Below, one piece after another: positions 1 through 64,000 of a DNA stretch of 64,000 bases. Source of the DNA: Nitrospirota bacterium (GTDB lineage: Bacteria; Nitrospirota; UBA9217); NCBI GenBank assembly GCA_963663225.1, contig OY760142.1, positions 1,568,001 through 1,632,000 of the forward strand, written 5' to 3'. Under the pieces are notes generated by a model. That model searched no databases. It was not told the origin of the DNA and saw nothing but the letters and a program-made list of their open reading frames with translations. A program made the position numbers and the translations under genes. Numbering within the stretch: position 1 is the first letter of the stretch; each line of letters opens with the position of its first letter.

Positions 1-1
1 G

Positions 2-988
2 GAACCCAAGGTTGTGGCAGCAAATATGGGCGCGCTGAAAGCCGATGCCGCAAACATTGTGCTGCTCGGCCATACGGCGCCCCAGCTTGTTCAGGCGGTC
101 GTGAATGCCGCTTCAAAGCATGCGGTCCCGTGTAATGTCGTGGCTCTGTGCGGTGGTGAAGCGAACGGCGGGCTTCCGGTATTGACGAATTACGACTCGC
201 AGGAAATGCCGCTGCTGACTGGAGCGGTTGATCTGCTGATTACCGGTTCGCAGTGTGTCATGCCGGCGACCGTGTCCTTGGCGAAAACCAGGAAGGTGGC
301 ACTGCTCGCTGCATCCGCATTGAATGATGAAAAGAAAATTAAAGAAGCTGTTGAAACGGCCGCACAGGCTTTCCAGCAGCGGCGTGGAAAAGATGTTCAA
401 ATTCCGGGTGCAGTGGAGCAGGTGAACTCGGGATTCACGGCGGCGAACAGCAAACAGGCATTTAAAGCATTGCAAACGGCAACCGCCAAGGGTGCTCTCA
501 AGGGAATGGTCTATCTCGGCGGATGCGGTAATATCGCGCAGACCCAGGATGCCCGGATCGTCCAGACGGCCGAAAAACTGCTCGCGGATGGATATGTGCT
601 TGTTACCGCCGGCTGTGCGGGCGCAGCTCTGGCAAAGGCGGGCATGTGCCGTCAGGAATATGCGGCGAGGGAAGGATTGAAGAACATCGCGGAGCTCAAT
701 CTTCCTCCGGTGCTTCATATCGGGGCTTGCCACGATGCCGATTGGTTCCTTGAGATGGCCAGGGACGCTAAAACAAACGGCGTGCCTGTTTTTGTCGTTC
801 TGCAGGAAATCAACCACAACAAGGTTCTGGCAACTGCCGTTGCCTTTGCCTCACAGGGATTAAAAACCTATGTTGATATGGGCGAAGCGGCAAGCCTTCC
901 CGGGCTGAAACTGCCGGGGGAATTGCTTCCGCTGGCAGAATTGCCGCAGTTGATGCCGAAGCCGGCAGCCGTTGCCGCCGCACGATAA
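2..988 (+). CDS. Ni-containing carbon monoxide dehydrogenase (CooS/HCP family) homolog, 5'-truncated by the window edge
   Basis: Frame is open from base 2 (EPKVVAANMGALKADAANIVLLGH, similar to CooS TP..EANLGVL..DAVNIAVHGH). C-cluster-type motifs follow in order: GH, LCGGE, SQCVMP, GGCGN, TAGCAG, HIGACHD, HNKV. Confidence 0.8.
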   Translation, partial: EPKVVAANMGALKADAANIVLLGHTAPQLVQAVVNAASKHAVPCNVVALCGGEANGGLPVLTNYDSQEMPLLTGAVDLLITGSQCVMPATVSLAKTRKVALLAASALNDEKKIKEAVETAAQAFQQRRGKDVQIPGAVEQVNSGFTAANSKQAFKALQTATAKGALKGMVYLGGCGNIAQTQDARIVQTAEKLLADGYVLVTAGCAGAALAKAGMCRQEYAAREGLKNIAELNLPPVLHIGACHDADWFLEMARDAKTNGVPVFVVLQEINHNKVLATAVAFASQGLKTYVDMGEAASLPGLKLPGELLPLAELPQLMPKPAAVAAAR

Positions 989-997
989 CGCTGGAGG

Positions 998-2218
998 ATG
1001 CGCATGTATATTATCATTGGTCAGGGGATAGCGGGCGCCACGGCCGCCATGACGCTGCGAAAACTGGACCCCCGGACTCCCGTGACAATTATTACCGATG
1101 AACATGATTATTTGTACAGCCGGATAGATTTGCCGGATATTATAGCCGGAAAACTGAAGCCGATTGACGCCATGCTCCAACAGGTGGAAAACCTTGCAAA
1201 CGACAACGTAATCTGCATCATGGGAGACAAGGTTGCGGCAGTGACTCCTGCGCAAAAAACAGTAGAGCTCGCTTCAGGAACGCTCCTGAAATACACGAAA
1301 CTGCTTTTTGCCACGGGATCCGCACCCATCATGCCGTCTCTTCCCGGCATTGACTCTCCCGGCGTGTACAGTTTGTGGACGATGCGTCAGGCAAAAGAGA
1401 TCGTTCATGCCGCTGAACGTGCTCAGAGTGCCGTGGTGGTCGGGGCGGGCTTGATCGGGCTTAAAACAGCGCTTGCGCTGAAAGCGCGCGGCTTGAAGAC
1501 AACGATTGTTGAAAAACTGCCCCGCGTACTGCCGCGCCAGCTTGATGATGCATCCTCAGACATGCTGGCGGACAAAGTCCGAAGCAAAGGCGTTGATGTT
1601 CTGGTCAATACGACGGTTGAGGGTATCGCGGTCTCTCAGGGGGCCGTGAGCGGCGTGCGTTTGTCCGGCGGTGTTCTTCCTGCCGAAATGGTCGTCATGG
1701 CCATCGGAGTAAAGCCGAACAAGGAGCTTGCTGCTGCAACAGGGATTAAAACGGGGCGCGGCATCATTGTCAATGAATTCCAGGAAGCATCCATGCCGGA
1801 TATGTATGCCGCAGGGGATGCCGCAGAAGTACTTGATCCTCTTACCGGGGAATTGACGGTACCGGCCATCTGGCCGGTTGCTGTGGAGCAGGGCCGGATT
1901 GCCGCAAGCAACATGGCCGGTTTCAAGGAAACATACGACGGCACTGCCGCCATGAATGCTGTTGAAATCGGCGGCATGCCGCTGGTGTCGATAGGCGATA
2001 TTGAAGGGAAAGCGGGCGACGTCTGCCTGATTGCGCAGAAATATGATGCCTACCGGAAAGTCGTTGTGCGCGATACTATTGTCAAGGGTGTGCTCTGCCT
2101 GGGAGACATTCGCCAGGCGGGGGTGATCGGCAGACTGGTATCGCATCCCGTGGACATCAAAGAGGTTGAAAGGCTGATCTCTCCGTACTTCAGCTATGCA
2201 GATTTAATAGCCGTGTAG
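998..2218 (+). CDS. FAD/NAD(P)-dependent pyridine nucleotide-disulfide oxidoreductase (FNOR/NirB N-terminal-like)
   Basis: IIGQGIAG FAD motif, ATGS, VVGAGLIG NAD motif, YAAGD; SD GGAGG adjacent to the start. Confidence 0.9.
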   Translation: MRMYIIIGQGIAGATAAMTLRKLDPRTPVTIITDEHDYLYSRIDLPDIIAGKLKPIDAMLQQVENLANDNVICIMGDKVAAVTPAQKTVELASGTLLKYTKLLFATGSAPIMPSLPGIDSPGVYSLWTMRQAKEIVHAAERAQSAVVVGAGLIGLKTALALKARGLKTTIVEKLPRVLPRQLDDASSDMLADKVRSKGVDVLVNTTVEGIAVSQGAVSGVRLSGGVLPAEMVVMAIGVKPNKELAAATGIKTGRGIIVNEFQEASMPDMYAAGDAAEVLDPLTGELTVPAIWPVAVEQGRIAASNMAGFKETYDGTAAMNAVEIGGMPLVSIGDIEGKAGDVCLIAQKYDAYRKVVVRDTIVKGVLCLGDIRQAGVIGRLVSHPVDIKEVERLISPYFSYADLIAV

Positions 2219-2283
2219 TTTGCGATAAAACCGGCTTGCTCTCACAAAGGCGAGCTGATACAATGGACGCAAGGAGGTTGGCC

Positions 2284-3270
2284 ATGTCTATTAAAACGAA
2301 AGCAGCCCTGCTGAAAGGGCCTTACGACATTGATCTTATGGACCGCGAGCTGGTTTGCGGCGAAGATGAGGTTATCGTAAAGAACCATTTAATAGGGATT
2401 TGCGGGTCAGATAAGAGCTTTTACCGCGGACAGCTTCCGCCTAAAACAGCCGAATTCAGACAGGAGCCGAAATTTCCCTTCTACCTGGGCCACGAAAGCG
2501 GCGGCACTGTTGTTGAAATCGGTTCAAAAGTGAGGGATTTCAAAGTCGGCGACAAGGTCATCTGTTTTGGCTGGAACAACAATTATGCGACATACTTCCT
2601 TGCAAAGGACTTCCAGTTGCAGCCAGTTCCGGACGGTCTGGAAATGGATTTTGCCGCTCTTGGTGAACCCATATCGTGCGCCATGTATTCCGGTCTTCAT
2701 TCAGGGGTTCAGTTGGGAGACGTTGTTGTCGTCATGGGCGGCGGGTTTGCCGGGCAGATCATTGCGCAATGCGCAAAACAAAAGGGCGCCTATAACGTGA
2801 TCGTGGCCGATGTTCTTGATGGAAAACTGAAACTGGCCAAACAATTGGGTGCTGATATAACGGTGAATCTGAAAAAAGACAACCTTGCGGCAGTCGTGTC
2901 GGATCTTACAAAAGGCCGGGGTGCAGACGTGGTTGTGGAGGCGGCCGGATCGGAAAGCTCGTTCAACACAGCCTCTGAAATCATCAAGCATAACGGCAAA
3001 TTTGTTTTTTACAGCTGGGTGACACAGCCCGTTACCCTGAACATCAGCCGCTGGCATGACGACGGACTGGAATTTGTGAATACCTGCCTGGTCCATCATA
3101 CCTGGCGGGAGCGGTATGTCTGGACTCCCGCAACGCTCCGCCCCGTCATTCAGGGGCAGGTCCAGATCCGGCCGCTTATAACGAACGAGTTCAAGCTGGA
3201 GGATATCAAGGCCGGCTTTGATCTCGCCGACAAGGATGATACCGCGATCAAGATCGTTTTCAGAATCTAA
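2284..3270 (+). CDS. Zinc-dependent medium-chain dehydrogenase/reductase (threonine/sorbitol dehydrogenase-like)
   Basis: GICGSD, GHE, GEP and GGGFAG Rossmann motif; no 4-Cys structural-Zn lobe; SD AAGGAGG before ATG 2284. Confidence 0.9.
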   Translation: MSIKTKAALLKGPYDIDLMDRELVCGEDEVIVKNHLIGICGSDKSFYRGQLPPKTAEFRQEPKFPFYLGHESGGTVVEIGSKVRDFKVGDKVICFGWNNNYATYFLAKDFQLQPVPDGLEMDFAALGEPISCAMYSGLHSGVQLGDVVVVMGGGFAGQIIAQCAKQKGAYNVIVADVLDGKLKLAKQLGADITVNLKKDNLAAVVSDLTKGRGADVVVEAAGSESSFNTASEIIKHNGKFVFYSWVTQPVTLNISRWHDDGLEFVNTCLVHHTWRERYVWTPATLRPVIQGQVQIRPLITNEFKLEDIKAGFDLADKDDTAIKIVFRI

Positions 3271-3314
3271 GAGCGGATTGCACAGTAAGACCGCTGTGAT
3301 ATGAAGGAACTGAG

Positions 3315-3366
3315 GGGGACGTTTTTGCCGCATGATTCTGCGGTGTAAACGTCCCCGCCTATTTTT
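3315..3366 (+). terminator. Intrinsic terminator after the CODH-like operon
   Basis: GGGGACGTTT...AAACGTCCCC stem followed by ATTTTT. Confidence 0.6.
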
Positions 3367-3555
3367 GTGGCTGCAAAGAGCTGTTGATACCAGCGGTGAG
3401 AAGACAATTTTTTCTTTCCCTTGTCCATAAAGAAATCCTTGACAACCCCTTGAATAAGCCCTACCCTTAAGCAAGAAATCAGATGTTATGCAGAAGATTA
3501 TGGGCGTTCTATTGCCGGAATACCGCTGCTTCCACGACCAGAAGGACGAATATCT

Positions 3556-4026
3556 ATGCAGAGTCCTATGAAAAAGCTAATCTCCATCTTTCTGCCGGTG
3601 GTCTTGCTTTTTCTGGCTGCTGTTGCAGCTGTAGCCGTACTAGCGAACAATCTGAACAAAGAGAGCAAGCTGTTTGTGGACGCTGCTGTTCCTGCTATTA
3701 TAGCGGATTGGGACGTAAGGGAAATTCAAAAACGCGCCAGCCCCGAATTCAATGCAACCGTCGACTATGACGATATGCTGCAGATGTTTGACATCCTGCG
3801 AGACTTGGGGGATTTGCAGGAATATTACGAAGCTGCGGGCGAGTCGAAGATAACGATTTCTTTTGAAAGCGGCCTTGTGATTACCGCTTTGTATGAAGCA
3901 AGCGCTGATTTTGAAGAAGGGTCTGCCGACATACAGATATCCCTCATCAGGCATGGCGGACAATGGCAAATCCTCGGTTTTAAGGTCGCTCCCGGTGAAC
4001 GGGAAGAAAGAAAAAACATCATCTGA
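3556..4026 (+). CDS. Hypothetical membrane-anchored protein (NTF2/DUF4019-like fold possible)
   Basis: N-terminal hydrophobic helix, C-terminal GGQWQILGF; overlaps the start of the next gene. Confidence 0.6.
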   Translation: MQSPMKKLISIFLPVVLLFLAAVAAVAVLANNLNKESKLFVDAAVPAIIADWDVREIQKRASPEFNATVDYDDMLQMFDILRDLGDLQEYYEAAGESKITISFESGLVITALYEASADFEEGSADIQISLIRHGGQWQILGFKVAPGEREERKNII

Positions 4027-4637
4027 TGAACACGCTTATCAGTACGATTGAAATACTGGGAATCATTGCTTTTGCGCTCACCGGAATTTACGAGGCGCGG
4101 AAAAAAGGGATGGATATAATCGGCGTTTACGCCGTGGCGATGATAACGGCCTTCGGCGGCGGGTCATTGCGGGACATCATTTTGAACCGTCATCCGCTCT
4201 TCTGGATCGAACATTCTCAGTATGCCATTTTGCTGCTGCTGATATCTCTTATATCGGTTGCGATCATGAAAGACAAGTTGAACCGCAAAGGAACGGTCAC
4301 GCTTGTGCTGGCGCTCGATGCGCTCGGATTGGGGTTGTTCAGCGCGTCGGGTGCCTCGGTGGCCCACCAAGCCGGATGTACTGCATTCGTTTCGTCGCTG
4401 CTCGGGGTCATCACCGGCGTGTTCGGTGGGGTCATGCGCGACACCATCTGCAATGAAATCCCCTATGTATTTCAAAGGACTGAGCTGTATGCCACATGTT
4501 CCTTTATCGGCGCCTGGGCGTATCTGCTGATGACGCAGGGCATGGTGAACGAAATTGCGGCGGTTCTTGCGTGCATACTGATCACATTTTTCTTGAGAAT
4601 GCTGGCAATACGATATAAAATCAGACTTCCCATATAG
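4026..4637 (+). CDS. Trimeric intracellular cation channel (UPF0126/YadS) family membrane protein
   Basis: FALTG, MDIIG, TAFGGGSLRD, DALGLG, TGVFGGVMRD, ELYA motifs. Confidence 0.9.
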   Translation: MNTLISTIEILGIIAFALTGIYEARKKGMDIIGVYAVAMITAFGGGSLRDIILNRHPLFWIEHSQYAILLLLISLISVAIMKDKLNRKGTVTLVLALDALGLGLFSASGASVAHQAGCTAFVSSLLGVITGVFGGVMRDTICNEIPYVFQRTELYATCSFIGAWAYLLMTQGMVNEIAAVLACILITFFLRMLAIRYKIRLPI

Positions 4638-4713
4638 TCGAGTACGGCAGCACAGCGGCGCGAAGCGCGCGACGGCTTTGTGTAGCACTGTTTGCCCGCC
4701 AAGGAGGTTGGTA

Positions 4714-5502
4714 ATGGAGGCTGTGAATATGCACAGCAACGGAGTGGTTCAGAACTCGGAACGCGAGAAGCGCCTCGTAGTTGTTGTCGATGGTGAAGGG
4801 GCGCACCTGTATTATACCAGCATGCTGCTCCAGCGTCTCGAATACAATATTCATACGTCAAAATCCGCGGAAGACGCACTGGAGGTCGTGAATGTCGCAG
4901 AACCCGCGCTGGTGCTGACGGAAATGAACCTGCCGGGAATGAACGGCCTCGAACTCCTGAAAACACTTAAACGGAACCCGCAAACGCACAAGGTGCCGGT
5001 AATCATTCTTACCTCTTCAAAGGACCAGTCCATAAAAAGCGCCTGTCTGGAAGAAGGGTGTGCGGCTTATTTTTACAAACCGGTGGACGCAGATATGCTG
5101 TATGCGGCAATCCAGAAGGCCTCAGAAACCACACCGCGCCAGTTTATCCGCCTCCAGACTTGTTTAAACGTAATGATCGGCGACGACAAGACTGCAGCCC
5201 ATACCGTGATCTCCGATTATGTAACTGCCTTGTCCGAACAAGGCATGTATGTGAGCACCTCGCAGCCCAAACCGGTGGGCCTCCAGATCCCCATCACAAT
5301 TTTCCTGGAGGATGCGCAAATAAAAGTGGAGGGGATGGTCTTGTACAGTTTCAAACGTGAAGAAGGGCCCTTAAAAACCTCAGGGATGGGAATTAAATTC
5401 GTCCAAATCAAACCGGAAGACCAGCGACTGATCAAGTCCTTCATCAAAAAAGCGATTACCAAAGGCCTTACTATGGGGCAGATGGGCGGCACGATCCTCT
5501 GA
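4714..5502 (+). CDS. Receiver domain-PilZ domain protein (atypical receiver)
   Basis: REC motifs (LVLTEMNLPGMNG, PVIILT, KP), then RQFIR and LSEQG PilZ motifs and GMGIKF; alternative start at 4729. Confidence 0.85.
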   Translation: MEAVNMHSNGVVQNSEREKRLVVVVDGEGAHLYYTSMLLQRLEYNIHTSKSAEDALEVVNVAEPALVLTEMNLPGMNGLELLKTLKRNPQTHKVPVIILTSSKDQSIKSACLEEGCAAYFYKPVDADMLYAAIQKASETTPRQFIRLQTCLNVMIGDDKTAAHTVISDYVTALSEQGMYVSTSQPKPVGLQIPITIFLEDAQIKVEGMVLYSFKREEGPLKTSGMGIKFVQIKPEDQRLIKSFIKKAITKGLTMGQMGGTIL

Positions 5503-5617
5503 TGCGACTGGCGGAAAAATGCCGGAGGCCGTAAAGAAATAGGATGCTTCGTGCTTCTCTCGTTAGACGCAATAAATCTCCCCTCACGCATCACGAGACC
5601 CCCCGCTTCTCAGGAAG

Positions 5618-5890
5618 GTGAAAATGCTTTGTCGTGCTGATTGCGGCGCGTGCTGTATTGCACCGTCGGTCTCCTCTCCAATACCGGGAATGCCCGAAGG
5701 AAAATCAGCAGGCGCCAGATGTATCCAACTTACCCCGGACAACCGCTGCCGCTTATACGGCAGGCCTGAACGCCCTGCCGTCTGCTTATCGTACCGGCCG
5801 ACCATGGAATTTTGCGGATCAGATCAAAGCGAGGCCTTGCTGCTGCTGGAACGGCTTGAGAGGATGACACGCAGTTCACGCAAAAAATGA
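5618..5890 (+). CDS. YkgJ/YeiW family cysteine-cluster protein
   Basis: CRADCGACC, RCIQL, RCRLY, RPAVC, FCG pattern. Confidence 0.85.
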   Translation: MKMLCRADCGACCIAPSVSSPIPGMPEGKSAGARCIQLTPDNRCRLYGRPERPAVCLSYRPTMEFCGSDQSEALLLLERLERMTRSSRKK

Positions 5891-5903
5891 CGTGGGGTTG
5901 CCC

Positions 5904-6667
5904 ATGGCGGACACCATCTCCAGAACCTGGGAGTCTCTGGTCCACAACAGGAAAAAGCGCATTCTTTTTATTGTCGATGACGATCCCTCCGCTCTTTATT
6001 ACACCGGGATGCTTCTTCAGCGTCTTGATTACAGTGTGTATACAACCCGCATGGCGGAAGAGGTGCTTGAGATAGTAAAGTTTGCCGTGCCGCTGCTGAT
6101 CCTGACGGAGGTCAACTTGGGAGGCATGGATGGGATTACATTTCTGAAGCGCATTAAAAAAGATCCAAAAACGGCATCAGTGCCGGTCATTGTTTACACG
6201 GCATCTGCCGATCCGTCGTTGAAGCACTCCTGCCAGGAGAGCGGATGCAGCGTTTTCTCAGAAAGCCATTCGATCCGGCTGAGCTCTATGCGGCAGTTCA
6301 GAAAGCAACGGAGGAAAAGCCGCGACGGTACATACGCCTTCGCGCCTGCTTGCCGGTCCTGCTTGGGGAAGACAACGGGCAGGAACGCGCGCAGATGGAT
6401 TGCATAACGGCCTTGTCGGAAGAAGGGATGTATGTGAGCATGTTCAAGCCGCTGCCGGTCGGGACACAGCTCCCAATGGTTCTTTTTCTGGGCAAGGCAC
6501 GGATTCGGATCCAGGGAACAGTCCTGTATAGTTTTGACACCGGGAGCGGACCGCTGCACACATTCGGGATGGGAGTGAAGTTTACGCGGATTAAACAGGA
6601 ATACAGAATTCTTATAAGAGCTTTTATCAAAAAAGAGCTTACTCAGGATATTGCTCTGGATGTGTAA
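5904..6667 (+). pseudogene. Second REC-PilZ paralog, split by a 1-nt frameshift near 6253-6256
   Basis: ORF 5892-6407 aligns with the REC half of 4714-5502 and ORF 6245-6667 with its KP-PilZ half. One extra T in the TTTT run restores ...GCSVFLRKPFDP. Confidence 0.8.
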
Positions 6668-6732
6668 AAAGGGTAAACGCGGACACTATACCTGATGAGC
6701 TTTCCGCCGTTTCTATTCACGTTGGACAAACA

Positions 6733-7236
6733 TTACTTTGATTGTGCGGGTGGAGCAGTCGGCTGCGGGACCGGTGTTTGCTGCTCTGCAGCGGATGGCG
6801 TGGGACTGGTTTTCAAGGATTCCTGCTGGTTTGCCGGGATCTGGGCTTCGGACGGTGTTTTATCTTGTGATGGTTCGCCCGGATGCACGGGTTCCGTCGT
6901 CTTGTATCTGGTTGGAGAAAAATTCGGGTCTATTTCGTACGCTCTGGCAAAATTCTCGCGGGATTTCTGGCGCGCGTCCACGTCGCCGGACCTTCCCTTA
7001 AGATAGTAAGCATAGCCAAGATAATAATAGGACTCAGCGTCGGGATTAATCGAGGCAGCTTCTTCAAATTCCCGAGCGGCCGCATCGAATTTTTTTGCCT
7101 TGAGAAGAAGAAAACCCTGCTCCATGTGTTTTACTGCTGCAGCCGAATCAAAAAGTTCCTCTGCCGGAAACGCCGGCGTGGCAATCAGAATCACAAGAAC
7201 CGCCGCTATTAAAATCAGCACAGGATTTTTTTTCAT
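6733..7236 (-). CDS. Exported tetratricopeptide-repeat protein with Pro/Gln-rich tail
   Basis: Signal peptide (MKKNPVLILIAA..AFPA); TPR consensus (AESYYYLGYAY; ARAYEIDP). Confidence 0.8.
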   Translation of the reverse strand: MKKNPVLILIAAVLVILIATPAFPAEELFDSAAAVKHMEQGFLLLKAKKFDAAAREFEEAASINPDAESYYYLGYAYYLKGRSGDVDARQKSRENFARAYEIDPNFSPTRYKTTEPVHPGEPSQDKTPSEAQIPANQQESLKTSPTPSAAEQQTPVPQPTAPPAQSK

Positions 7237-7342
7237 GAGTTTTTCCTCCCTTGGCAACTATTCATAACCATAGCATAGTGTTTACATCCGTGTCAACTGG
7301 AATGAAAGGAGGCATAGCGCTCAAAGGCGCGTGTATTCCATA

Positions 7343-8287
7343 TCATGGCCACCAGAGGTACAGAAAAGAAACTCCGGGCTGTATCAGCCCGCCTGTGTCA
7401 ATGTTGACAAGATTCGCAGAGTATATGGTGGGACGGTATTCGCCCGGCCGGGCATAGAATACTACGGAGGCCTGTTCGAGATGCGCAGCTTTTTTAACCT
7501 CATCGAGAGCATCGCCAAGATAGGTGGTGCCGTCGATGAGGCCCGCGGCCTGTGCCTCTTGGCTTGTGTAGATGCGTCCGTCGGCAAGTTTTGCGACCGT
7601 ATCACGGTTTAATTTTCGCGCGGACGACACGGTGTTTACAAAGCGGTCCTGCATGCTGTTCACCACAGACTGAAAAATACCACGCTCCTCCGCAGAAAGC
7701 TGTCGAAATGGTGAACCCATTCCCTTTTTGTCACCCGATGATATTTCAAAGGCCTGCAGCCCGATTTTTTGCATCAAACCGGTTGCGTCAAAACGGATCA
7801 TGATCACGCCGATACTGCCGACGATGCTTGTCGGCTGTGCCGTAATGCGGTCGGCTGCCAGGGCAGCATAGTATGCGCCTGATGTGCCCATGTCCATGAT
7901 ATGGGCAAACACCGGTATACCGGTGTCCTTTTTGAATTTCTTTATTTCATGGTACAGCATATCAGATGCGGTTACGCCGCCCCCGGGGCTGTTGATTCTG
8001 AGCAGCAATGCCTTAATATTTCTATCTTTTCGCGCGCGGTCCAGTTGCTCGCGCGCCAGAGCAAGAATCCCCGGCTGTTTTCTGCTGCTGAATAAGGACT
8101 GGCTTTCATCGGCGCTGATGACGCCCGAGATGTCCATGACGAGGATTTTGTCGTTGCCATAGCCGGAAATTACTTGCTCCGTGAGAGGCTGCATTTCTTC
8201 AACCAGAGAAATTCTGAACAGGGTGCAGCCAGTCAGGAAAAACAGTGTAAGAATCAGAACGCATATTGCAGCAAAAATTCTTTTCAT
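7343..8287 (-). CDS. sppA: Signal peptide peptidase SppA, short (36K) type, lipoprotein
   Basis: RINSPGG, TSGAYY, GSIGV, DGRIY, GLID motifs; lipobox LTGC. Confidence 0.9.
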   Translation of the reverse strand: MKRIFAAICVLILTLFFLTGCTLFRISLVEEMQPLTEQVISGYGNDKILVMDISGVISADESQSLFSSRKQPGILALAREQLDRARKDRNIKALLLRINSPGGGVTASDMLYHEIKKFKKDTGIPVFAHIMDMGTSGAYYAALAADRITAQPTSIVGSIGVIMIRFDATGLMQKIGLQAFEISSGDKKGMGSPFRQLSAEERGIFQSVVNSMQDRFVNTVSSARKLNRDTVAKLADGRIYTSQEAQAAGLIDGTTYLGDALDEVKKAAHLEQASVVFYARPGEYRPTIYSANLVNIDTGGLIQPGVSFLYLWWP

Positions 8288-8347
8288 GATGGCCTCCTCT
8301 GCTGGCAGAACTGCGCAATTTTTTATACAGCAACGCTCAGGGGGTGA

Positions 8348-9064
8348 TTAGATCTCGAACGTTAAGCCGAGTTCGCTGCTGAAACCCTTGAGCACAGCAT
8401 CGATGATCTCTTCGATCGACACCTTACGCGAAAGCACCTGATTGACTGATGTGGCCAGGTCACCGGTGCCTGCGCCGGGGATTACCTCGGCCTCGAGGCG
8501 GGGGTCTAAATCGATCAAAACAGAGCCGTGCTGAAGAAAAGCGCCCGAGAGCCTGCGCTGCGCACTCCCGATGATTTTTTTGTTCCCGACCATGATTTCA
8601 TACCACGAAGGAGAGGAAAAACATGCTGGATTTTTTGGTCTTTTTTTTACTAAATCCGCAAGCATGCTGTTGTGTGAGACTGCTTCCGCGGCGATGCCGA
8701 GATTGCGGAGGCCGGTAATCAAACACGAAGCAATAATTTTGTATGTCCCGAGAACAGCGGGAGGGAACAGGGGATTGTCGGTGCGGGCGATAATGCTGTA
8801 TGTCAACTCATGACAATGGAATACTGCTCTGCCGCCGGTGATGCGGCGAATGACGTCAATGCCTCGCCTTTTACACGCTTCAAGGTTGACAGCCGTCTCA
8901 GCTTTTTGGAAACGGCCGAGCGATACTGCAGGTGGATTCCACGCGTAGAAGCGGAGTACCGGGGTTTGCTCGCCTGCCTGGGCACGCGCAAGCAGTTCCT
9001 CGTCCACGGCCATGTTATAGGCGCCGAAGTTGGCACCCGTTCTGAGCAGTTTCCAAGTAGTCAT
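8348..9064 (-). CDS. Lipoate-protein ligase family (LipM-like octanoyltransferase)
   Basis: NMAVDE, LRFYAW, RRITGGRAVFH, KIIGSAQR, LQHGS. Confidence 0.88.
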   Translation of the reverse strand: MTTWKLLRTGANFGAYNMAVDEELLARAQAGEQTPVLRFYAWNPPAVSLGRFQKAETAVNLEACKRRGIDVIRRITGGRAVFHCHELTYSIIARTDNPLFPPAVLGTYKIIASCLITGLRNLGIAAEAVSHNSMLADLVKKRPKNPACFSSPSWYEIMVGNKKIIGSAQRRLSGAFLQHGSVLIDLDPRLEAEVIPGAGTGDLATSVNQVLSRKVSIEEIIDAVLKGFSSELGLTFEI

Positions 9065-9169
9065 GGTGTGCGCCTCTGTGTTGATAAAGTTATGTTATCT
9101 GAAACAGAGAAAGGAGAGCAGTCGAATCAGAACGCATGCGGCAAAAAATAAACAGCCGTCGGATGCAAT

Positions 9170-9826
9170 TTACCGCTTCAACTTGTCGACGATATCAACG
9201 ATAAATCGCGCGGTTATTCCCCATATGGGACCCTGTTCGACAGTATAAAAATGAATGACGTATTTAACACCACCCCAGGATTTCCAGTATTTTTCCGGTA
9301 ACCCCAGTTCTCTGGCAGGGAACAAAACAATTTCTTTTCCCGTTGCTTCATCTGTAACAGTTGGATGGACATTCAGCATTGCCTCGTATTTCCGAGGTGC
9401 ATGTGCTTCAAAAAACGAAACCGGAACGCTGAAAACATGTTCCACTTCGTCCCGATTGGGAACGAGTTCATCAAGATCTTTGATATCCGCGATCCCCACG
9501 AAGGCGTTGACCACGACTCCCAAGGGAGCCACCATGGTATCGAGAGGGCCGATGACCTTTATTTTTCCAGCAGGAATGCCCATTTCTTCCACGGTTTCCC
9601 TGACCGCAGCTTGCTCATAGGTGCCGTCCTGTCGATGATAGACACCGCCGGGGAAGCATATTTCCCCGCCCTGCCGGATGTTCGGCCCTCTTTTTTGGAA
9701 TACAAAGTGGTATTCCCCGTTGAGAAAAGCCAAGAGGACAAGAATGGCGGTGTGTACATATTCTTCCCGCTCCTGGATTGCAGGGTATACAGGCAGGTTG
9801 TTTTGCAGTTCTTCAATCTGTTTCAA
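9170..9826 (-). CDS. NUDIX CoA pyrophosphatase (NudL/Pcd1-like)
   Basis: QGGEICFPGG, AAVRETVEEMG Nudix box, PNRDEV, IWGITA. Confidence 0.88.
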   Translation of the reverse strand: MKQIEELQNNLPVYPAIQEREEYVHTAILVLLAFLNGEYHFVFQKRGPNIRQGGEICFPGGVYHRQDGTYEQAAVRETVEEMGIPAGKIKVIGPLDTMVAPLGVVVNAFVGIADIKDLDELVPNRDEVEHVFSVPVSFFEAHAPRKYEAMLNVHPTVTDEATGKEIVLFPARELGLPEKYWKSWGGVKYVIHFYTVEQGPIWGITARFIVDIVDKLKR

Positions 9827-10005
9827 AAAAAATCCTTTCCCGGCGGGAAAGATGCCATTTCGCTTTTGAGCGATTTACCGGGTTGAATCAATAATGCCTG
9901 TTCCAGGTGGCCTCGAGAAATGCCAATGAAGCGTGTACCCTACAGAGCGAAGGTTGGATGGTAAAACAGGCATGGAGGGCTCACTCAGGAATCCAGGGAG
10001 ACTTC
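9825..10005 (-). ncRNA. Candidate ~180-nt structured leader or sRNA ending in an intrinsic terminator
   Basis: Begins about 6-7 nt after a sigma70 promoter. Stems ATGCCTGTT/AACAGGCAT and TGAGTGA/TCGCTCA; ends in a CTTTCCC-GCC-GGGAAAG hairpin plus U8. Confidence 0.45.
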
Positions 10006-10010
10006 GTGTT

Positions 10011-10039
10011 ATAATACTCACCATAAAAAAAATCGTCAA
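10011..10039 (-). promoter_or_regulatory. sigma70 promoter facing the NUDIX-lipM genes
   Basis: TTGACG-N17-TATTAT on the minus strand. Confidence 0.6.
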
Positions 10040-10219
10040 GAGAAAACGCCGGATAAAAATACTTGGCAGCTACAGACATTATGGTATAATATTTAAAATT
10101 TTACAGAGATTAAAAAACAGCGGATATTCGTTGAAAAACCGATATTCTCTTTCACTGAGTATAAAACCACACTATTTCAGGCCGCGTTCCGGGGGAGCGA
10201 GGGTCTGAAGGAGGTTGCA

Positions 10220-11944
10220 GTGCAGAAGGAAATGAACGGCGCGGAGATCATGGTCAAAAGTCTTGAGGATCTGGGAGTGACGCATGTTTTCGGCTATACC
10301 GGCGCAACCATACTTCCGGTGTATCATGCTTTGGGACAGAGTTCCATTGCGCTGACGGTCAACTCCAATGAACAGGCATGCGCTTTCAGCGCCGCCGGCT
10401 ACTCCCGGGCTGGCGACAAAGTCGGCGTTACCATCGTGACGTCAGGCCCGGCGATCACCAACACACTCACGGCGGTTGCGGATTCACACGCGGATTCGAT
10501 TCCGTTGCTTGTTTTTGCGGGGCAGGTTTTGCAAAGCAGGCTTGACACCGACGAGTTTCAACATGTTAATGTAAAAGAAGTTTTTGCCATGGCCACGAAG
10601 AAAGTTTTGTTGATTAACGACAGCTCCAATATAGAGGAAACGATTAAAGACGCATATTTTTTTGCAAAATCCGGCAAACCGGGCCCGGTCGTCATCGATT
10701 TCCCCTACGATGTACAGCGCAAGAAGGGTATTTATCGCGCCCTAGATATTGAACGGTACCGTTTAAAATACGATCAAGAGACGCATCTGGGCGGACACCA
10801 GTGCAGAAAATTTTTTGACCTGCTCAAGAACTCCAAGCGGCCGCTTCTGTATATCGGCGGCGGGCTTAATTCCCGGAAAGCCAGCGATAAGATCCGTGCA
10901 TTTGACCGGATGTTCAATATTCCCTCCATCAACAGCCTCATGGGAAAAGGCATTCTTGATGAATCGCTCGGAACGTCTCTCGGCATGCTCGGCATGTTCG
11001 GCACTCCGTATGCCAACATGGCCATTCAGGAGACGGACCTGTTCGTCGCGCTGGGCGTCAGGTGGAATGACCGGGTGGTCCAGAAGGTCGGTGAGTCAGG
11101 CCTCAAGGCGGAAATTGCCTATATCGACATTAATGCGGAGAAAGTGCAGGAAGTGCGGGTGACCCGCAACCCGAAGTTTTCCTTCATTGGCGATGCGAGC
11201 ACGGTCCTCGAAGATTTGATAGAATACGCGCAAAAAAACCAGATCAAGCTGGATATCGGCGAATGGCAGAAGCGTACCGCTTCCCTGAAACGGCGGTTTC
11301 CGCTCAACTACAACAGACGCGCAGCGGATATTCAGGCCGCGGAGGTGTTGGATCTTCTGTCACAGAACATGACGGAGGATACCAAGATCACGACAGGGGT
11401 CGGCAATCATCAGATGCTTGCCGCCCAATATCTGAAGACGGCGCGCCCGAAATCGTTTATGACCGCCGGAGCATTCGGGTCCATGGGTTTTTCCCTGCCT
11501 GTTGCCATCGGCGTGCATTTCGCAAATCCCACGTCACGGGTGATCGCCATTGATGGAGACAGCAGCATTAAAATGAACATGGGAGAGATCCATACCATCG
11601 GGGCCCTAGGGATTCCCATAAAAGTGCTGCTTCTGAACAACAGGGTGGATGGCATGGTGCGGACCATTCAGGCGGTGTTTTATGACCGCCAGTTTACCGC
11701 AACAGAGCGTGACTTTGACGCGAACTTTGCGAATATTGCCAAAGAGTGCGGTTTTCAATGGTGCCGCAAAATCCGGAAGCATGAAGAATTGGAGCCTTCT
11801 CTCAAAGAATTTCTGGCTGCGGAAGGCCCCTGCTTTCTCGAAGTCATCACCGACCGGGATGAAGGAGTTTATCCGGTGATTCCGCAGGGCAAGGGGTATA
11901 AAGACATGGTCCTTGGCGATTATATCAAAGAAGTTAAGGAGTGA
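10220..11944 (+). CDS. ilvB: Acetolactate synthase large subunit-like ThDP enzyme
   Basis: TSGPAITN, SGKPGPV, LGMLGMFG, VGNHQM, GSMGF, GDSS...NN ThDP motif; SD GGAGG before GTG. Confidence 0.82.
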   Translation: MQKEMNGAEIMVKSLEDLGVTHVFGYTGATILPVYHALGQSSIALTVNSNEQACAFSAAGYSRAGDKVGVTIVTSGPAITNTLTAVADSHADSIPLLVFAGQVLQSRLDTDEFQHVNVKEVFAMATKKVLLINDSSNIEETIKDAYFFAKSGKPGPVVIDFPYDVQRKKGIYRALDIERYRLKYDQETHLGGHQCRKFFDLLKNSKRPLLYIGGGLNSRKASDKIRAFDRMFNIPSINSLMGKGILDESLGTSLGMLGMFGTPYANMAIQETDLFVALGVRWNDRVVQKVGESGLKAEIAYIDINAEKVQEVRVTRNPKFSFIGDASTVLEDLIEYAQKNQIKLDIGEWQKRTASLKRRFPLNYNRRAADIQAAEVLDLLSQNMTEDTKITTGVGNHQMLAAQYLKTARPKSFMTAGAFGSMGFSLPVAIGVHFANPTSRVIAIDGDSSIKMNMGEIHTIGALGIPIKVLLLNNRVDGMVRTIQAVFYDRQFTATERDFDANFANIAKECGFQWCRKIRKHEELEPSLKEFLAAEGPCFLEVITDRDEGVYPVIPQGKGYKDMVLGDYIKEVKE

Positions 11945-12018
11945 GGTGCAGAATTAAAGCAGCGCAGCACGCAGCAGGAGTGGAAAAGAGCAGAGGTTCA
12001 TTGTTGCCAGGGGAAAGC

Positions 12019-12570
12019 ATGAAAAGAGGCTTGTATGTTGTCATTATTTTGAGCGTGCTATTTTTTCTGCATGATTTGTCGCATGCTGCTACTGCCGTTC
12101 AGGAATATCACAAGGCCAACAAGCTGTTTACCGCTGGAAATTATTCGAAAGCGATCACACTGTACCAATCGCTGCTTGCCGGTCCTCCCCGCGGCGTCTC
12201 GACAAGCGTCCTTCATACGCGAATCGCAGACTGCTATTTCCGGCTTGAAGACTATCGAAATGCACGGGAATCGTATCGCAAGGCCCTCACCGAACAGGAT
12301 GAGGCAGAGCGGCCGGCCACTCAGTACTGGATCGGGTTCAGCACGCTTTTAATGGGAAAAGACGCTGAAGCGCTGGACGAATTTTTGAAAATTCCCGAAC
12401 AATATCCCGATTCCGGCATGTGGGTCAGCACCGCCTACTATTGGGCCGGCAGAGTATGCGACCGCATGGGAAAGAAGAAACAGGCGAAAGACTATTTTCG
12501 AAAAGCGGGTGGACGCGGCAAGTCCGCGCAGGAACGGTTTGCGTTGGAAAAATCTAAAGCAGCAGAATAA
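12019..12570 (+). CDS. Exported TPR protein (BamD/CpoB-like)
   Basis: Signal peptide followed by TPR repeats (ADCYF, QYWIG, YPDS, AYYWAG). Confidence 0.75.
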   Translation: MKRGLYVVIILSVLFFLHDLSHAATAVQEYHKANKLFTAGNYSKAITLYQSLLAGPPRGVSTSVLHTRIADCYFRLEDYRNARESYRKALTEQDEAERPATQYWIGFSTLLMGKDAEALDEFLKIPEQYPDSGMWVSTAYYWAGRVCDRMGKKKQAKDYFRKAGGRGKSAQERFALEKSKAAE

Positions 12571-12643
12571 ATCTGAACACCTGCAAGGGACAAGGACAGC
12601 ACACCGCGTTTCTGCGGGTTTTTGAACAAGGCCTTGGGTTATT

Positions 12644-14344
12644 ATGCTGAAAGAGCTGAATATAAAAAACTTTGCCATTATTGAAGAACTGCGGGTATCG
12701 TTTACGCCCGGACTGAATGTGTTCACCGGCGAGACCGGCGCCGGTAAGTCCATTGTAGTGGACGCTCTCAACCTTGTGCTGGGAGAGCGCGCAAGCGCCG
12801 ACCTTATACGCACCGGATGTCCGGAGTCGGTAGTCGAAGCGGCATTTGAGCTGAACCGGGCCGTTGCCGGGGAAATCCGGGGTCTGCTTGCAGAGCAGGG
12901 GATTGCCGCGGATCCCCAGGAAGACCTTATTGTACGCCGGGTGCTTTCAGCTTCGGGAAAGAACAAGGTCTATATCAACGGGAGCATGGCCACGCTTGCA
13001 ACGCTTGCGGCTCTGGGGTCAATCCTGGCCGACATTCACGGCCAGCATGAACACCAGTCATTGCTTTCCCTTGAACGGCAGATGGCGATGCTTGATTCTT
13101 TTGGCGGGCTTGCGCCTCTCCGGGAGACACTGGCCGCTGCCTACTACCGGCTGCAAGACCTTCGGGTGGAACTTGCCGGACTGGAAGCTGGCGAGCGGGA
13201 TCGCGCGCAGCGGGAAGACATGCTGCGATACCAGAAAAACGAAATCGAAGCCGCAGCGCTCAAACCCGGTGAAGACGAGCAACTCGCCCTGGAGCAGAAA
13301 GTGCTGGCAAATTCGGAAAAGCTCGCCGGCCTTTCCCGCGCCGCGGACGAGGCGCTCTATGCGTCCGATGAATCGGCCCTGGCCTGTTTGAAGAAGGCGA
13401 TGACCAGTCTTCGGGAGATTGCCGCGATTGACGCCCGCCTTGCTCCGGTCCTTGAACTCTGCGAAGCAGGCCGCGCGCAGATCGAGGAAGCAGCGCGCGA
13501 AGTTTCCTCGTACGCGGACCGGGTGGAATTTGATCCCGACCGGCTGGAGATGATCGGAGACCGCCTGGATCTGCTCCAAAAACTCAAAAGAAAATACGGC
13601 GCCACCGTCGAGGACGTCATCGCTTTTGGCAACAAGACAACTGCCGAACTCGAGCGCATGGAGCGCAGCACCGAGAAGATTGAACAATTGAAATCGGATA
13701 TCCGGACAGCGAAGGCCGGTTTGACCGGCATGGCGCAGGAGCTTACGCAACGCCGCACGGCCGCTGCGCGGGATCTTGAGAAAAAAGTTGGTGCGGAACT
13801 CGCCCAACTTGGTATGAAGAACACAAGACTGAACATCGCAATCACGCAGGGACCGGGTGACGATACGCTTGACGGTCACGCGCTCGGGCCGCGCGGCGCG
13901 GATCGGGTGGAATTTCTTATCGCGCCGAACCCGGGAGAGGATCCGAGGCCGCTTGCGAAAATCGCCTCAGGAGGAGAGCTTTCCCGCATCATGCTCGCCC
14001 TTAAAACCATTCTCGTGGAGGGTGACGGAATACCCACCCTTGTTTTTGACGAGGTGGACGCCGGAATCGGGGGCGCTGTCGCAGAAGAAGTCGGAAAAAA
14101 ATTGAAGCGTGTCGCGTCGAACCATCAAGTTTTCTGCATTACGCACCTGCCCCAGATCGCGAGTATGGCATCAAGCCATTACGGGGTAATGAAATTTGTA
14201 AAAAAGGAACGCACGCATACCGAGGTACGCTTGCTGGGCAGGAAGGATCGAGTAGACGAGATCGCGCGCATGCTTGGCGGCAAGACCATCACGGAAGCGA
14301 CTTTAAAACACGCCGAAGAAATGATCGTCCAAGGATCTGAGTGA
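12644..14344 (+). CDS. recN: DNA repair protein RecN
   Basis: GETGAGKS Walker A, IHGQHEHQ, ASGGELSR signature, FDEVDAGIGG, ITHLPQIA. Confidence 0.97.
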   Translation: MLKELNIKNFAIIEELRVSFTPGLNVFTGETGAGKSIVVDALNLVLGERASADLIRTGCPESVVEAAFELNRAVAGEIRGLLAEQGIAADPQEDLIVRRVLSASGKNKVYINGSMATLATLAALGSILADIHGQHEHQSLLSLERQMAMLDSFGGLAPLRETLAAAYYRLQDLRVELAGLEAGERDRAQREDMLRYQKNEIEAAALKPGEDEQLALEQKVLANSEKLAGLSRAADEALYASDESALACLKKAMTSLREIAAIDARLAPVLELCEAGRAQIEEAAREVSSYADRVEFDPDRLEMIGDRLDLLQKLKRKYGATVEDVIAFGNKTTAELERMERSTEKIEQLKSDIRTAKAGLTGMAQELTQRRTAAARDLEKKVGAELAQLGMKNTRLNIAITQGPGDDTLDGHALGPRGADRVEFLIAPNPGEDPRPLAKIASGGELSRIMLALKTILVEGDGIPTLVFDEVDAGIGGAVAEEVGKKLKRVASNHQVFCITHLPQIASMASSHYGVMKFVKKERTHTEVRLLGRKDRVDEIARMLGGKTITEATLKHAEEMIVQGSE

Positions 14345-14452
14345 TCGCCTGATCCGCAAAATCTTTTCTTGACAAAATACGGTTTTTCAGCAACTATTCA
14401 AGTTCCCGCATAAAACGGGAATATCGGATGGCAGAGAAGGGCAATCCCTACC

Positions 14453-15910
14453 ATGAGCAAAACTATTAAAAAAGTTCTTATCGCCAATCGCGGCGTTCCT
14501 GCTGTACGGATCATGCATACGTGCAGGGACAGAAAAATTCCGACTACTGCTGTTTACAGCACTCCCGACAGGCTTGCGCATCACGTGTTTTTCGCGGACA
14601 GCGCCGTGCACATCGGGGAAGCGCCGCCTGTCGAGTCCTATCTGAACATGGACAAAATTATCGAGGCGGCGCTCCGCAGCAAGGCCGATGCAATCCATCC
14701 GGGATGGGGCTTTCTTTCCGAGAACGATGCGTTTGCGCAGCGGGTCATTGATGCTGGACTGACGTGGATCGGACCGTCTCCTGAAGTGATCCACAAGATG
14801 GGGGACAAAATTCAGGCCAAGCTGCTTGCCCAGAAGGCCCATGTCCCCACCATCCCCGGGATCAGCGATGTCACGACCGGAGACCAGATTGAACAATGGA
14901 TGAAGCAGGAAAAAATTTCCTTTCCTATTATGATCAAGGCCGCGGCAGGCGGCGGCGGGAAAGGCATGGTCAAGGTTGAGCACAAGGGGCAGATAGAACA
15001 GGCCCTTACCCAGGCGCGGTCGGAGGCTAAAAAATCTTTCGGTTCTGAAACTGTTCTGGTGGAAAAATACATAGAGCGCGGACGGCATATTGAGGTTCAA
15101 ATTGTCGCCGACACGCACGGAAATGTAGCGCATCTCTTTGAACGGGAATGCACCATCCAGAGGAGACACCAGAAAATCATCGAAGAAGCGCCTTCGCCCA
15201 CGCTCGATGACGGACTCCGCCAGGAAATCTGCTCCACTGCGGTGCGGCTTATGAAGGAAATCGGATACACGTCGGCAGGCACCGTCGAATTTCTGTTTGA
15301 TTCGGCAACGAGAAAATTTTATTTCATCGAGGTCAATACCCGGCTGCAGGTGGAGCATGGCATCACCGAGCTGACGATCGGCATGGACATTGTCGGGATC
15401 ATGCTTGATGTCGCCATGGGAAAGAAACTGCCGTTCAAACAGTCTGACGTGCACCGCAACCGGTGGGCCTTGGAAGTGCGTCTGAATGCCGAGCATCCGC
15501 GGACTTTCAGCCCGTCCTTCGGCACCATTACGCGGCTTGAGATCCCCGTCGGGCCGGGCGTTCGCGTGGCATCCGGAGTATACGAGGGGGCTGACATTCC
15601 GCCGTATTATGACTCCCTGTTCATGCTGCTTATGACTACGGGCCCGGACCGCAAAGAAGCGATACAAGCCATGGACCGCTCCATGAGCCGGGGGCTTCGA
15701 GTGGAAGGAATTCATACCCTGGCCCCACTGCTGCACAGCATTATCCGGCACCCCCAGTTTATCTCCGGCGAGTTTTCCACCCGGTTTATAGAAGAACATA
15801 TGGGAGAATTGATAGCCATGTTCCCCGAAAAGAGCAGCGAAGACGAAGTCCTGAAAATTGCGCGATATGTTGCTGAAATATCCGCGCAAGGACCTCAGGA
15901 TTGGATGTGA
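14453..15910 (+). CDS. pycA: Biotin carboxylase subunit (pyruvate carboxylase subunit A)
   Basis: VLIANRG, IHPGWGFLSEN, GGGGKGM, RECTIQRRHQK, EVNTRLQVEH. Confidence 0.88.
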   Translation: MSKTIKKVLIANRGVPAVRIMHTCRDRKIPTTAVYSTPDRLAHHVFFADSAVHIGEAPPVESYLNMDKIIEAALRSKADAIHPGWGFLSENDAFAQRVIDAGLTWIGPSPEVIHKMGDKIQAKLLAQKAHVPTIPGISDVTTGDQIEQWMKQEKISFPIMIKAAAGGGGKGMVKVEHKGQIEQALTQARSEAKKSFGSETVLVEKYIERGRHIEVQIVADTHGNVAHLFERECTIQRRHQKIIEEAPSPTLDDGLRQEICSTAVRLMKEIGYTSAGTVEFLFDSATRKFYFIEVNTRLQVEHGITELTIGMDIVGIMLDVAMGKKLPFKQSDVHRNRWALEVRLNAEHPRTFSPSFGTITRLEIPVGPGVRVASGVYEGADIPPYYDSLFMLLMTTGPDRKEAIQAMDRSMSRGLRVEGIHTLAPLLHSIIRHPQFISGEFSTRFIEEHMGELIAMFPEKSSEDEVLKIARYVAEISAQGPQDWM

Positions 15911-15918
15911 GGAACACG

Positions 15919-17982
15919 ATGAAAAATCCCATCTTTGTGAAACCGGGGATGTCGGCCCGGGAAATTGTCAAGGCGGTCCGTTCTCTCAAGTGCGTGTCGT
16001 TCACATCGGTCAGCATGCGGGACGCCAGCCAGTCCGATTTTAAAAGCCGGATTCGGAGCTACGATTTAAAAACCCTTGCCGCCCATTACAACAACATGGG
16101 GCTGTTCAGCGCGGAGTGCCACGGCGGAGCCCGCTGGCATGTGGGCATCATGAGCAGAAAAGAAAGCCCTTTTGAAGAGACCGCCATTTTCCGGAAGCAC
16201 ATGCCGAATGTGCTGCAACAGACCCTTATCCGGGAGACGAACCTGTGGGGGTATCGCCCCTATCCGAAAAACGTCATCGAACATGTGGTCTCACAGGTGG
16301 ACATTGATGTATGGCGCTGTTTCTCGTTCCTGAACGACGTGCGCAACATGCGCACCGTGGCGGAAGTGGTGATGAAGCGGGGAAAGCTGTTCGAACCGAC
16401 CATAGCGTTCACGGTGGCGGATTGGGCGACCAACGAGTATTACCTCGGCGTCGTGCGGGACATCGTCAGCCTTTGCGGGGGCACCGATGAAATCGTGCTG
16501 TGCATTAAGGACATGGCGGGTGTGGGCGATGTCTGCCGGGTCGGCAACCTGGTAGATGCGATCAAACAAGCGTATCCGGACGTGGTCATCAATTATCACC
16601 GGCACATTACGGACGGCCTTGCGATTCCGGCGTTCCTTTCGGCAGCGCGTGCCGGAGCGATGATTTTCGATGTTGAAGAGGATTCTCTCGTTCGGTTTTA
16701 CGGACATTCGCCGGTGCTCGCGGTGAACGCGATATTTCGGGAGGCCGGAATTCCGGTGCATCTCAACCTGCCGGAAGCGGAAGCAGCCGTGCAAAAAGTC
16801 AGGGAATGGATCGGGCATTATGAATGGGCGGAATCGCCCTTCAAAGGGCTTGACTATACGGTAACGCATCACAGAATGCCGGGTGGCGCCTTCGCCAGTT
16901 CTTTCGAACAGGCGAACAAGGGCGAGTTTCTGCCGCTTATGCCCGCCATCCTGAAGTTTATGTCGCTGTACAACAAAATCGTAAAGTATTTCGACGTTAC
17001 GCCCGGCTCGCAGATTACCTGGGTGACCTGCGGCGGGATCGTGAACCGGTATGCAAAAGAACGGGGTGAAGCGGGGGTCAACCATATTATTGACCTGCTG
17101 AGCCGGTTTGTTGAAGAAAAAAATCAGAATTTTGCCGCCCTGAGCCAAGACGAGCAGGAAGAAATGCTTCAATTGTTCCGGAATGCGCCGGGTGATTTTA
17201 AAAACCTGCTGCTCGGAGATTACGGGAAACTGCCCAGCGGCTGGCCTGCGGACTGGGTCTATCAGAGCACGTTCAACGATGAATGGAAAACGCGCATACA
17301 GGAGCGAACAGAGCTTTCCCCGCTTGAGGCTGTGCCGGATGATGATTTGGACAAGATCCGGCAGGAATTGACCGCCAGAATCGGAAGGGCGGCAACCGAG
17401 GAAGAATTTATTCTCTATTTGATGCATCCGAAAGATTCCCTGGAATTCATTGCCTTCAAGGGGAGCTTCGGCGAAGCACCGCTGGTGCTGCCAACCAATG
17501 TCTGGAGATCGGGCCTGCACAAGCCGGGGGACAGGGTTGATTTCGAGCTTTGGGGAAAACCGTACACCATAGAACTTGTCTCGGTCGGTACGGAGCACGC
17601 GGGCATCATTCATGTCGTGATGAGGATCAACAACAAAACGAAAGTGTATCTTGTTGAGACGCCCCGGGCAAAGAAATCCGAGATACGGATGGCCAAAGGG
17701 CCGCTTGACATCGGGGCGCCGATCAACGGCAGTGTCTGGAGAATCGGCAACGCGGCGCGCGGCGCGGTCAAGGTGGGAGACATCGTGCGCAAGGGAGAAG
17801 AGATCGCGAATCTTGAGGCGATGAAAATGGAAAACGTGATTCTTGCGCCCATTGACGGCCATATCGCAGAAGTCTGTGTTAAGCTGAACGACACGGTACA
17901 GGAAGGCCAGCTTCTCTTTGTGATTGAGAAAAACGCGGGCAAAGCAAAGCTTTCCGAAGAAGAGTGCGTTGTGCAGATGTAA
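15919..17982 (+). CDS. pycB: Carboxyltransferase + biotin carrier (pyruvate carboxylase subunit B-like)
   Basis: MRDASQS, IKDMAG, HRMPGG, VTPGSQ; C-terminal EAMKMEN biotinylation motif. Confidence 0.8.
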   Translation: MKNPIFVKPGMSAREIVKAVRSLKCVSFTSVSMRDASQSDFKSRIRSYDLKTLAAHYNNMGLFSAECHGGARWHVGIMSRKESPFEETAIFRKHMPNVLQQTLIRETNLWGYRPYPKNVIEHVVSQVDIDVWRCFSFLNDVRNMRTVAEVVMKRGKLFEPTIAFTVADWATNEYYLGVVRDIVSLCGGTDEIVLCIKDMAGVGDVCRVGNLVDAIKQAYPDVVINYHRHITDGLAIPAFLSAARAGAMIFDVEEDSLVRFYGHSPVLAVNAIFREAGIPVHLNLPEAEAAVQKVREWIGHYEWAESPFKGLDYTVTHHRMPGGAFASSFEQANKGEFLPLMPAILKFMSLYNKIVKYFDVTPGSQITWVTCGGIVNRYAKERGEAGVNHIIDLLSRFVEEKNQNFAALSQDEQEEMLQLFRNAPGDFKNLLLGDYGKLPSGWPADWVYQSTFNDEWKTRIQERTELSPLEAVPDDDLDKIRQELTARIGRAATEEEFILYLMHPKDSLEFIAFKGSFGEAPLVLPTNVWRSGLHKPGDRVDFELWGKPYTIELVSVGTEHAGIIHVVMRINNKTKVYLVETPRAKKSEIRMAKGPLDIGAPINGSVWRIGNAARGAVKVGDIVRKGEEIANLEAMKMENVILAPIDGHIAEVCVKLNDTVQEGQLLFVIEKNAGKAKLSEEECVVQM

Positions 17983-18362
17983 GCGGTGACTTCTTCTCAA
18001 TTCAATATCACCCGGTATCCTGATGCCGTTTACCAGGTCGCCTGTTACGGGGTGAGAAACAGGAAAAATAAGACTACAGGACCGATAAGCTGCTATACCC
18101 TGTACCGAATAAACGGTATACCAGCAGTTGCAGTACCACATTTTATCCAAAGCAGACAACAACGAAGCCTTCTCTAGTCATGTCTTACGCTGTGAAAACA
18201 ACCCCACCTGGTGGCGCCACCAGACGTGATATCTGCCGGTGAAAGAAGGATTTCCGCCCGTTTTTTGCAGAATCTCCCCTTTACTTTTATTTTTTAATCG
18301 TGCATAATGCATCCTACCTTTTAAGGATAGATTTCCTGTTGTGATTATCGAGGAGGATAGTT

Positions 18363-20024
18363 ATGGCAACCGTGAACAGGTTACCCAGATCTCCCTGGCG
18401 GGCAACAATCGAAAGCGCTTTTTTTGCGAACTCGGTGCGCAAGACAACCATGGGGGACCTTTATAAACTGGCACTTCAGCAGCCGGAAGTGATGGCGACA
18501 TCGCATCCTTTTTACAAACCTTCCCAATTCGGCCTGCCGAAAGATGCAAAAGTGCTTGTCTCAAATGATGGCGGCATTGTCGGCAGAACTGCCCGCGCCC
18601 GCAGGCTGGTGCGCTCAATGGGCAAGGACAGGGACAAATTCCTGCGCATCCTGAGCGAGGTGACGTATCAACTCAACAAACGAGAGTGCCTGTGCCTGGA
18701 AGCAATTGTCGGGATACACAAAGACTTTATGGTAAAAGCGCATCTCCTGAGTCCCGCCACCGATGCGAAGAACATGCTGGACTGGGGATGTAATTTTACG
18801 CCTTGGATGAAACCCTGGAGTGAGACGTACAAAAAATCAAAAAAAATCGACGAACCGGACATCCTGGTGTTAACCGATCCGCAGTGGGCGGACCCTGAGT
18901 TCCCGAACGGGCTTGTGATCATCGACGAGGAGGAAAATTGTATTGCCATCCTCGGGCTTCGCTATTTCGGTGAACGGAAAAAAGGGACGCTCACACTGGC
19001 CTGGACGATCGGCGTCAGGCAGAACATGGTGGCGTGCCACGGCGGCATTAAAACCATCGGCAACCATCCGCCCGTAGCAGTGTTCGGCCTTTCAGGTTCC
19101 GGGAAGTCATCCATTACGAACAGCAGCGACCACGAGGGGACCCTGAAGCCGAGCGAAAAAGTGACGATTATCCATGATGACGCGTTTCTTATCGCCCTGG
19201 ATGATAATATTACCGTAGCGCTTGAGCCCAGCCTGTTCGACAAGACCGATTCCGTGGTATTCCGGGATTCCATCATAAAGTATTTTTATTCCGCACAGAA
19301 CGTGGCCGTGACGGACCTCGGGAGCGGAAAACGCGAGATCGTCGGCCAGGACATCAGAAACGACAACGGTCGTTGCATCAAGTCCCGCGACATGTTTACT
19401 ACCGCCGATTCGTGCAGCAGGCCCAAGCAACTCATCTGGCTTCAGAAAGATCAGTCGCTGCCGCCGGTCATGAAAGTGGCCGACAACGGACTTGCCGTGG
19501 CAATGGGGGCGTCGCTCGCCACGCTCCGAGCGAAGGGTGTTGAAAATGTACCCAAAGAGGAGTTGGCGAAGCTGGTGATCGAACCGTTTGCAAATCCCTT
19601 CCGTGTCCATTCACTGGAAGAGGATTGCCGGCAGTTCTTGAAGCTCTTTAAGCTCGGCACCGAATGTTATATTATGAACACGGGCCATTTCGGTCTGCCG
19701 GGTGAGGAAGTCGATATTCCCAAAAAGCTTTCCCTGAACATTGTCACCCAGGTGGTGCGCGGAAAGATTGAATGGCGTGAATGGAAATCCTTCCCGGGTC
19801 TTTTGCTTCCGGCCAACGGGGTTGATCTCTTCGGCCAGGACTATGACAAAAACTACAAGCCCTCAAAACGGCCTGAATATCTTCAGTTCCTCCGGCACCG
19901 CATGCAGGACCGCATCACGTTTTTGTCGAACAAGCGGGACATCGATCACGACATGGACAGCGCATTTATCGATCCGCTTGTGGCAGCAAGAACCGTGATC
20001 GACAGAACACTGAACCCGTTGTAG
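18363..20024 (+). CDS. pckA: Phosphoenolpyruvate carboxykinase (ATP)-like
   Basis: YFGERKKG, CHGG, FGLSGSGKS P-loop, IHDD, FDKT, EPFANPF; SD GAGGAGG. Confidence 0.82.
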   Translation: MATVNRLPRSPWRATIESAFFANSVRKTTMGDLYKLALQQPEVMATSHPFYKPSQFGLPKDAKVLVSNDGGIVGRTARARRLVRSMGKDRDKFLRILSEVTYQLNKRECLCLEAIVGIHKDFMVKAHLLSPATDAKNMLDWGCNFTPWMKPWSETYKKSKKIDEPDILVLTDPQWADPEFPNGLVIIDEEENCIAILGLRYFGERKKGTLTLAWTIGVRQNMVACHGGIKTIGNHPPVAVFGLSGSGKSSITNSSDHEGTLKPSEKVTIIHDDAFLIALDDNITVALEPSLFDKTDSVVFRDSIIKYFYSAQNVAVTDLGSGKREIVGQDIRNDNGRCIKSRDMFTTADSCSRPKQLIWLQKDQSLPPVMKVADNGLAVAMGASLATLRAKGVENVPKEELAKLVIEPFANPFRVHSLEEDCRQFLKLFKLGTECYIMNTGHFGLPGEEVDIPKKLSLNIVTQVVRGKIEWREWKSFPGLLLPANGVDLFGQDYDKNYKPSKRPEYLQFLRHRMQDRITFLSNKRDIDHDMDSAFIDPLVAARTVIDRTLNPL

Positions 20025-20078
20025 CACGCAGTACGAGTTTTATTGTACGGCAGAATGACATTGGGTGCATGAAAGAAT

Positions 20079-20108
20079 GAGGCCGGGGAGAATTCCCCGG
20101 CCTTTGTT
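20079..20108 (+). terminator. Intrinsic terminator after pck
   Basis: GAGGCCGGGGA-GAAT-TCCCCGGCCTT stem followed by TGTT. Confidence 0.65.
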
Positions 20109-20154
20109 GCTGAAAACGCACCCCTATCCCTTGAACGGGCGGGAGAACATTCCG

Positions 20155-20598
20155 ATGAAATTCTCAGAGGCAAAACAAGGACGCATATTTATACTCCGGC
20201 TGGAAAATGGTGACGTGCTGCATGAGAGTATTGAATCGTTTGCCCGCGAACAGCATATCAACGCGGCGGCTCTCATCGTGCTGGGCGGCGCAGACGCTGA
20301 CAGCAGGCTGGTCGTGGGTCCTGAGCAGAGATGTGCTCATCCCGTTGTTCCCATGGAAACGATGCTCAAGAATGTTCACGAAATTGCGGGGACCGGCACT
20401 CTTTTCCCCGACGCAACAGGCCAGCCGGTTTTGCATATGCACATTGCCGCGGGCCGGGAAGAAAAAACCATAACCGGATGCGTGCGCCGGGGAGTGACTG
20501 CGTGGCATGTGATGGAAGTTGTGCTGTGGGAACTGACGGAAACCACAGGAAAACGGCTCATGGATTCCGCAATAGGTTTTGAGTTGCTGCAGCCGTAG
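20155..20598 (+). CDS. PPC/DUF296 domain protein
   Basis: FILRLENGD, HEIAGTG, LHMHIAAG, MEVVL. Confidence 0.85.
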   Translation: MKFSEAKQGRIFILRLENGDVLHESIESFAREQHINAAALIVLGGADADSRLVVGPEQRCAHPVVPMETMLKNVHEIAGTGTLFPDATGQPVLHMHIAAGREEKTITGCVRRGVTAWHVMEVVLWELTETTGKRLMDSAIGFELLQP

Positions 20599-20681
20599 AA
20601 ATACCATGACTGATTGCCTGTCTGAGCCACGCCGCGGCGTGTGCGCGGCAGCGCGATAAAGAATTTGAACATGCTGGAGAG

Positions 20682-21212
20682 GTGAAGGTGGATACTAAAC
20701 TTGACATTGTGAATCATCCGGAGAAAATACACGCAACGGCATTTGTTGCTCCTGGTGCTGTCGTGATCGGAAATGTGACCATTGAGGCCGAAGCAAGCCT
20801 GTGGTTTGGCGCGGTCGTCCGGGCCGATACGGACGCGATCGTGATCGGCGAACAAGCCAATGTGCAGGATGGGTGCATCCTGCACGTCGACCGGGGATCG
20901 CCCTGCATTCTGGGCAAACGGGTCACCCTGGGGCATGGCGCTGTTGTGCATGGGGCCACAATCGAAGATGATGTGCTGATCGGCATCAAAGCCATTGTGC
21001 TGAACGGCGCCCGCATAGGACGCGGCAGCGTTATTGCTGCCGGAGCTCTTGTCGCACCGGGAACCATCATTCCGCCGAAGTCCTTGGTAATGGGAGTTCC
21101 GGGAAAGGTGGTCCGTCCGGCAAACGAGTCGGATGCATTGAGAATTAAAACTGCCACCGAGCATTATTGCGCCTATGCGCGCGAATATGCGGTAAAATAC
21201 CCGCGGAGCTGA
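20682..21212 (+). CDS. Gamma carbonic anhydrase family protein (YrdA/CaiE-like)
   Basis: Hexapeptide repeats, NVQDGCILH, LGHGAVVHG (three His ligands), GVPGK. Confidence 0.9.
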   Translation: MKVDTKLDIVNHPEKIHATAFVAPGAVVIGNVTIEAEASLWFGAVVRADTDAIVIGEQANVQDGCILHVDRGSPCILGKRVTLGHGAVVHGATIEDDVLIGIKAIVLNGARIGRGSVIAAGALVAPGTIIPPKSLVMGVPGKVVRPANESDALRIKTATEHYCAYAREYAVKYPRS

Positions 21213-21255
21213 GAACAGATATCTGCGGCGTCGTGTTTTCAGCGATCCTTCGCCG

Positions 21256-22725
21256 TTATTTTTTCTGAAGCTCCGGATCGCAGTTCAAATCTCGCAACCC
21301 TTTCTGTGCAAACCAGGTGCATACCTGCTTTAAAATAGGGACTCCACCTTCTCCCTGATCGAGATATATGAGATGGTGCGCTGTTCTGAACAAGTGTTCC
21401 TGCAAGGCGTGACTGCTGAGATGAGAGGCATCACTCGGTCCTTCTCCGGTCAGCTTATAGCGCGTGGGGATTGAATTAACCACATCTGCCAGGTCCCGGA
21501 TTTCTTTTTTGAGGGCGCCGTCGTTCTTGACTGCGCTGCCGCCGAAATCCTCAGCGTAGAGGCGCTGCAGGCTCAGGTGCCAGACCGCACATTCAGCCTG
21601 AAGGTAGTCATACGGATCCGGCATGATGGCATCCGGTCCGACGTTGGGCTGAAACGGGTCGATGCCGGCCTCGAGCGGATAAATATTCAGCTGATTCAGC
21701 AAATCGAGCCTGCGGGCGCTCAACAGGGCGTCGGATGCAGCCGACACATTCCGGGCGTAAAAAAAATCGAATAATTGGCGGGTGTCGACAAGATGTCTCA
21801 GTTCAGGGTTTACACGCGCCGGATACGCGTCAACAACAAATAAAAAACATCCCTTGGGTTTTTCCTTGCTGCGGTATAGTTGCGCCACCATATCAAGCAG
21901 GGTGGTGGTTCCGAGGTTGTCGGATGGCCCGGCGTCGATGATATGTTCATATGTTTCCCGGCCGCCCGCGGAGTGGTTCTTCAGCGTCATATCGTGAAAT
22001 GCGCCGGGGTAAGCGCTCGATGACATGACGGCGTTTGCTACGGGAAATGTATCAAGCCTTGAGTTCAAGCCCTGAAACCGCTCCTCGCTGAAAACAAACC
22101 GCTTTCCTTCGGCCAGAGTCGTGGCATTTATAAGAATGCGGGGCCTGCCGCTGCCCATGTCCTCAAAGGTCCTGCCGTGGAACAGGTTGGCGTCCAGCAC
22201 TTCCTTCATAATGTCACTGCGGTTAAAATTTGTATACCAGTACAGGAGAATGTTCTGAGGAAGCAGCCAGCGGCCGAACCATCGTATTTCAAAATCCTTT
22301 CCCATCTGTCTGCGCACGAAATCAGGATTCCAGTATTGTGCGCTGTGACCGTACAGACCGTAATAGGCCGCAGGAAGAGCGCTGCCAGAGACAGACGATA
22401 TGGCCGTAGCTTTGCTGAGGATGCCCAACTTGTCCAGTTCAAGCAAAACGGCAGACGAGAAATTTGCGGCACGGCTACCGCCGCCGGAAAGCGCGATCCC
22501 GATAAAAATACCATCCGGCAATTCTGCGGTCGTTATGGTTTCCACCGCGCGGGTCTTTTGAGGTGGCTCGCCGGAAGCAAGCGGCTGATTGTGCATGGTG
22601 TCGATTGTCGTAACTAAAATTGAGCAACCGGCCATATCCGCCAGGAACAGCAGGATCAGCAGAAACTTTCCGGTTTTTGCGCAGACACGTTGCAGCGATT
22701 TTCCGTTTTTCTCTGTGAACGTCAT
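21256..22725 (-). CDS. Patatin-like phospholipase, probable lipoprotein
   Basis: LSGGGSRAA oxyanion motif, SVSGS nucleophile, SSAYPG, DAG; lipobox MAGC. Confidence 0.82.
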   Translation of the reverse strand: MTFTEKNGKSLQRVCAKTGKFLLILLFLADMAGCSILVTTIDTMHNQPLASGEPPQKTRAVETITTAELPDGIFIGIALSGGGSRAANFSSAVLLELDKLGILSKATAISSVSGSALPAAYYGLYGHSAQYWNPDFVRRQMGKDFEIRWFGRWLLPQNILLYWYTNFNRSDIMKEVLDANLFHGRTFEDMGSGRPRILINATTLAEGKRFVFSEERFQGLNSRLDTFPVANAVMSSSAYPGAFHDMTLKNHSAGGRETYEHIIDAGPSDNLGTTTLLDMVAQLYRSKEKPKGCFLFVVDAYPARVNPELRHLVDTRQLFDFFYARNVSAASDALLSARRLDLLNQLNIYPLEAGIDPFQPNVGPDAIMPDPYDYLQAECAVWHLSLQRLYAEDFGGSAVKNDGALKKEIRDLADVVNSIPTRYKLTGEGPSDASHLSSHALQEHLFRTAHHLIYLDQGEGGVPILKQVCTWFAQKGLRDLNCDPELQKK

Positions 22726-22939
22726 GGAGATGGTCCCTCCTTAGATAGTGCTACTATAACCATACGCTTATTTTTCGTCAAGAGACATGAAGAACAGTTG
22801 CGTATAAGGGAGGGGCTTCCGCATGTGAGCAGGATCACACAGGGATTCTCCGCGCGGTGAATATTCACTTTACTTTTTTTTGAATAATGAATATAGTTAA
22901 TCTCGTTATCACTTCAAAGAATATTGAGGAGGATTGTTT

Positions 22940-23356
22940 ATGGAGAGGACCTTCGGCATTATCAAGCCGGATGCAGTCAGCAGGAACATCACGGGAAAAA
23001 TTATTTCAAAAATTGAAGAAAACGGTTTTACCGTTGTTGCCATGAAGAAACTTTGGCTCACCAAAAAACAGGCCGGAGGTTTTTATGCCGTGCACAAGGA
23101 CAAACCCTTTTTCCACGACTTGACGGAGTACATGTCTTCAGGGCCGTGCATCGCCATGGTGCTTGAGAAGAATGATGCCATTGCCGCATGGCGAAAGCTT
23201 ATGGGGGCCACGAACCCTGCAAAAGCCGATCCCGGTACAATCCGGAAGGAGTTTGCGGTTGATCTTGAAAAAAACAGTGTTCATGGCTCTGATGCGCCGG
23301 AGACAGCAGCGTTTGAAATCGCCTATTTCTTCAATAATCTTGAAATGACAGCCTGA
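22940..23356 (+). CDS. ndk: Nucleoside diphosphate kinase
   Basis: [26 protein letters not shown]. Confidence 0.97.
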
Positions 23357-23440
23357 CCCAGGGCCTTGTATCGGCTCCGCTGTGCAATGGCTATGCTGCT
23401 GTTTGCAATAATTTCTGCGTTGACAAAAAGGAGGTTTGTT

Positions 23441-24430
23441 ATGAGAGCAGTTCTTTTTAGACTTCTACTCATCACAGTGCTTGTCGGCCTGATGGCAGGA
23501 TGCTCTTCCGTGACTCCGAAATATACGTTTACGATCAATGAACCGATTGTATCCAATATCAAGTATGACGTCGGCCAGAAAAAACCGGTTGTATTGAAAA
23601 TCGTCGATCAACGAGCGAATAAAACGTTTCACACAGAGATGGGCATGTTATCGGCTGCGCAGGTTTCTCTGGTGAATGCCACAGATCCGATTGCCTGGTT
23701 CTCACAGGCATTGGAAAAAGAATTCGCAGCGCGCGATATCCCTGTGAAAGTTGTAGACAAAAACTCATCCATAACAGCGGATGTGGTTCTCACCATTAAA
23801 CGATACCAGATTACCAGCCGTTTAGTTGCCTGGCTGACCCCCTGGGAATCATACCATTCTTTTCTTGGAGAGCTCGCCTCAGAGGGCAAGACTTATGGAA
23901 TTCGCTCATACTTCTTTAACGGAAAAGTATATGGTGGCGGGCTGAAGGAAATTGAAGATGCGATCTATAATACACCCATGTCGATTCTGGTTAAGGATAT
24001 TGCATCGAAAATAAACCGGTATGCGCTGCAGTATTCTGCAAGCGACGCCAAAATCAGCGAAATCCAGCTTCGCACGCAAAAAAAGATAAAATCACAGGAT
24101 GATGATGCATACCGGCTGGTGCTCGAACTGGGAAATTCGAATAATCCGAATGCGGTAAAATCCCTAGTTGCGTTTTCTGCAATTGAAGATCGGTTTGCCA
24201 GGGCATGTGCTCTTTCCGGCATAGGGACCCTTGGGGCCCAGGACCAGCTCGGATTTCTTAAAAAGAAATACGCAGAACTGAACGGAATTGACAAATTTAT
24301 GGCGCTCAAAGCAATCGGCGATATAGACACCGCTGATGCGATTGATTATGTAAGAAGAATGAGGCACGATCCGATGTACAGCAGTGAGGACGGCTTAAAG
24401 TATGCAGTAGATATATATCTCGAACGATAA
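23441..24430 (+). CDS. Hypothetical lipoprotein (YajG-like N-terminus, HEAT-repeat C-terminus)
   Basis: Lipobox MAGC; C-terminal ALSGIG/ALKAIG helical repeats; SD AGGAGG. Confidence 0.65.
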   Translation: MRAVLFRLLLITVLVGLMAGCSSVTPKYTFTINEPIVSNIKYDVGQKKPVVLKIVDQRANKTFHTEMGMLSAAQVSLVNATDPIAWFSQALEKEFAARDIPVKVVDKNSSITADVVLTIKRYQITSRLVAWLTPWESYHSFLGELASEGKTYGIRSYFFNGKVYGGGLKEIEDAIYNTPMSILVKDIASKINRYALQYSASDAKISEIQLRTQKKIKSQDDDAYRLVLELGNSNNPNAVKSLVAFSAIEDRFARACALSGIGTLGAQDQLGFLKKKYAELNGIDKFMALKAIGDIDTADAIDYVRRMRHDPMYSSEDGLKYAVDIYLER

Positions 24431-24566
24431 TATATATTAGTCCGCATGAGCATTCTCTCTGCGTCTGCTCATGGCTGAACTTGATATATCCGCGGAAGTC
24501 TATCCTTAGGTTCCATTCCTAGCAGCAAGCTAATAAATTGCCTGACAATAAAAAAGGAGAAAGAGA

Positions 24567-25454
24567 ATGACCAACTTGGGTTTTGTAGGTCTCGGAATAA
24601 TGGGCAAACCTATGGCAGGACATTTGGCAGCAGCAGGACATACCGTGCACGTTTTTAACCGAACACCAAAAACAGCCCAGGAACTGGGGACAAAAAACTT
24701 TGTTGTGTGCAAGTCAAGCCGTGAAGTTGCTGAGAAATCCGACGTGGTATTTACCATGGTCTCGGACACGCCGGATGTGGAAAAAGTAATTTTCGGCCCT
24801 GAGGGGCTGTTCGATGGGCTCAAACACAGCTCCGTTGTTATTGATATGAGCACAATTTCACCGGTTGCGACAAAGGATTTTGCAAAGCGGCTGTCCGCCA
24901 GGAAAGTCCATATGCTTGATGCACCAGTCTCCGGCGGCCAGGCGGGCGCGGAACAGGCCACCCTTTCCATTATGGTGGGAGGGGAAGCACCGGTATTTGA
25001 GCGCGTGAAACCGTATTTTGATCTGATGGGGAAAAATGTTATTTATATCGGAACAAACGGCGCGGGCCAGACCTGCAAACTGGCAAACCAGATCCTTGTC
25101 GCTGCCACACTGGAAGGAGTGAGCGAGGCGCTTGTCTTTGCATCAAAAGCAGGTGTGGATCCGTCAAAGGTGCGGCAGGCGCTGCTGGGCGGAGCTGCAC
25201 AGAGCCGCATTCTCGATGTTCATGGCAAACGGATGATTGACAGGAACTTTGTACCCGGATTTAAAATAAGTCTCCAGCAAAAAGATCTCAACCTTGTTCT
25301 GCAAACTGCGCGCAGCATGGGAGTCAGTGTCCCTTCAACCGCGATTGCGCAGGAATTCTATAATTCACTGGCAGGACAAGGCTGTGGTGATCTTGATAAT
25401 TCCGCACTTGTGCAGGTCTTAGAAAAACTGGCAGGGAAAATAGTAGAGGAGTAA
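24567..25454 (+). CDS. 2-hydroxy-3-oxopropionate reductase / beta-hydroxyacid dehydrogenase family
   Basis: GFVGLGIMG, DMSTISP, LDAPVSGG, CKLANQ, KDL. Confidence 0.9.
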   Translation: MTNLGFVGLGIMGKPMAGHLAAAGHTVHVFNRTPKTAQELGTKNFVVCKSSREVAEKSDVVFTMVSDTPDVEKVIFGPEGLFDGLKHSSVVIDMSTISPVATKDFAKRLSARKVHMLDAPVSGGQAGAEQATLSIMVGGEAPVFERVKPYFDLMGKNVIYIGTNGAGQTCKLANQILVAATLEGVSEALVFASKAGVDPSKVRQALLGGAAQSRILDVHGKRMIDRNFVPGFKISLQQKDLNLVLQTARSMGVSVPSTAIAQEFYNSLAGQGCGDLDNSALVQVLEKLAGKIVEE

Positions 25455-25496
25455 ATACGAATCAGCCAGGTTCCGGGTCGCCGGACAGAAGCGCAG

Positions 25497-26600
25497 CTAT
25501 TCAGTGCCGCCTGTCAACTCAGCCATAAGCGCCTTGACAGAAAGGACCTGATCAATACGCGCAGCACTGGTCCCGACCGTGTAGAGGGCCTCTTCCTTGT
25601 CCGTATTATAACCGCCTGAGCTCAGCAAACCGTTGCAGATGCAGAAGTGGCTTTCGTTGCTCTCTTTTGCAGGGCAAATCGTGAAATTGCCTTCGGCATC
25701 TTTCAGAAGCACATAGCCTTTATCACATTTGGGTGCGCGCAGCCGTTTAAGAGCGGAGACATACATCGGGGACTGTTTAATTACGCGGAACGGCAGGCCG
25801 CAGGGTGACCCCGGCCGATGCGCGACAACGATGTCCGCTTCCGTTGCATTAACGACGGCCTGTTTATACGCAGGAGTTGCGCTGCTTTCCTCGGTTGCAA
25901 GAAAGCGGGTCCCCATTTGAACGCCGTCTGCCCCCAGCTCCATGAATCGCACGATATCATCGTGTGAATAAATTCCTCCCGCAATAATCACGGGGAAATC
26001 ACCACACTTTAGCGCCAGATCTTTTACCGGTGGAAGAAGATTTTCAAGACGGTTGGATTCAAGATCAACCTGGTCGATCCGGAAACCCAGATGGCCGCCC
26101 GCAAGCGGCCCTTCCAAAACCACTGCGTCAGGCCGGTACCCCAGTTTTTCCCATTTTTTGCAGATGATATCCAGCGCGCGGGCAGATGAAACAATCGGAA
26201 TGAGGGCCGTTTCTTTCGGCGGCTGTATGGCCGGAAGGCCCAGAGGAAGTCCTGCTCCAGAAATAATTGCATCAGCCCCGGCATCGAGGGCTCCTTTTAC
26301 TGAATCGCTATAATCACGGACAAGAGCTGCCATGATGTTAATGCCAACAAACCCTTCTCTGACTTTGGAAAGAGAAATTTCTTCATAGGCGGCTTCATAG
26401 GTGCTTGTTTTCTTATCGTTTCTTTTTGAAACAAGCCTGTCAAGGCAAGCGCTGGAAATAATTCCGAGACCGCCTTCCTGGGCAACTGCTTTTGCCAGTG
26501 GGTGCAGTGACACACCTACCCCCATGCCACCTTGTATGATCGGAACAGAGATTCTTTTTCCTTTTACAATGAGTGGTTTTAGTTTTTTCTGAGAGTTCAA
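25497..26600 (-). CDS. Nitronate monooxygenase/FabK-fold flavoprotein, FabX-like
   Basis: PIIQGGMGVG, SGAGLP, EGPLAGGH, IAGGI, GVQMGTRF; four C-terminal Cys residues. Confidence 0.82.
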   Translation of the reverse strand: MNSQKKLKPLIVKGKRISVPIIQGGMGVGVSLHPLAKAVAQEGGLGIISSACLDRLVSKRNDKKTSTYEAAYEEISLSKVREGFVGINIMAALVRDYSDSVKGALDAGADAIISGAGLPLGLPAIQPPKETALIPIVSSARALDIICKKWEKLGYRPDAVVLEGPLAGGHLGFRIDQVDLESNRLENLLPPVKDLALKCGDFPVIIAGGIYSHDDIVRFMELGADGVQMGTRFLATEESSATPAYKQAVVNATEADIVVAHRPGSPCGLPFRVIKQSPMYVSALKRLRAPKCDKGYVLLKDAEGNFTICPAKESNESHFCICNGLLSSGGYNTDKEEALYTVGTSAARIDQVLSVKALMAELTGGTE

Positions 26601-26839
26601 ATCTCCCCCTATCGCGTTTTACACAAACCGGGCATCAGGCAGGTTTGGGCAGGCGTGATAATTACCGCAGGCAATGCAGATAGATACAGATAAAGAAAAC
26701 AATAAATTGTCGATTTTTGTTACTATACCATAAGAAAAGTCTATATTCAACCATTAATCGGTACGGCTAGATTGAATCCAGCTGCAACTTGAAACCGACG
26801 TTGACAATTTTGTCTCACTATGAGATTATTTCAGCTCCT

Positions 26840-27787
26840 ATGAAGATTATCAGGGACTTAAAAAGTCTTACGGAAAAATTTCAGAACCCCGTGCTTACGC
26901 TCGGAAACTTTGACGGCGTCCATCTTGGCCACCAGGCGCTATTCAGGAAAATCGTCTCGCGTGCGCGGAAGATCCACGGTACCAGCATTGTGTTTACATT
27001 CGAACCCCATCCGCTTAAAGTACTTGCTCCAGACCGGGCCCCCAAGCTGTTAAACACCTTCCCTAGCAAGATGAACCTGTTTGCCGATGCTGGAATTGAC
27101 GTTGTTATTTGTGCGGAATTTACCCGCGCCTTTTCCGAACAAAGTCCGGAGGATTTTGCACAAAAAATCCTGCACGAGCAACTAGGGGTAAAGGAAGTAT
27201 ACGTTGGATATGACTATGCTTTCGGCAAAAGGCGGGAAGGCGGAATAGAAGCCCTGAAGAAAGCAGGGGAAACATGCGGGTTTTTTGTAAGCATGGTTGA
27301 TGCAGTCCGGGTAAACGGTGTCGTGGCCAGCAGCTCCGCTGTCCGCGATCTGATCGCGAGCGGAAAAGTGCGCGAGGCATCGGAGCTTCTCGGCAGAAAT
27401 TATACGATCGAAGGAACGGTTGTGCATGGTTCACATCGTGGCCATACGCTTGGGTTCCCCACCGCCAATCTGAACACGCAAAACGAATTAATTCCCGCAT
27501 ATGGCGTGTATGCCGTGACCGCCCAGGTTGACGCATGCCGCTATCAAGGAGTGGCGTCCATCGGAGTAAGGCCTACATTCGAATTGGGGCCTGTTTCCAT
27601 CGAGATTTTTCTTTTTGATTTTGACGGAGATCTGTACGGAAAACAGATGGAAGTTGCTTTTGTCCAGTATTTGCGTAAAGAAAAAAAATTCCCCGATGTC
27701 CAATCACTGGTATTGCAAATGCAAAAAGATGTTCACGAAGCAAAAATACTTCTTCATCATCTACCAATTGCCGGAAAAAATGCGTAA
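26840..27787 (+). CDS. ribF: Bifunctional riboflavin kinase/FAD synthetase
   Basis: GNFDGVHLGHQ, FEPHP, GFPTAN, GVRPTF. Confidence 0.96.
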   Translation: MKIIRDLKSLTEKFQNPVLTLGNFDGVHLGHQALFRKIVSRARKIHGTSIVFTFEPHPLKVLAPDRAPKLLNTFPSKMNLFADAGIDVVICAEFTRAFSEQSPEDFAQKILHEQLGVKEVYVGYDYAFGKRREGGIEALKKAGETCGFFVSMVDAVRVNGVVASSSAVRDLIASGKVREASELLGRNYTIEGTVVHGSHRGHTLGFPTANLNTQNELIPAYGVYAVTAQVDACRYQGVASIGVRPTFELGPVSIEIFLFDFDGDLYGKQMEVAFVQYLRKEKKFPDVQSLVLQMQKDVHEAKILLHHLPIAGKNA

Positions 27788-28007
27788 GCTTTCAGACGAT
27801 ATTTATGCTGAATATAGTATTATCGAGCTGTTTTTTCCAAACGCCGGATATAGCAAGCCTTTAATAAAAATCTAACGCATTGTAAAATAGTGGAATTTTT
27901 TCAGAAAGCTGTTTGGTCTGGAAGGTAAAAATCCGGTTTGACGCAACAGAAAGAACCTTGATATGCTTACTAATCATAGCAGCCTTTTATGTCAGGCACA
28001 AAAAGTA

Positions 28008-28037
28008 TTGACAATAAAATGAGCGCTATGCTATAAC
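28008..28037 (+). promoter_or_regulatory. sigma70 promoter upstream of the DUF1015-gap cluster
   Basis: TTGACA-N18-TATAAC with extended -10 TG; a second candidate (TTGACG...TATGCT) lies about 70 nt upstream. Confidence 0.5.
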
Positions 28038-28209
28038 AAGACTTTTTAAAGGATTACTTCCCAGATACGCTGTCTTTACAAGGAATTAGTATGGTGCAAG
28101 AAGCTTTCCGGGACATCATAATAATTTCTGCAGCCGAAACGTCGCTCTACACGTACCACGCGCTAAGTGCTTTGAAATTTTTCTAATTTTTTCTATGGGA
28201 AATTAATAT

Positions 28210-29535
28210 ATGGCGAAAATAGCTCCGTTCCGAGGGGTTCTTTATAACAAGGAAAAAGCGGGCGTGATGACGGATCTTGTTTGCCCGCCCTATGACATCA
28301 TTTCACCGTCCGGACAGAAAGAACTATACAGGAAAAGCCCCTATAATATTGTACGGCTCGAATACGGCCAGGAAAATCCCACAGACACGGATACAGACAA
28401 CCGTTATACTCGCGCCTCGGCCCTTTTAGACGAGTGGCTCAAAGAAGATATTTTACATCAGGAGCAGGTGCCGGCACTGTATATTTACGAAATGGAATAT
28501 GTTGCAGGCAAAATACCGAAAAGACTGCGCGGATTTGTATGCAGAGTCAAGATTGAAGAGTATCAGGAAGGTACTATCAAACCGCATGAAACGACACTCT
28601 CCGGGCCGAAGACGGACCGGCTGAACCTCTTGCGTGCGTGCAGGTCCGGTTTCAGCCAAATCTACGCTCTCTTTTCTGACCCGCAGGGGACAATAACAGG
28701 GATGCTTGCGGATGTCAGCGGGGCTCCAATGAAAGAAGTAACGGGCAGCGACTCGGTGATACACCGTATCTGGTCGGTAACCGACACGAATCTTGTAGAA
28801 CGTATTGTCCGTGAAATGGCTGACAAGCACCTTTACATAGCCGATGGACACCATCGCTACGATACAGCGCTTAAGTACAGAAACGAGCGCCGCGAAGCAT
28901 CAGGAACATCAGGCGGAGAAGAATCATACGACTATACGGCTATGTTCCTGGCCGGACTTGAAGACCCGGGAATTACCATCCTTCCTGCGCACCGTGCGGT
29001 ATTCAACCTGCAGAATTTTGAACCGCGCCGATTTATAGACAGCCTCAAAGAGTACTTCGGCATTGAACGCATTGACTTTACCGGGAAGACGGAAACCAAG
29101 GATCTGGAAACAATCCTGGATACCATGAAACACCGTGCCGGCCATGCTCATATATTCGGCATGCGGATCAAGGGGAAAAACAGTTATTATCTCCTGACGT
29201 TGCGGAATGAATCGGTTATGGATACGATTCTCTCAGACAAATCACCGGCATACAGGAGATTGGATGTTTCCATCCTGCATCATCTGATTATTGATATGCT
29301 GATGGGCATCAGGATGGACACCCACAAGCTGGGACGCAATATCGAATACATCAAGGACGCACGGGAGGCTGTTGATCGTGTTTCCGATGGATCGGCCGAT
29401 GTTGTTCTCCTGATGAACCCGACCAAGGTGGAAGAAGTAAAGAGCATTGCATTGGCAGGCGAATGCATGCCTCAGAAAGCCACCTATTTCTATCCCAAAC
29501 TTGTAACGGGACTGGTTATGCACAAATTGGACTAG
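28210..29535 (+). CDS. DUF1015 family protein
   Basis: PPYDII, PHETT, YIADGHHRY, MPQKATYFYPK. Confidence 0.9.
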   Translation: MAKIAPFRGVLYNKEKAGVMTDLVCPPYDIISPSGQKELYRKSPYNIVRLEYGQENPTDTDTDNRYTRASALLDEWLKEDILHQEQVPALYIYEMEYVAGKIPKRLRGFVCRVKIEEYQEGTIKPHETTLSGPKTDRLNLLRACRSGFSQIYALFSDPQGTITGMLADVSGAPMKEVTGSDSVIHRIWSVTDTNLVERIVREMADKHLYIADGHHRYDTALKYRNERREASGTSGGEESYDYTAMFLAGLEDPGITILPAHRAVFNLQNFEPRRFIDSLKEYFGIERIDFTGKTETKDLETILDTMKHRAGHAHIFGMRIKGKNSYYLLTLRNESVMDTILSDKSPAYRRLDVSILHHLIIDMLMGIRMDTHKLGRNIEYIKDAREAVDRVSDGSADVVLLMNPTKVEEVKSIALAGECMPQKATYFYPKLVTGLVMHKLD

Positions 29536-29627
29536 GAGAGGATGTTCGTTTGTGAATTAAAAAAACATGCGGGCTCCGGACTTATTGCCCGGCCAAGGCG
29601 GCTTTGCTGCATGTTTTGCTGACGTAA

Positions 29628-30662
<1,035 letters not shown>

Positions 30663-30803
30663 CAACCGAGCGCATCGGATCAACCATTGCCAGTGCTGTA
30701 CAGTCCTGATGTGTGAACGCGCTGAAAAATCGGCCCGGACGTGATAATCGGTTTGAGCGGACAGTGCGTGCGCTGCTTGGAAATTATTTTGCCAGAGGGG
30801 GCT

Positions 30804-31997
30804 ATGAACAAAAAAACCATAGACCAGGTTGACATCAAGGGGAAAAAAGTTTTTATCCGTGCGGACTTCAATGTGCCGTTTGATGAGAACGGCAACATCT
30901 CCGACGACGGCAGGATCCGTTCCACGCTTCCGACAATCAACTTCGCGCTGGATGCCGGGGCAAAAGTGATTCTCGCATCGCATCTGGGCCGGCCAAAAGG
31001 CAAGCGTGACCCGAAATACAGCCTTGCTCCGGTGGCAATCCGGCTGAACCGCCTGCTCAACAAGGAAGTAAAATTTGCCAAGGACTGCATCGGTCCGGAT
31101 GTGGAGCACCTGGTGGCCGGAATGCGGCCCGGAGACGTGATTCTTCTGGAGAACCTGCGGTTTCATGCCGAAGAGGAAAAAAATGACGACGGTTTTTCCC
31201 AGGCGCTTGCCGCGCTCGCTGATGTGTATGTAAACGATGCCTTCGGCACGTCACACCGGGCGCACGCCTCCACGTACGGCATTACCAAGCATATGAAACA
31301 GTCCGTGGCCGGTTTTCTTATGAAAAAGGAGATAGATTATCTTCAAAAGACCGTCGCAAACCCGGTGCGGCCGTTCGTCGCCATTCTCGGCGGATCCAAG
31401 GTGTCGGGGAAAATCGGCGTGATCGAGAACCTGAAAAACAAAGTGGACAAAATAATCGTCGGTGGCGCCATGGCCTGTACTTTCAGCAAGGCAAACGGCG
31501 AAGAAGTAGGGGCCTCGCTTGTCGAACAGGACATGCTTACCATGGCCGAGCATCTTCACAAGGGCGTTCGTGAGAAAGGGGTCAAGTTCTATCTTCCGGT
31601 GGATTTTGTGGTCGCGGAAAATATGAACGAAGGAGCACAAACAAAGATTGTGACTTCCCAGGAAATACCGAAAGGATGGATGGCCCTTGATATCGGCCCT
31701 GCCACCGTCCGGCTTTTTAGCGAGGCAATCCAAGACGCCAAGACCATCATCTGGAACGGTCCCATGGGTATGTTTGAAAAGGACGCCTATTCGCGCGGTA
31801 CTTTTGCTATCGCTCATTCGGTTGCCGATGCATATGCAACGACCATTGTGGGCGGCGGCGACACCGATGTGGCGGTGCATCGCGCCGGAGTGTCCGACAG
31901 CATCACCTTTATCTCTACAGGCGGCGGAGCGTCCCTCGAACTTCTTGAAGGAAAAGAACTGCCCGGGCTTGCTGCGCTGACGAATGAATCAGACTAG
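30804..31997 (+). CDS. pgk: Phosphoglycerate kinase
   Basis: RADFNVP, SHLGRP, LLENLRF, NDAFG, STGGGASL. Confidence 0.98.
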   Translation: MNKKTIDQVDIKGKKVFIRADFNVPFDENGNISDDGRIRSTLPTINFALDAGAKVILASHLGRPKGKRDPKYSLAPVAIRLNRLLNKEVKFAKDCIGPDVEHLVAGMRPGDVILLENLRFHAEEEKNDDGFSQALAALADVYVNDAFGTSHRAHASTYGITKHMKQSVAGFLMKKEIDYLQKTVANPVRPFVAILGGSKVSGKIGVIENLKNKVDKIIVGGAMACTFSKANGEEVGASLVEQDMLTMAEHLHKGVREKGVKFYLPVDFVVAENMNEGAQTKIVTSQEIPKGWMALDIGPATVRLFSEAIQDAKTIIWNGPMGMFEKDAYSRGTFAIAHSVADAYATTIVGGGDTDVAVHRAGVSDSITFISTGGGASLELLEGKELPGLAALTNESD

Positions 31998-32084
31998 CAA
32001 GGCGAAAAACAGCGGATACTAACAGACTCGAAAAAAAGAGGCGACGCTGCGCAAAGAGAATAATGAATGCCTCACGAGGTGTCT

Positions 32085-32846
32085 ATGGTACTGAAACGAC
32101 GTCCCCTTATGGCAGGCAACTGGAAGATGAACAAAACCGCGACGGAGGCGCGCGATTTAGCAGCCAAAGTCATTCCGCTTGTGTCGGGAGTGCAGGACAG
32201 GGACATCGTTCTTGCGCCGCCGTTTACAGCCCTCCAAACAGTGGCGGAAACAATCAAGGGCACGAATGTGGCGCTCTCTGCGCAAAATGTCTTTTGGGAG
32301 GAAAAAGGCGCTTATACCGGCGAAATTTCCGCAGAAATGCTGTTGGATTTAGGCTGCGAATATGTTATCATAGGTCATAGTGAACGTCGCCAGTATTTTG
32401 GTGAAACAGACGAAACGGTTAATAAAAAGGTCTGTCTGGCATTAAGCAAACGGCTGCATCCCATTGTCTGTGTGGGGGAAACGCTTCAAGAGCGGGAAGC
32501 CGGCAGGGCGTACGAGGTAATCGAACGCCAAATAACGGGAGCCTTCAAAGGCGTAAGTGCTGCAGAAATGCAGCAGGTCATTGTTGCGTATGAACCTGTT
32601 TGGGCAATCGGCACCGGGAAAACTGCTACACCGGCGCAGGCGGAAGAGGTTCATGCGCGCACCCGGCAGAAGATCAGCGCAATGTTCAACGACGATGTCT
32701 CCGCCGCATTGCGCATTCTGTACGGTGGAAGCGTGACACCGGAAAATGTTTCCGCCCTCATGGCCATGCCGGACATCGATGGCGCGCTGGTGGGCGGCGC
32801 AAGCCTGAAACCCGACTCATTTGCAGCACTGGTGAATTTTAGGTGA
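32085..32846 (+). CDS. tpiA: Triosephosphate isomerase
   Basis: AGNWKMN, IGHSERR, AYEPVWAIGTG, LVGGASL. Confidence 0.98.
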   Translation: MVLKRRPLMAGNWKMNKTATEARDLAAKVIPLVSGVQDRDIVLAPPFTALQTVAETIKGTNVALSAQNVFWEEKGAYTGEISAEMLLDLGCEYVIIGHSERRQYFGETDETVNKKVCLALSKRLHPIVCVGETLQEREAGRAYEVIERQITGAFKGVSAAEMQQVIVAYEPVWAIGTGKTATPAQAEEVHARTRQKISAMFNDDVSAALRILYGGSVTPENVSALMAMPDIDGALVGGASLKPDSFAALVNFR

Positions 32847-32914
32847 CCGCACGGAACGTTTTCCGCAAACAGCGCGAACGGTGCGGTGAATCTATAATAG
32901 CGTAGGAGGAAGTA

Positions 32915-33229
32915 ATGCATATTTTGGTAGTAATCGTTCATGTTCTTGTCGCCATTATCCTAATCCTGATGGTTCTTCTGCAAAAAGGCAAAGGTGCCGA
33001 CATCGGCGCAGCCTTCGGCGGTGCATCACAGACCGTATTCGGTCCCCGAGGAGCGCAAAGCTTTTTATCGAAGCTTACGACAGGTGCTGCGGTACTGTTT
33101 ATGGTAACCTCGCTGGTGCTGGCAATCACGGAATCAAAGAAAAGCTCGGTTATGGAAGGTGTGAAGCAGGAACAGACGGCGCCTGCTGTTCCGCCAGCCC
33201 AGGCACCCGCACCACAGCCGCCGAAATAA
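32915..33229 (+). CDS. secG: Preprotein translocase subunit SecG
   Basis: [23 protein letters not shown]; canonical position after tpiA. Confidence 0.95.
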
Positions 33230-33353
33230 TTGTCCATACTGTCCCGCTTGATGCACACCGTTACGGGGGTAGGCCTTGCCTACCCTTTTATTTTTTATGA
33301 TAACCACAGTGATCAAGAAGCCAGAAAACACGTATCTCCTGCAGCCGTCATCG

Positions 33354-34970
33354 ATGGACGTTTCCTCCCTGCGCAGAAAGGCGGTTTTTTTTCTGCGGCT
33401 CCTGCTGCCGTCCCTTTGCCTGCTTTTCCCGCTCCTTTTTGCGTGCGGGCAGAAGGTTGAGCGGAATCCGAATACCTTTATTGAAAGCTCAATCGGCGAT
33501 GCACGCCGGCTGAATCCGATCATTGCGAACGACAGCGCTTCGGGCACCATTAATGATTTGGTTTTTAACGGTTTGGTCAAATACGACAAGGACATCAAGC
33601 TGATAGGGGATCTGGCGGAACGCTGGACGATCTCGAATGCGGGGAAAACAATTACCTTTTACCTTCGCAAGGGCGTGACCTGGCATGACGGCGTGGAATT
33701 TACCGCTGAGGACTGTCTCTTCACGTATCAGAAAATAACTGATCCTGCGGTAGCCACGCCATACAGCAGTTCGTACATGGACGTGATCAAGGCTGAAGCC
33801 GTAGGCAAGCATATTTTCCGCGTGACGTACAAAGAGCCGTTCTCGCCCGCGCTCGAAAGCTGGGCGATCGGAATGCTTCCGAAACATATTCTTGTCGAGA
33901 AGGATATCAATACCGATCCTTTTAACCGCAATCCCGTTGGAACAGGGCCGTACAAGTTCCGGGAATGGGTTGCAGGACAGAAGATTGTGCTCGATGCAAA
34001 TGATCATTATTTCGAGGGAAGACCGCATATAGACCAGGTCATCTACCGCATTATTCCGGACAGCTCGACCATGTTCCAGGAGCTGCTGTCCGGAGGGATT
34101 GATATGATGGGTCTGAATCCGCTTCAATACCTTCGCAAAAGCGAGACCCGCAGAATCAAGGAAAATTACCGGAAGTTCAGATATCCGGCAAACGGATTTA
34201 CCTACCTGGGATATAATTTAAGAAATCCGCTTTTTGCGGACAAACACGTTCGACAGGCCCTGGCTTATGCAATCGACCGGCAGGCGATCATTGATGGAAT
34301 CGTGCTCGGCCTCGGCAGGCCATGTACGGGCCCGTTCTCCGATGTCTCCTGGGCATACAACCGGAATGCCAAGAGCTATCCGTATGATCCTGAACAGGCG
34401 ACACGGATGCTTGCAGAGGCAGGCTGGACAACGTCCGGAACCGGCGGTGTTCTGGAGAAAAACGGCAAGCCGTTCCGCTTCACGATCATGACCAATCAGG
34501 GAAATAATGAGCGGATCCGGGCCGCTGAAATTATCCAGCAGAACTGCAAAAAAGTAGGGATTGAGGTAAACATCCGGGTCATGGAATGGCAGGCGTTTCT
34601 CGAACAGATCGACAAACGGTCTTTTGACGCCATAATCCTCGGCTGGAGCATGGGAAGGGATCCGGACATCTACGACATCTGGCACTCCAGCAAAACCAAG
34701 AAGGGCGAATATAATTTCATCGGATACAACAACGCGGAAGTTGACCGGCTGCTTATCGAAGGCCGCCGGACTTTCGACAGAGAGAAGCGAACGCGAATAT
34801 ACCACCGGATCCACGCGATTCTGGCAGAGGAACAGCCCTATGCCTTTCTGTATGTGCCGGATGCGACTCCGATCGTGCACAAACGCTTCAAAGGGATTGC
34901 GGTCGCGTCGCTCGGCATCATGTATAATTTCACGAAGTGGTACGTGCCGAACAACAGGGTTGAATGGTGA
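33354..34970 (+). CDS. Peptide/nickel ABC transporter substrate-binding lipoprotein (SBP family 5); start uncertain
   Basis: Lipobox LFAC, DLAERW, LRKGVTWHDG, VGTGPY, VRQAL. Confidence 0.9.
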   Translation: MDVSSLRRKAVFFLRLLLPSLCLLFPLLFACGQKVERNPNTFIESSIGDARRLNPIIANDSASGTINDLVFNGLVKYDKDIKLIGDLAERWTISNAGKTITFYLRKGVTWHDGVEFTAEDCLFTYQKITDPAVATPYSSSYMDVIKAEAVGKHIFRVTYKEPFSPALESWAIGMLPKHILVEKDINTDPFNRNPVGTGPYKFREWVAGQKIVLDANDHYFEGRPHIDQVIYRIIPDSSTMFQELLSGGIDMMGLNPLQYLRKSETRRIKENYRKFRYPANGFTYLGYNLRNPLFADKHVRQALAYAIDRQAIIDGIVLGLGRPCTGPFSDVSWAYNRNAKSYPYDPEQATRMLAEAGWTTSGTGGVLEKNGKPFRFTIMTNQGNNERIRAAEIIQQNCKKVGIEVNIRVMEWQAFLEQIDKRSFDAIILGWSMGRDPDIYDIWHSSKTKKGEYNFIGYNNAEVDRLLIEGRRTFDREKRTRIYHRIHAILAEEQPYAFLYVPDATPIVHKRFKGIAVASLGIMYNFTKWYVPNNRVEW

Positions 34971-35005
34971 TTCCAGAACCAGCACCGGGCATTTCATAAA
35001 ATCAC

Positions 35006-35989
35006 ATGTCCATCATTTGCGTACAGAACCTTACAAAGCAGTTTAAATCCCTCAACGCAGTGGACGGCATCTCTTTTTGCGTTGATGAAGGAGAGGTATT
35101 TGGTTTTCTCGGGCCGAACGGCGCCGGAAAAACCACGACCATCAACATCCTGTGCACGCTCCTCTCCGCAACGGCGGGAAAAGCGGAAATTGCGGGTTTT
35201 GACTGCGCGAAGCACCCAGATCAGGTGCGCTCCGCCATCGGCCTCATATTTCAGGATACGACGCTTGACATGGGGCTCACGGCCTATGAAAATCTCAAGT
35301 TTCATGCATATTTGTACAACCTTGACCGCGCTCTGGCCGATCGCAGGATTGATGAGATGCTTGCCGTGGTAGAACTCCGGGACCGCAAACATGACCTTAT
35401 TAAAAATTTTTCCGGAGGGATGAAGCGGCGTCTTGAGATTGCGCGGGGTCTTTTGCATTATCCGCGGGTGCTGTTTCTTGATGAGCCAACCATCGGCCTT
35501 GACCCGCAGACCCGCAGCTCGATTTGGGACTTCATCAACTCTCTCAGGAAAAAAGAAAAAATAACGGTTTTTATGACGACGCATTACATGGAAGAGGCCG
35601 AGAACTGCGATCGCATCGCCATCATTGACCATGGTAAAATCATTGCACTCGACACGCCGGCCCGGCTTGAGGAAACGATCCACGGCGATGTTATTCACCT
35701 TATAACTGTCGACAACGAACGCGCTATGCAGGAGATCCGGAAAACATTCAACATCGCCGTTCGGGAAGAAAACGGCGGTCTCTCCCTAGAAGTTGAAAAA
35801 GGCGATGAATTCGTCCCTCGATTGATCCACGCTCTTTCGGTCAGAACGGTGTCCGTAAACCTGAAAAAATCCACATTGAACGATGTGTTCCTGAGGCTTA
35901 CCGGAAGGACCATTCGTGACGATATTGCGCAGGGAAGCAGGGAAACCACGCGTGAGTTCGTGCGCAGTCACCGGAGGGCGCAGCGTTGA
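35006..35989 (+). CDS. ABC-2 exporter ATP-binding subunit (DrrA-like)
   Basis: GPNGAGKTT, FSGGMKRR, LFLDEPT, TTHYMEEA. Confidence 0.93.
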   Translation: MSIICVQNLTKQFKSLNAVDGISFCVDEGEVFGFLGPNGAGKTTTINILCTLLSATAGKAEIAGFDCAKHPDQVRSAIGLIFQDTTLDMGLTAYENLKFHAYLYNLDRALADRRIDEMLAVVELRDRKHDLIKNFSGGMKRRLEIARGLLHYPRVLFLDEPTIGLDPQTRSSIWDFINSLRKKEKITVFMTTHYMEEAENCDRIAIIDHGKIIALDTPARLEETIHGDVIHLITVDNERAMQEIRKTFNIAVREENGGLSLEVEKGDEFVPRLIHALSVRTVSVNLKKSTLNDVFLRLTGRTIRDDIAQGSRETTREFVRSHRRAQR

Positions 35990-36753
35990 TACAACTCCGT
36001 GCCATGTATGTCATCTGCAATCGGGAGTTTATAAAATTTTTCCGCGAGAAAAGCAGGCTGCTCGGGACCCTTGCCCGTCCTGTTCTCTGGCTGTTCGTGG
36101 TGGGGAGCGGGATGAGCGCGCTGATCAGGCCGCAGGCGGGTTTTTCTTATATTCAATTCATTTTTCCTGGCATGATCGGAATGACGATTCTTTTCTCATC
36201 AATTTTTTCATCCATCTCGATTGTCTGGGACCGGGAGTTCGGCTTTATGAAAGAAATGCTGATCGCACCCATCTCGCGCGTTTCCATCGTGTTCGGGAAA
36301 GCATTCTCCGGCATGTTTATATCAACGGCACAGGCCCTGATCATTCTGCTTCTCGTACCTCTTCTCGGCATTCAGGTAACGCTTGCACAGTTTTTTGAAG
36401 TCGTGGCCGCATCGCTGATCGTTTCGTTCTGCATCACCTCTCTGGGAATTCTGATCGCGGTAAGAATGGTCTCCTTCGACGGTTTCAATGTTATTATGAA
36501 TTTTCTTGTCATGCCGATGTTTTTTCTCTCCGGCGCCATGTACCCGGTTTCCTCGCTTCCAGCCGTGCTGAAGGAAATGTCGTATCTTAATCCGCTCACC
36601 TATGGCGTTGATCTCTTCAAACATTCGCTGCTTCGCAACAGCATACCCCCTCTGGGAGCGGAGTTTCCACTGGCACTCGATCTTGTTATTATTTTTGCGG
36701 TATCAGCCGTTACGATTGCCTGTGCGGCGTGGTCGTTCAGAAGGCAGGATTGA
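35986..36753 (+). CDS. ABC-2 type permease (DrrB-like)
   Basis: DREFGFMKEMLIAP, PMFFLSGAMYP, NPLTY; six hydrophobic segments. Confidence 0.92.
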   Translation: MIQLRAMYVICNREFIKFFREKSRLLGTLARPVLWLFVVGSGMSALIRPQAGFSYIQFIFPGMIGMTILFSSIFSSISIVWDREFGFMKEMLIAPISRVSIVFGKAFSGMFISTAQALIILLLVPLLGIQVTLAQFFEVVAASLIVSFCITSLGILIAVRMVSFDGFNVIMNFLVMPMFFLSGAMYPVSSLPAVLKEMSYLNPLTYGVDLFKHSLLRNSIPPLGAEFPLALDLVIIFAVSAVTIACAAWSFRRQD

Positions 36754-36797
36754 CGGTTGCTGCAAACGATGTATGTGCGGCCGGTCAGGTATTGCTT

Positions 36798-39254
36798 TTA
36801 TTTCTTGTCCGGGAGTGGACCTTTCCGCAAAGGCGCTTCGTTGTCTTCGTTTCTGTCTTTTCTCTCTTCGCTTTTATCGTCTTTTTTCATTTTTTTAGAC
36901 ATTGCTTTCAGGCGGTTGTCGACCAGAAAATTGATGGTACCTTCGGGATAGGACCCGTCCGTCTTCCGCTCACCTGCAGGGAGGCCCATGAGGATCTCCA
37001 GTGCCTCGTTTATTGACGCGACTGCGTATATTCTGAATGTTCCATTCCGAACAGCATCCACCACGTCTTTTCTGAGCATCAGATTTTTGATATTCAACCG
37101 GGGGATAATGACACCCTGGTCGCCGGACAATCCGCGATTTTTACAAACGGCAAAAAACCCTTCTATTTTTTCGTTCACCCCGCCGATGGGCTGGATTTCC
37201 CCCCGCTGGTTGATCGAGCCGGTAATTGCGATATTTTGCCGGACCGGCAGTTCGGCAATCGCGGAAATCAGCGCGATGAGCTCCGCTGCGGAGGCGCTGT
37301 CGCCTTCTATTTCTCCGTAGCTTTGTTCAAAGGCAAGGCTTGCGGAAAGCGAGAGCGCCTGGTTCTGGGCATAGGTGCCCCCCAGATAGCCTTCGAGAAT
37401 GAGTACGCCTTTGTTATAGATGCGGCCGGACAGCTTTGCCTCGCGTTCAATGTTGACGATGCCCGTTTTGCCTAAAAAAACGCGGCTGGTAATCCGTGAC
37501 GGTTTACCGAACGAAAAATCCCCGATTTCATAAATAGACAAGCCATTCACCTGGCCGGCCACCGCGCCGGCGAGGTCCACCATGAGTGTTCCGTCTTCAT
37601 ACAGTTCCTGGATGCGCTCGTCAATCAGGTTGGCACGATAGATTTCTTCATCAAGCGCCTTGTCCACATGTTCGGCAAGAACCACGCTGCTGCCTCCCCG
37701 GGCGGCCCAATATGATGATTCCCGCACGAGGTCGGCGAGGTTGTTGAACCGGAGCGAGAGTTTTTCCTTTTTTTCGGCAAGCCGCACGGCATGGTCTATG
37801 ACACCCGCGACGGCGCTCCGGTCGAACGGAAGAAGGCCGTCATGCTTTCCGATATTTCCGATGAAGTTGGCATAGAGCATTTTTTCTTCAGGGGAATTTT
37901 TCGTCTGCGTGTCAAAATCCGATTTGACTTTAAAGAGCTCGCGAAAATCCTCATCATAGCTGTACAGGAGATGATACAGCCAGGGGCTGCCGAGCATGAT
38001 GATTTTCAGAGAAACCGGAATGGGTTCTGGTTTGATTCCACCGCCGGTGAAACCATAGAGTTCATACACATCCTCAATGGTTACCTCGTTTTTTTTGATA
38101 ATACGCTTGATCGCGTCCCAGGAAAATGGGTTCCTGAGCACGTCGAGCGCGTTCAGCAGGAGATAGCCGCCGTTAGCCTTCAGGACTGCGCCGCACTTGA
38201 TCATGGTGAAGTTGGTGTAAAAAGCGCCGAATTTCGCCTTGCGCTCGATGCGCCCCACGAGCTTGTTGTATGTCGGGTTTGCTTCTTCCACGAGCGGCGC
38301 TCCTTTGGTGTCGGCATTGTCCACAACAAGGTTTACTTTGTAGCGCTCCAGAAAATTCCCCTTGTCCATGCCTTCCATGGAAAACGGCATTTCCTGGGTT
38401 TGTCCCAGAAAATCGCGCAGATTTCGCAGAATGTCCTCTTCAACATCTGCAAGATATTCAAGAATACGGGGCTGAGCCCGGTATTTCTCCTTGAGCTCCT
38501 CTAATTGATGCCCCATCGCAAAGCGGACAATACGGCGGTTCAGGTCGTGGAGTTTTTCATGCATTTCCTTATCGAGTTGGCGGGCTTTCGCAAGAAAATC
38601 CCGGATCGCCGAATCTACCTTTTTTTCGCGGTCCTCAAGATCACGCCTCTGGTCCAGGCTAAGCTTCTCCATGTCCTGCTGCTCAAGAGGTTTTCCTTTC
38701 CACAAAGGTACTTTGACAATACCTGTTCTGGTAATGGACAGCTGAAAGCCCAGTTCCACCGCGTGCGCGCCGGCTTCGCTGAAGAGGACTTCCTTTGCTT
38801 TTTCCACGTCATTTACAATGCGGCTTTTTTGCTCCTCATATTCCTTGGATTCAAAAACCTTGGGAATTTCCGCCTGCATAAACTCGATGAACCTTTCGAT
38901 GTCATGCTGGAATTCTCGGCCTTTCCCGGGGAAAAGGCTTACAGCGCGCGGGTTGTCGGGGTCGGAAAAGTTGTTAATATAGCACCAATCAGCAGGAACA
39001 GGGCGATCAAGCGCAATTTTACTTATGATTGACTTGACGATCGTGGTTCTGCCTGTGCCCGGAATGCCCGAAACGAAGATGTTATATCCGTGGTTCCGTA
39101 TGGAAAGACCGAATTCGATCGCCTTGACAGCGCGTGTCTGGCCGATGACCTTGTCCTCAAGCGGCAGTTCAGCAGTTGTCTGGAAGGTAAACTCGGAAGG
39201 ATCGCATGCATGCCGAAGTTCAGAAAGAGGTACTTCGTGGCCCTTGATAGGCAT
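36798..39254 (-). CDS. Lon-like protease (LonC/YcbZ type)
   Basis: IGQTRA, degenerate Walker A GIPGTGRT, ANGGYL, GQVNGL, EGDSAS (catalytic Ser), GGVNEKIEGF (catalytic Lys). Confidence 0.9.
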   Translation of the reverse strand: MPIKGHEVPLSELRHACDPSEFTFQTTAELPLEDKVIGQTRAVKAIEFGLSIRNHGYNIFVSGIPGTGRTTIVKSIISKIALDRPVPADWCYINNFSDPDNPRAVSLFPGKGREFQHDIERFIEFMQAEIPKVFESKEYEEQKSRIVNDVEKAKEVLFSEAGAHAVELGFQLSITRTGIVKVPLWKGKPLEQQDMEKLSLDQRRDLEDREKKVDSAIRDFLAKARQLDKEMHEKLHDLNRRIVRFAMGHQLEELKEKYRAQPRILEYLADVEEDILRNLRDFLGQTQEMPFSMEGMDKGNFLERYKVNLVVDNADTKGAPLVEEANPTYNKLVGRIERKAKFGAFYTNFTMIKCGAVLKANGGYLLLNALDVLRNPFSWDAIKRIIKKNEVTIEDVYELYGFTGGGIKPEPIPVSLKIIMLGSPWLYHLLYSYDEDFRELFKVKSDFDTQTKNSPEEKMLYANFIGNIGKHDGLLPFDRSAVAGVIDHAVRLAEKKEKLSLRFNNLADLVRESSYWAARGGSSVVLAEHVDKALDEEIYRANLIDERIQELYEDGTLMVDLAGAVAGQVNGLSIYEIGDFSFGKPSRITSRVFLGKTGIVNIEREAKLSGRIYNKGVLILEGYLGGTYAQNQALSLSASLAFEQSYGEIEGDSASAAELIALISAIAELPVRQNIAITGSINQRGEIQPIGGVNEKIEGFFAVCKNRGLSGDQGVIIPRLNIKNLMLRKDVVDAVRNGTFRIYAVASINEALEILMGLPAGERKTDGSYPEGTINFLVDNRLKAMSKKMKKDDKSEERKDRNEDNEAPLRKGPLPDKK

Positions 39255-39576
39255 ATCAACCTCCTTGTCGATACATCAGCTGTTAAAATTGTATGCGCCA
39301 CTATCGTCCTTGTCAAGGGATCTGCAGTCTACGGCGCGTGACCGGACAAAAACAATTTTTATTGCTTTTTTTTGCAAGGGTCACTATAATTTTTCCTGGT
39401 ATACTTAAAATACAGCACGGTGAACACGCTGAACAAAATCGCGGGACTTTTTGCGGGAGGCTTTACACGAATGGCGCCAAAGAACGACTTCCGGCAGAAA
39501 TGGCGGCAGAATACTGACGATTGCGCAGTAATGCAGATTTAAGCTTTGAGCGCTTTATACGAACAACGGAGGCAGT

Positions 39577-40152
39577 GTGGAAAATTTACAACGCTGGTAT
39601 GGAGAAAACAGAAGAGCGGGGGCAGATCGAAGGAAATTTGCAGACCCGAATTTTTTGGGGCCGGACACGAGAACCGGAAAGGACAGAAGATACCGGGAAA
39701 AACGACAGCTTCTTGTCCGGTGTCCCCATTGCCTCATGCTGAACAGGGTCTTGCTTGACAAGCTGTTTACCAAACCGGTGTGCGGCAATTGCAAAGCAGT
39801 TCTCGATTTTCCCCAGCAGCCGGTTTGGGTGAAATCTGACGGATTTGAGCGTTCAATTGCGCACTGGCCGGAGACCCTTCTGGTGGTATTTACGGCGCCG
39901 CTCTGCCTTTACTGTAAAATAGTCGATCCGGTTCTGCAGGAACTGTCCTGGGAAAAAGCGGGGCAGTTAAAAGTCATGAAGGTTGATGCTGAGTCCGAAC
40001 AGGATTTGTCCCGGCGCTTGAGTGTCGAAAAGACCCCTACGTTTATTCTGTATAAAAACGGAGAGAAAGTTCTGCGTATTGATGGTGCGCCGAAAGATAA
40101 AACTGATATTGCCAAATGGGTCACAAACATCATAAACTTTTCAAACTACTGA
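39577..40152 (+). CDS. TrxC-like thioredoxin with Zn ribbon and Arg-rich N-terminal extension
   Basis: CPHC...CGNC, FTAPLCLYCK, KVDAE, TPT, GA; SD GGAGG before GTG. Confidence 0.8.
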   Translation: MENLQRWYGENRRAGADRRKFADPNFLGPDTRTGKDRRYREKRQLLVRCPHCLMLNRVLLDKLFTKPVCGNCKAVLDFPQQPVWVKSDGFERSIAHWPETLLVVFTAPLCLYCKIVDPVLQELSWEKAGQLKVMKVDAESEQDLSRRLSVEKTPTFILYKNGEKVLRIDGAPKDKTDIAKWVTNIINFSNY

Positions 40153-40592
40153 TTTCTGTTCCTCCCAACAAAGCGCAAGACACTATCTGGGTTCGTATTC
40201 AGCCAATGCGCGAGGAGCGTAGAGAACGGTTTTCTTAAGATACTCCCTCTTTTTTTCTGCTTACTGGCCCTCCAGATACCGAACTGAAAACAGTAAAGAA
40301 TTCTGCCGATCTTCCGAAAAGATACGGAAGATAATCATTTATACAAACAGCTACGAAAAGAATCTTCTAACTGGATGAAAATTTTGTCAGAATTGCTTGC
40401 ATGAAATCTGCCCCAAAGCGGCGCGTATCGTGTTGTGCGCAACGGGGGAAAAACGAACTATAACAGCCATAATCGTTTTTTTTATGAATAGCAAAAGGAT
40501 ATGTTGACTTCCCTGTCAAGAAAGGCTAAACTGCGAATAAGTTACAAGAATTATAACTTTTTCCCGATTTCGCGCCCAACGGTTATTATCGA

Positions 40593-42695
40593 ATGAAAAG
40601 AAAAATCATTATCTCCATAATGACCTTTTTTATTATTTCCGCCATTGGCGCGACAATAGCCTCCCTGCACATCAAAGACTTTACAGAGACGCTGAATCGC
40701 ATTATGAATCTTCGTCAATTGGAAGACCTGCACCGGCAGTTGTTTTTCTCCATCCGGGCGGTTCAGTCCGATCTTTGCTTGCCTGCGGCCGCGGTGGGTC
40801 GCGGTCAACAACAGTCCGCTGCTGACATGGCAGCCATGGTCCAATCATCCGAAAAATGCATGACGTGCCATCATAAGCCGGAAGTCACCGCGCGGATCAG
40901 CAAAATGCAGACCCGCGTTATCGATTACCGGAACACCGTCTCTTTGTATCGTGATGCAAAAAAGAATACCGCACAGACCGAAAAAATGAAGCTTCGCGCA
41001 ACCGCCATAGGCAACGATGTTCTGGATGAGCTTGAAGCGCTGCTTGAACAGGTGAATAGTAAATTTAGTTCCATCATACAGGATGCAAGGCGCAGAATTA
41101 TTGTGGCGTGGCTGGTCCTTTTCGGAGCGATGTTCGTACTTCTTGTCCTGAGTATTATCGTGGCCGTATATCTGGTTCGAATCGTTACCCATCCCATCAA
41201 CAAGCTGGTTAATGCCACGCGAATGATCGCATCCGGTAATCTGGGATATACGATCGACCATCAGGGGAAGGATGAATTCGGCGAGCTTGCCGCTCATTTC
41301 AACAGCATGAGCCTGTCGCTGAAAGATGGTTACGCCAAACTTCAGCAGGAAATTGCCGAGCGAAGAAAATCAGAAAAACAGCATGCCTATGACGCTTTCC
41401 ACGATGCGCTGACGGGCCTCCCGAACCGGGCTCTTTTCATGGACCGGCTTGAACACGTTATCATCGCTTCACACCGCCGGCCGGGAATGCCCTATTATGC
41501 GGTGCTCTTCCTTGATATGGACCGTTTCAAAGTCATTAACGACAGCCTCGGCCACACGATCGGCGACAAAGTCCTTATTGCAGTAGGCCATAAGTTGGCA
41601 GACTGCATCCGTCCCGGTGACACGGTTGCGCGCCTCGGCGGGGATGAGTTCGCTATTTTACTGGAAAACATCACGGAACTTTCCCATGCGATTGAGGTCG
41701 CCGAACGGATCAAGAAAAAACTGTCCATTCCGATCGACATCAAGGGCCATGAAGTTTTCGCATCCGTCAGCATCGGGATCACCTTGGGTACGGACGAGTA
41801 TGAGCGGTCGGAACAGGTTCTGCGCGATGCGGACATTGCAATGTACGAGGCAAAAGGACAGGGAAAATCGTCCTATGAAATTTTTGACGCCAAAATGCAT
41901 GCCAACATTATGGACCGGATGCAGCTGGAAACGGACCTGAGGAAGGCCATCGAACTTAGTGAGTTTACGCTGTACTACCAGCCCATCATGAATTTAAAGA
42001 CGCAGCAACTGACCGGGTTTGAAGCACTGGTTCGCTGGAACCATCCCAAACGCGGCCTTATCTACCCACTGGAGTTTATTCCTTTGGCGGAGGAAAATAA
42101 TCTTATCTATCCGATCGGGGAGTGGATCCTGCGGGAAGCCTGCCGGGAACTGAAGCTGCTGCAGACGCAGCATCCTATGGTGCCTCCTCTTACCATGAGC
42201 ATCAATATCTCACGAAAGCAATTTACTAGGGAAGATCTGGCTGAAAAACTGTCCGGATATTTGGCGGAATACGGTGTCGATCCACATACACTCGCCCTGG
42301 AAATTACCGAGAGCATGATTATGCAAAATGTCGACGTTGCGGTAAAGACGATGAAACAGCTGAGGGCCATGGGCGTGCAGCTTCATATCGATGACTTTGG
42401 CACAGGGCATTCTTCCCTGAGCTACCTTCATCAGTTCCCCGTTAACGCGCTTAAAATCGACAGGAGTTTTATCAATAGGCTTTCAGCGGACGGCACGAAT
42501 AACGAAATTATCACTTCAATCATCTCCCTGGCCAAGAGTTTGAATTGCGACGTCATCGCCGAAGGAGTAGAGATGGAGCATCAATTGTCCAATATCCAGG
42601 AGTTGCGCTGCGGCTATGGCCAGGGGTTCCTATTTGCCCGCCCCATGGCACTTCCTGCCATTGAGAGTTGGATACAAAAGCAGAAACATCTTTAA
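40593..42695 (+). CDS. Membrane diguanylate cyclase/phosphodiesterase (periplasmic CxxCH sensor-HAMP-GGDEF-EAL)
   Basis: Two TM helices, CMTCH, HAMP (DEFGELA..FN), RPGD I-site, GGDEF, EALVRW, DDFGTG, AEGVE. Confidence 0.93.
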   Translation: MKRKIIISIMTFFIISAIGATIASLHIKDFTETLNRIMNLRQLEDLHRQLFFSIRAVQSDLCLPAAAVGRGQQQSAADMAAMVQSSEKCMTCHHKPEVTARISKMQTRVIDYRNTVSLYRDAKKNTAQTEKMKLRATAIGNDVLDELEALLEQVNSKFSSIIQDARRRIIVAWLVLFGAMFVLLVLSIIVAVYLVRIVTHPINKLVNATRMIASGNLGYTIDHQGKDEFGELAAHFNSMSLSLKDGYAKLQQEIAERRKSEKQHAYDAFHDALTGLPNRALFMDRLEHVIIASHRRPGMPYYAVLFLDMDRFKVINDSLGHTIGDKVLIAVGHKLADCIRPGDTVARLGGDEFAILLENITELSHAIEVAERIKKKLSIPIDIKGHEVFASVSIGITLGTDEYERSEQVLRDADIAMYEAKGQGKSSYEIFDAKMHANIMDRMQLETDLRKAIELSEFTLYYQPIMNLKTQQLTGFEALVRWNHPKRGLIYPLEFIPLAEENNLIYPIGEWILREACRELKLLQTQHPMVPPLTMSINISRKQFTREDLAEKLSGYLAEYGVDPHTLALEITESMIMQNVDVAVKTMKQLRAMGVQLHIDDFGTGHSSLSYLHQFPVNALKIDRSFINRLSADGTNNEIITSIISLAKSLNCDVIAEGVEMEHQLSNIQELRCGYGQGFLFARPMALPAIESWIQKQKHL

Positions 42696-42967
42696 AACAC
42701 CGATATTTTTGGTCCCACCTCGTTCCTTCCTCCAGAAAAATTCAGCATATTCAAATCAGAAAGCATTGCCGTCCTCTTCTGTACAGTATATTTTCAGCTG
42801 AATGCTATTTCAATTCTTTGGCACAGTCTGCCATAAATCGCATGAATCATCCACCGTATACTGTTTGCAGTGTCACGTGAAATTTAAAATGAAAATTGCA
42901 GGGTCAGAGGAAGCAGGTATTCTGAGCAACACGATCTGATAGCGAAACGATAATACAGCGGGCACCA

Positions 42968-43621
42968 TCAAGCGTAATCAGCCGTGCTTCTGTCCTCTGA
43001 AAGAGCAATTTCATTCAGTTTCGTGTAAACAAACAGGGTAAAATCGTTTTCCAGCCGGTCATGGCGGAGGACGACTGAAGGGGAGAGGTTTTCTATTGCA
43101 AACCTGACCATGTCCTCCGGGGAAGTATAGTTGAGTTCCGGAGCCTTGGTTGGCGTGTGCGATGACAGAGCGTTCAGCGCCAATCCTCTGCGGCACTGCC
43201 TGAATAGCTTGATCATGGTTTCCCGGAGGTCCTGCTGGACGCCGGGAACCCGCAGATTGAATACACCGCATAGAAAGATATAATCAAACAATCCTTCCAG
43301 GGGGTCCTCACCAATGCACATCACCCTGAAAATGCATTCCGGATATTTTTTTTGAGCAAGGGATACAAGGTTTTTATTGATGTCCACGCCTGTATACTGC
43401 ACCTTTATGCCGCGCTGCTTCAGGAATTTATACAAGTCTCCCTTCCCGCAGCCGTAATCAAGAATCGTTCTGTTATTCAAATCCGGTGCAATGTCAAGAA
43501 GCGCGTGAAAGCGTTTTAACTGTCCGCTAGGAGTCCAGCGGAGAGCTTCCGGCCGGTCCCCGAACTTATTCAGGTGGTGATTAAAAAAAGAAATAAGCTG
43601 TTTCTTTGCGGAGGGATCCAA
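42968..43621 (-). CDS. Class I SAM-dependent methyltransferase
   Basis: ILDYGCGKG, YTGVDI, FDY..CGVFN; SD AGGAGA before TTG 43621. Confidence 0.85.
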   Translation of the reverse strand: MDPSAKKQLISFFNHHLNKFGDRPEALRWTPSGQLKRFHALLDIAPDLNNRTILDYGCGKGDLYKFLKQRGIKVQYTGVDINKNLVSLAQKKYPECIFRVMCIGEDPLEGLFDYIFLCGVFNLRVPGVQQDLRETMIKLFRQCRRGLALNALSSHTPTKAPELNYTSPEDMVRFAIENLSPSVVLRHDRLENDFTLFVYTKLNEIALSEDRSTADYA

Positions 43622-43688
43622 TAAGCGTCTCCTAATCGCCGCCGGGAAGCACAAAGACCGTTTTCGCCGGCGGAGTCTCCGTCATTTG

Positions 43689-44417
43689 CTAGCGGCTTAA
43701 AAGCCGTTGAACTGCCCGGTCCACTTCTTTGCCGACTTTCTTCTCAATGCCTGACTGGGCCACGGCAATACCGACTTCCTCCACGAGAGTCGTCAGAACC
43801 TCTTCCGCAATCTGGGAAGGTGTTGCACCGTCTCGTCCGCCGATGTTTGTCATCTCAAAATGTTTCAGCGTGACTGACTGGGGTTTGTCTCCCAGTGCCG
43901 CAACCCGAGACTCTATGGTGCCGCTGTCCATTACCAGTTTTTTTATCAGGAGTTTTGTTTCTTTGCCGGCAGGCTTCTTTTCTTCGACCGTTTTCTTTTT
44001 TGAAGCTGCTCCGGCTTCCTGAATGTTTTTCTTCAGGACCAGAATATTTGAAGCAAGCGCCTGGTTCATCTCATAAACGACCTGCGGGGATGCAATGCGG
44101 ATTTCCTCGATCACCAGGGGAGATGAAGTGACAGAGCGAGCGTCAATTTCCATGCTGATTTTGCCGAGCCGGAAAACATGGGGAGAGGAAAAACCCTGAG
44201 GATTCGCCACGGTCAGGCCGTTGAGCGCTCCTTTTTCTTCTGCCAACCGTATTGATACTGATGCTACGCGGACTTGTGTTTTTGCGGCTTCAGATCCGTA
44301 TTTTTCGATCGCCTCTTTTACCAGGGAATCAAGATTAGTCAAAACATAAGTAATTCCTGCGATTACAACAATCAGCAGCACAGCGACGACAATCAGCACT
44401 TTCCAGCGGGTTTTCAT
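43689..44417 (-). CDS. AsmA/DUF748-like envelope protein
   Basis: N-terminal TM anchor, LTVANPQGF, IEEIRIASP, SNI; SD AAGGAGG. Confidence 0.7.
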   Translation of the reverse strand: MKTRWKVLIVVAVLLIVVIAGITYVLTNLDSLVKEAIEKYGSEAAKTQVRVASVSIRLAEEKGALNGLTVANPQGFSSPHVFRLGKISMEIDARSVTSSPLVIEEIRIASPQVVYEMNQALASNILVLKKNIQEAGAASKKKTVEEKKPAGKETKLLIKKLVMDSGTIESRVAALGDKPQSVTLKHFEMTNIGGRDGATPSQIAEEVLTTLVEEVGIAVAQSGIEKKVGKEVDRAVQRLLSR

Positions 44418-44737
44418 GGCAATAGCCTCCTTGCGGGACATTTTAATGATAGAAGAGTTTGCTGCAATTTGCAAGAGGTAAGAGGAGAATTTGAAAAAAT
44501 ATGATGGGCTGGATATGCTGATACTATGAAAAGCAACCTGTGAGCTCGATGGAGTGACAGAAAAATATTTCGAGGGGAAACAGCCTGCTGATGCCGACGC
44601 GCAGGCGAATGACAAAAAGTGCGGTGATGCCTCCGGGAGTTGATTGAAGAGCTTGCAGGGCTTGCCGGAGATTCTGACTGAAACAGGTGCTGTCTGACAA
44701 TGTCGTCAAGGTTGAGGCCGATCAGCCCCTGCCGCCT

Positions 44738-45703
44738 TTATTTCCGTCCCAGGTTCAGCCTCCAGAGCATGTAGTGTTCCTGGGCGGCGTTTATCTCTTT
44801 ATTGTCCGGGGCAGGCGGGGAAAACGCAGCTTCATCTTCCGGCGTATGACCGGGGAGCGCTTCCGTCAGTAAGTGCAGCGGCTCATCCTCCGATGCATCT
44901 CCGTTCGCGGCATCATCTGATTCATCGGGTGTTGTCTCCGCATCGCTTTGCAAAAAGCCGTGTATCTCCTGCCGTGCAGGCAACAGGGCTGCTTCATTTT
45001 CCAGGCCGGAAGAGTGAGATTCTGTCGCCGTAAGGTTTTGAATAGCGCTCCGTTCGTGCGCCGACTGGTCTGGCTTGGCTGAGCCGTCCGCTTTGTGCGG
45101 CAGTATATAAACAGTCAGCAGCAGATGCTCAACGATCTGGAGAACGATTTCGATGTCCTTTTTCCCCAGACCTACAATTTTTTGCGACGCGTCGTTTCCC
45201 ATGAATCGAATGCTTCCCAGCCGCATCGCATTTTTTTTGGATATATGCCCTTCCGCTGCGAGTTTGTTGATTTTTTGCTCAAGGTTTCTGCCCCTGATGT
45301 CCAGATCGCAGCACACCGCTTCTACACAAGCACGCAGACCCATGCTGGCCAATATGGATGCTTCCTCCTGCAGCGAGTGTATCACTTCATTATATACGTT
45401 CGCGACCATCGGCGGAAAATAATGGGTGTCATTGATCTTTTTATGGTTTTTGATGAACTTGGGATAACACCGTACCGTTTCGGGAACGCGGCATTTCTTG
45501 CCGGTTTCATCAACATACGTGGTTTCTAAATCGACGCAGACTTCACGAAAGGAGATATAATTGCAGCCCGCACATTGGACAATCTGATAGATCAAGTCAC
45601 GCGCATATTCGTCGCGCTCGGATTCCACATGCTGGGTAAGGATTCTGTGATTCGTCGGTCGTGAGCAGATTATGCAATAACTTTTTACGGTAGTATCAGA
45701 CAT
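44738..45703 (-). CDS. DUF4145 (HEPN-like) protein with N-terminal Zn ribbon and acidic tail
   Basis: CIIC..H...CAGC, LRACVEAVC, LEQKINKL, RFMGNDASQ. Confidence 0.75.
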   Translation of the reverse strand: MSDTTVKSYCIICSRPTNHRILTQHVESERDEYARDLIYQIVQCAGCNYISFREVCVDLETTYVDETGKKCRVPETVRCYPKFIKNHKKINDTHYFPPMVANVYNEVIHSLQEEASILASMGLRACVEAVCCDLDIRGRNLEQKINKLAAEGHISKKNAMRLGSIRFMGNDASQKIVGLGKKDIEIVLQIVEHLLLTVYILPHKADGSAKPDQSAHERSAIQNLTATESHSSGLENEAALLPARQEIHGFLQSDAETTPDESDDAANGDASEDEPLHLLTEALPGHTPEDEAAFSPPAPDNKEINAAQEHYMLWRLNLGRK

Positions 45704-45895
45704 GCAGTCTCCGCCAATTGATTGTTCTTATGTGTAAACTTATCATATCTTACAACGCAATGCAAGAACGTTGTAATCCGGCTGCAAAAGGAAGCGGAAC
45801 AAGGAATGATCGGTGAAGTGTCAGAAAAAGGGCTTCGGAAAGAGGGAACCGCAACACCAGAAACACGTCTGAACAAAAACCGGGGTCTATAAACA

Positions 45896-45940
45896 AATAA
45901 CCGGATCAGTCCAACATATTGTCGGTCTGATCCGGCTATT
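45896..45940. terminator. Hairpin with U-rich tails on both strands; likely terminates the minus-strand small-ORF transcript
   Basis: AATAACCGGATCAG...CTGATCCGGCTATT; the minus strand continues TGTTT. Confidence 0.6.
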
Positions 45941-46053
45941 TTTATTTGACGACAGGTCTTGTTCCCGGCATTTTAACCTGCATCATTGCAATCCATCTTA
46001 TATCGTATTGCTGAGGAACGGCATAATATTATGAAGGGATTGTAGTTGTTTAA

Positions 46054-46143
46054 TTAAAAAAGACGTTTGCCGCTTCTCAGTTTGCTGATACCTGCCGTGA
46101 TTACCAGCAAAGAGACAAAACCCAAAAGAATATACCCGACCAT
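46054..46143 (-). CDS. Unannotated 29-aa single-TM peptide MVGYILLGFVSLLVITAGISKLRSGKRLF
   Basis: Strong SD (AGGAGGTAGTAGG-ATG); about 19 hydrophobic residues then a basic tail; below the ORF-track length cutoff. Confidence 0.65.
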   Translation of the reverse strand: MVGYILLGFVSLLVITAGISKLRSGKRLF

Positions 46144-46456
46144 CCTACTACCTCCTAAAGTTTAAAGTCCTTCGACTATTAAATTACCTTGTATCTATGG
46201 CAACTCCGTCCGGTTCTTCTCGGAAGAACGGACAGTGAACATTCAACGTTTCTGTGCGCCATGATTCAGCTGGCAACGTCGGGATTCTGATGACTGCCAC
46301 ATCGGCAGAGAGAATTATTTTTTAATACGGTCTTCTGGGAGGCATCTCTCTTTATGCATTCACTGGACACATGAAACGCCAAGGATTGTCGGTCGGCCTT
46401 GGCCTCCAGCGAGGTATTATGCAGCCGATAAAAACAAAGCAAAACATTATTATATT

Positions 46457-46473
46457 TGCTTAAACTATGCCAA
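46457..46473 (-). promoter_or_regulatory. sigma54 (-24/-12) promoter
   Basis: TTGGCATAGTTTAAGCA has exact GG-N10-GC spacing (the -12 element is AAGC rather than TTGC); divergent from a sigma54 activator gene. Confidence 0.6.
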
Positions 46474-46489
46474 AAATATTATTGCACGA

Positions 46490-46502
46490 CATCAATGTGT
46501 TA
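46490..46502 (+). promoter_or_regulatory. IHF-like site
   Basis: CATCAATGTGTTA versus consensus WATCAANNNNTTR (one mismatch); lies between the promoter and the palindrome. Confidence 0.45.
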
Positions 46503-46522
46503 GATTGATACTGAAGTTTAAG

Positions 46523-46560
46523 CTGTTATATATGGAAGATTTTTCTTCCATATATAACAG
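46523..46560. repeat. Perfect 17-bp inverted repeat (candidate UAS)
   Basis: CTGTTATATATGGAAGA-TTTT-TCTTCCATATATAACAG. Confidence 0.85.
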
Positions 46561-46617
46561 AAAAGAGTTAAACTGTTACATTCGACAGTTTTCTGCCGAT
46601 AACGAAAAAGGTGAAAT

Positions 46618-48180
46618 ATGATCATTAATGAAATAGAATTTTCCCGTGAAGTGACGCTTCATATCTGCAGCAGTCTGGAGATAGAGAAATCGCTTTGGCA
46701 GTGTTTTCTGTATGTTAAAAAAGTTATGCCGGTCGATGAGCTGATTCTTGTTGCTTATGAGAGAAACAGCGGCATGTTTGAGGTCATTGCCACGGCCGAT
46801 GTCAACGGTGGCGTGGTCCAATCGCTCAAAGTGGGGATGTCGCTGGAAGCCAGGAAAAACATCGAGAACGCCGCAAATCTTTCCCCGGTAAGAATTGTGA
46901 ATGAGATGCTGGACGATCCTATCGTGAAGCGGTTCGCAAAAGCACTGAACTGGCCGCCATCTTCCGTTATTGTCAACCGGCTCATTCTCGGCGGGAAGAT
47001 GACGGGAGCCCTGCACGTAAGAAGAGAAGGAAAAGAGAAATACACGAAAGATCATTCTCGGCTCTGGTCGTTAATCAACAAACCACTTGCGATCGCGCTG
47101 GCGAACAGTCAAAGTCATAGGGAAGTGGTGGAGCACAGGGAACTTCTCGCGGACCACAATGCATACTTGCAGGAGGAACTTCAGCTGAGCACCTTTGGCC
47201 CCGTTATCGGAGAAGACCACGGGTTGAAGGAAGTCATGAAGCAGGTGAAGCGTGTGGCGCCGCTGGCGTCCTCAGTCGTGCTCGTCGGCGAAACGGGCGC
47301 AGGCAAGGAGGTCATTGCGAACATCATGCACCAGCTGTCTCCCCGCAGCAAGGGCCCCTTTGTCAAAGTCAACTGCGGCGCCATTCCTGATTCTCTCATC
47401 GACAGCGAACTCTTTGGACATGAAAAAGGAGCCTTTACCGGGGCATTTGTCCAGCGGCGCGGCCGCTTCGAAAAAGCAAACCGAGGGACCATTTTCTTGG
47501 ATGAAATAGGAGAACTTCCCCTACAGGCACAAGCAAGGCTGCTGCGGGTTCTGCAGGAGAAAACAATCGAGCGGGTCGGCAGTTCCGATGCCATCAAGAT
47601 CGATGTCCGGCTGATAACCGCGACCAACAGAAATCTTGAAAAAATGGTGGAAGCCGGCACATTCAGGAAGGACCTGTATTTCAGAATCAAGGTCTTTACC
47701 ATTGCGATTCCTCCTCTTCGTGAGAGACGGGTGGACATTCCTCTTTTGGTCAGGCACTTTATGAACAAAAAGCAGCAGGAAATGAAGCTGCCCTGGATAC
47801 CGGTCGTGGCACCCAACGTCATGGACAGGCTGCTTCAGTATTCATGGCCCGGAAACGTCAGAGAGCTGCAAAATACGGTTGAACGGGCGCTTATCCTTTC
47901 GGGCGGAAACCCGCTTGCCTTTGAAGATATTCCACCTTCCGGATCGAGGCTTCAGCAGCAGGCGGGAAAAGCTGAAGAAGGGGCAATATTAACGCTGAAG
48001 GATATGGAGTCGAAGCATATCAGAATGGTCCTTGAAAAAATCGGCGGCAGAATCGAGGGAAAGAACGGTGCGGCCGCTTTACTCGGTTTAAATCCATCCA
48101 CGCTGCGCCACAGAATGAAAAAGCTCGGAATACCTTACGGCAGAGTGCACAACAGCACCAGAGAGCGTCGGTCGGAATAA
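46618..48180 (+). CDS. sigma54-dependent enhancer-binding protein (GAF-like-AAA+-HTH, FhlA-like)
   Basis: GETGAGKE, SELFGHEKGAFTGA, FLDEIGE, WPGNVREL, GAAALLGLNPSTL. Confidence 0.95.
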   Translation: MIINEIEFSREVTLHICSSLEIEKSLWQCFLYVKKVMPVDELILVAYERNSGMFEVIATADVNGGVVQSLKVGMSLEARKNIENAANLSPVRIVNEMLDDPIVKRFAKALNWPPSSVIVNRLILGGKMTGALHVRREGKEKYTKDHSRLWSLINKPLAIALANSQSHREVVEHRELLADHNAYLQEELQLSTFGPVIGEDHGLKEVMKQVKRVAPLASSVVLVGETGAGKEVIANIMHQLSPRSKGPFVKVNCGAIPDSLIDSELFGHEKGAFTGAFVQRRGRFEKANRGTIFLDEIGELPLQAQARLLRVLQEKTIERVGSSDAIKIDVRLITATNRNLEKMVEAGTFRKDLYFRIKVFTIAIPPLRERRVDIPLLVRHFMNKKQQEMKLPWIPVVAPNVMDRLLQYSWPGNVRELQNTVERALILSGGNPLAFEDIPPSGSRLQQQAGKAEEGAILTLKDMESKHIRMVLEKIGGRIEGKNGAAALLGLNPSTLRHRMKKLGIPYGRVHNSTRERRSE

Positions 48181-48293
48181 GAATGCCCTGTCGTGAGCAA
48201 CGCATCAGGGTGTATTGCATACCTCTTTGCCGGGCAGTTATAAATTTTCAAACACCAGGCTGCACCGATGACTCCTTGCGGACAACTAAAAGA

Positions 48294-49292
48294 ATGCAGA
48301 TAGCACCACAAAAAATCAGAATTCGTACGCTTCAAATCAATCCTCCACTTTTTCTGGCACCCATGGCGGGGCTCACCCACAGCGCGCTCAGACAGACCAT
48401 CCTCGGTTTTGGAGGAATCGGGCTCCTCTCTACGGAAATGCTGTCGTCGAAAAGGCTGCCGACGGAAAATCCCAGGCTATCACCCTATCTTGTCAGGACA
48501 AAAAAAGAAAAACCGCTTTCCTATCAGATCCTGACTTCCCGTGCCGAAGAAGTGGTTCGGGCTATTGAAGTGCTGCACAAGCTGGAGGCAGACGTGATCG
48601 ATATAAACATGGGATGCCCGGCACCCTCCGTTCGCAAGATGAGAGCAGGCATCGAGCTGATGGCACAGCCTGAGGAAGTCCGGCGCATTGTGGCGACGGC
48701 AAGGAAATGCACCGATCTTCCGCTTACGGCAAAGATCCGGCTTGGCATCGAACTCGACGAGCAGAAACTCAAAGACTTCTGCAGCATGCTTGAAGACGAA
48801 GGCATTGATCTGATCTCCATCCATGCACGCACTAAAATAGAATCATTTGCCCGAAGGCCTCGCTGGGAAAACATCAGTGCCGTAAAAAAACGGCTCAGGA
48901 TTCCTGTTGTCGTAAACGGCGGCATTTTTTCCGTCCAGGACGCAGAGCACTGTCTGCGGGTGTCCGGCGCCGACGGCCTGATGCTGGGACGCGGCGCGGC
49001 AATCAAACCCTGGCTCTTTGCCGAAATCGCGCGCAGTGTGTATGGGCGCGACATTCCGTCTCCGGTTGTGTCCTTGCCCGTGGTGTACCGCAATTTTATC
49101 GGTCTGCTGGACGAATACTTCAGGCCGGAGCACAGGCTCGGCAGGCTCAAAGAATTTACCCGTTATTTTGCCAATAATACCGTATTTGGGCACCACCTGA
49201 CGTCCGCAGTGCAGAGCAGCAACAGTGTTGATGAGGCAAAAGAACGTGCCGATACTTTTTTCGAAAATGCTCACAACCTGGTCCTTCGATAG
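48294..49292 (+). CDS. tRNA-dihydrouridine synthase family protein
   Basis: LAPMAG, IDINMGCP, TAKIRLG, IHART, NGGI, MLGRG. Confidence 0.92.
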   Translation: MQIAPQKIRIRTLQINPPLFLAPMAGLTHSALRQTILGFGGIGLLSTEMLSSKRLPTENPRLSPYLVRTKKEKPLSYQILTSRAEEVVRAIEVLHKLEADVIDINMGCPAPSVRKMRAGIELMAQPEEVRRIVATARKCTDLPLTAKIRLGIELDEQKLKDFCSMLEDEGIDLISIHARTKIESFARRPRWENISAVKKRLRIPVVVNGGIFSVQDAEHCLRVSGADGLMLGRGAAIKPWLFAEIARSVYGRDIPSPVVSLPVVYRNFIGLLDEYFRPEHRLGRLKEFTRYFANNTVFGHHLTSAVQSSNSVDEAKERADTFFENAHNLVLR

Positions 49293-49530
49293 TCCTCCCC
49301 TCTGTATCACACAATAACGTCAATAATCTGACCGCAACACTGCATTTTTGTACAAACGACGAACGCAGTTGACAAAAAAACTTGTACTAACCATCGGATT
49401 TTTAAGAAAAAAATACAAATGTTCTTTGGCTGGTTACAGTAATGTTATGGTATCCATATTGCAATACTATTACTGCAACAAGCATACGTACAACTTTTTG
49501 ACGCCCGCAGATTGTTTTTGTGGAGATGAC

Positions 49531-50436
49531 GTGAAACGGTCTTTTTTATTTGCAGTCTTTATAATGTGCGTTTTCCAGGTAACAGCGCCTCCGGCATTTT
49601 CACTTTCCGAGAAAAGCGTTCCCGCAAAATCATGCATCCTGATAGATGAACATGGCTCCGTCCTGTATGAAAAAAACTCATCAGCAAAACTTCCGCCGGC
49701 CAGCACGACAAAACTCATGACTGCCATGGTGGCGCTTGATAATCTTGACAAGTCGGCGATTGTACGGGTGGGCAGAAGAGCATCAACGATCAGTCGGGTC
49801 AAACCCAAACTTCTGCCGGGCGATGAGCTGTCGGTTACCGATCTTCTTCATCTGGCGCTTATCAAGTCGGTAAATTCCGCTGCAGTGGCTCTGGCGGAAG
49901 CCGCCGCTGGGTCCGAGTCGCGGTTTGCCGAGATAATGAACCGGAAAGCAAAAGAGATCGGGGCGCGAAACACGCATTTCGTAAATGCCTCCGGCCTGCC
50001 GGAAGGACGGCAATACACGACGGTACGCGATCTGACTATTATCATGAAAAAAGCACTTACCTATCCGCTGATCAAAGAGATTATCGGCAAAAAAAAATAT
50101 TCCGCCAGAACGGCATCTGGCAGACAATTATATGTTGAAAATACGGACAATATGCTGTGGCTCCGGAGTGATGTCATCGGAGGAAAAACAGGGTTCACCA
50201 GAAGCGCCCAGCATTGCTTCGTGGGAGCGATAGACACCGACCAGGGCTTGATTTTTACGGCAGTTCTCGGCGCTCCATCGAGAAGCCGCTTATGGAAAAG
50301 CACCGCCATGCTCGCAGATTTCGGGACGAATCCGCCGCCGGTGAAAACAATGAAAAATTCACCAAAGGAATCAACGGGCAAGAAACCGCGGCTTACATAT
50401 ATGAGAGCCGCGCTTGTGGAACTTACCCGCGAATAG
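49531..50436 (+). CDS. D-alanyl-D-alanine carboxypeptidase (peptidase S11)
   Basis: PASTTK (SxxK), SVN (SxN), NASGL, KTG; signal peptide. Confidence 0.92.
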   Translation: MKRSFLFAVFIMCVFQVTAPPAFSLSEKSVPAKSCILIDEHGSVLYEKNSSAKLPPASTTKLMTAMVALDNLDKSAIVRVGRRASTISRVKPKLLPGDELSVTDLLHLALIKSVNSAAVALAEAAAGSESRFAEIMNRKAKEIGARNTHFVNASGLPEGRQYTTVRDLTIIMKKALTYPLIKEIIGKKKYSARTASGRQLYVENTDNMLWLRSDVIGGKTGFTRSAQHCFVGAIDTDQGLIFTAVLGAPSRSRLWKSTAMLADFGTNPPPVKTMKNSPKESTGKKPRLTYMRAALVELTRE

Positions 50437-50491
50437 TAATTATTTAACCTGCACAAGCATGGTGCCTGGAGTATAAAAAGGTAATGAACGA

Positions 50492-50800
50492 ATGAAAAAG
50501 AAGATTTCAGCTGTTCGATGGACATTGTATGTTGCGATAGGGGTTATAGCATGTCTGGGGTTGTATACACTGTACGATATGCGGCAGGCAAAGCATATGG
50601 CGGCCGCTGCATGCAGCCGCGCGGTAGCGGGACTGTCTTTAAATGATTATTTGAAAAACTTTTCCACAGGCGAATTTGCCGTAATAAGAAGTTCGGATTC
50701 CATACTGTTGGTGCCGAAGAAAGGCATGGGGCGTAATTCCTGCACGGTTACGCACGATGGACAAAAAATACTCAGTTCAAAAATAAGTTTTGCCGACTAA
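50492..50800 (+). CDS. Hypothetical membrane-anchored protein
   Basis: N-terminal TM segment, two Cys in the soluble domain; co-oriented with neighbours. Confidence 0.55.
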   Translation: MKKKISAVRWTLYVAIGVIACLGLYTLYDMRQAKHMAAAACSRAVAGLSLNDYLKNFSTGEFAVIRSSDSILLVPKKGMGRNSCTVTHDGQKILSSKISFAD

Positions 50801-50810
50801 GGAGGCAGGA

Positions 50811-51431
50811 GTGGATGTCATTCGTTTTTTTAAAAAAATTGCAGCAGGATTTTTTGCCTTTGCTGTAATGGCGGCTGTTGGTTCGGCCGCGTCGCCTGCG
50901 CAGGATGAAAACAAAAAATTTTCGGAATACACTTCACCCGGCAATTATTTTACCTGCACTATTCCTGCGGACTGGAGCGTGTACAATCCGGGTTTTGGTT
51001 TGTCAGCGGAGGAGAAAAAAGTATATGGGTTGACCCTGTTGGGCCCCCGGAACGGAAGCAAGGTCTCTCCAGAGATTTCTTTACATTATTACGCCCCGGG
51101 GAATCTTCTGCATAAGACAATGGAACGATTTATCCGGTTGCATGCCGGTCCTGTTCTGGGAGAAGCGAAGGAAGGGGCGTCTTACGGCACAGTCGGCAAG
51201 ATTACCATTGCGGACAGAGAAGCAAAGGCCTTTGAACGGAAAAACATTCAATTTATCGGCGGACGTTCTTTGAACCCGGAGAAGGTCGCCCTGCATGAAG
51301 AATATATTGTCGTTCCCGACAAAAAGAATGAAGGGTTCTATGTCGTTCGGTTTTCAGTCCCGGAGGAGCTTAAGGACAGAGACGCAGAAACATTTAAAAC
51401 CGTTGCAAAATCATTTCTGCCAAAGAAGTAA
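50811..51431 (+). CDS. Exported hypothetical protein (PsbP/DcrB-like fold possible)
   Basis: Signal peptide, FTCTIPADW, F..VAKSF end; SD AAGGAGG. Confidence 0.6.
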   Translation: MDVIRFFKKIAAGFFAFAVMAAVGSAASPAQDENKKFSEYTSPGNYFTCTIPADWSVYNPGFGLSAEEKKVYGLTLLGPRNGSKVSPEISLHYYAPGNLLHKTMERFIRLHAGPVLGEAKEGASYGTVGKITIADREAKAFERKNIQFIGGRSLNPEKVALHEEYIVVPDKKNEGFYVVRFSVPEELKDRDAETFKTVAKSFLPKK

Positions 51432-52002
51432 ACACCATGCATTATAATCAGCATCACTGGTCTATCCGGAGTTCTTCCGCCTTGTTATTCTCCCATTTAA
51501 GAAACCGACCTTTTACCATGCATCAAAAATTTCATGAACAAAACAGCCTGGACAGGACCGGGGCTTGACCGGATTTGAGCGTCGTAAGCAAGCCTTAAAA
51601 GCCGCTGTTCTAGAAGCCGATTTACCTGGAAATAGTTCTTGACGTTTCTGCCGTTGCGTTATATTCTATTGAACAGTCAATGGTTTCGCGATTGTGAACC
51701 TCGGAATATTTGAGAATACGACCGGAATTCCTCTTTTCGCCTGCAAATAAGCTGAACAATCAGACGAGTGCAGACAAAACGTTTTTTGCGGGACCCATGA
51801 ATAGGGCGGTAGTTTGGCCTGGGTTGCGGTCTTCGTACGGTCTTGAAGAAGCGTCCGATGAGACATCGGAAACAGAAAACGAATTTTTACCGGTGTGAAA
51901 ATCGTGGCTGTAAACAGCAGACCGGTCATTGCATTGATCGACAGCGTTTTTTACGGCATGAATACTACAATAATAAAATAAATACCGTGAGGAGGGATGT
52001 GC

Positions 52003-52980
52003 ATGAACAGGAATCTTCGATTGGGTGTCGTCTTGCTTGCCGTGCTGCTTCTTGTGCCGTCTTTGTCTTTCGCAGAAGACGTCGTGCGGCTGGGAAACCT
52101 GAAATTTGCGCATTATGGCGCGGTCTCGTACATGAAAGAGCACTGCGGAAAATTCGGGCTCAAGGTTGAAGAAATTATTTTCCCCAAAGGGATTGATATG
52201 TTTCCCGCCATAGTCCGCGGAGACGTCGATATCGCGGCGAGCGCGGCGGATGCCGCCATTGCCAATCGGGCGGGCAAAGGCCCGATTTATGTGGTTGCAG
52301 GATTTGCCAAAGGGGGCGCACGGCTCGTCAGCCGCGCAGATCTGAACTTAAAGAGCGTGGCCGACCTGAAAGGCAAAAAAGTCGGTGTTGCCCGGGGCGG
52401 CGCGCAGGAACTCCTTCTCGCGGCCGAACTGTCGAAGGCCGGCCTTACCTGGTCCGATAAACCGGGAAAAGACGTGCTCATCGTGTATTTGCCCTTCGGC
52501 GATCTCAACCAGGCATTGCTGCAGAAGCAGATCGACGCCATGTGCCAGTCGGAGCCGCAGTCTTCTCAGGCGATCAATAAGGGCTTCGGCGCGGAAATTC
52601 TCAAACCCTACGACACGCCCATGGGTGAGCCGGTGCGCGTCCTGGTGATGACGGAAAAGCTTTACCACGAGCGTCCTGACGTCGCCCGGCGCGTTGTGGA
52701 ATGCTTCGTGGATTCGACGCGGTACTTTATCAAGAACCCGAACGTGGCGCGGAAATATGTGGTGAACCAGATGTTTAAAGGCCAGATCACTGATGATGAT
52801 TACAATGATGCGATGAACAATGCCTCATTTACCTATGACGTGACGGCCAAACACATCCAGATAACAACCGATCTTATGGCAAAATACGGCATCGGGAAAA
52901 TGACGGTTCCTCCGAACGCTGCCGAGTGGGTAAAACTCGATCTTCTCCAAAAGGCAAAAAAGAAACTATGGGTAAAATAA
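52003..52980 (+). CDS. NitT/TauT/SsuA-family ABC substrate-binding protein
   Basis: Signal peptide, GDVDIA, DLKGKKVG, QIDA..SEP. Confidence 0.9.
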   Translation: MNRNLRLGVVLLAVLLLVPSLSFAEDVVRLGNLKFAHYGAVSYMKEHCGKFGLKVEEIIFPKGIDMFPAIVRGDVDIAASAADAAIANRAGKGPIYVVAGFAKGGARLVSRADLNLKSVADLKGKKVGVARGGAQELLLAAELSKAGLTWSDKPGKDVLIVYLPFGDLNQALLQKQIDAMCQSEPQSSQAINKGFGAEILKPYDTPMGEPVRVLVMTEKLYHERPDVARRVVECFVDSTRYFIKNPNVARKYVVNQMFKGQITDDDYNDAMNNASFTYDVTAKHIQITTDLMAKYGIGKMTVPPNAAEWVKLDLLQKAKKKLWVK

Positions 52981-53801
52981 TCTGGTCACCGGCAGTTCAG
53001 CGGCTGGTGCGTTCGCTTCTGGTTCCGGTGTTTGCGCTGATTGTATGGGAAGGGGTCGTCCGCATCGGGTGGGTGTCTCCCCTCGTGCTTCCCGCCCCAT
53101 CCGAAGTGTTTCTGCGCTGGATTAAATACGCATTGCCGGTATATCCCTATGACCCTGCCGAAGGCAGCTGGTTTGTCTGGGCGATTTCCGGAGAGCTGCC
53201 GGGCGACGCATTCTCCAGCCTGATGCGCATTGTTACGGGTTTTTGCATCGGGGCGGGACTTGCCCTGCCGATCGGACTGATGATGGGCGCCAGCCCGAAG
53301 TTTTATGAGCTGTTCAACCCGATCATACAGATAATCCGCCCGATTCCTCCCATTGCCTTTATTCCGCTTGCCATTCTCTGGTTCGGATTGGGCAACCCGC
53401 CGGCGTTTTTTCTTATTTCACTCGGCGCTTTCTTCCCGGTTCTGATGAATACCATTGCCGGGGTGAAGCACGTGGACAGCATTTATCTTCGTGCGGCCCA
53501 GAACCTGGGGGCGTCCCGGTGGGTGATCTTTCGCCGGATCATGATACCGGCGTCCATGCCGTATATCCTTACCGGCATACGGGTCGGAATCGGCATTGCC
53601 TTCATCGTGGTGATTGTTGCGGAAATGATCGCGGTAAACAGCGGGCTTGGCTACCGCATCCTTGAAGCGCGAGAATACTTCTGGTCGGACAAGGTCATTG
53701 CTGGCATGATCACGATCGGTTTTGTCGGCCTCGGGATCGATCTGCTCATGCATCGGATAAACGCCCGGCTGCTGCGCTGGCATCGGGGGTTGGAAGAATG
53801 A
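52968..53801 (+). CDS. NitT/TauT-family ABC permease
   Basis: LPAPSEV, RPIPPIA, AAQNLGA (EAA loop), AEMIA..SGLGY. Confidence 0.92.
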   Translation: MGKIIWSPAVQRLVRSLLVPVFALIVWEGVVRIGWVSPLVLPAPSEVFLRWIKYALPVYPYDPAEGSWFVWAISGELPGDAFSSLMRIVTGFCIGAGLALPIGLMMGASPKFYELFNPIIQIIRPIPPIAFIPLAILWFGLGNPPAFFLISLGAFFPVLMNTIAGVKHVDSIYLRAAQNLGASRWVIFRRIMIPASMPYILTGIRVGIGIAFIVVIVAEMIAVNSGLGYRILEAREYFWSDKVIAGMITIGFVGLGIDLLMHRINARLLRWHRGLEE

Positions 53802-54622
53802 AAAGCAAGAACATGCCGGATATGGCTGTGCAGGTCCGCGACCTTCGCAAGGTATTTTCCGGCAAAGACCGGGAAGTCGTCGCACTCGACGGCATTACGC
53901 TCGATGTGGAGCCGGGGGAATTCGTGTGCCTTCTCGGCCCCTCCGGCTGCGGAAAATCAACGCTCTTGAATGCAATCGCCGGATTTTCACCGCCCACAGG
54001 GGGGGAAGTGATTGCCAATGGGCGGCACGTAACAGGGCCGGGTCCGGACCGCGCGATGGTTTTTCAGGAATACGCGCTGTTTCCCTGGATGACGGTGGAG
54101 GAAAATGTTGCATTCGGCCTCGATATCATGGGCAAATCCTCGCCCGAGATCAAGGCCATCGTGGAAGCGCTTCTTCGCAAGCTCCGCTTGTTTGAATTTC
54201 GCGACCGTTTTCCAAAAGACCTGTCGGGCGGAATGCGCCAGCGTGTTGCGATTGCGCGCACGCTTGCGATCGATTCTCCCACCCTTCTCATGGATGAGCC
54301 GTTCGGCGCGCTGGATGCGCTTACCCGCCGCAATCTCCAGGACGAGCTGCTCAGAATCTGGTCCGAATTGCGGCGTACTATCATTTTTGTGACCCACGGG
54401 ATCGAGGAATCGATTTATCTCGCGGACCGGGTCGTGGTGATGACCTATCGGCCCGGCAAAATCAAGGAGATTATTCCCATACGGATGCCCCGTCCCCGGG
54501 ACCCTTCTTCAGCAAAATTTAACCAGCTGGAACGGACGATATCAAAACTTGTCATGGAAGAACAGGCGCTGTTCAAGGCAGATGAGGAGCATGAAAAGCC
54601 TGTTGCCCGGCAGCCTGCCTGA
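53798..54622 (+). CDS. NitT/TauT-family ABC ATP-binding protein
   Basis: GPSGCGKST, LSGGMRQR, LMDEPFGALD. Confidence 0.94.
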   Translation: MKSKNMPDMAVQVRDLRKVFSGKDREVVALDGITLDVEPGEFVCLLGPSGCGKSTLLNAIAGFSPPTGGEVIANGRHVTGPGPDRAMVFQEYALFPWMTVEENVAFGLDIMGKSSPEIKAIVEALLRKLRLFEFRDRFPKDLSGGMRQRVAIARTLAIDSPTLLMDEPFGALDALTRRNLQDELLRIWSELRRTIIFVTHGIEESIYLADRVVVMTYRPGKIKEIIPIRMPRPRDPSSAKFNQLERTISKLVMEEQALFKADEEHEKPVARQPA

Positions 54623-54808
54623 CGGCCGTATTCCAATTTAATGGGCAATTGAAGCAATGCTATCAACTGCCTTCAAAAGAACAGCATCTCATACCCAAAC
54701 GCTCAACCTGGTGTTGTTTCAGGTCATGAGCGTTTATTTTTTTAAGCCGCCGTGCAAGAAAAGACGGGCGGACGATACTTAATTCAGTATTTTGTAAAAA
54801 AGACGTTT

Positions 54809-55210
54809 ATGGACAAGAAACCAAATATACAAACGGTTTTATATCTGGCCGGCGTAGTAATTCTACTGGCCGGCCTCGGCGCTGCCATCTGGATTTACCT
54901 GACTGCGGAAAAAAGCATCGGGGATCCGGATTACGAAATAGCGGGCGGGTACGTTTATTCCTCAACGCCGGGCAACACCAAGAAATATACCCACGATCTG
55001 GAGCTGTACGGCGGCAAGGCGGCAGTGCTTGCTGAACAGTTCAGCCGCTGGTTCCGGGGGCTGTGGCTTGGTCAAACGCTTGCCTTTACCGTATTTTGCA
55101 TCTCACTGCTGCTGTCTTGCGGGGTTTTCCTTGCTGCCAGAAACGCGTCCCGCCCTCCATCTGATGCAGGTAATACAAACAATAGTGATAAAACCGATAA
55201 ACAGGGATGA
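54809..55210 (+). CDS. Hypothetical two-TM membrane protein
   Basis: Two hydrophobic helices flanking KKYTHDLELYGGKA. Confidence 0.6.
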   Translation: MDKKPNIQTVLYLAGVVILLAGLGAAIWIYLTAEKSIGDPDYEIAGGYVYSSTPGNTKKYTHDLELYGGKAAVLAEQFSRWFRGLWLGQTLAFTVFCISLLLSCGVFLAARNASRPPSDAGNTNNSDKTDKQG

Positions 55211-55294
55211 TTTTCCGAAGCGCTGTCGAAATGTTGTCAGGCATGCTAGAATATAGGTATATTTTTTTGCATAGAATTTAACGAGGAATAGAGA

Positions 55295-56056
55295 ATGTTG
55301 ATTTTTGCTGCAATGTTTACGCTTGGTCTGCTGCTCGGCTTTATCGGCGTCGGAGGAGCAGGGATCGTCATTGCGATTTTGAGCGTAGGGTTCAATGTTC
55401 CCATCCATACGGCGCTCGGGACCTCGCTTGGAGCGATGGGATTTACCACCGTGGCAGGCGTGTACAGCCATTTTCGGGAAAACAATGTTGCGGTGAAATG
55501 CGGTCTGGCGGTAGGATTGTTCGGAGCCGCCGGCGCGTATCTGGGAGTCAAGATAGCGACGCTGCTGCCGGAATACGCTCTCACCAAACTGACTGCAGGC
55601 ATGCTGCTTTTTTCCGCCGGATTGCTCTGTTTTCGGATGTCGTTCTACCCAAACGGCGTTTTCAAACGCATGGATGATAGAATCGATTCAAGAGGGCCAA
55701 GATTCTGGGTTGCAGCCGCTGGAGTAGGATTTACCGCGGGGGTCCTGTCGGGCGCTTTCGGGATCGGCGCTGCGCCGTTTATTCAGCTCGGGCTGCTTGT
55801 TTTTTTCAGCCTATCGCTGCCGGAAGTTGCCGGCACAACGATGCTGGTGACGCTACCCATCGCGCTGCTGGGCGGATTGGGGTATTTGACAGCCGGATAT
55901 CTTGATATGCATCTGTTTTTCACGGTCATCGCGGGATTAATGAGCGGAACATTCATCGGCGCCAAATTTACCAGACGTTTTCCGCCCGCTGTTCTGAAAG
56001 CCGCCATGATTTCCACGCCTATTATCGCCGCGCTCCTGCTGCTGTTCGGCACGTAA
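55295..56056 (+). CDS. Sulfite exporter TauE/SafE family
   Basis: GFIGVGGAG, ALGTSL, GAFGIGAAP, AGT repeats; about 8 TM segments. Confidence 0.88.
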   Translation: MLIFAAMFTLGLLLGFIGVGGAGIVIAILSVGFNVPIHTALGTSLGAMGFTTVAGVYSHFRENNVAVKCGLAVGLFGAAGAYLGVKIATLLPEYALTKLTAGMLLFSAGLLCFRMSFYPNGVFKRMDDRIDSRGPRFWVAAAGVGFTAGVLSGAFGIGAAPFIQLGLLVFFSLSLPEVAGTTMLVTLPIALLGGLGYLTAGYLDMHLFFTVIAGLMSGTFIGAKFTRRFPPAVLKAAMISTPIIAALLLLFGT

Positions 56057-56085
56057 TGATGCGTGAGATATGCTGAATGAATTGG

Positions 56086-56115
56086 AAAGTCCCGAAGCGA
56101 TTCGGGACTTTTTTT
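56086..56115 (+). terminator. Intrinsic terminator after tauE
   Basis: AAAGTCCCGAA-GCGA-TTCGGGACTTT followed by a T tract. Confidence 0.85.
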
Positions 56116-56770
56116 ATTTGATGATTCATGAGTAGCAACAAGCGAGGTGCCGGTCTTGACTGCCAGGTTCTCTGTTTGAGCGATGTTAGGAGAGGAACAC
56201 ACTGGTGAGACGAGTGTTTTGTGCGCGTCGGTCTCGACCGACAAGGATGAATAATGAATGTCAGTGATCGATCATCCAATTGAAAGTCATATTTAAAGAT
56301 AGAGAGCGGGGAATCAAATAGTTATGATGTGTGGCTTCACCATGCCGCAGAGAAAAGGATGATCTAGATTTCTGTTTTGAGAGCCTGGATCAGCGGGAGC
56401 ATTATGTTCTTAAAACCGAGATAAAATCTTGCTCTCTTTTTACAGAAAAGATATTAATGCTTTTAAATACGGTAGCACAGATTAATTGGGTGGTCAATGA
56501 ATTTAAGAAATAATTCGCGGCATCTGCTTGAATTTGTGAGAATATGAGCAAAAGACTAATACGCAAAAAAGAAACAGCCATTAAGTAAAAATTAATTTAC
56601 AGCCAAGTGATTGCTTTCTGAGTGAAAGGCAGTTGGGCCGTCTGCGGGATGACATTTTTCACTGTCAAGTCAACCACGAACGTTTTTATCTAAAATAGCT
56701 AATAATTTGGATGTTTTTAAGTCATTACACTTGCATATCTAACGAACTGTGGTAAAATGACATCTCAAAC

Positions 56771-57481
56771 ATGGGACGTTTTCTAAAAGGCCTCGGGATA
56801 TTCATCGCCCTGGTGGGTGTCGGTGTCATAAGCGCGTTTGCGGTCGTTGCACTGCTTCTTCGCCAGGAGGAAGTGCGGGTGCCGGATTTAACCGGCCAGG
56901 ACCTTGTGACCGCTGTGGAGAAACTCACCCAGCAGGGGTTGCAGCCCAAGATCGACCGGCGGGAACCGCATCCGTCAATACCGCGGGACTCGGTTGTTTC
57001 GCAGACACCCCCGCCGGGAAGCGGAATCAAAAAAGGCCGGCAGGTGCGCGTGGTGGTGAGCCAGGGCCCGACCGACATGCAGACGCCGAAGCTTAACGGC
57101 GAACATTTCCGCAAGGCGGACATGATGATCCGCCAGGCCGGATTCACTCCCGGCATGGTGTCCCGGGTATCTTCTGAAAAAGTTGACCGTGACATGGTGA
57201 TTGCCCAGGCCCCGGAGGCCGGAAGCCTGCTGGAACGGGGCGGAAAGATAAATCTGCTTGTCAGTTCCGGCAGAAAGATCCAGCCCTTTGTCATGCCGAA
57301 GCTGATGGGGAAAAGGGCGGAAGAAGCGGTCAGAATCACCGACCGCATGGGACTGCAGCATCGATTGACCATGAAAACCGCGGGCAGCAAAATCCCGTCA
57401 CGCGTGGTTATTCAGCAAAAACCGACTGCAGGCTCCCCCGTGGCATCGGACACCACCGTGGACATTATCGTCAGCAAGTAG
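56771..57481 (+). CDS. PASTA-domain protein (3 repeats, TM anchor, no kinase domain)
   Basis: VPDLTG, VVSQTP, VIAQAP, MPKLMG, VIQQKP. Confidence 0.9.
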
Positions 57482-57522
57482 CAACAAATGCCAGCGACCA
57501 CCGGTCGCTTTTCGAGGTAGTG

Positions 57523-58179
57523 ATGACAAAAAAAATCAAAATTGCCCCTTCAATCCTTTCGGCTGACTTCACCCGGCTTGGCGAGGAAATACGTGCTGTT
57601 GAAGCGGCCGGCGCCGACATGATCCATGTTGACGTCATGGACGGCCACTTTGTGCCGAACATCACCATCGGACCGATGATCGTTCAGGCGGCGCGCAAGT
57701 CAACAACGCTTCCGCTGGATGTTCATCTTATGATAACCAATCCGGAGCTGTACATTGCGGATTTCGCGCGGGCCGGCGCAGATTCCATAACGGTGCACGT
57801 GGAGGCCACCGCGCATCTGAACAGGCTTGTGCAGACGATGAAGGAGCAGAAGGTCAAGGCCGGGGTGTCGCTCAATCCGGCGACTCCGCTTGCGACTCTT
57901 GACTATGTCCTTGCGGATGTGGACCTGGTCCTTGTCATGTCCGTGAACCCGGGGTTCGGCGGACAGGAATTTATCCCGTCGGCGATCGACAAAATCAGCG
58001 CTCTCCGGAAGATGATCAATGACCGGCGGCTTGCTGCCGCAATTGAAGTTGATGGCGGAGTGAAGCCCGGGAACGCCGCGGAGATCATCCGGGCGGGCGC
58101 CGATATTCTTGTTGCAGGCTCCGCCGTTTTCGGCGCAAAGGACTACGCGTCCGCTGTTCGCGCCATCCGGGGTGTATAA
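57523..58179 (+). CDS. rpe: Ribulose-phosphate 3-epimerase
   Basis: [37 protein letters not shown]. Confidence 0.98.
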
Positions 58180-58266
58180 TAATCAGGGATCCGGCGCGGC
58201 GCACACTACGCTGGCCGGAGGCTGTTTAACAAATTCAGCATTTTCTTGTTTTATGTGGAGGATTTC

Positions 58267-60054
58267 ATGGCCGTCAAACAACGAGCAGAAAAGAGACGGA
58301 TTGAGCTCAAGGATGTCAAGGAACCCGTCTTGTTCAGGGATATTTTCCCGTACACCAGCATCCCCCGCGTGGTGCTTGAAGACCGGCTCATCCAGACCAA
58401 GATTCCGAAGGACATCTGGATAACGGATACGACTTTCCGCGACGGACAGCAGTCGAGGCCGCCGTATAAACCGCAGCAGATCGCCGATATTTTTGATTTT
58501 CTACACCGCATGAGCGGACCGAAAGGCGTGATTCGCCAGTCCGAGTTTTTTCTCTATTCCGAGAAGGACCGCGAAGCGGTGCGCCTCTGCATGGAGAAAG
58601 GCTACCGCTTTCCTGAAATAACCGGCTGGATACGGGCGAACAAGAATGATTTTAAGCTGTTGAAGGATGTTGGAATTACCGAAACCGGGATTCTGACTTC
58701 CTGTTCGGACTACCATATTTTTCTGAAGCTTAACCTTTCGCGAAAAGAGGCGCTCAAATCATATCTCGATATCGTAAAAACCGCGATTGAGCACGGCATC
58801 AAGCCGCGGTGCCATTTCGAGGACATCACGCGCGCGGACTTTTACGGGTTCGTCATCCCTTTTGCGCAGGAGTTGATGAAGATATCCGAGGACGCAAAGG
58901 TGCCGGTCAAGATCAGGGCCTGCGACACCATGGGCTACGGCATCCCCTTTCCCGGAACAGCGCTTCCGCGCAGCGTGCCGGAAATTTTTTACGCGCTCAA
59001 TCGCGAAGCAGGAGTTCCTTCGGAGCAGCTTGAATGGCATGGGCACAATGATTTTCACAAGGGACTGATCAACGGCGTTGCCGCCTGGATGTATGGGTGC
59101 TCCTCCGTGAACGGCGCGCTGCTCGGATTCGGAGAACGCACCGGCAACACCCCGGTCGAGGCGCTGCTGATCGAATACATCAGCCTGACCGGAGAGTCGA
59201 CGGGGATTGACACGGCGGCTATCACCGAGATGTCTGCGTATTTCCGGCAGGAGATGGACTTCCCGATTCCGGCAAACTATCCGTTCGTAGGCGCTGAATT
59301 CAACTCAACGAGCGCCGGCATCCACGCGGACGGCATGATGAAAAACGAGGAAATCTACAATATCTTCGACACGTCAAAAATTCTGAACCGCCCCATGGGC
59401 GTTATTGTCACCGACAAGACGGGGATTGCCGGCATCGCGCACTGGGTGAACAACCACCTGAATCAGAAGGCAGACATGAAGATCGACAAGCGCCATCCAG
59501 GACTTGCCAAAATATATAAATGGGTCATGGACCAGTACAACCAGGGCAGGACAACGAGCATTTCGCACAACGAACTTATTGAACACGCGAAAAAATATCT
59601 GCCAGAATACTTTGTGTCCGATCTCGACAAGCTGAAGATCAAGGCGCGCGAGATCGCGCTGCACCTTGTCGAAGGCACCGTTCAGCGTCCGGACTTCCGG
59701 ACCATGAATCACGCAAAGCAGGAAACAATCATGCAGAAGCTGCTTGACGAGCACCCGTTCATCCAGTTTGCGTATGTGGTGAACCCGGAGGGGAAGAAGA
59801 CCACCAGAAACATCACCCAGATACAGTTCAAGGCGCAGCTTGAGCACGCGGACCTGGGCGACAACTTTTCCGACCGGTCATGGTTCATCCGGCCCATGTC
59901 CGATGGAAAGAGCTTTGTTTCTGATTTCTACACATCCAAGATCACCGGCGCGCTTTGCATTACCGTGTCCGCGCCGATCAGTTCCGAGCAAGGCGGAATC
60001 GAAGGAGTGTTCGGGGTGGATATCCGCTTTGAAGACCTTGTAAAGTCAGAATAG
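58267..60054 (+). CDS. Re-citrate synthase-like DRE-TIM enzyme with C-terminal Cache/PDC-like domain
   Basis: DTTFRDGQQS, HFEDITRAD, EWHGHNDF, GERTGN, AGIHADG; C-terminal FSDRSWF..SDFYTSKITGALCITVS..GVFGVDI. Confidence 0.8.
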   Translation: MAVKQRAEKRRIELKDVKEPVLFRDIFPYTSIPRVVLEDRLIQTKIPKDIWITDTTFRDGQQSRPPYKPQQIADIFDFLHRMSGPKGVIRQSEFFLYSEKDREAVRLCMEKGYRFPEITGWIRANKNDFKLLKDVGITETGILTSCSDYHIFLKLNLSRKEALKSYLDIVKTAIEHGIKPRCHFEDITRADFYGFVIPFAQELMKISEDAKVPVKIRACDTMGYGIPFPGTALPRSVPEIFYALNREAGVPSEQLEWHGHNDFHKGLINGVAAWMYGCSSVNGALLGFGERTGNTPVEALLIEYISLTGESTGIDTAAITEMSAYFRQEMDFPIPANYPFVGAEFNSTSAGIHADGMMKNEEIYNIFDTSKILNRPMGVIVTDKTGIAGIAHWVNNHLNQKADMKIDKRHPGLAKIYKWVMDQYNQGRTTSISHNELIEHAKKYLPEYFVSDLDKLKIKAREIALHLVEGTVQRPDFRTMNHAKQETIMQKLLDEHPFIQFAYVVNPEGKKTTRNITQIQFKAQLEHADLGDNFSDRSWFIRPMSDGKSFVSDFYTSKITGALCITVSAPISSEQGGIEGVFGVDIRFEDLVKSE

Positions 60055-60079
60055 AAGGACAGGGCTCCAGCAAGTTGAC

Positions 60080-60112
60080 AAGCCGTACACCGGTTCGGTG
60101 TGCGGCTTTTTT
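60080..60112 (+). terminator. Terminator between the convergent citrate synthase and ada-like genes
   Basis: AAGCCGTACACCG-GTT-CGGTGTGCGGCTT followed by a T tract. Confidence 0.8.
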
Positions 60113-60959
60113 ATTCGTTCTGTCGTATTCCGGCTTCCCACGCCAGGATCGCTTTTTTTCGGGCAAGGCCCCAGCGGTATCCTCCCAGGGCACCAGTTTT
60201 CCGGATAACGCGGTGGCAGGGAATGAGAAAGGCCACCGGGTTATGCGCCACAGCATTAGCTGCGGCGCGGACGGCCTTTGGCCTGCCGATTCCCTGGGCG
60301 ATCTGTTCGTACGAAGCAAGCCGGTCAGCCGGAATTCCGAGCAACGCCTGCCAGACCTTGACCTGAAAATTAGTGCCTTTCAGATGGAGCGGCAGCGGCG
60401 AGGAAGGATACGACGGGCCGAATATCCGGTCAACGAATGGTTTTACGACAGAGGTATTTTCGCGAACATCGGCCTGATACCATTCTTTTTTGAACACGCG
60501 GACCATCTTTTGTTCATTGTCCTGTTCGATGAACGCAAGACGGCAGATGCCGCGGCCGGTAACTGCTGCAAAGCACGTGCCGAACGGGCTCGGAAAAAAA
60601 CCGTAGGAAATCTTCAGATGCCTGCCGTGGTTCCGGAACTCATCCGGGGTCATGGCCTCAATCGTCACAAACAGGTCATGCAGCCTTCCGGCGCTGGACA
60701 ATCCGGAATTGTTGGTGACATCAAGCAGGCTGCCTGGATTTTTCATCAGCTGTTTGGCGTGTTCGAGATTCAGCAGCTGCAGAAAATGCTTCGGGGTGAT
60801 TCCCGCCCACCGCCTGAAAAGACGATGCAGGTGGTATTCGCTCAAATTCACCGTGTGCGCTATTTGCTTCAGGTCCGGTTTTTTTTGAAAGTTTTTCTCC
60901 AGAAAAAGGATGATCGTTTCAATACGTTTGTAATCCGCTGTTGCTGATTTCCATTTCAT
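60111..60959 (-). CDS. AraC-HTH + methylated-DNA-protein-cysteine methyltransferase (Ada-like, no Zn domain)
   Basis: LSEYHLHRLF..WAGITPK HTH, GTNFQVKVW, IPCHRV, GGYRWG. Confidence 0.92.
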   Translation of the reverse strand: MKWKSATADYKRIETIILFLEKNFQKKPDLKQIAHTVNLSEYHLHRLFRRWAGITPKHFLQLLNLEHAKQLMKNPGSLLDVTNNSGLSSAGRLHDLFVTIEAMTPDEFRNHGRHLKISYGFFPSPFGTCFAAVTGRGICRLAFIEQDNEQKMVRVFKKEWYQADVRENTSVVKPFVDRIFGPSYPSSPLPLHLKGTNFQVKVWQALLGIPADRLASYEQIAQGIGRPKAVRAAANAVAHNPVAFLIPCHRVIRKTGALGGYRWGLARKKAILAWEAGIRQNE

Positions 60960-61084
60960 GCTCTTCACCTCGTTCTGCATGTATCATAGCGCGGAGAATC
61001 TCCTATGACAACCCGGTTCTTGCTCTTTGAGTAATCCCCAGGATTTGCTTTGCGCACGTCCTTCGGGAATAGTATAATCTCATT

Positions 61085-62836
61085 ATGTCCCAGAAACTCA
61101 AACAAAAAAAAAACGAGCTGCTGGCGGCTGAACGCGGGACCGTGTACAAGGCGCGGGGAGCAGAGGTGGAAGTCGCCCTGGCATATCCGAACACGTATCA
61201 CGTGGGCATGTCGAACCTCGGCCTGCACCAGATCTATTCCGTTCTGAACAACCGTCCGGACACGGCCTGCGAACGAACGTTTCTTCCCGACGAGGAAGAC
61301 CTGGCTGAATACCAAAGGACCGGCACCCGGCTGTTTACTCTTGAGACCGGCCGGCCGGTGCGTGAATTCGACATCCTTGCCTTTTCCGTATCCTTTGAGC
61401 AAGATTATCTTAATATCATGGATATGCTGGACCTCGCCGGCATCCCTGCCGACAAGAAAGAACGGACCGCTGCGGACCCGCTCGTTGTCTTTGGAGGCAT
61501 CTGCTCCTTTTTCAACCCAGAACCGCTTGCGGATTTTTTTGACGCAGTGATCGTCGGCGAAGGAGAGGAAGTTTCGGGCGAATTCATCGAGGCATATAAA
61601 AAAAACCGGGTGCAGGGACGGCTGGAGCTGCTCCGTTCCTTAAGCGCTGTTCCGGGTGTGTACGTGCCGGAATTTTACGAAGAAGTATACAGCCCGGACG
61701 GGGCGCTGAGCGCAAGAAAAAAACTGTGCGATTTTGCTCCGGACCGCGTCGTCAAGCGCACGGTCCAGACCATCAACAGCATGCCTGCAGCGACCGCGAT
61801 TTTCACTCCGCACACCGAATTCAGCGAGATGCACCTTGCGGAAATAACACGGGGCTGCGGCAGGCACTGCCGGTTCTGCATGGCCGGATATATCTACCTG
61901 CCGCCCCGTCGCCTTTCGATAAACAATGCGAAACAACATGCCAAACAGGCGGACGCCGCGTGCGGGAAAATCGGGTTGGTGGGAGCCGCCATTTCCGACT
62001 ACCCTGAGATTGACGAGCTGTGCTCAGCAATACAAGGAGGGGTATCTGTATCCTCGCTGCGCGCGGATTCACTGGACGAACCACTTGTCAGGCGGCTCGC
62101 GACAAGCGGCCAGAAAACAATTTCCATCGCCCCTGAGGCGGGCTCTGAACGGCTCCGCAAGGTCATTAATAAGAACATTACTGAAGACGACCTCGCCCGA
62201 GCGGCGCATAGAACGTTCAGCGCCGGCATTCCGAACCTGAAACTGTATTTCATCATCGGACTTCCGACAGAAGAACCGGAAGACATCGATGCAATCATCT
62301 CACTGGCCGAAAAGATGCACCAGATTCAGCTCAATCACGCCCGCGCCGCGGGGAAAATCGGGCGCATCACGCTGTCCGTGAATTCGTTTGTACCGAAGCC
62401 CTTCACGCCGTTTCAGTGGGAGCCGATGGAAGACACGGCAAGCCTGAACAGAAAACTGCGCATTCTTGAAAAAGCGGCAAGAAAAATCGGGAATGTGAAT
62501 GTCATCCACGATCTGCCGAAGTGGGAATACATCCAGGCGCTGCTGTCACGCGGCGACCGGAGGATCGGGAAACTGATTCGCGCCGCCTCGCTGAACGGCG
62601 GAGACTGGAAAAAAGCCGCGAAAGCGATCAAGATGGACACCGACTGGTATGTGACGCGTCCGCGGGACTTCAACGAGGTTCTCCCGTGGGATTTTATTGA
62701 CATCGGTGTAAGAAAAGAATATCTTAGCGAAGAATATAGCCGCGCTCGTGCGGCGCAGCACACGCCGCCGTGCAGTATCGGGACATGCAAAGCATGCGGC
62801 GTGTGCGGGCAAACGGCCAATGATGAGCACAGCTAA
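61085..62836 (+). CDS. Radical SAM protein (B12-binding-like, TIGR03960-related)
   Basis: YPNTYHVGMSNLG, RGCGRHCRFC (CxxxCxxC), APEAGSERLR, FVPKPFTPFQ, C-terminal CxxxxCxxCxxC. Confidence 0.9.
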   Translation: MSQKLKQKKNELLAAERGTVYKARGAEVEVALAYPNTYHVGMSNLGLHQIYSVLNNRPDTACERTFLPDEEDLAEYQRTGTRLFTLETGRPVREFDILAFSVSFEQDYLNIMDMLDLAGIPADKKERTAADPLVVFGGICSFFNPEPLADFFDAVIVGEGEEVSGEFIEAYKKNRVQGRLELLRSLSAVPGVYVPEFYEEVYSPDGALSARKKLCDFAPDRVVKRTVQTINSMPAATAIFTPHTEFSEMHLAEITRGCGRHCRFCMAGYIYLPPRRLSINNAKQHAKQADAACGKIGLVGAAISDYPEIDELCSAIQGGVSVSSLRADSLDEPLVRRLATSGQKTISIAPEAGSERLRKVINKNITEDDLARAAHRTFSAGIPNLKLYFIIGLPTEEPEDIDAIISLAEKMHQIQLNHARAAGKIGRITLSVNSFVPKPFTPFQWEPMEDTASLNRKLRILEKAARKIGNVNVIHDLPKWEYIQALLSRGDRRIGKLIRAASLNGGDWKKAAKAIKMDTDWYVTRPRDFNEVLPWDFIDIGVRKEYLSEEYSRARAAQHTPPCSIGTCKACGVCGQTANDEHS

Positions 62837-63590
62837 TCTCCATACTGCAGCCGGAACTACGGACTGTTTGGCGATTCCGGCACTCGCGCAGATCGAGACA
62901 ATCCGGCACGCGTTCACCACCCGGCGGAACGGGCTGGGAGAACGAACCAACGGGACCAAGCTTCCGGATGACTGGAACAGGGTGGCCTCGATGTTCGGGA
63001 TTCCACCGGATCGGGTTGTTACCGTAAACCAGGTGCATGGCAGCGGCATCGTGCTGGTGGATGACCGGAACTACCGGAGCGTCAAAACGCTCCAGGCCGA
63101 CGCCATGATCACGCGCGCTTCGGGAATCGCGATCGGTGTCGAGACGGCTGATTGCGTTCCTCTTTTACTTGTCGATCCCGCAAGGCGGTCCGTTGCTGCG
63201 GTCCACGCGGGCTGGAAAAGCACGGTCAGGAAGATTGTCGCCCTGACCGTACAAAAAATGCGGGACGAATTCGGCTCTGCTCCCGAAGACATGATTGCGG
63301 CCATCGGCCCTGCCATCGGGCCGGAATGCTACGAAGTTGACGAACCGGTGATGGGTCCGGTCCGCGAAGCGTTTCCCTTCTGGAAGGAAATCGCAACGCC
63401 GCGGGTAGCCGGGCGGTGGAGCCTCGATCTGACACAGGCCAACAGGAACGAGCTGCTGCAGGCAGGGATTCCGGAGGGGAGCATTCACGCTCTCGGGTTG
63501 TGCACGTCCTGCAGGAGAGACCTGTTCTATTCCTACCGGGCTGAAGGCCGGACCGGCAGGGTCCTGTCGGTGATTATGATAAAGCCGTAA
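62820..63590 (+). CDS. pgeF: Peptidoglycan editing factor PgeF/YfiH
   Basis: HAFTTR, QVHG, TADCVP, HAGWK, IGPAIG, LCT, FYSYR. Confidence 0.93.
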   Translation: MMSTANLHTAAGTTDCLAIPALAQIETIRHAFTTRRNGLGERTNGTKLPDDWNRVASMFGIPPDRVVTVNQVHGSGIVLVDDRNYRSVKTLQADAMITRASGIAIGVETADCVPLLLVDPARRSVAAVHAGWKSTVRKIVALTVQKMRDEFGSAPEDMIAAIGPAIGPECYEVDEPVMGPVREAFPFWKEIATPRVAGRWSLDLTQANRNELLQAGIPEGSIHALGLCTSCRRDLFYSYRAEGRTGRVLSVIMIKP

Positions 63591-63622
63591 ATGCTGCACG
63601 GGGCGCTTCACCAGGGGTCGTC

Positions 63623-64000
63623 GTGTCCATAGCGGAAAACCTCAAGACAATACAGGAGAGAATTGCGTTGGCGGCAAAGCGTGCGGGGCGCGATCCTTCT
63701 TCGGTCCGGCTGGTTGTGGTGACCAAAACGGTCGCCTCTGAACGCATAAAAGAAGCAGCCGAAGCCGGCGCGGAAATTCTCGGCGAAAACCGCGTGCAGG
63801 AAGCGCGGGAGAAAATCGAACAGCTCGGCAGCATTGCGAGCTGGCATCTGATCGGACAGCTGCAGTCCAATAAAGCCAAGTACGCGGTCAAACTTTTTGA
63901 TATGATTCACTCAGTCGACACTGTTGAGCTGGCACGGGAGATCGACCGGCAGGCAGCGAAGATCGGCAAGGTGCAGGATGTCCTGATCGAAGTGAGTATC
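63623..64000 (+). CDS. yggS: PLP homeostasis protein YggS, 3'-truncated by the window edge (absent from the ORF track)
   Basis: GTG start; SIAENL...LVVVTKT, LGENRVQEA, WHLIGQLQSNKAK, IHSVD. Confidence 0.95.
   Translation, partial: MSIAENLKTIQERIALAAKRAGRDPSSVRLVVVTKTVASERIKEAAEAGAEILGENRVQEAREKIEQLGSIASWHLIGQLQSNKAKYAVKLFDMIHSVDTVELAREIDRQAAKIGKVQDVLIEVSI

Follow-up and report, generated by a model that had tools for sequence, protein, structure and literature searches.

The locus considered here, which lies within a 64,000-nucleotide window (the whole stretch of DNA that was analysed), raises the question of what a complete sigma-54 regulatory module controls when the transcript that it appears to drive is short and carries a single small open reading frame. 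The initial annotation named a structured RNA and a 29-residue membrane peptide as the only visible target, and these two parts of the description have to be evaluated separately. The genome studied (G000, 3.26 Mb) was compared with the genomes of two other species of the same genus (G004 and G002), and the comparative support comes from these three related species; since G004 is 88% identical to G000 across the whole region, most of the comparative weight is carried by G002 alone. The minus-strand features and the activator that had been described were all found in place, and both their order and their spacing are canonical. The promoter, the repeats, the Shine-Dalgarno (SD) sequence with its reading frame and the terminator are kept in both other species while the flanks diverge, identity between G000 and G002 being 51% in the spacer between the upstream activating sequences (UAS) and the promoter and 31% past the terminator. 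According to the three-genome comparison, the parts under selection are both inverted repeats, the -24/-12 element, the approximately 46 nt that precede the ATG, the 29-codon frame and the terminator.

The activator gene (46618..48180, plus strand) encodes a one-component enhancer-binding protein of 520 residues, in which a GAF-fold sensor (approximately residues 1-165) is followed by a coiled linker, an AAA+ sigma-54 interaction domain and a C-terminal HTH_8 domain. Pfam matches were obtained to Sigma54_activat (PF00158, 5.3e-71), AAA_lid_14 and HTH_8 (3.5e-7), and the translation contains GAFTGA, GETGAGKE and FLDEIGE, which represent the GAFTGA loop and the Walker A and B motifs. The sequence match of the N-terminal region to Pfam GAF_3 is below threshold (E 0.13); the top Foldseek matches in the PDB of its AF2 model (pLDDT 86, pTM 0.78) are the GAF domains 5w10, 3k2n and 4g3k (E 3e-8 and weaker, probability 1.00), and on this model the region has a GAF fold. 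The features expected of an enhancer-binding protein, namely an AAA+ domain with GAFTGA, a helix-turn-helix and a candidate UAS 80-150 bp upstream of the promoter, can all be read from the sequence. The order GAF, AAA+, HTH_8 is that of regulators of the NifA, FhlA and NlhH type, and two of the fold matches (3k2n and 4g3k) are GAF domains of sigma-54 regulators, but the protein differs from NifA in that it scores 362.7 bits against the NifA equivalog (TIGR01817), for which the cut-off is 528.85, and it likewise lies below the cut-off of every other NCBIfam equivalog. The genome carries a single copy of rpoN (one Sigma54_DBD match of 209.5 bits, in a 519-aa frame), approximately 18 strong Sigma54_activat matches and three genes of the HU/IHF family.

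Divergent from the activator gene, the minus strand carries the -24/-12 element TTGGCATAGTTTAAGCA (46457..46473), in which GG (46471-46470) and GC (46459-46458) are separated by exactly 10 nt within a TGGCA / GC(A/T) context. The element can be written TGGCAT-N5-AAGCA and predicts a transcription start near 46446; it is identical at 17/17 positions in G004 and at 15/17 (88%) in G002, with the GG and GC invariant, and judged on these features it is a textbook sigma-54 promoter. Two inverted repeats lie upstream of it. UAS 1, AAACTGT-N8-ACAGTTT (46570..46591), is centred at about -134 from the predicted start, and the corresponding site in G002 is a perfect 16-bp palindrome, CTGTTATATATAACAG. 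UAS 2 (46523..46560, centre about -95) is a perfect 17-bp inverted repeat, CTGTTATATATGGAAGA-N4-TCTTCCATATATAACAG, with 95% identity in G004 and 82% in G002. The NifA site is TGT-N10-ACA, which the TGT-N8-ACA of the present UAS resembles with a different half-site spacing. Between the repeats and the promoter, at about -44 to -56, stands an IHF-like site, CATCAATGTGTTA (46490..46502, plus strand), which fits the IHF consensus except at its first base and which is partly conserved, reading TTCAATATGTTA in G004 and ATCAGCATGTTA in G002.

The activator presumably binds the two repeats, and the arrangement is specific to this locus: the UAS 11-mer CTGTTATATAT occurs five times in the genome but is paired only here, and the paired arrangement is found once in 3.26 Mb. 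Other targets of the activator were sought and set aside: the 11-mer stands alone at three places, and a sigma-54-like pattern is combined with TGT-N8-ACA at five sites elsewhere in the genome, but these numbers are close to our chance estimate and none of the sites shows the paired arrangement.

The first gene downstream of the promoter encodes the 29-residue peptide MVGYILLGFVSLLVITAGISKLRSGKRLF (46054..46143, minus strand). It is preceded by a conserved block (46144..46189, minus strand) that contains the SD sequence AGGAGG (46156-46151), 7 nt from the ATG. Residues 1-20 of the peptide are hydrophobic (mean Kyte-Doolittle value 2.15) and are followed by a basic tail (K21, R23, K26 and R27). 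The frame, which runs for 33-35 codons from stop to stop, shows 2 synonymous and 0 non-synonymous changes between G000 and G004, while the comparison with G002 (76% identity) yields 12 synonymous and 6 conservative codon changes, with differences at codon positions 1/2/3 of 6/2/14, a dN of 0.126 and a dS of 1.54. The resulting dN/dS of about 0.08 is a noisy estimate at 29 codons. This pattern of codon conservation supports purifying selection on the frame and hence a real small-protein gene. The gene is present in a single copy in the genome. No family was found for the peptide in Pfam, NCBIfam or PADLOC; a phmmer search of the PDB gave a single match (E 3.8), a tblastn search of plasmids gave none, and the best tblastn match among 160 loci of activator relatives had an E value of 0.27. 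The block before the ATG, searched for as an exact pattern in viral contigs, gave 0 matches. Because the peptide has no detectable relatives, any function assigned to it is a guess by analogy. The expectation that standard annotation would miss this gene was mistaken, since the exact 29-residue sequence is already a called, unnamed protein in public collections (NCBI, JGI/IMG and Logan), where it occurs on 4 contigs.

Beyond the stop codon, a 3' UTR (45942..46053, minus strand) with 59% identity to G002 contains two predicted hairpins, one with a CAATCC...GGATTG closing stem and the other formed by GCAGGT...ACCTGT. It ends in an intrinsic terminator (45895..45941, minus strand) whose 22-nt arms are 86% complementary and are followed by a T-rich tail, TTATTTGTTTAT. 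The terminator stem is kept in G002, where 3 pairs are changed on both sides, and the 3' UTR and terminator together fold with a z of -5.58. The terminator is T-rich on both strands, and it was the plus-strand version that the terminator scan scored.

Just past the terminator on the same strand lies a gene that the initial annotation did not mention, although it is inherited together with the peptide gene. Its 321-residue product (44738..45703) combines a Cys4 zinc ribbon (CxxC...CxxC at residues 10-13 and 44-47) with a DUF4145 domain and is RAZR/PD-T7-4-like (Pfam DUF4145 2.7e-12; PADLOC PD-T7-4 1.5e-5); no sequence match to it was found in the PDB. RAZR, as described in PMC13017515, has an N-terminal Cys4 zinc ribbon and a C-terminal HEPN-like DUF4145 domain, and this architecture is shared. 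The catalytic R146 and H154 of RAZR-Ec, which are 8 residues apart, would correspond by spacing alone to the ends of R166-FMGNDAS-Q174, which would place Gln at the His position, and the R...Q spacing of the G002 orthologue reads the same. A conserved block is located approximately 25-70 nt before the ATG of this gene, within an otherwise divergent spacer of 192 nt, and the gene is probably transcribed on its own.

The peptide was found in 3/64 genomes of the family at E < 1e-8, the nine other matches (E 0.087-1.0) being partial and lying inside frames of 239-505 aa, and in 3/401 genomes of the phylum; a search at the level of the order covered the same 64 genomes and yielded nothing further. 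Orthologues of the activator at 85% identity or more occur in the same three family genomes only, as do those of the DUF4145 protein, whose gene always stands just downstream of the peptide gene, so that the three genes co-occur in exactly the same 3/64 genomes. Peptide, frame, SD sequence and activator are kept together in G000, G004 and G002. The idea of a dedicated system leading from a signal to a small protein or small RNA is in this way upheld for the pairing of activator, promoter and small protein, for which the evidence is the co-occurrence of activator and peptide, the purifying selection on the frame and the uniqueness of the paired UAS; the small RNA or structured leader fared differently, as will be seen below.

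More distant relatives of the activator, at 46-51% identity, are found in Desulfobacteraceae and on metagenome contigs (L119, L120, L008 and L009). They share the same N-terminal domain family (alignment A4), and at 4/11 of the loci examined a divergent sigma-54-like promoter is located upstream of one small gene. The payload there is a conserved, soluble-looking protein of about 90 aa that has no Pfam family, is absent from G000 and is not related to either the peptide or the leader. The initial annotation had missed that the activator's relatives control another small protein. The possibility that the leader is a decayed copy of the ~90-aa gene was rejected, as the best tblastn match of four such proteins to the G000, G004 and G002 loci had an E value of 0.29.

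The region shows no sign of foreign origin, which was considered and rejected: the GC content of its coding genes (49-55%) matches that of the genome (49.4%), and the neighbouring genes are of housekeeping types. The AT-rich part (GC 41-42%) consists of the intergenic and peptide region only, and no tRNA or tmRNA gene was found within 44000-49000. A search of sequencing runs turned up no RNA data set that contains the locus. Four contig runs align to the locus, of which three labelled RNA-Seq (X1-X3) are probably sludge-metagenome DNA and the fourth (X8) is DNA; they indicate only that the locus is carried by relatives that are approximately 90-97% identical, and do not bear on its expression, start sites or strand. 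One 993-nt contig of X1 has a fit that ends just past the terminator, at 45888, from which we draw no conclusion.

Taken as a whole, the locus is probably a canonical one-component sigma-54 switch whose functional product is the 29-residue membrane peptide and not an RNA. Against this it can be argued that the promoter is of the sigma-70 type, with the repeats serving as operators that repress or autoregulate the divergent activator gene and the sigma-54 match being coincidental. In G000 a sigma-70-like TTGGCA-16-AATAAT does overlap the sigma-54 element (46473-46446, 10/12 matches), and the sigma-54 pattern taken by itself occurs at chance level in the window (1 match against a shuffle mean of 1.34). 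The last base of the -10 hexamer (T) is, however, replaced by A in both G004 (AATAGA) and G002 (AATACA), while the GG and GC, and the exact distance between them, are the same in G000, G004 and G002; the adjoining gene encodes a complete sigma-54 activator with GAFTGA, and sigma-54-like elements recur just upstream of a small reading frame at four of the eleven distant loci described above. We regard the sigma-70 promoter as most unlikely. It might alternatively be supposed that the transcript itself is the regulator, a small or dual-function RNA which acts through the block before the ATG or the hairpins of the 3' UTR and in which the reading frame is secondary. Small RNAs are known as targets of activators of this class, as in GlrR-GlmY, CbrB-CrcZ and LuxO-Qrr. 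The Desulfovibrio vulgaris survey of Kazakov et al. (2015, PMC4641369) lists enhancer-binding proteins with a single ncRNA as target, one of them divergent. The block before the ATG is also better conserved than the frame (45/46 positions identical in G004 and 39/46, or 85%, in G002, against 76% for the frame), and the three-species consensus fold keeps three hairpins beyond the stop codon, in which 8/46 pairs change on both sides, including 5 in hairpin 1. A conserved block before the ATG is nevertheless what a ribosome-binding region also predicts, the codon-position bias and low dN/dS speak for the frame, and the 3' UTR without the terminator has a weak thermodynamic signal (z -1.03). The variable part of the 5' UTR (46190..46446, minus strand) is neither conserved nor significantly structured: aligned to that of G002, the leader reaches 31% identity in an alignment with 107 gap columns, the fold of the whole 303 nt has a z of -1.69 (5/100 shuffles fold equally well), and the covariation term of its alifold consensus is -0.1. 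No match to Rfam 15 reached its gathering score within 40000-52000; the best one near the leader, gltS (34.3 bits, gathering 47.5), is on the plus strand over the two DNA palindromes of the UAS and was treated as a by-product of the repeats. The structured RNA of the initial annotation is consequently unsupported, and a regulatory RNA is an improbable function for the transcript.

Two further alternatives concern what the peptide gene is for. The regulated gene could be the DUF4145 gene, with the 29-codon frame and the hairpins of the 3' UTR acting as a leader or attenuator, or with both genes forming a read-through operon. The orthologue is directly downstream on the same strand in all three genomes, its distribution is that of the peptide and the activator, and hairpin 1 begins 14 nt beyond the stop codon; given this shared phyletic pattern, the peptide may be one of two payloads if transcription reads past the terminator. 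Opposed to this are the strong conserved terminator between the genes, the highly conserved block that the DUF4145 gene has upstream of itself, the failure to find by eye any convincing alternative antiterminator pairing, and the purifying selection on the peptide, which a mere leader peptide rarely needs, and the odds of this arrangement appear slight. A different possibility is that the peptide is a membrane-depolarising toxin of type I-like character, serving dormancy or suicide, which is silenced by low basal activity of the sigma-54 promoter instead of by an antisense RNA. Sigma-54 promoters are silent without their activator, and the peptide resembles TisB of the TisB/IstR system in being a hydrophobic peptide, here of 29 residues, with a long 5' UTR and tight control, here by one regulator. 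It is moreover an orphan confined to one genus and encoded beside a RAZR-like gene of abortive-infection type. Its size, single hydrophobic helix and basic C-terminal tail also agree with traits that, according to the YohP study, small membrane proteins and type I toxins have in common (PMC12719787). Sequence alone, however, cannot separate a toxin from a benign modulator. There are also differences from TisB/IstR: neither an antisense nor a divergent antitoxin RNA could be found, and no conserved antisense promoter is evident, the sequence beyond the terminator being 31-44% identical; the lone promoter-like site on the plus strand (45718-45746) misses the frame, with only its -10 half in a conserved block. 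The MFE fold leaves the SD sequence unpaired and the leader shows no conserved anti-SD pairing, so that the 5' UTR-blocked translation of type I systems is not seen here, and the gene is single-copy. A toxin is an unlikely identity for the peptide. We attach very little probability to the more elaborate scheme in which the three genes form a wired suicide or dormancy module, where the GAF domain senses a molecule produced by infection or damage, the silent sigma-54 promoter replaces an antitoxin and the peptide depolarises the membrane beside the RAZR-like protein with its apparent Gln at the catalytic His position, or to the related scheme in which an ancestral cassette of activator and promoter, which in relatives drives the ~90-aa protein, captured a newborn small reading frame in this genus.

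In the preferred reading, that of a sigma-54 switch for a small membrane protein, a ligand or redox signal would be sensed by the activator through its N-terminal GAF domain, and the HTH_8 domain of the activator would bind the inverted repeats centred upstream of the promoter; a bend at the IHF-like site would then bring the activator to the sigma-54 RNA polymerase, and ATP hydrolysis, as in other members of the family, would open the promoter near the predicted start. The predicted product is a monocistronic RNA of approximately 550 nt, comprising the 303-nt 5' UTR, of which the last ~46 nt alone are conserved, the 90-nt reading frame behind its strong, exposed SD sequence, the 112-nt 3' UTR and the strong terminator. 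The peptide would be a single-pass inner-membrane protein whose N-terminus faces outwards and whose basic tail lies in the cytoplasm. By analogy with YohP, MgtS or PmrR, it may be a modulator or stress peptide that is induced by a signal and acts within the membrane. As the repeats end 27 bp before the ATG of the activator gene, the activator probably also regulates itself.

Several known systems are comparable in part. MgtS, PmrR and MgrB are further stress-induced small membrane proteins of E. coli, and proteins of the YohP type, as described in the study cited above (PMC12719787), share with the present peptide a length of less than 50 residues, one transmembrane helix, basic flanks, a C-terminus that is here predicted to be inside, a proposed induction by signal and a non-catalytic character. 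They differ in having no sequence similarity to it, and in being controlled by sigma-70 promoters with two-component or global regulators instead of a dedicated adjoining sigma-54 activator. A counterpart in regulation is DVU2359 of D. vulgaris, which, as described in PMC4641369, is likewise a one-component activator with GAFTGA that is divergent from one sigma-54 promoter and that drives a short transcript, there a sigma-54-dependent ncRNA, and not an enzyme operon; in the present case the transcript carries a conserved 29-codon frame that looks translated. Full-text searches of an open-access library turned up no paper in which an enhancer-binding protein serves a small membrane protein as its dedicated activator.

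As read from the DNA, then, the wiring is ordinary and canonical, and knowledge of sigma-54 regulation is left unchanged by this locus, while the payload is a new orphan small membrane protein. Such proteins are numerous, and most have no known function or inducing signal. A private ligand-sensing activator combined with an all-or-none promoter would provide an unusually clean experimental handle on the peptide, because the peptide alone would be switched on if the GAF ligand were found or the activator were made constitutive. The comparison of the peptide with the ~90-aa protein at the distant loci further shows that the payload of a cassette of sigma-54 activator and promoter can be swapped without any loss of the cassette's architecture.

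Reading of the sequence recovered every DNA feature that the initial annotation had described at this locus, with the exception of its "structured RNA"; the inverted repeats and the hairpin were also returned by a repeat finder. On the minus strand, the candidate activator sites UAS1 (AAACTGT-N8-ACAGTTT, 46591-46570) and UAS2 (a perfect 17-bp inverted repeat with a 4-nt centre, 46560-46523) are followed by an IHF-like site (CATCAATGTGTTA, 46490-46502, plus strand) and by a sigma-54 -24/-12 element, TTGGCATAGTTTAAGCA (46473-46457), in which ten bases separate GG from GC. A Shine-Dalgarno sequence, AGGAGG, stands seven bases 5' of the ATG of a 29-codon ORF (46143-46054), and a hairpin with 22-nt arms, followed by TTATTTGTTTAT, lies at 45941-45895. 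Setting the C of this GC at -12 predicts a transcription start at about 46446, and hence a 5' UTR of 303 nt in an RNA of about 550 nt. UAS2 and UAS1 would then be centred near -95 and -134, with the IHF-like site around -50, the usual spacing at sigma-54 promoters. The genome contains one copy of rpoN, about 18 strong Sigma54_activat matches and three genes of the HU/IHF family.

The -24/-12 pattern alone is not above chance (one occurrence in the window, compared to a mean of 1.34 in shuffles), and it is conservation that carries the case for the promoter. When 41 genomes, the source genome and 40 relatives, were searched at the DNA level, three held the region: the source genome, G004 of the same genus, which has 88% identity across the whole region, and G002, also of the genus, in which the match (73%) spans only the stretch from just 5' of the ORF to the terminator. 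When identity between the source genome and G002 was measured by segment in a three-way alignment, it was 88% in the -24/-12 element, where GG and GC are retained, 85% in the 46 nt before the ATG, 82% in UAS2 and 76% in the ORF, compared to 59% in the 3' UTR, 51% in the spacer between UAS and promoter, and 31% both in the leader, with 107 gap columns, and in the sequence past the terminator. A sigma-70-like element with 10 of 12 matches (TTGGCA-16-AATAAT, 46446-46473, minus strand) overlaps the sigma-54 element in the source genome only, where it may give some activator-independent transcription in that species; because the final base of its -10 hexamer is changed in both G004 and G002, the sigma-54 reading is favoured. 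The symmetry of UAS2 survives symmetric double substitutions (GGAAGA/TCTTCC in the source genome, GAAAGA/TCTTTC in G004 and G002, at 46523-46560 and the same site in loci L002 and L003), and both arms in G002 have C at position 5, where UAS1 of that genome has T. This pattern looks more like maintenance of a hairpin, or maintenance by template switching, than a change in protein specificity.

The ORF differs between the source genome and G004 by two changes, both synonymous, and between the source genome and G002 at 18 codons, of which 12 are synonymous and six carry conservative replacements (L>V, F>I, L>V, T>M, S>T, S>G). The differences from G002 fall at codon positions 1, 2 and 3 in the ratio 6/2/14, with dN 0.126 and dS 1.54. 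Because the frame extends for just 33-35 codons from stop to stop, the ATG behind the Shine-Dalgarno sequence is the only sensible start. Judged by this pattern of substitution, the ORF is a gene. Residues 1-20 of its product are strongly hydrophobic (mean hydropathy 2.15) and four of the last nine are basic, which by the positive-inside rule suggests a single-pass protein with its N-terminus out and its C-terminus in. The expectation that standard annotation would miss the gene did not hold: gene callers do find it, the exact 29-aa sequence being listed, without a name, among the proteins of public collections. Profile searches of Pfam, NCBIfam and PADLOC assigned the peptide to no family, and no real match was found in the PDB, in plasmids, in viral contigs or among 160 loci holding relatives of the activator.

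The divergent activator (46618-48180, 520 aa) contains Sigma54_activat (5.3e-71), AAA_lid_14 and HTH_8 domains, and the GAFTGA and Walker motifs can be read in its translation. Its residues 1-195 match no Pfam domain at threshold, GAF_3 reaching only E 0.13, and an AlphaFold2 model of this N-terminal region built on ten relatives (pLDDT 86) has as its best PDB matches GAF domains, including 3k2n, the regulatory domain of a Chlorobium sigma-54 regulator, and 4g3k, from Aquifex NlhH. Since the protein also falls below the NCBIfam cut-off for NifA and for all other equivalogs, it is placed in the GAF/AAA+/HTH one-component type and in no named subfamily. At 48180-48183, just 2 nt separate its stop codon from the ATG of the gene for a DusB-like dihydrouridine synthase of 369 aa, with a Peptidase_S11 gene next; linkage of dus to genes with Fis/NtrC-type HTH domains (dusB-fis, nifR3-ntrBC) is an old observation.

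The peptide and its activator occur together. By tblastn the peptide is present in three of 64 family genomes (the source genome, G004 and G002) and in the same three of a 401-genome phylum sample; nine further matches (E 0.087-1.0) were partial, lay inside frames of 239-505 aa and were set aside as chance. At E <= 0.001, 40 of the 64 family genomes have a match to the activator's N-terminal domain, and matches at the orthologue level (85-99% identity) are confined to the three genomes with the peptide, the next best, at 35%, being a paralogue. Peptide and activator orthologues thus share the same three of 64 genomes, in agreement with the pairing proposed in the initial annotation. The same three genomes alone have orthologues of a RAZR-like gene (44738-45703, minus strand), always adjoining the peptide gene, directly downstream of which it lies in the source genome; three other family genomes match it at just 28-30% identity. 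Each of the five other genomes in the genus has a Dus orthologue, whose neighbours differ in G001 and G003, and no activator orthologue was found in G001, G003 or G005; the three-gene block is therefore regarded as a lineage-specific addition beside dus. Judged from its relatives, the genus is one of environmental anaerobes, and nothing pointed to a pathogen.

The RAZR-like product combines a Cys4 zinc ribbon with DUF4145 and matches the PADLOC profile of PD-T7-4, the RAZR RNase, at 1.5e-5. The protein has 321 aa, of which the C-terminal 120 or so, acidic and Pro-rich, are absent from the 211-position profile. Going by spacing alone, Gln stands where the catalytic His is expected (R166-x7-Q174) in both the source genome and G002, and the protein may be a relative of RAZR that has diverged or lost activity. 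Upstream of the gene, a 45-nt block (45725-45770, minus strand, CGTTCTTGCATTGCGTTGTAAGATATGATAAGTTTACACATAA) is nearly invariant in the three species while its surroundings diverge, and is probably the gene's own promoter or operator. A strong terminator separates the peptide gene from the RAZR-like gene and the latter has this highly conserved block of its own; it is therefore treated as a separate unit, with read-through from the peptide transcript kept as an unlikely alternative.

Relatives of the activator were sought in 185,579 species genomes and a metagenome collection, where the best full-length ones, in a search that may have lacked the closest genomes, have 46-51% identity. Four of the eleven loci inspected with near-full-length matches have a divergent sigma-54-like element followed downstream by an ORF of about 90 aa (L119:1938-2213, L120:2019-2291, L008:220-561 and L009:3516-3803, all minus strand). 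The four proteins are mutually homologous, with 12 invariant positions (M1, W3, E5, I7, R10, N44, V47, W57, G70, G81, H85, W88); they belong to no Pfam family, a protein atlas places them among unnamed clusters, and the source genome has no copy. Because the cassettes of the relatives carry this ORF instead, the activator and divergent promoter are taken to be older than their present payload in the genus. A search of leader loci with the 90-aa proteins ruled out that the leader is a decayed gene of this family. The paralogue in the source genome (from C1:482219, in the region C1:481183-483800, outside the window) is a GAF-type activator whose N-terminal domain is 35% identical, and it too lies divergent from a sigma-54-like element, TGGCACAATAATGGCT. 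Beyond that element come a leader of some 230 nt and an ORF of 212 aa, so that long leaders are seemingly normal here. The motif TGTTATATA lies 73 bp before the start of this paralogue.

The "structured RNA" of the initial annotation is not borne out. The leader folds no better than its shuffles (z -1.69, with 5 of 100 folding equally well), the covariation term of its consensus fold across the three species is -0.1, and the G002 leader, shorter by about 100 nt, can hardly be aligned at all. Rfam gave no family at gathering score, the sole nearby match being gltS at 34.3 bits compared to 47.5; that match is on the plus strand (46506-46616) and spans both UAS palindromes. Neither folding nor comparison supports a structured leader. 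The Shine-Dalgarno sequence is unpaired in the minimum free energy structure. RNA structure is better supported at the 3' end than in the leader: the 3' UTR with the terminator folds at z -5.58 and without it at only -1.03, and 8 of 46 pairs in the consensus fold keep pairing despite changes on both sides, five in the first hairpin and three in the terminator, a signal that is weak with three sequences.

Of the five copies of the UAS 11-mer CTGTTATATAT in the 3.26-Mb genome, only those at the peptide locus form a pair. A sigma-54-like pattern with a TGT-N8-ACA site at most 350 bp upstream occurs in five places including this locus, approximately the number estimated for chance. As far as a guessed motif can show, the activator has no visible target other than the peptide gene. 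Outside the window, a palindrome, CTGTTATATAACAG (TGT-N6-ACA, C1:2504135-2504148), lies upstream of a NifU-like ORF; its half-sites resemble those of the UAS, with a different spacing and no adjacent GG-N10-GC.

Sigma-54 activators that act on RNA genes include GlrR-GlmY, CbrB-CrcZ and LuxO-Qrr, and the induction of small membrane proteins by signals is well known. Passages of one source list several enhancer-binding proteins of Desulfovibrio vulgaris with a single ncRNA target, among them DVU0653, DVU0679 and the divergent one-component DVU2359 (PMC4641369). Passages of another describe a fall in proton motive force caused by YohP (27 aa) and, as its authors note, features that small membrane proteins have in common with type I toxins (PMC12719787). 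A full-text search of one open-access collection found no description of a peptide of this kind with an activator of its own. The dedicated signal-to-small-protein switch proposed initially is well supported by the comparative evidence of conservation, selection on the ORF and co-occurrence, and we consider a one-component sigma-54 switch producing a 29-aa membrane protein to be the likely best explanation of the locus. The peptide may be either a modulator or a membrane-active toxin, and it may or may not be linked to its RAZR-like neighbour. The locus, as read here, is a canonical sigma-54 module joined to an orphan small membrane protein, a pairing that is unusual but not unprecedented.
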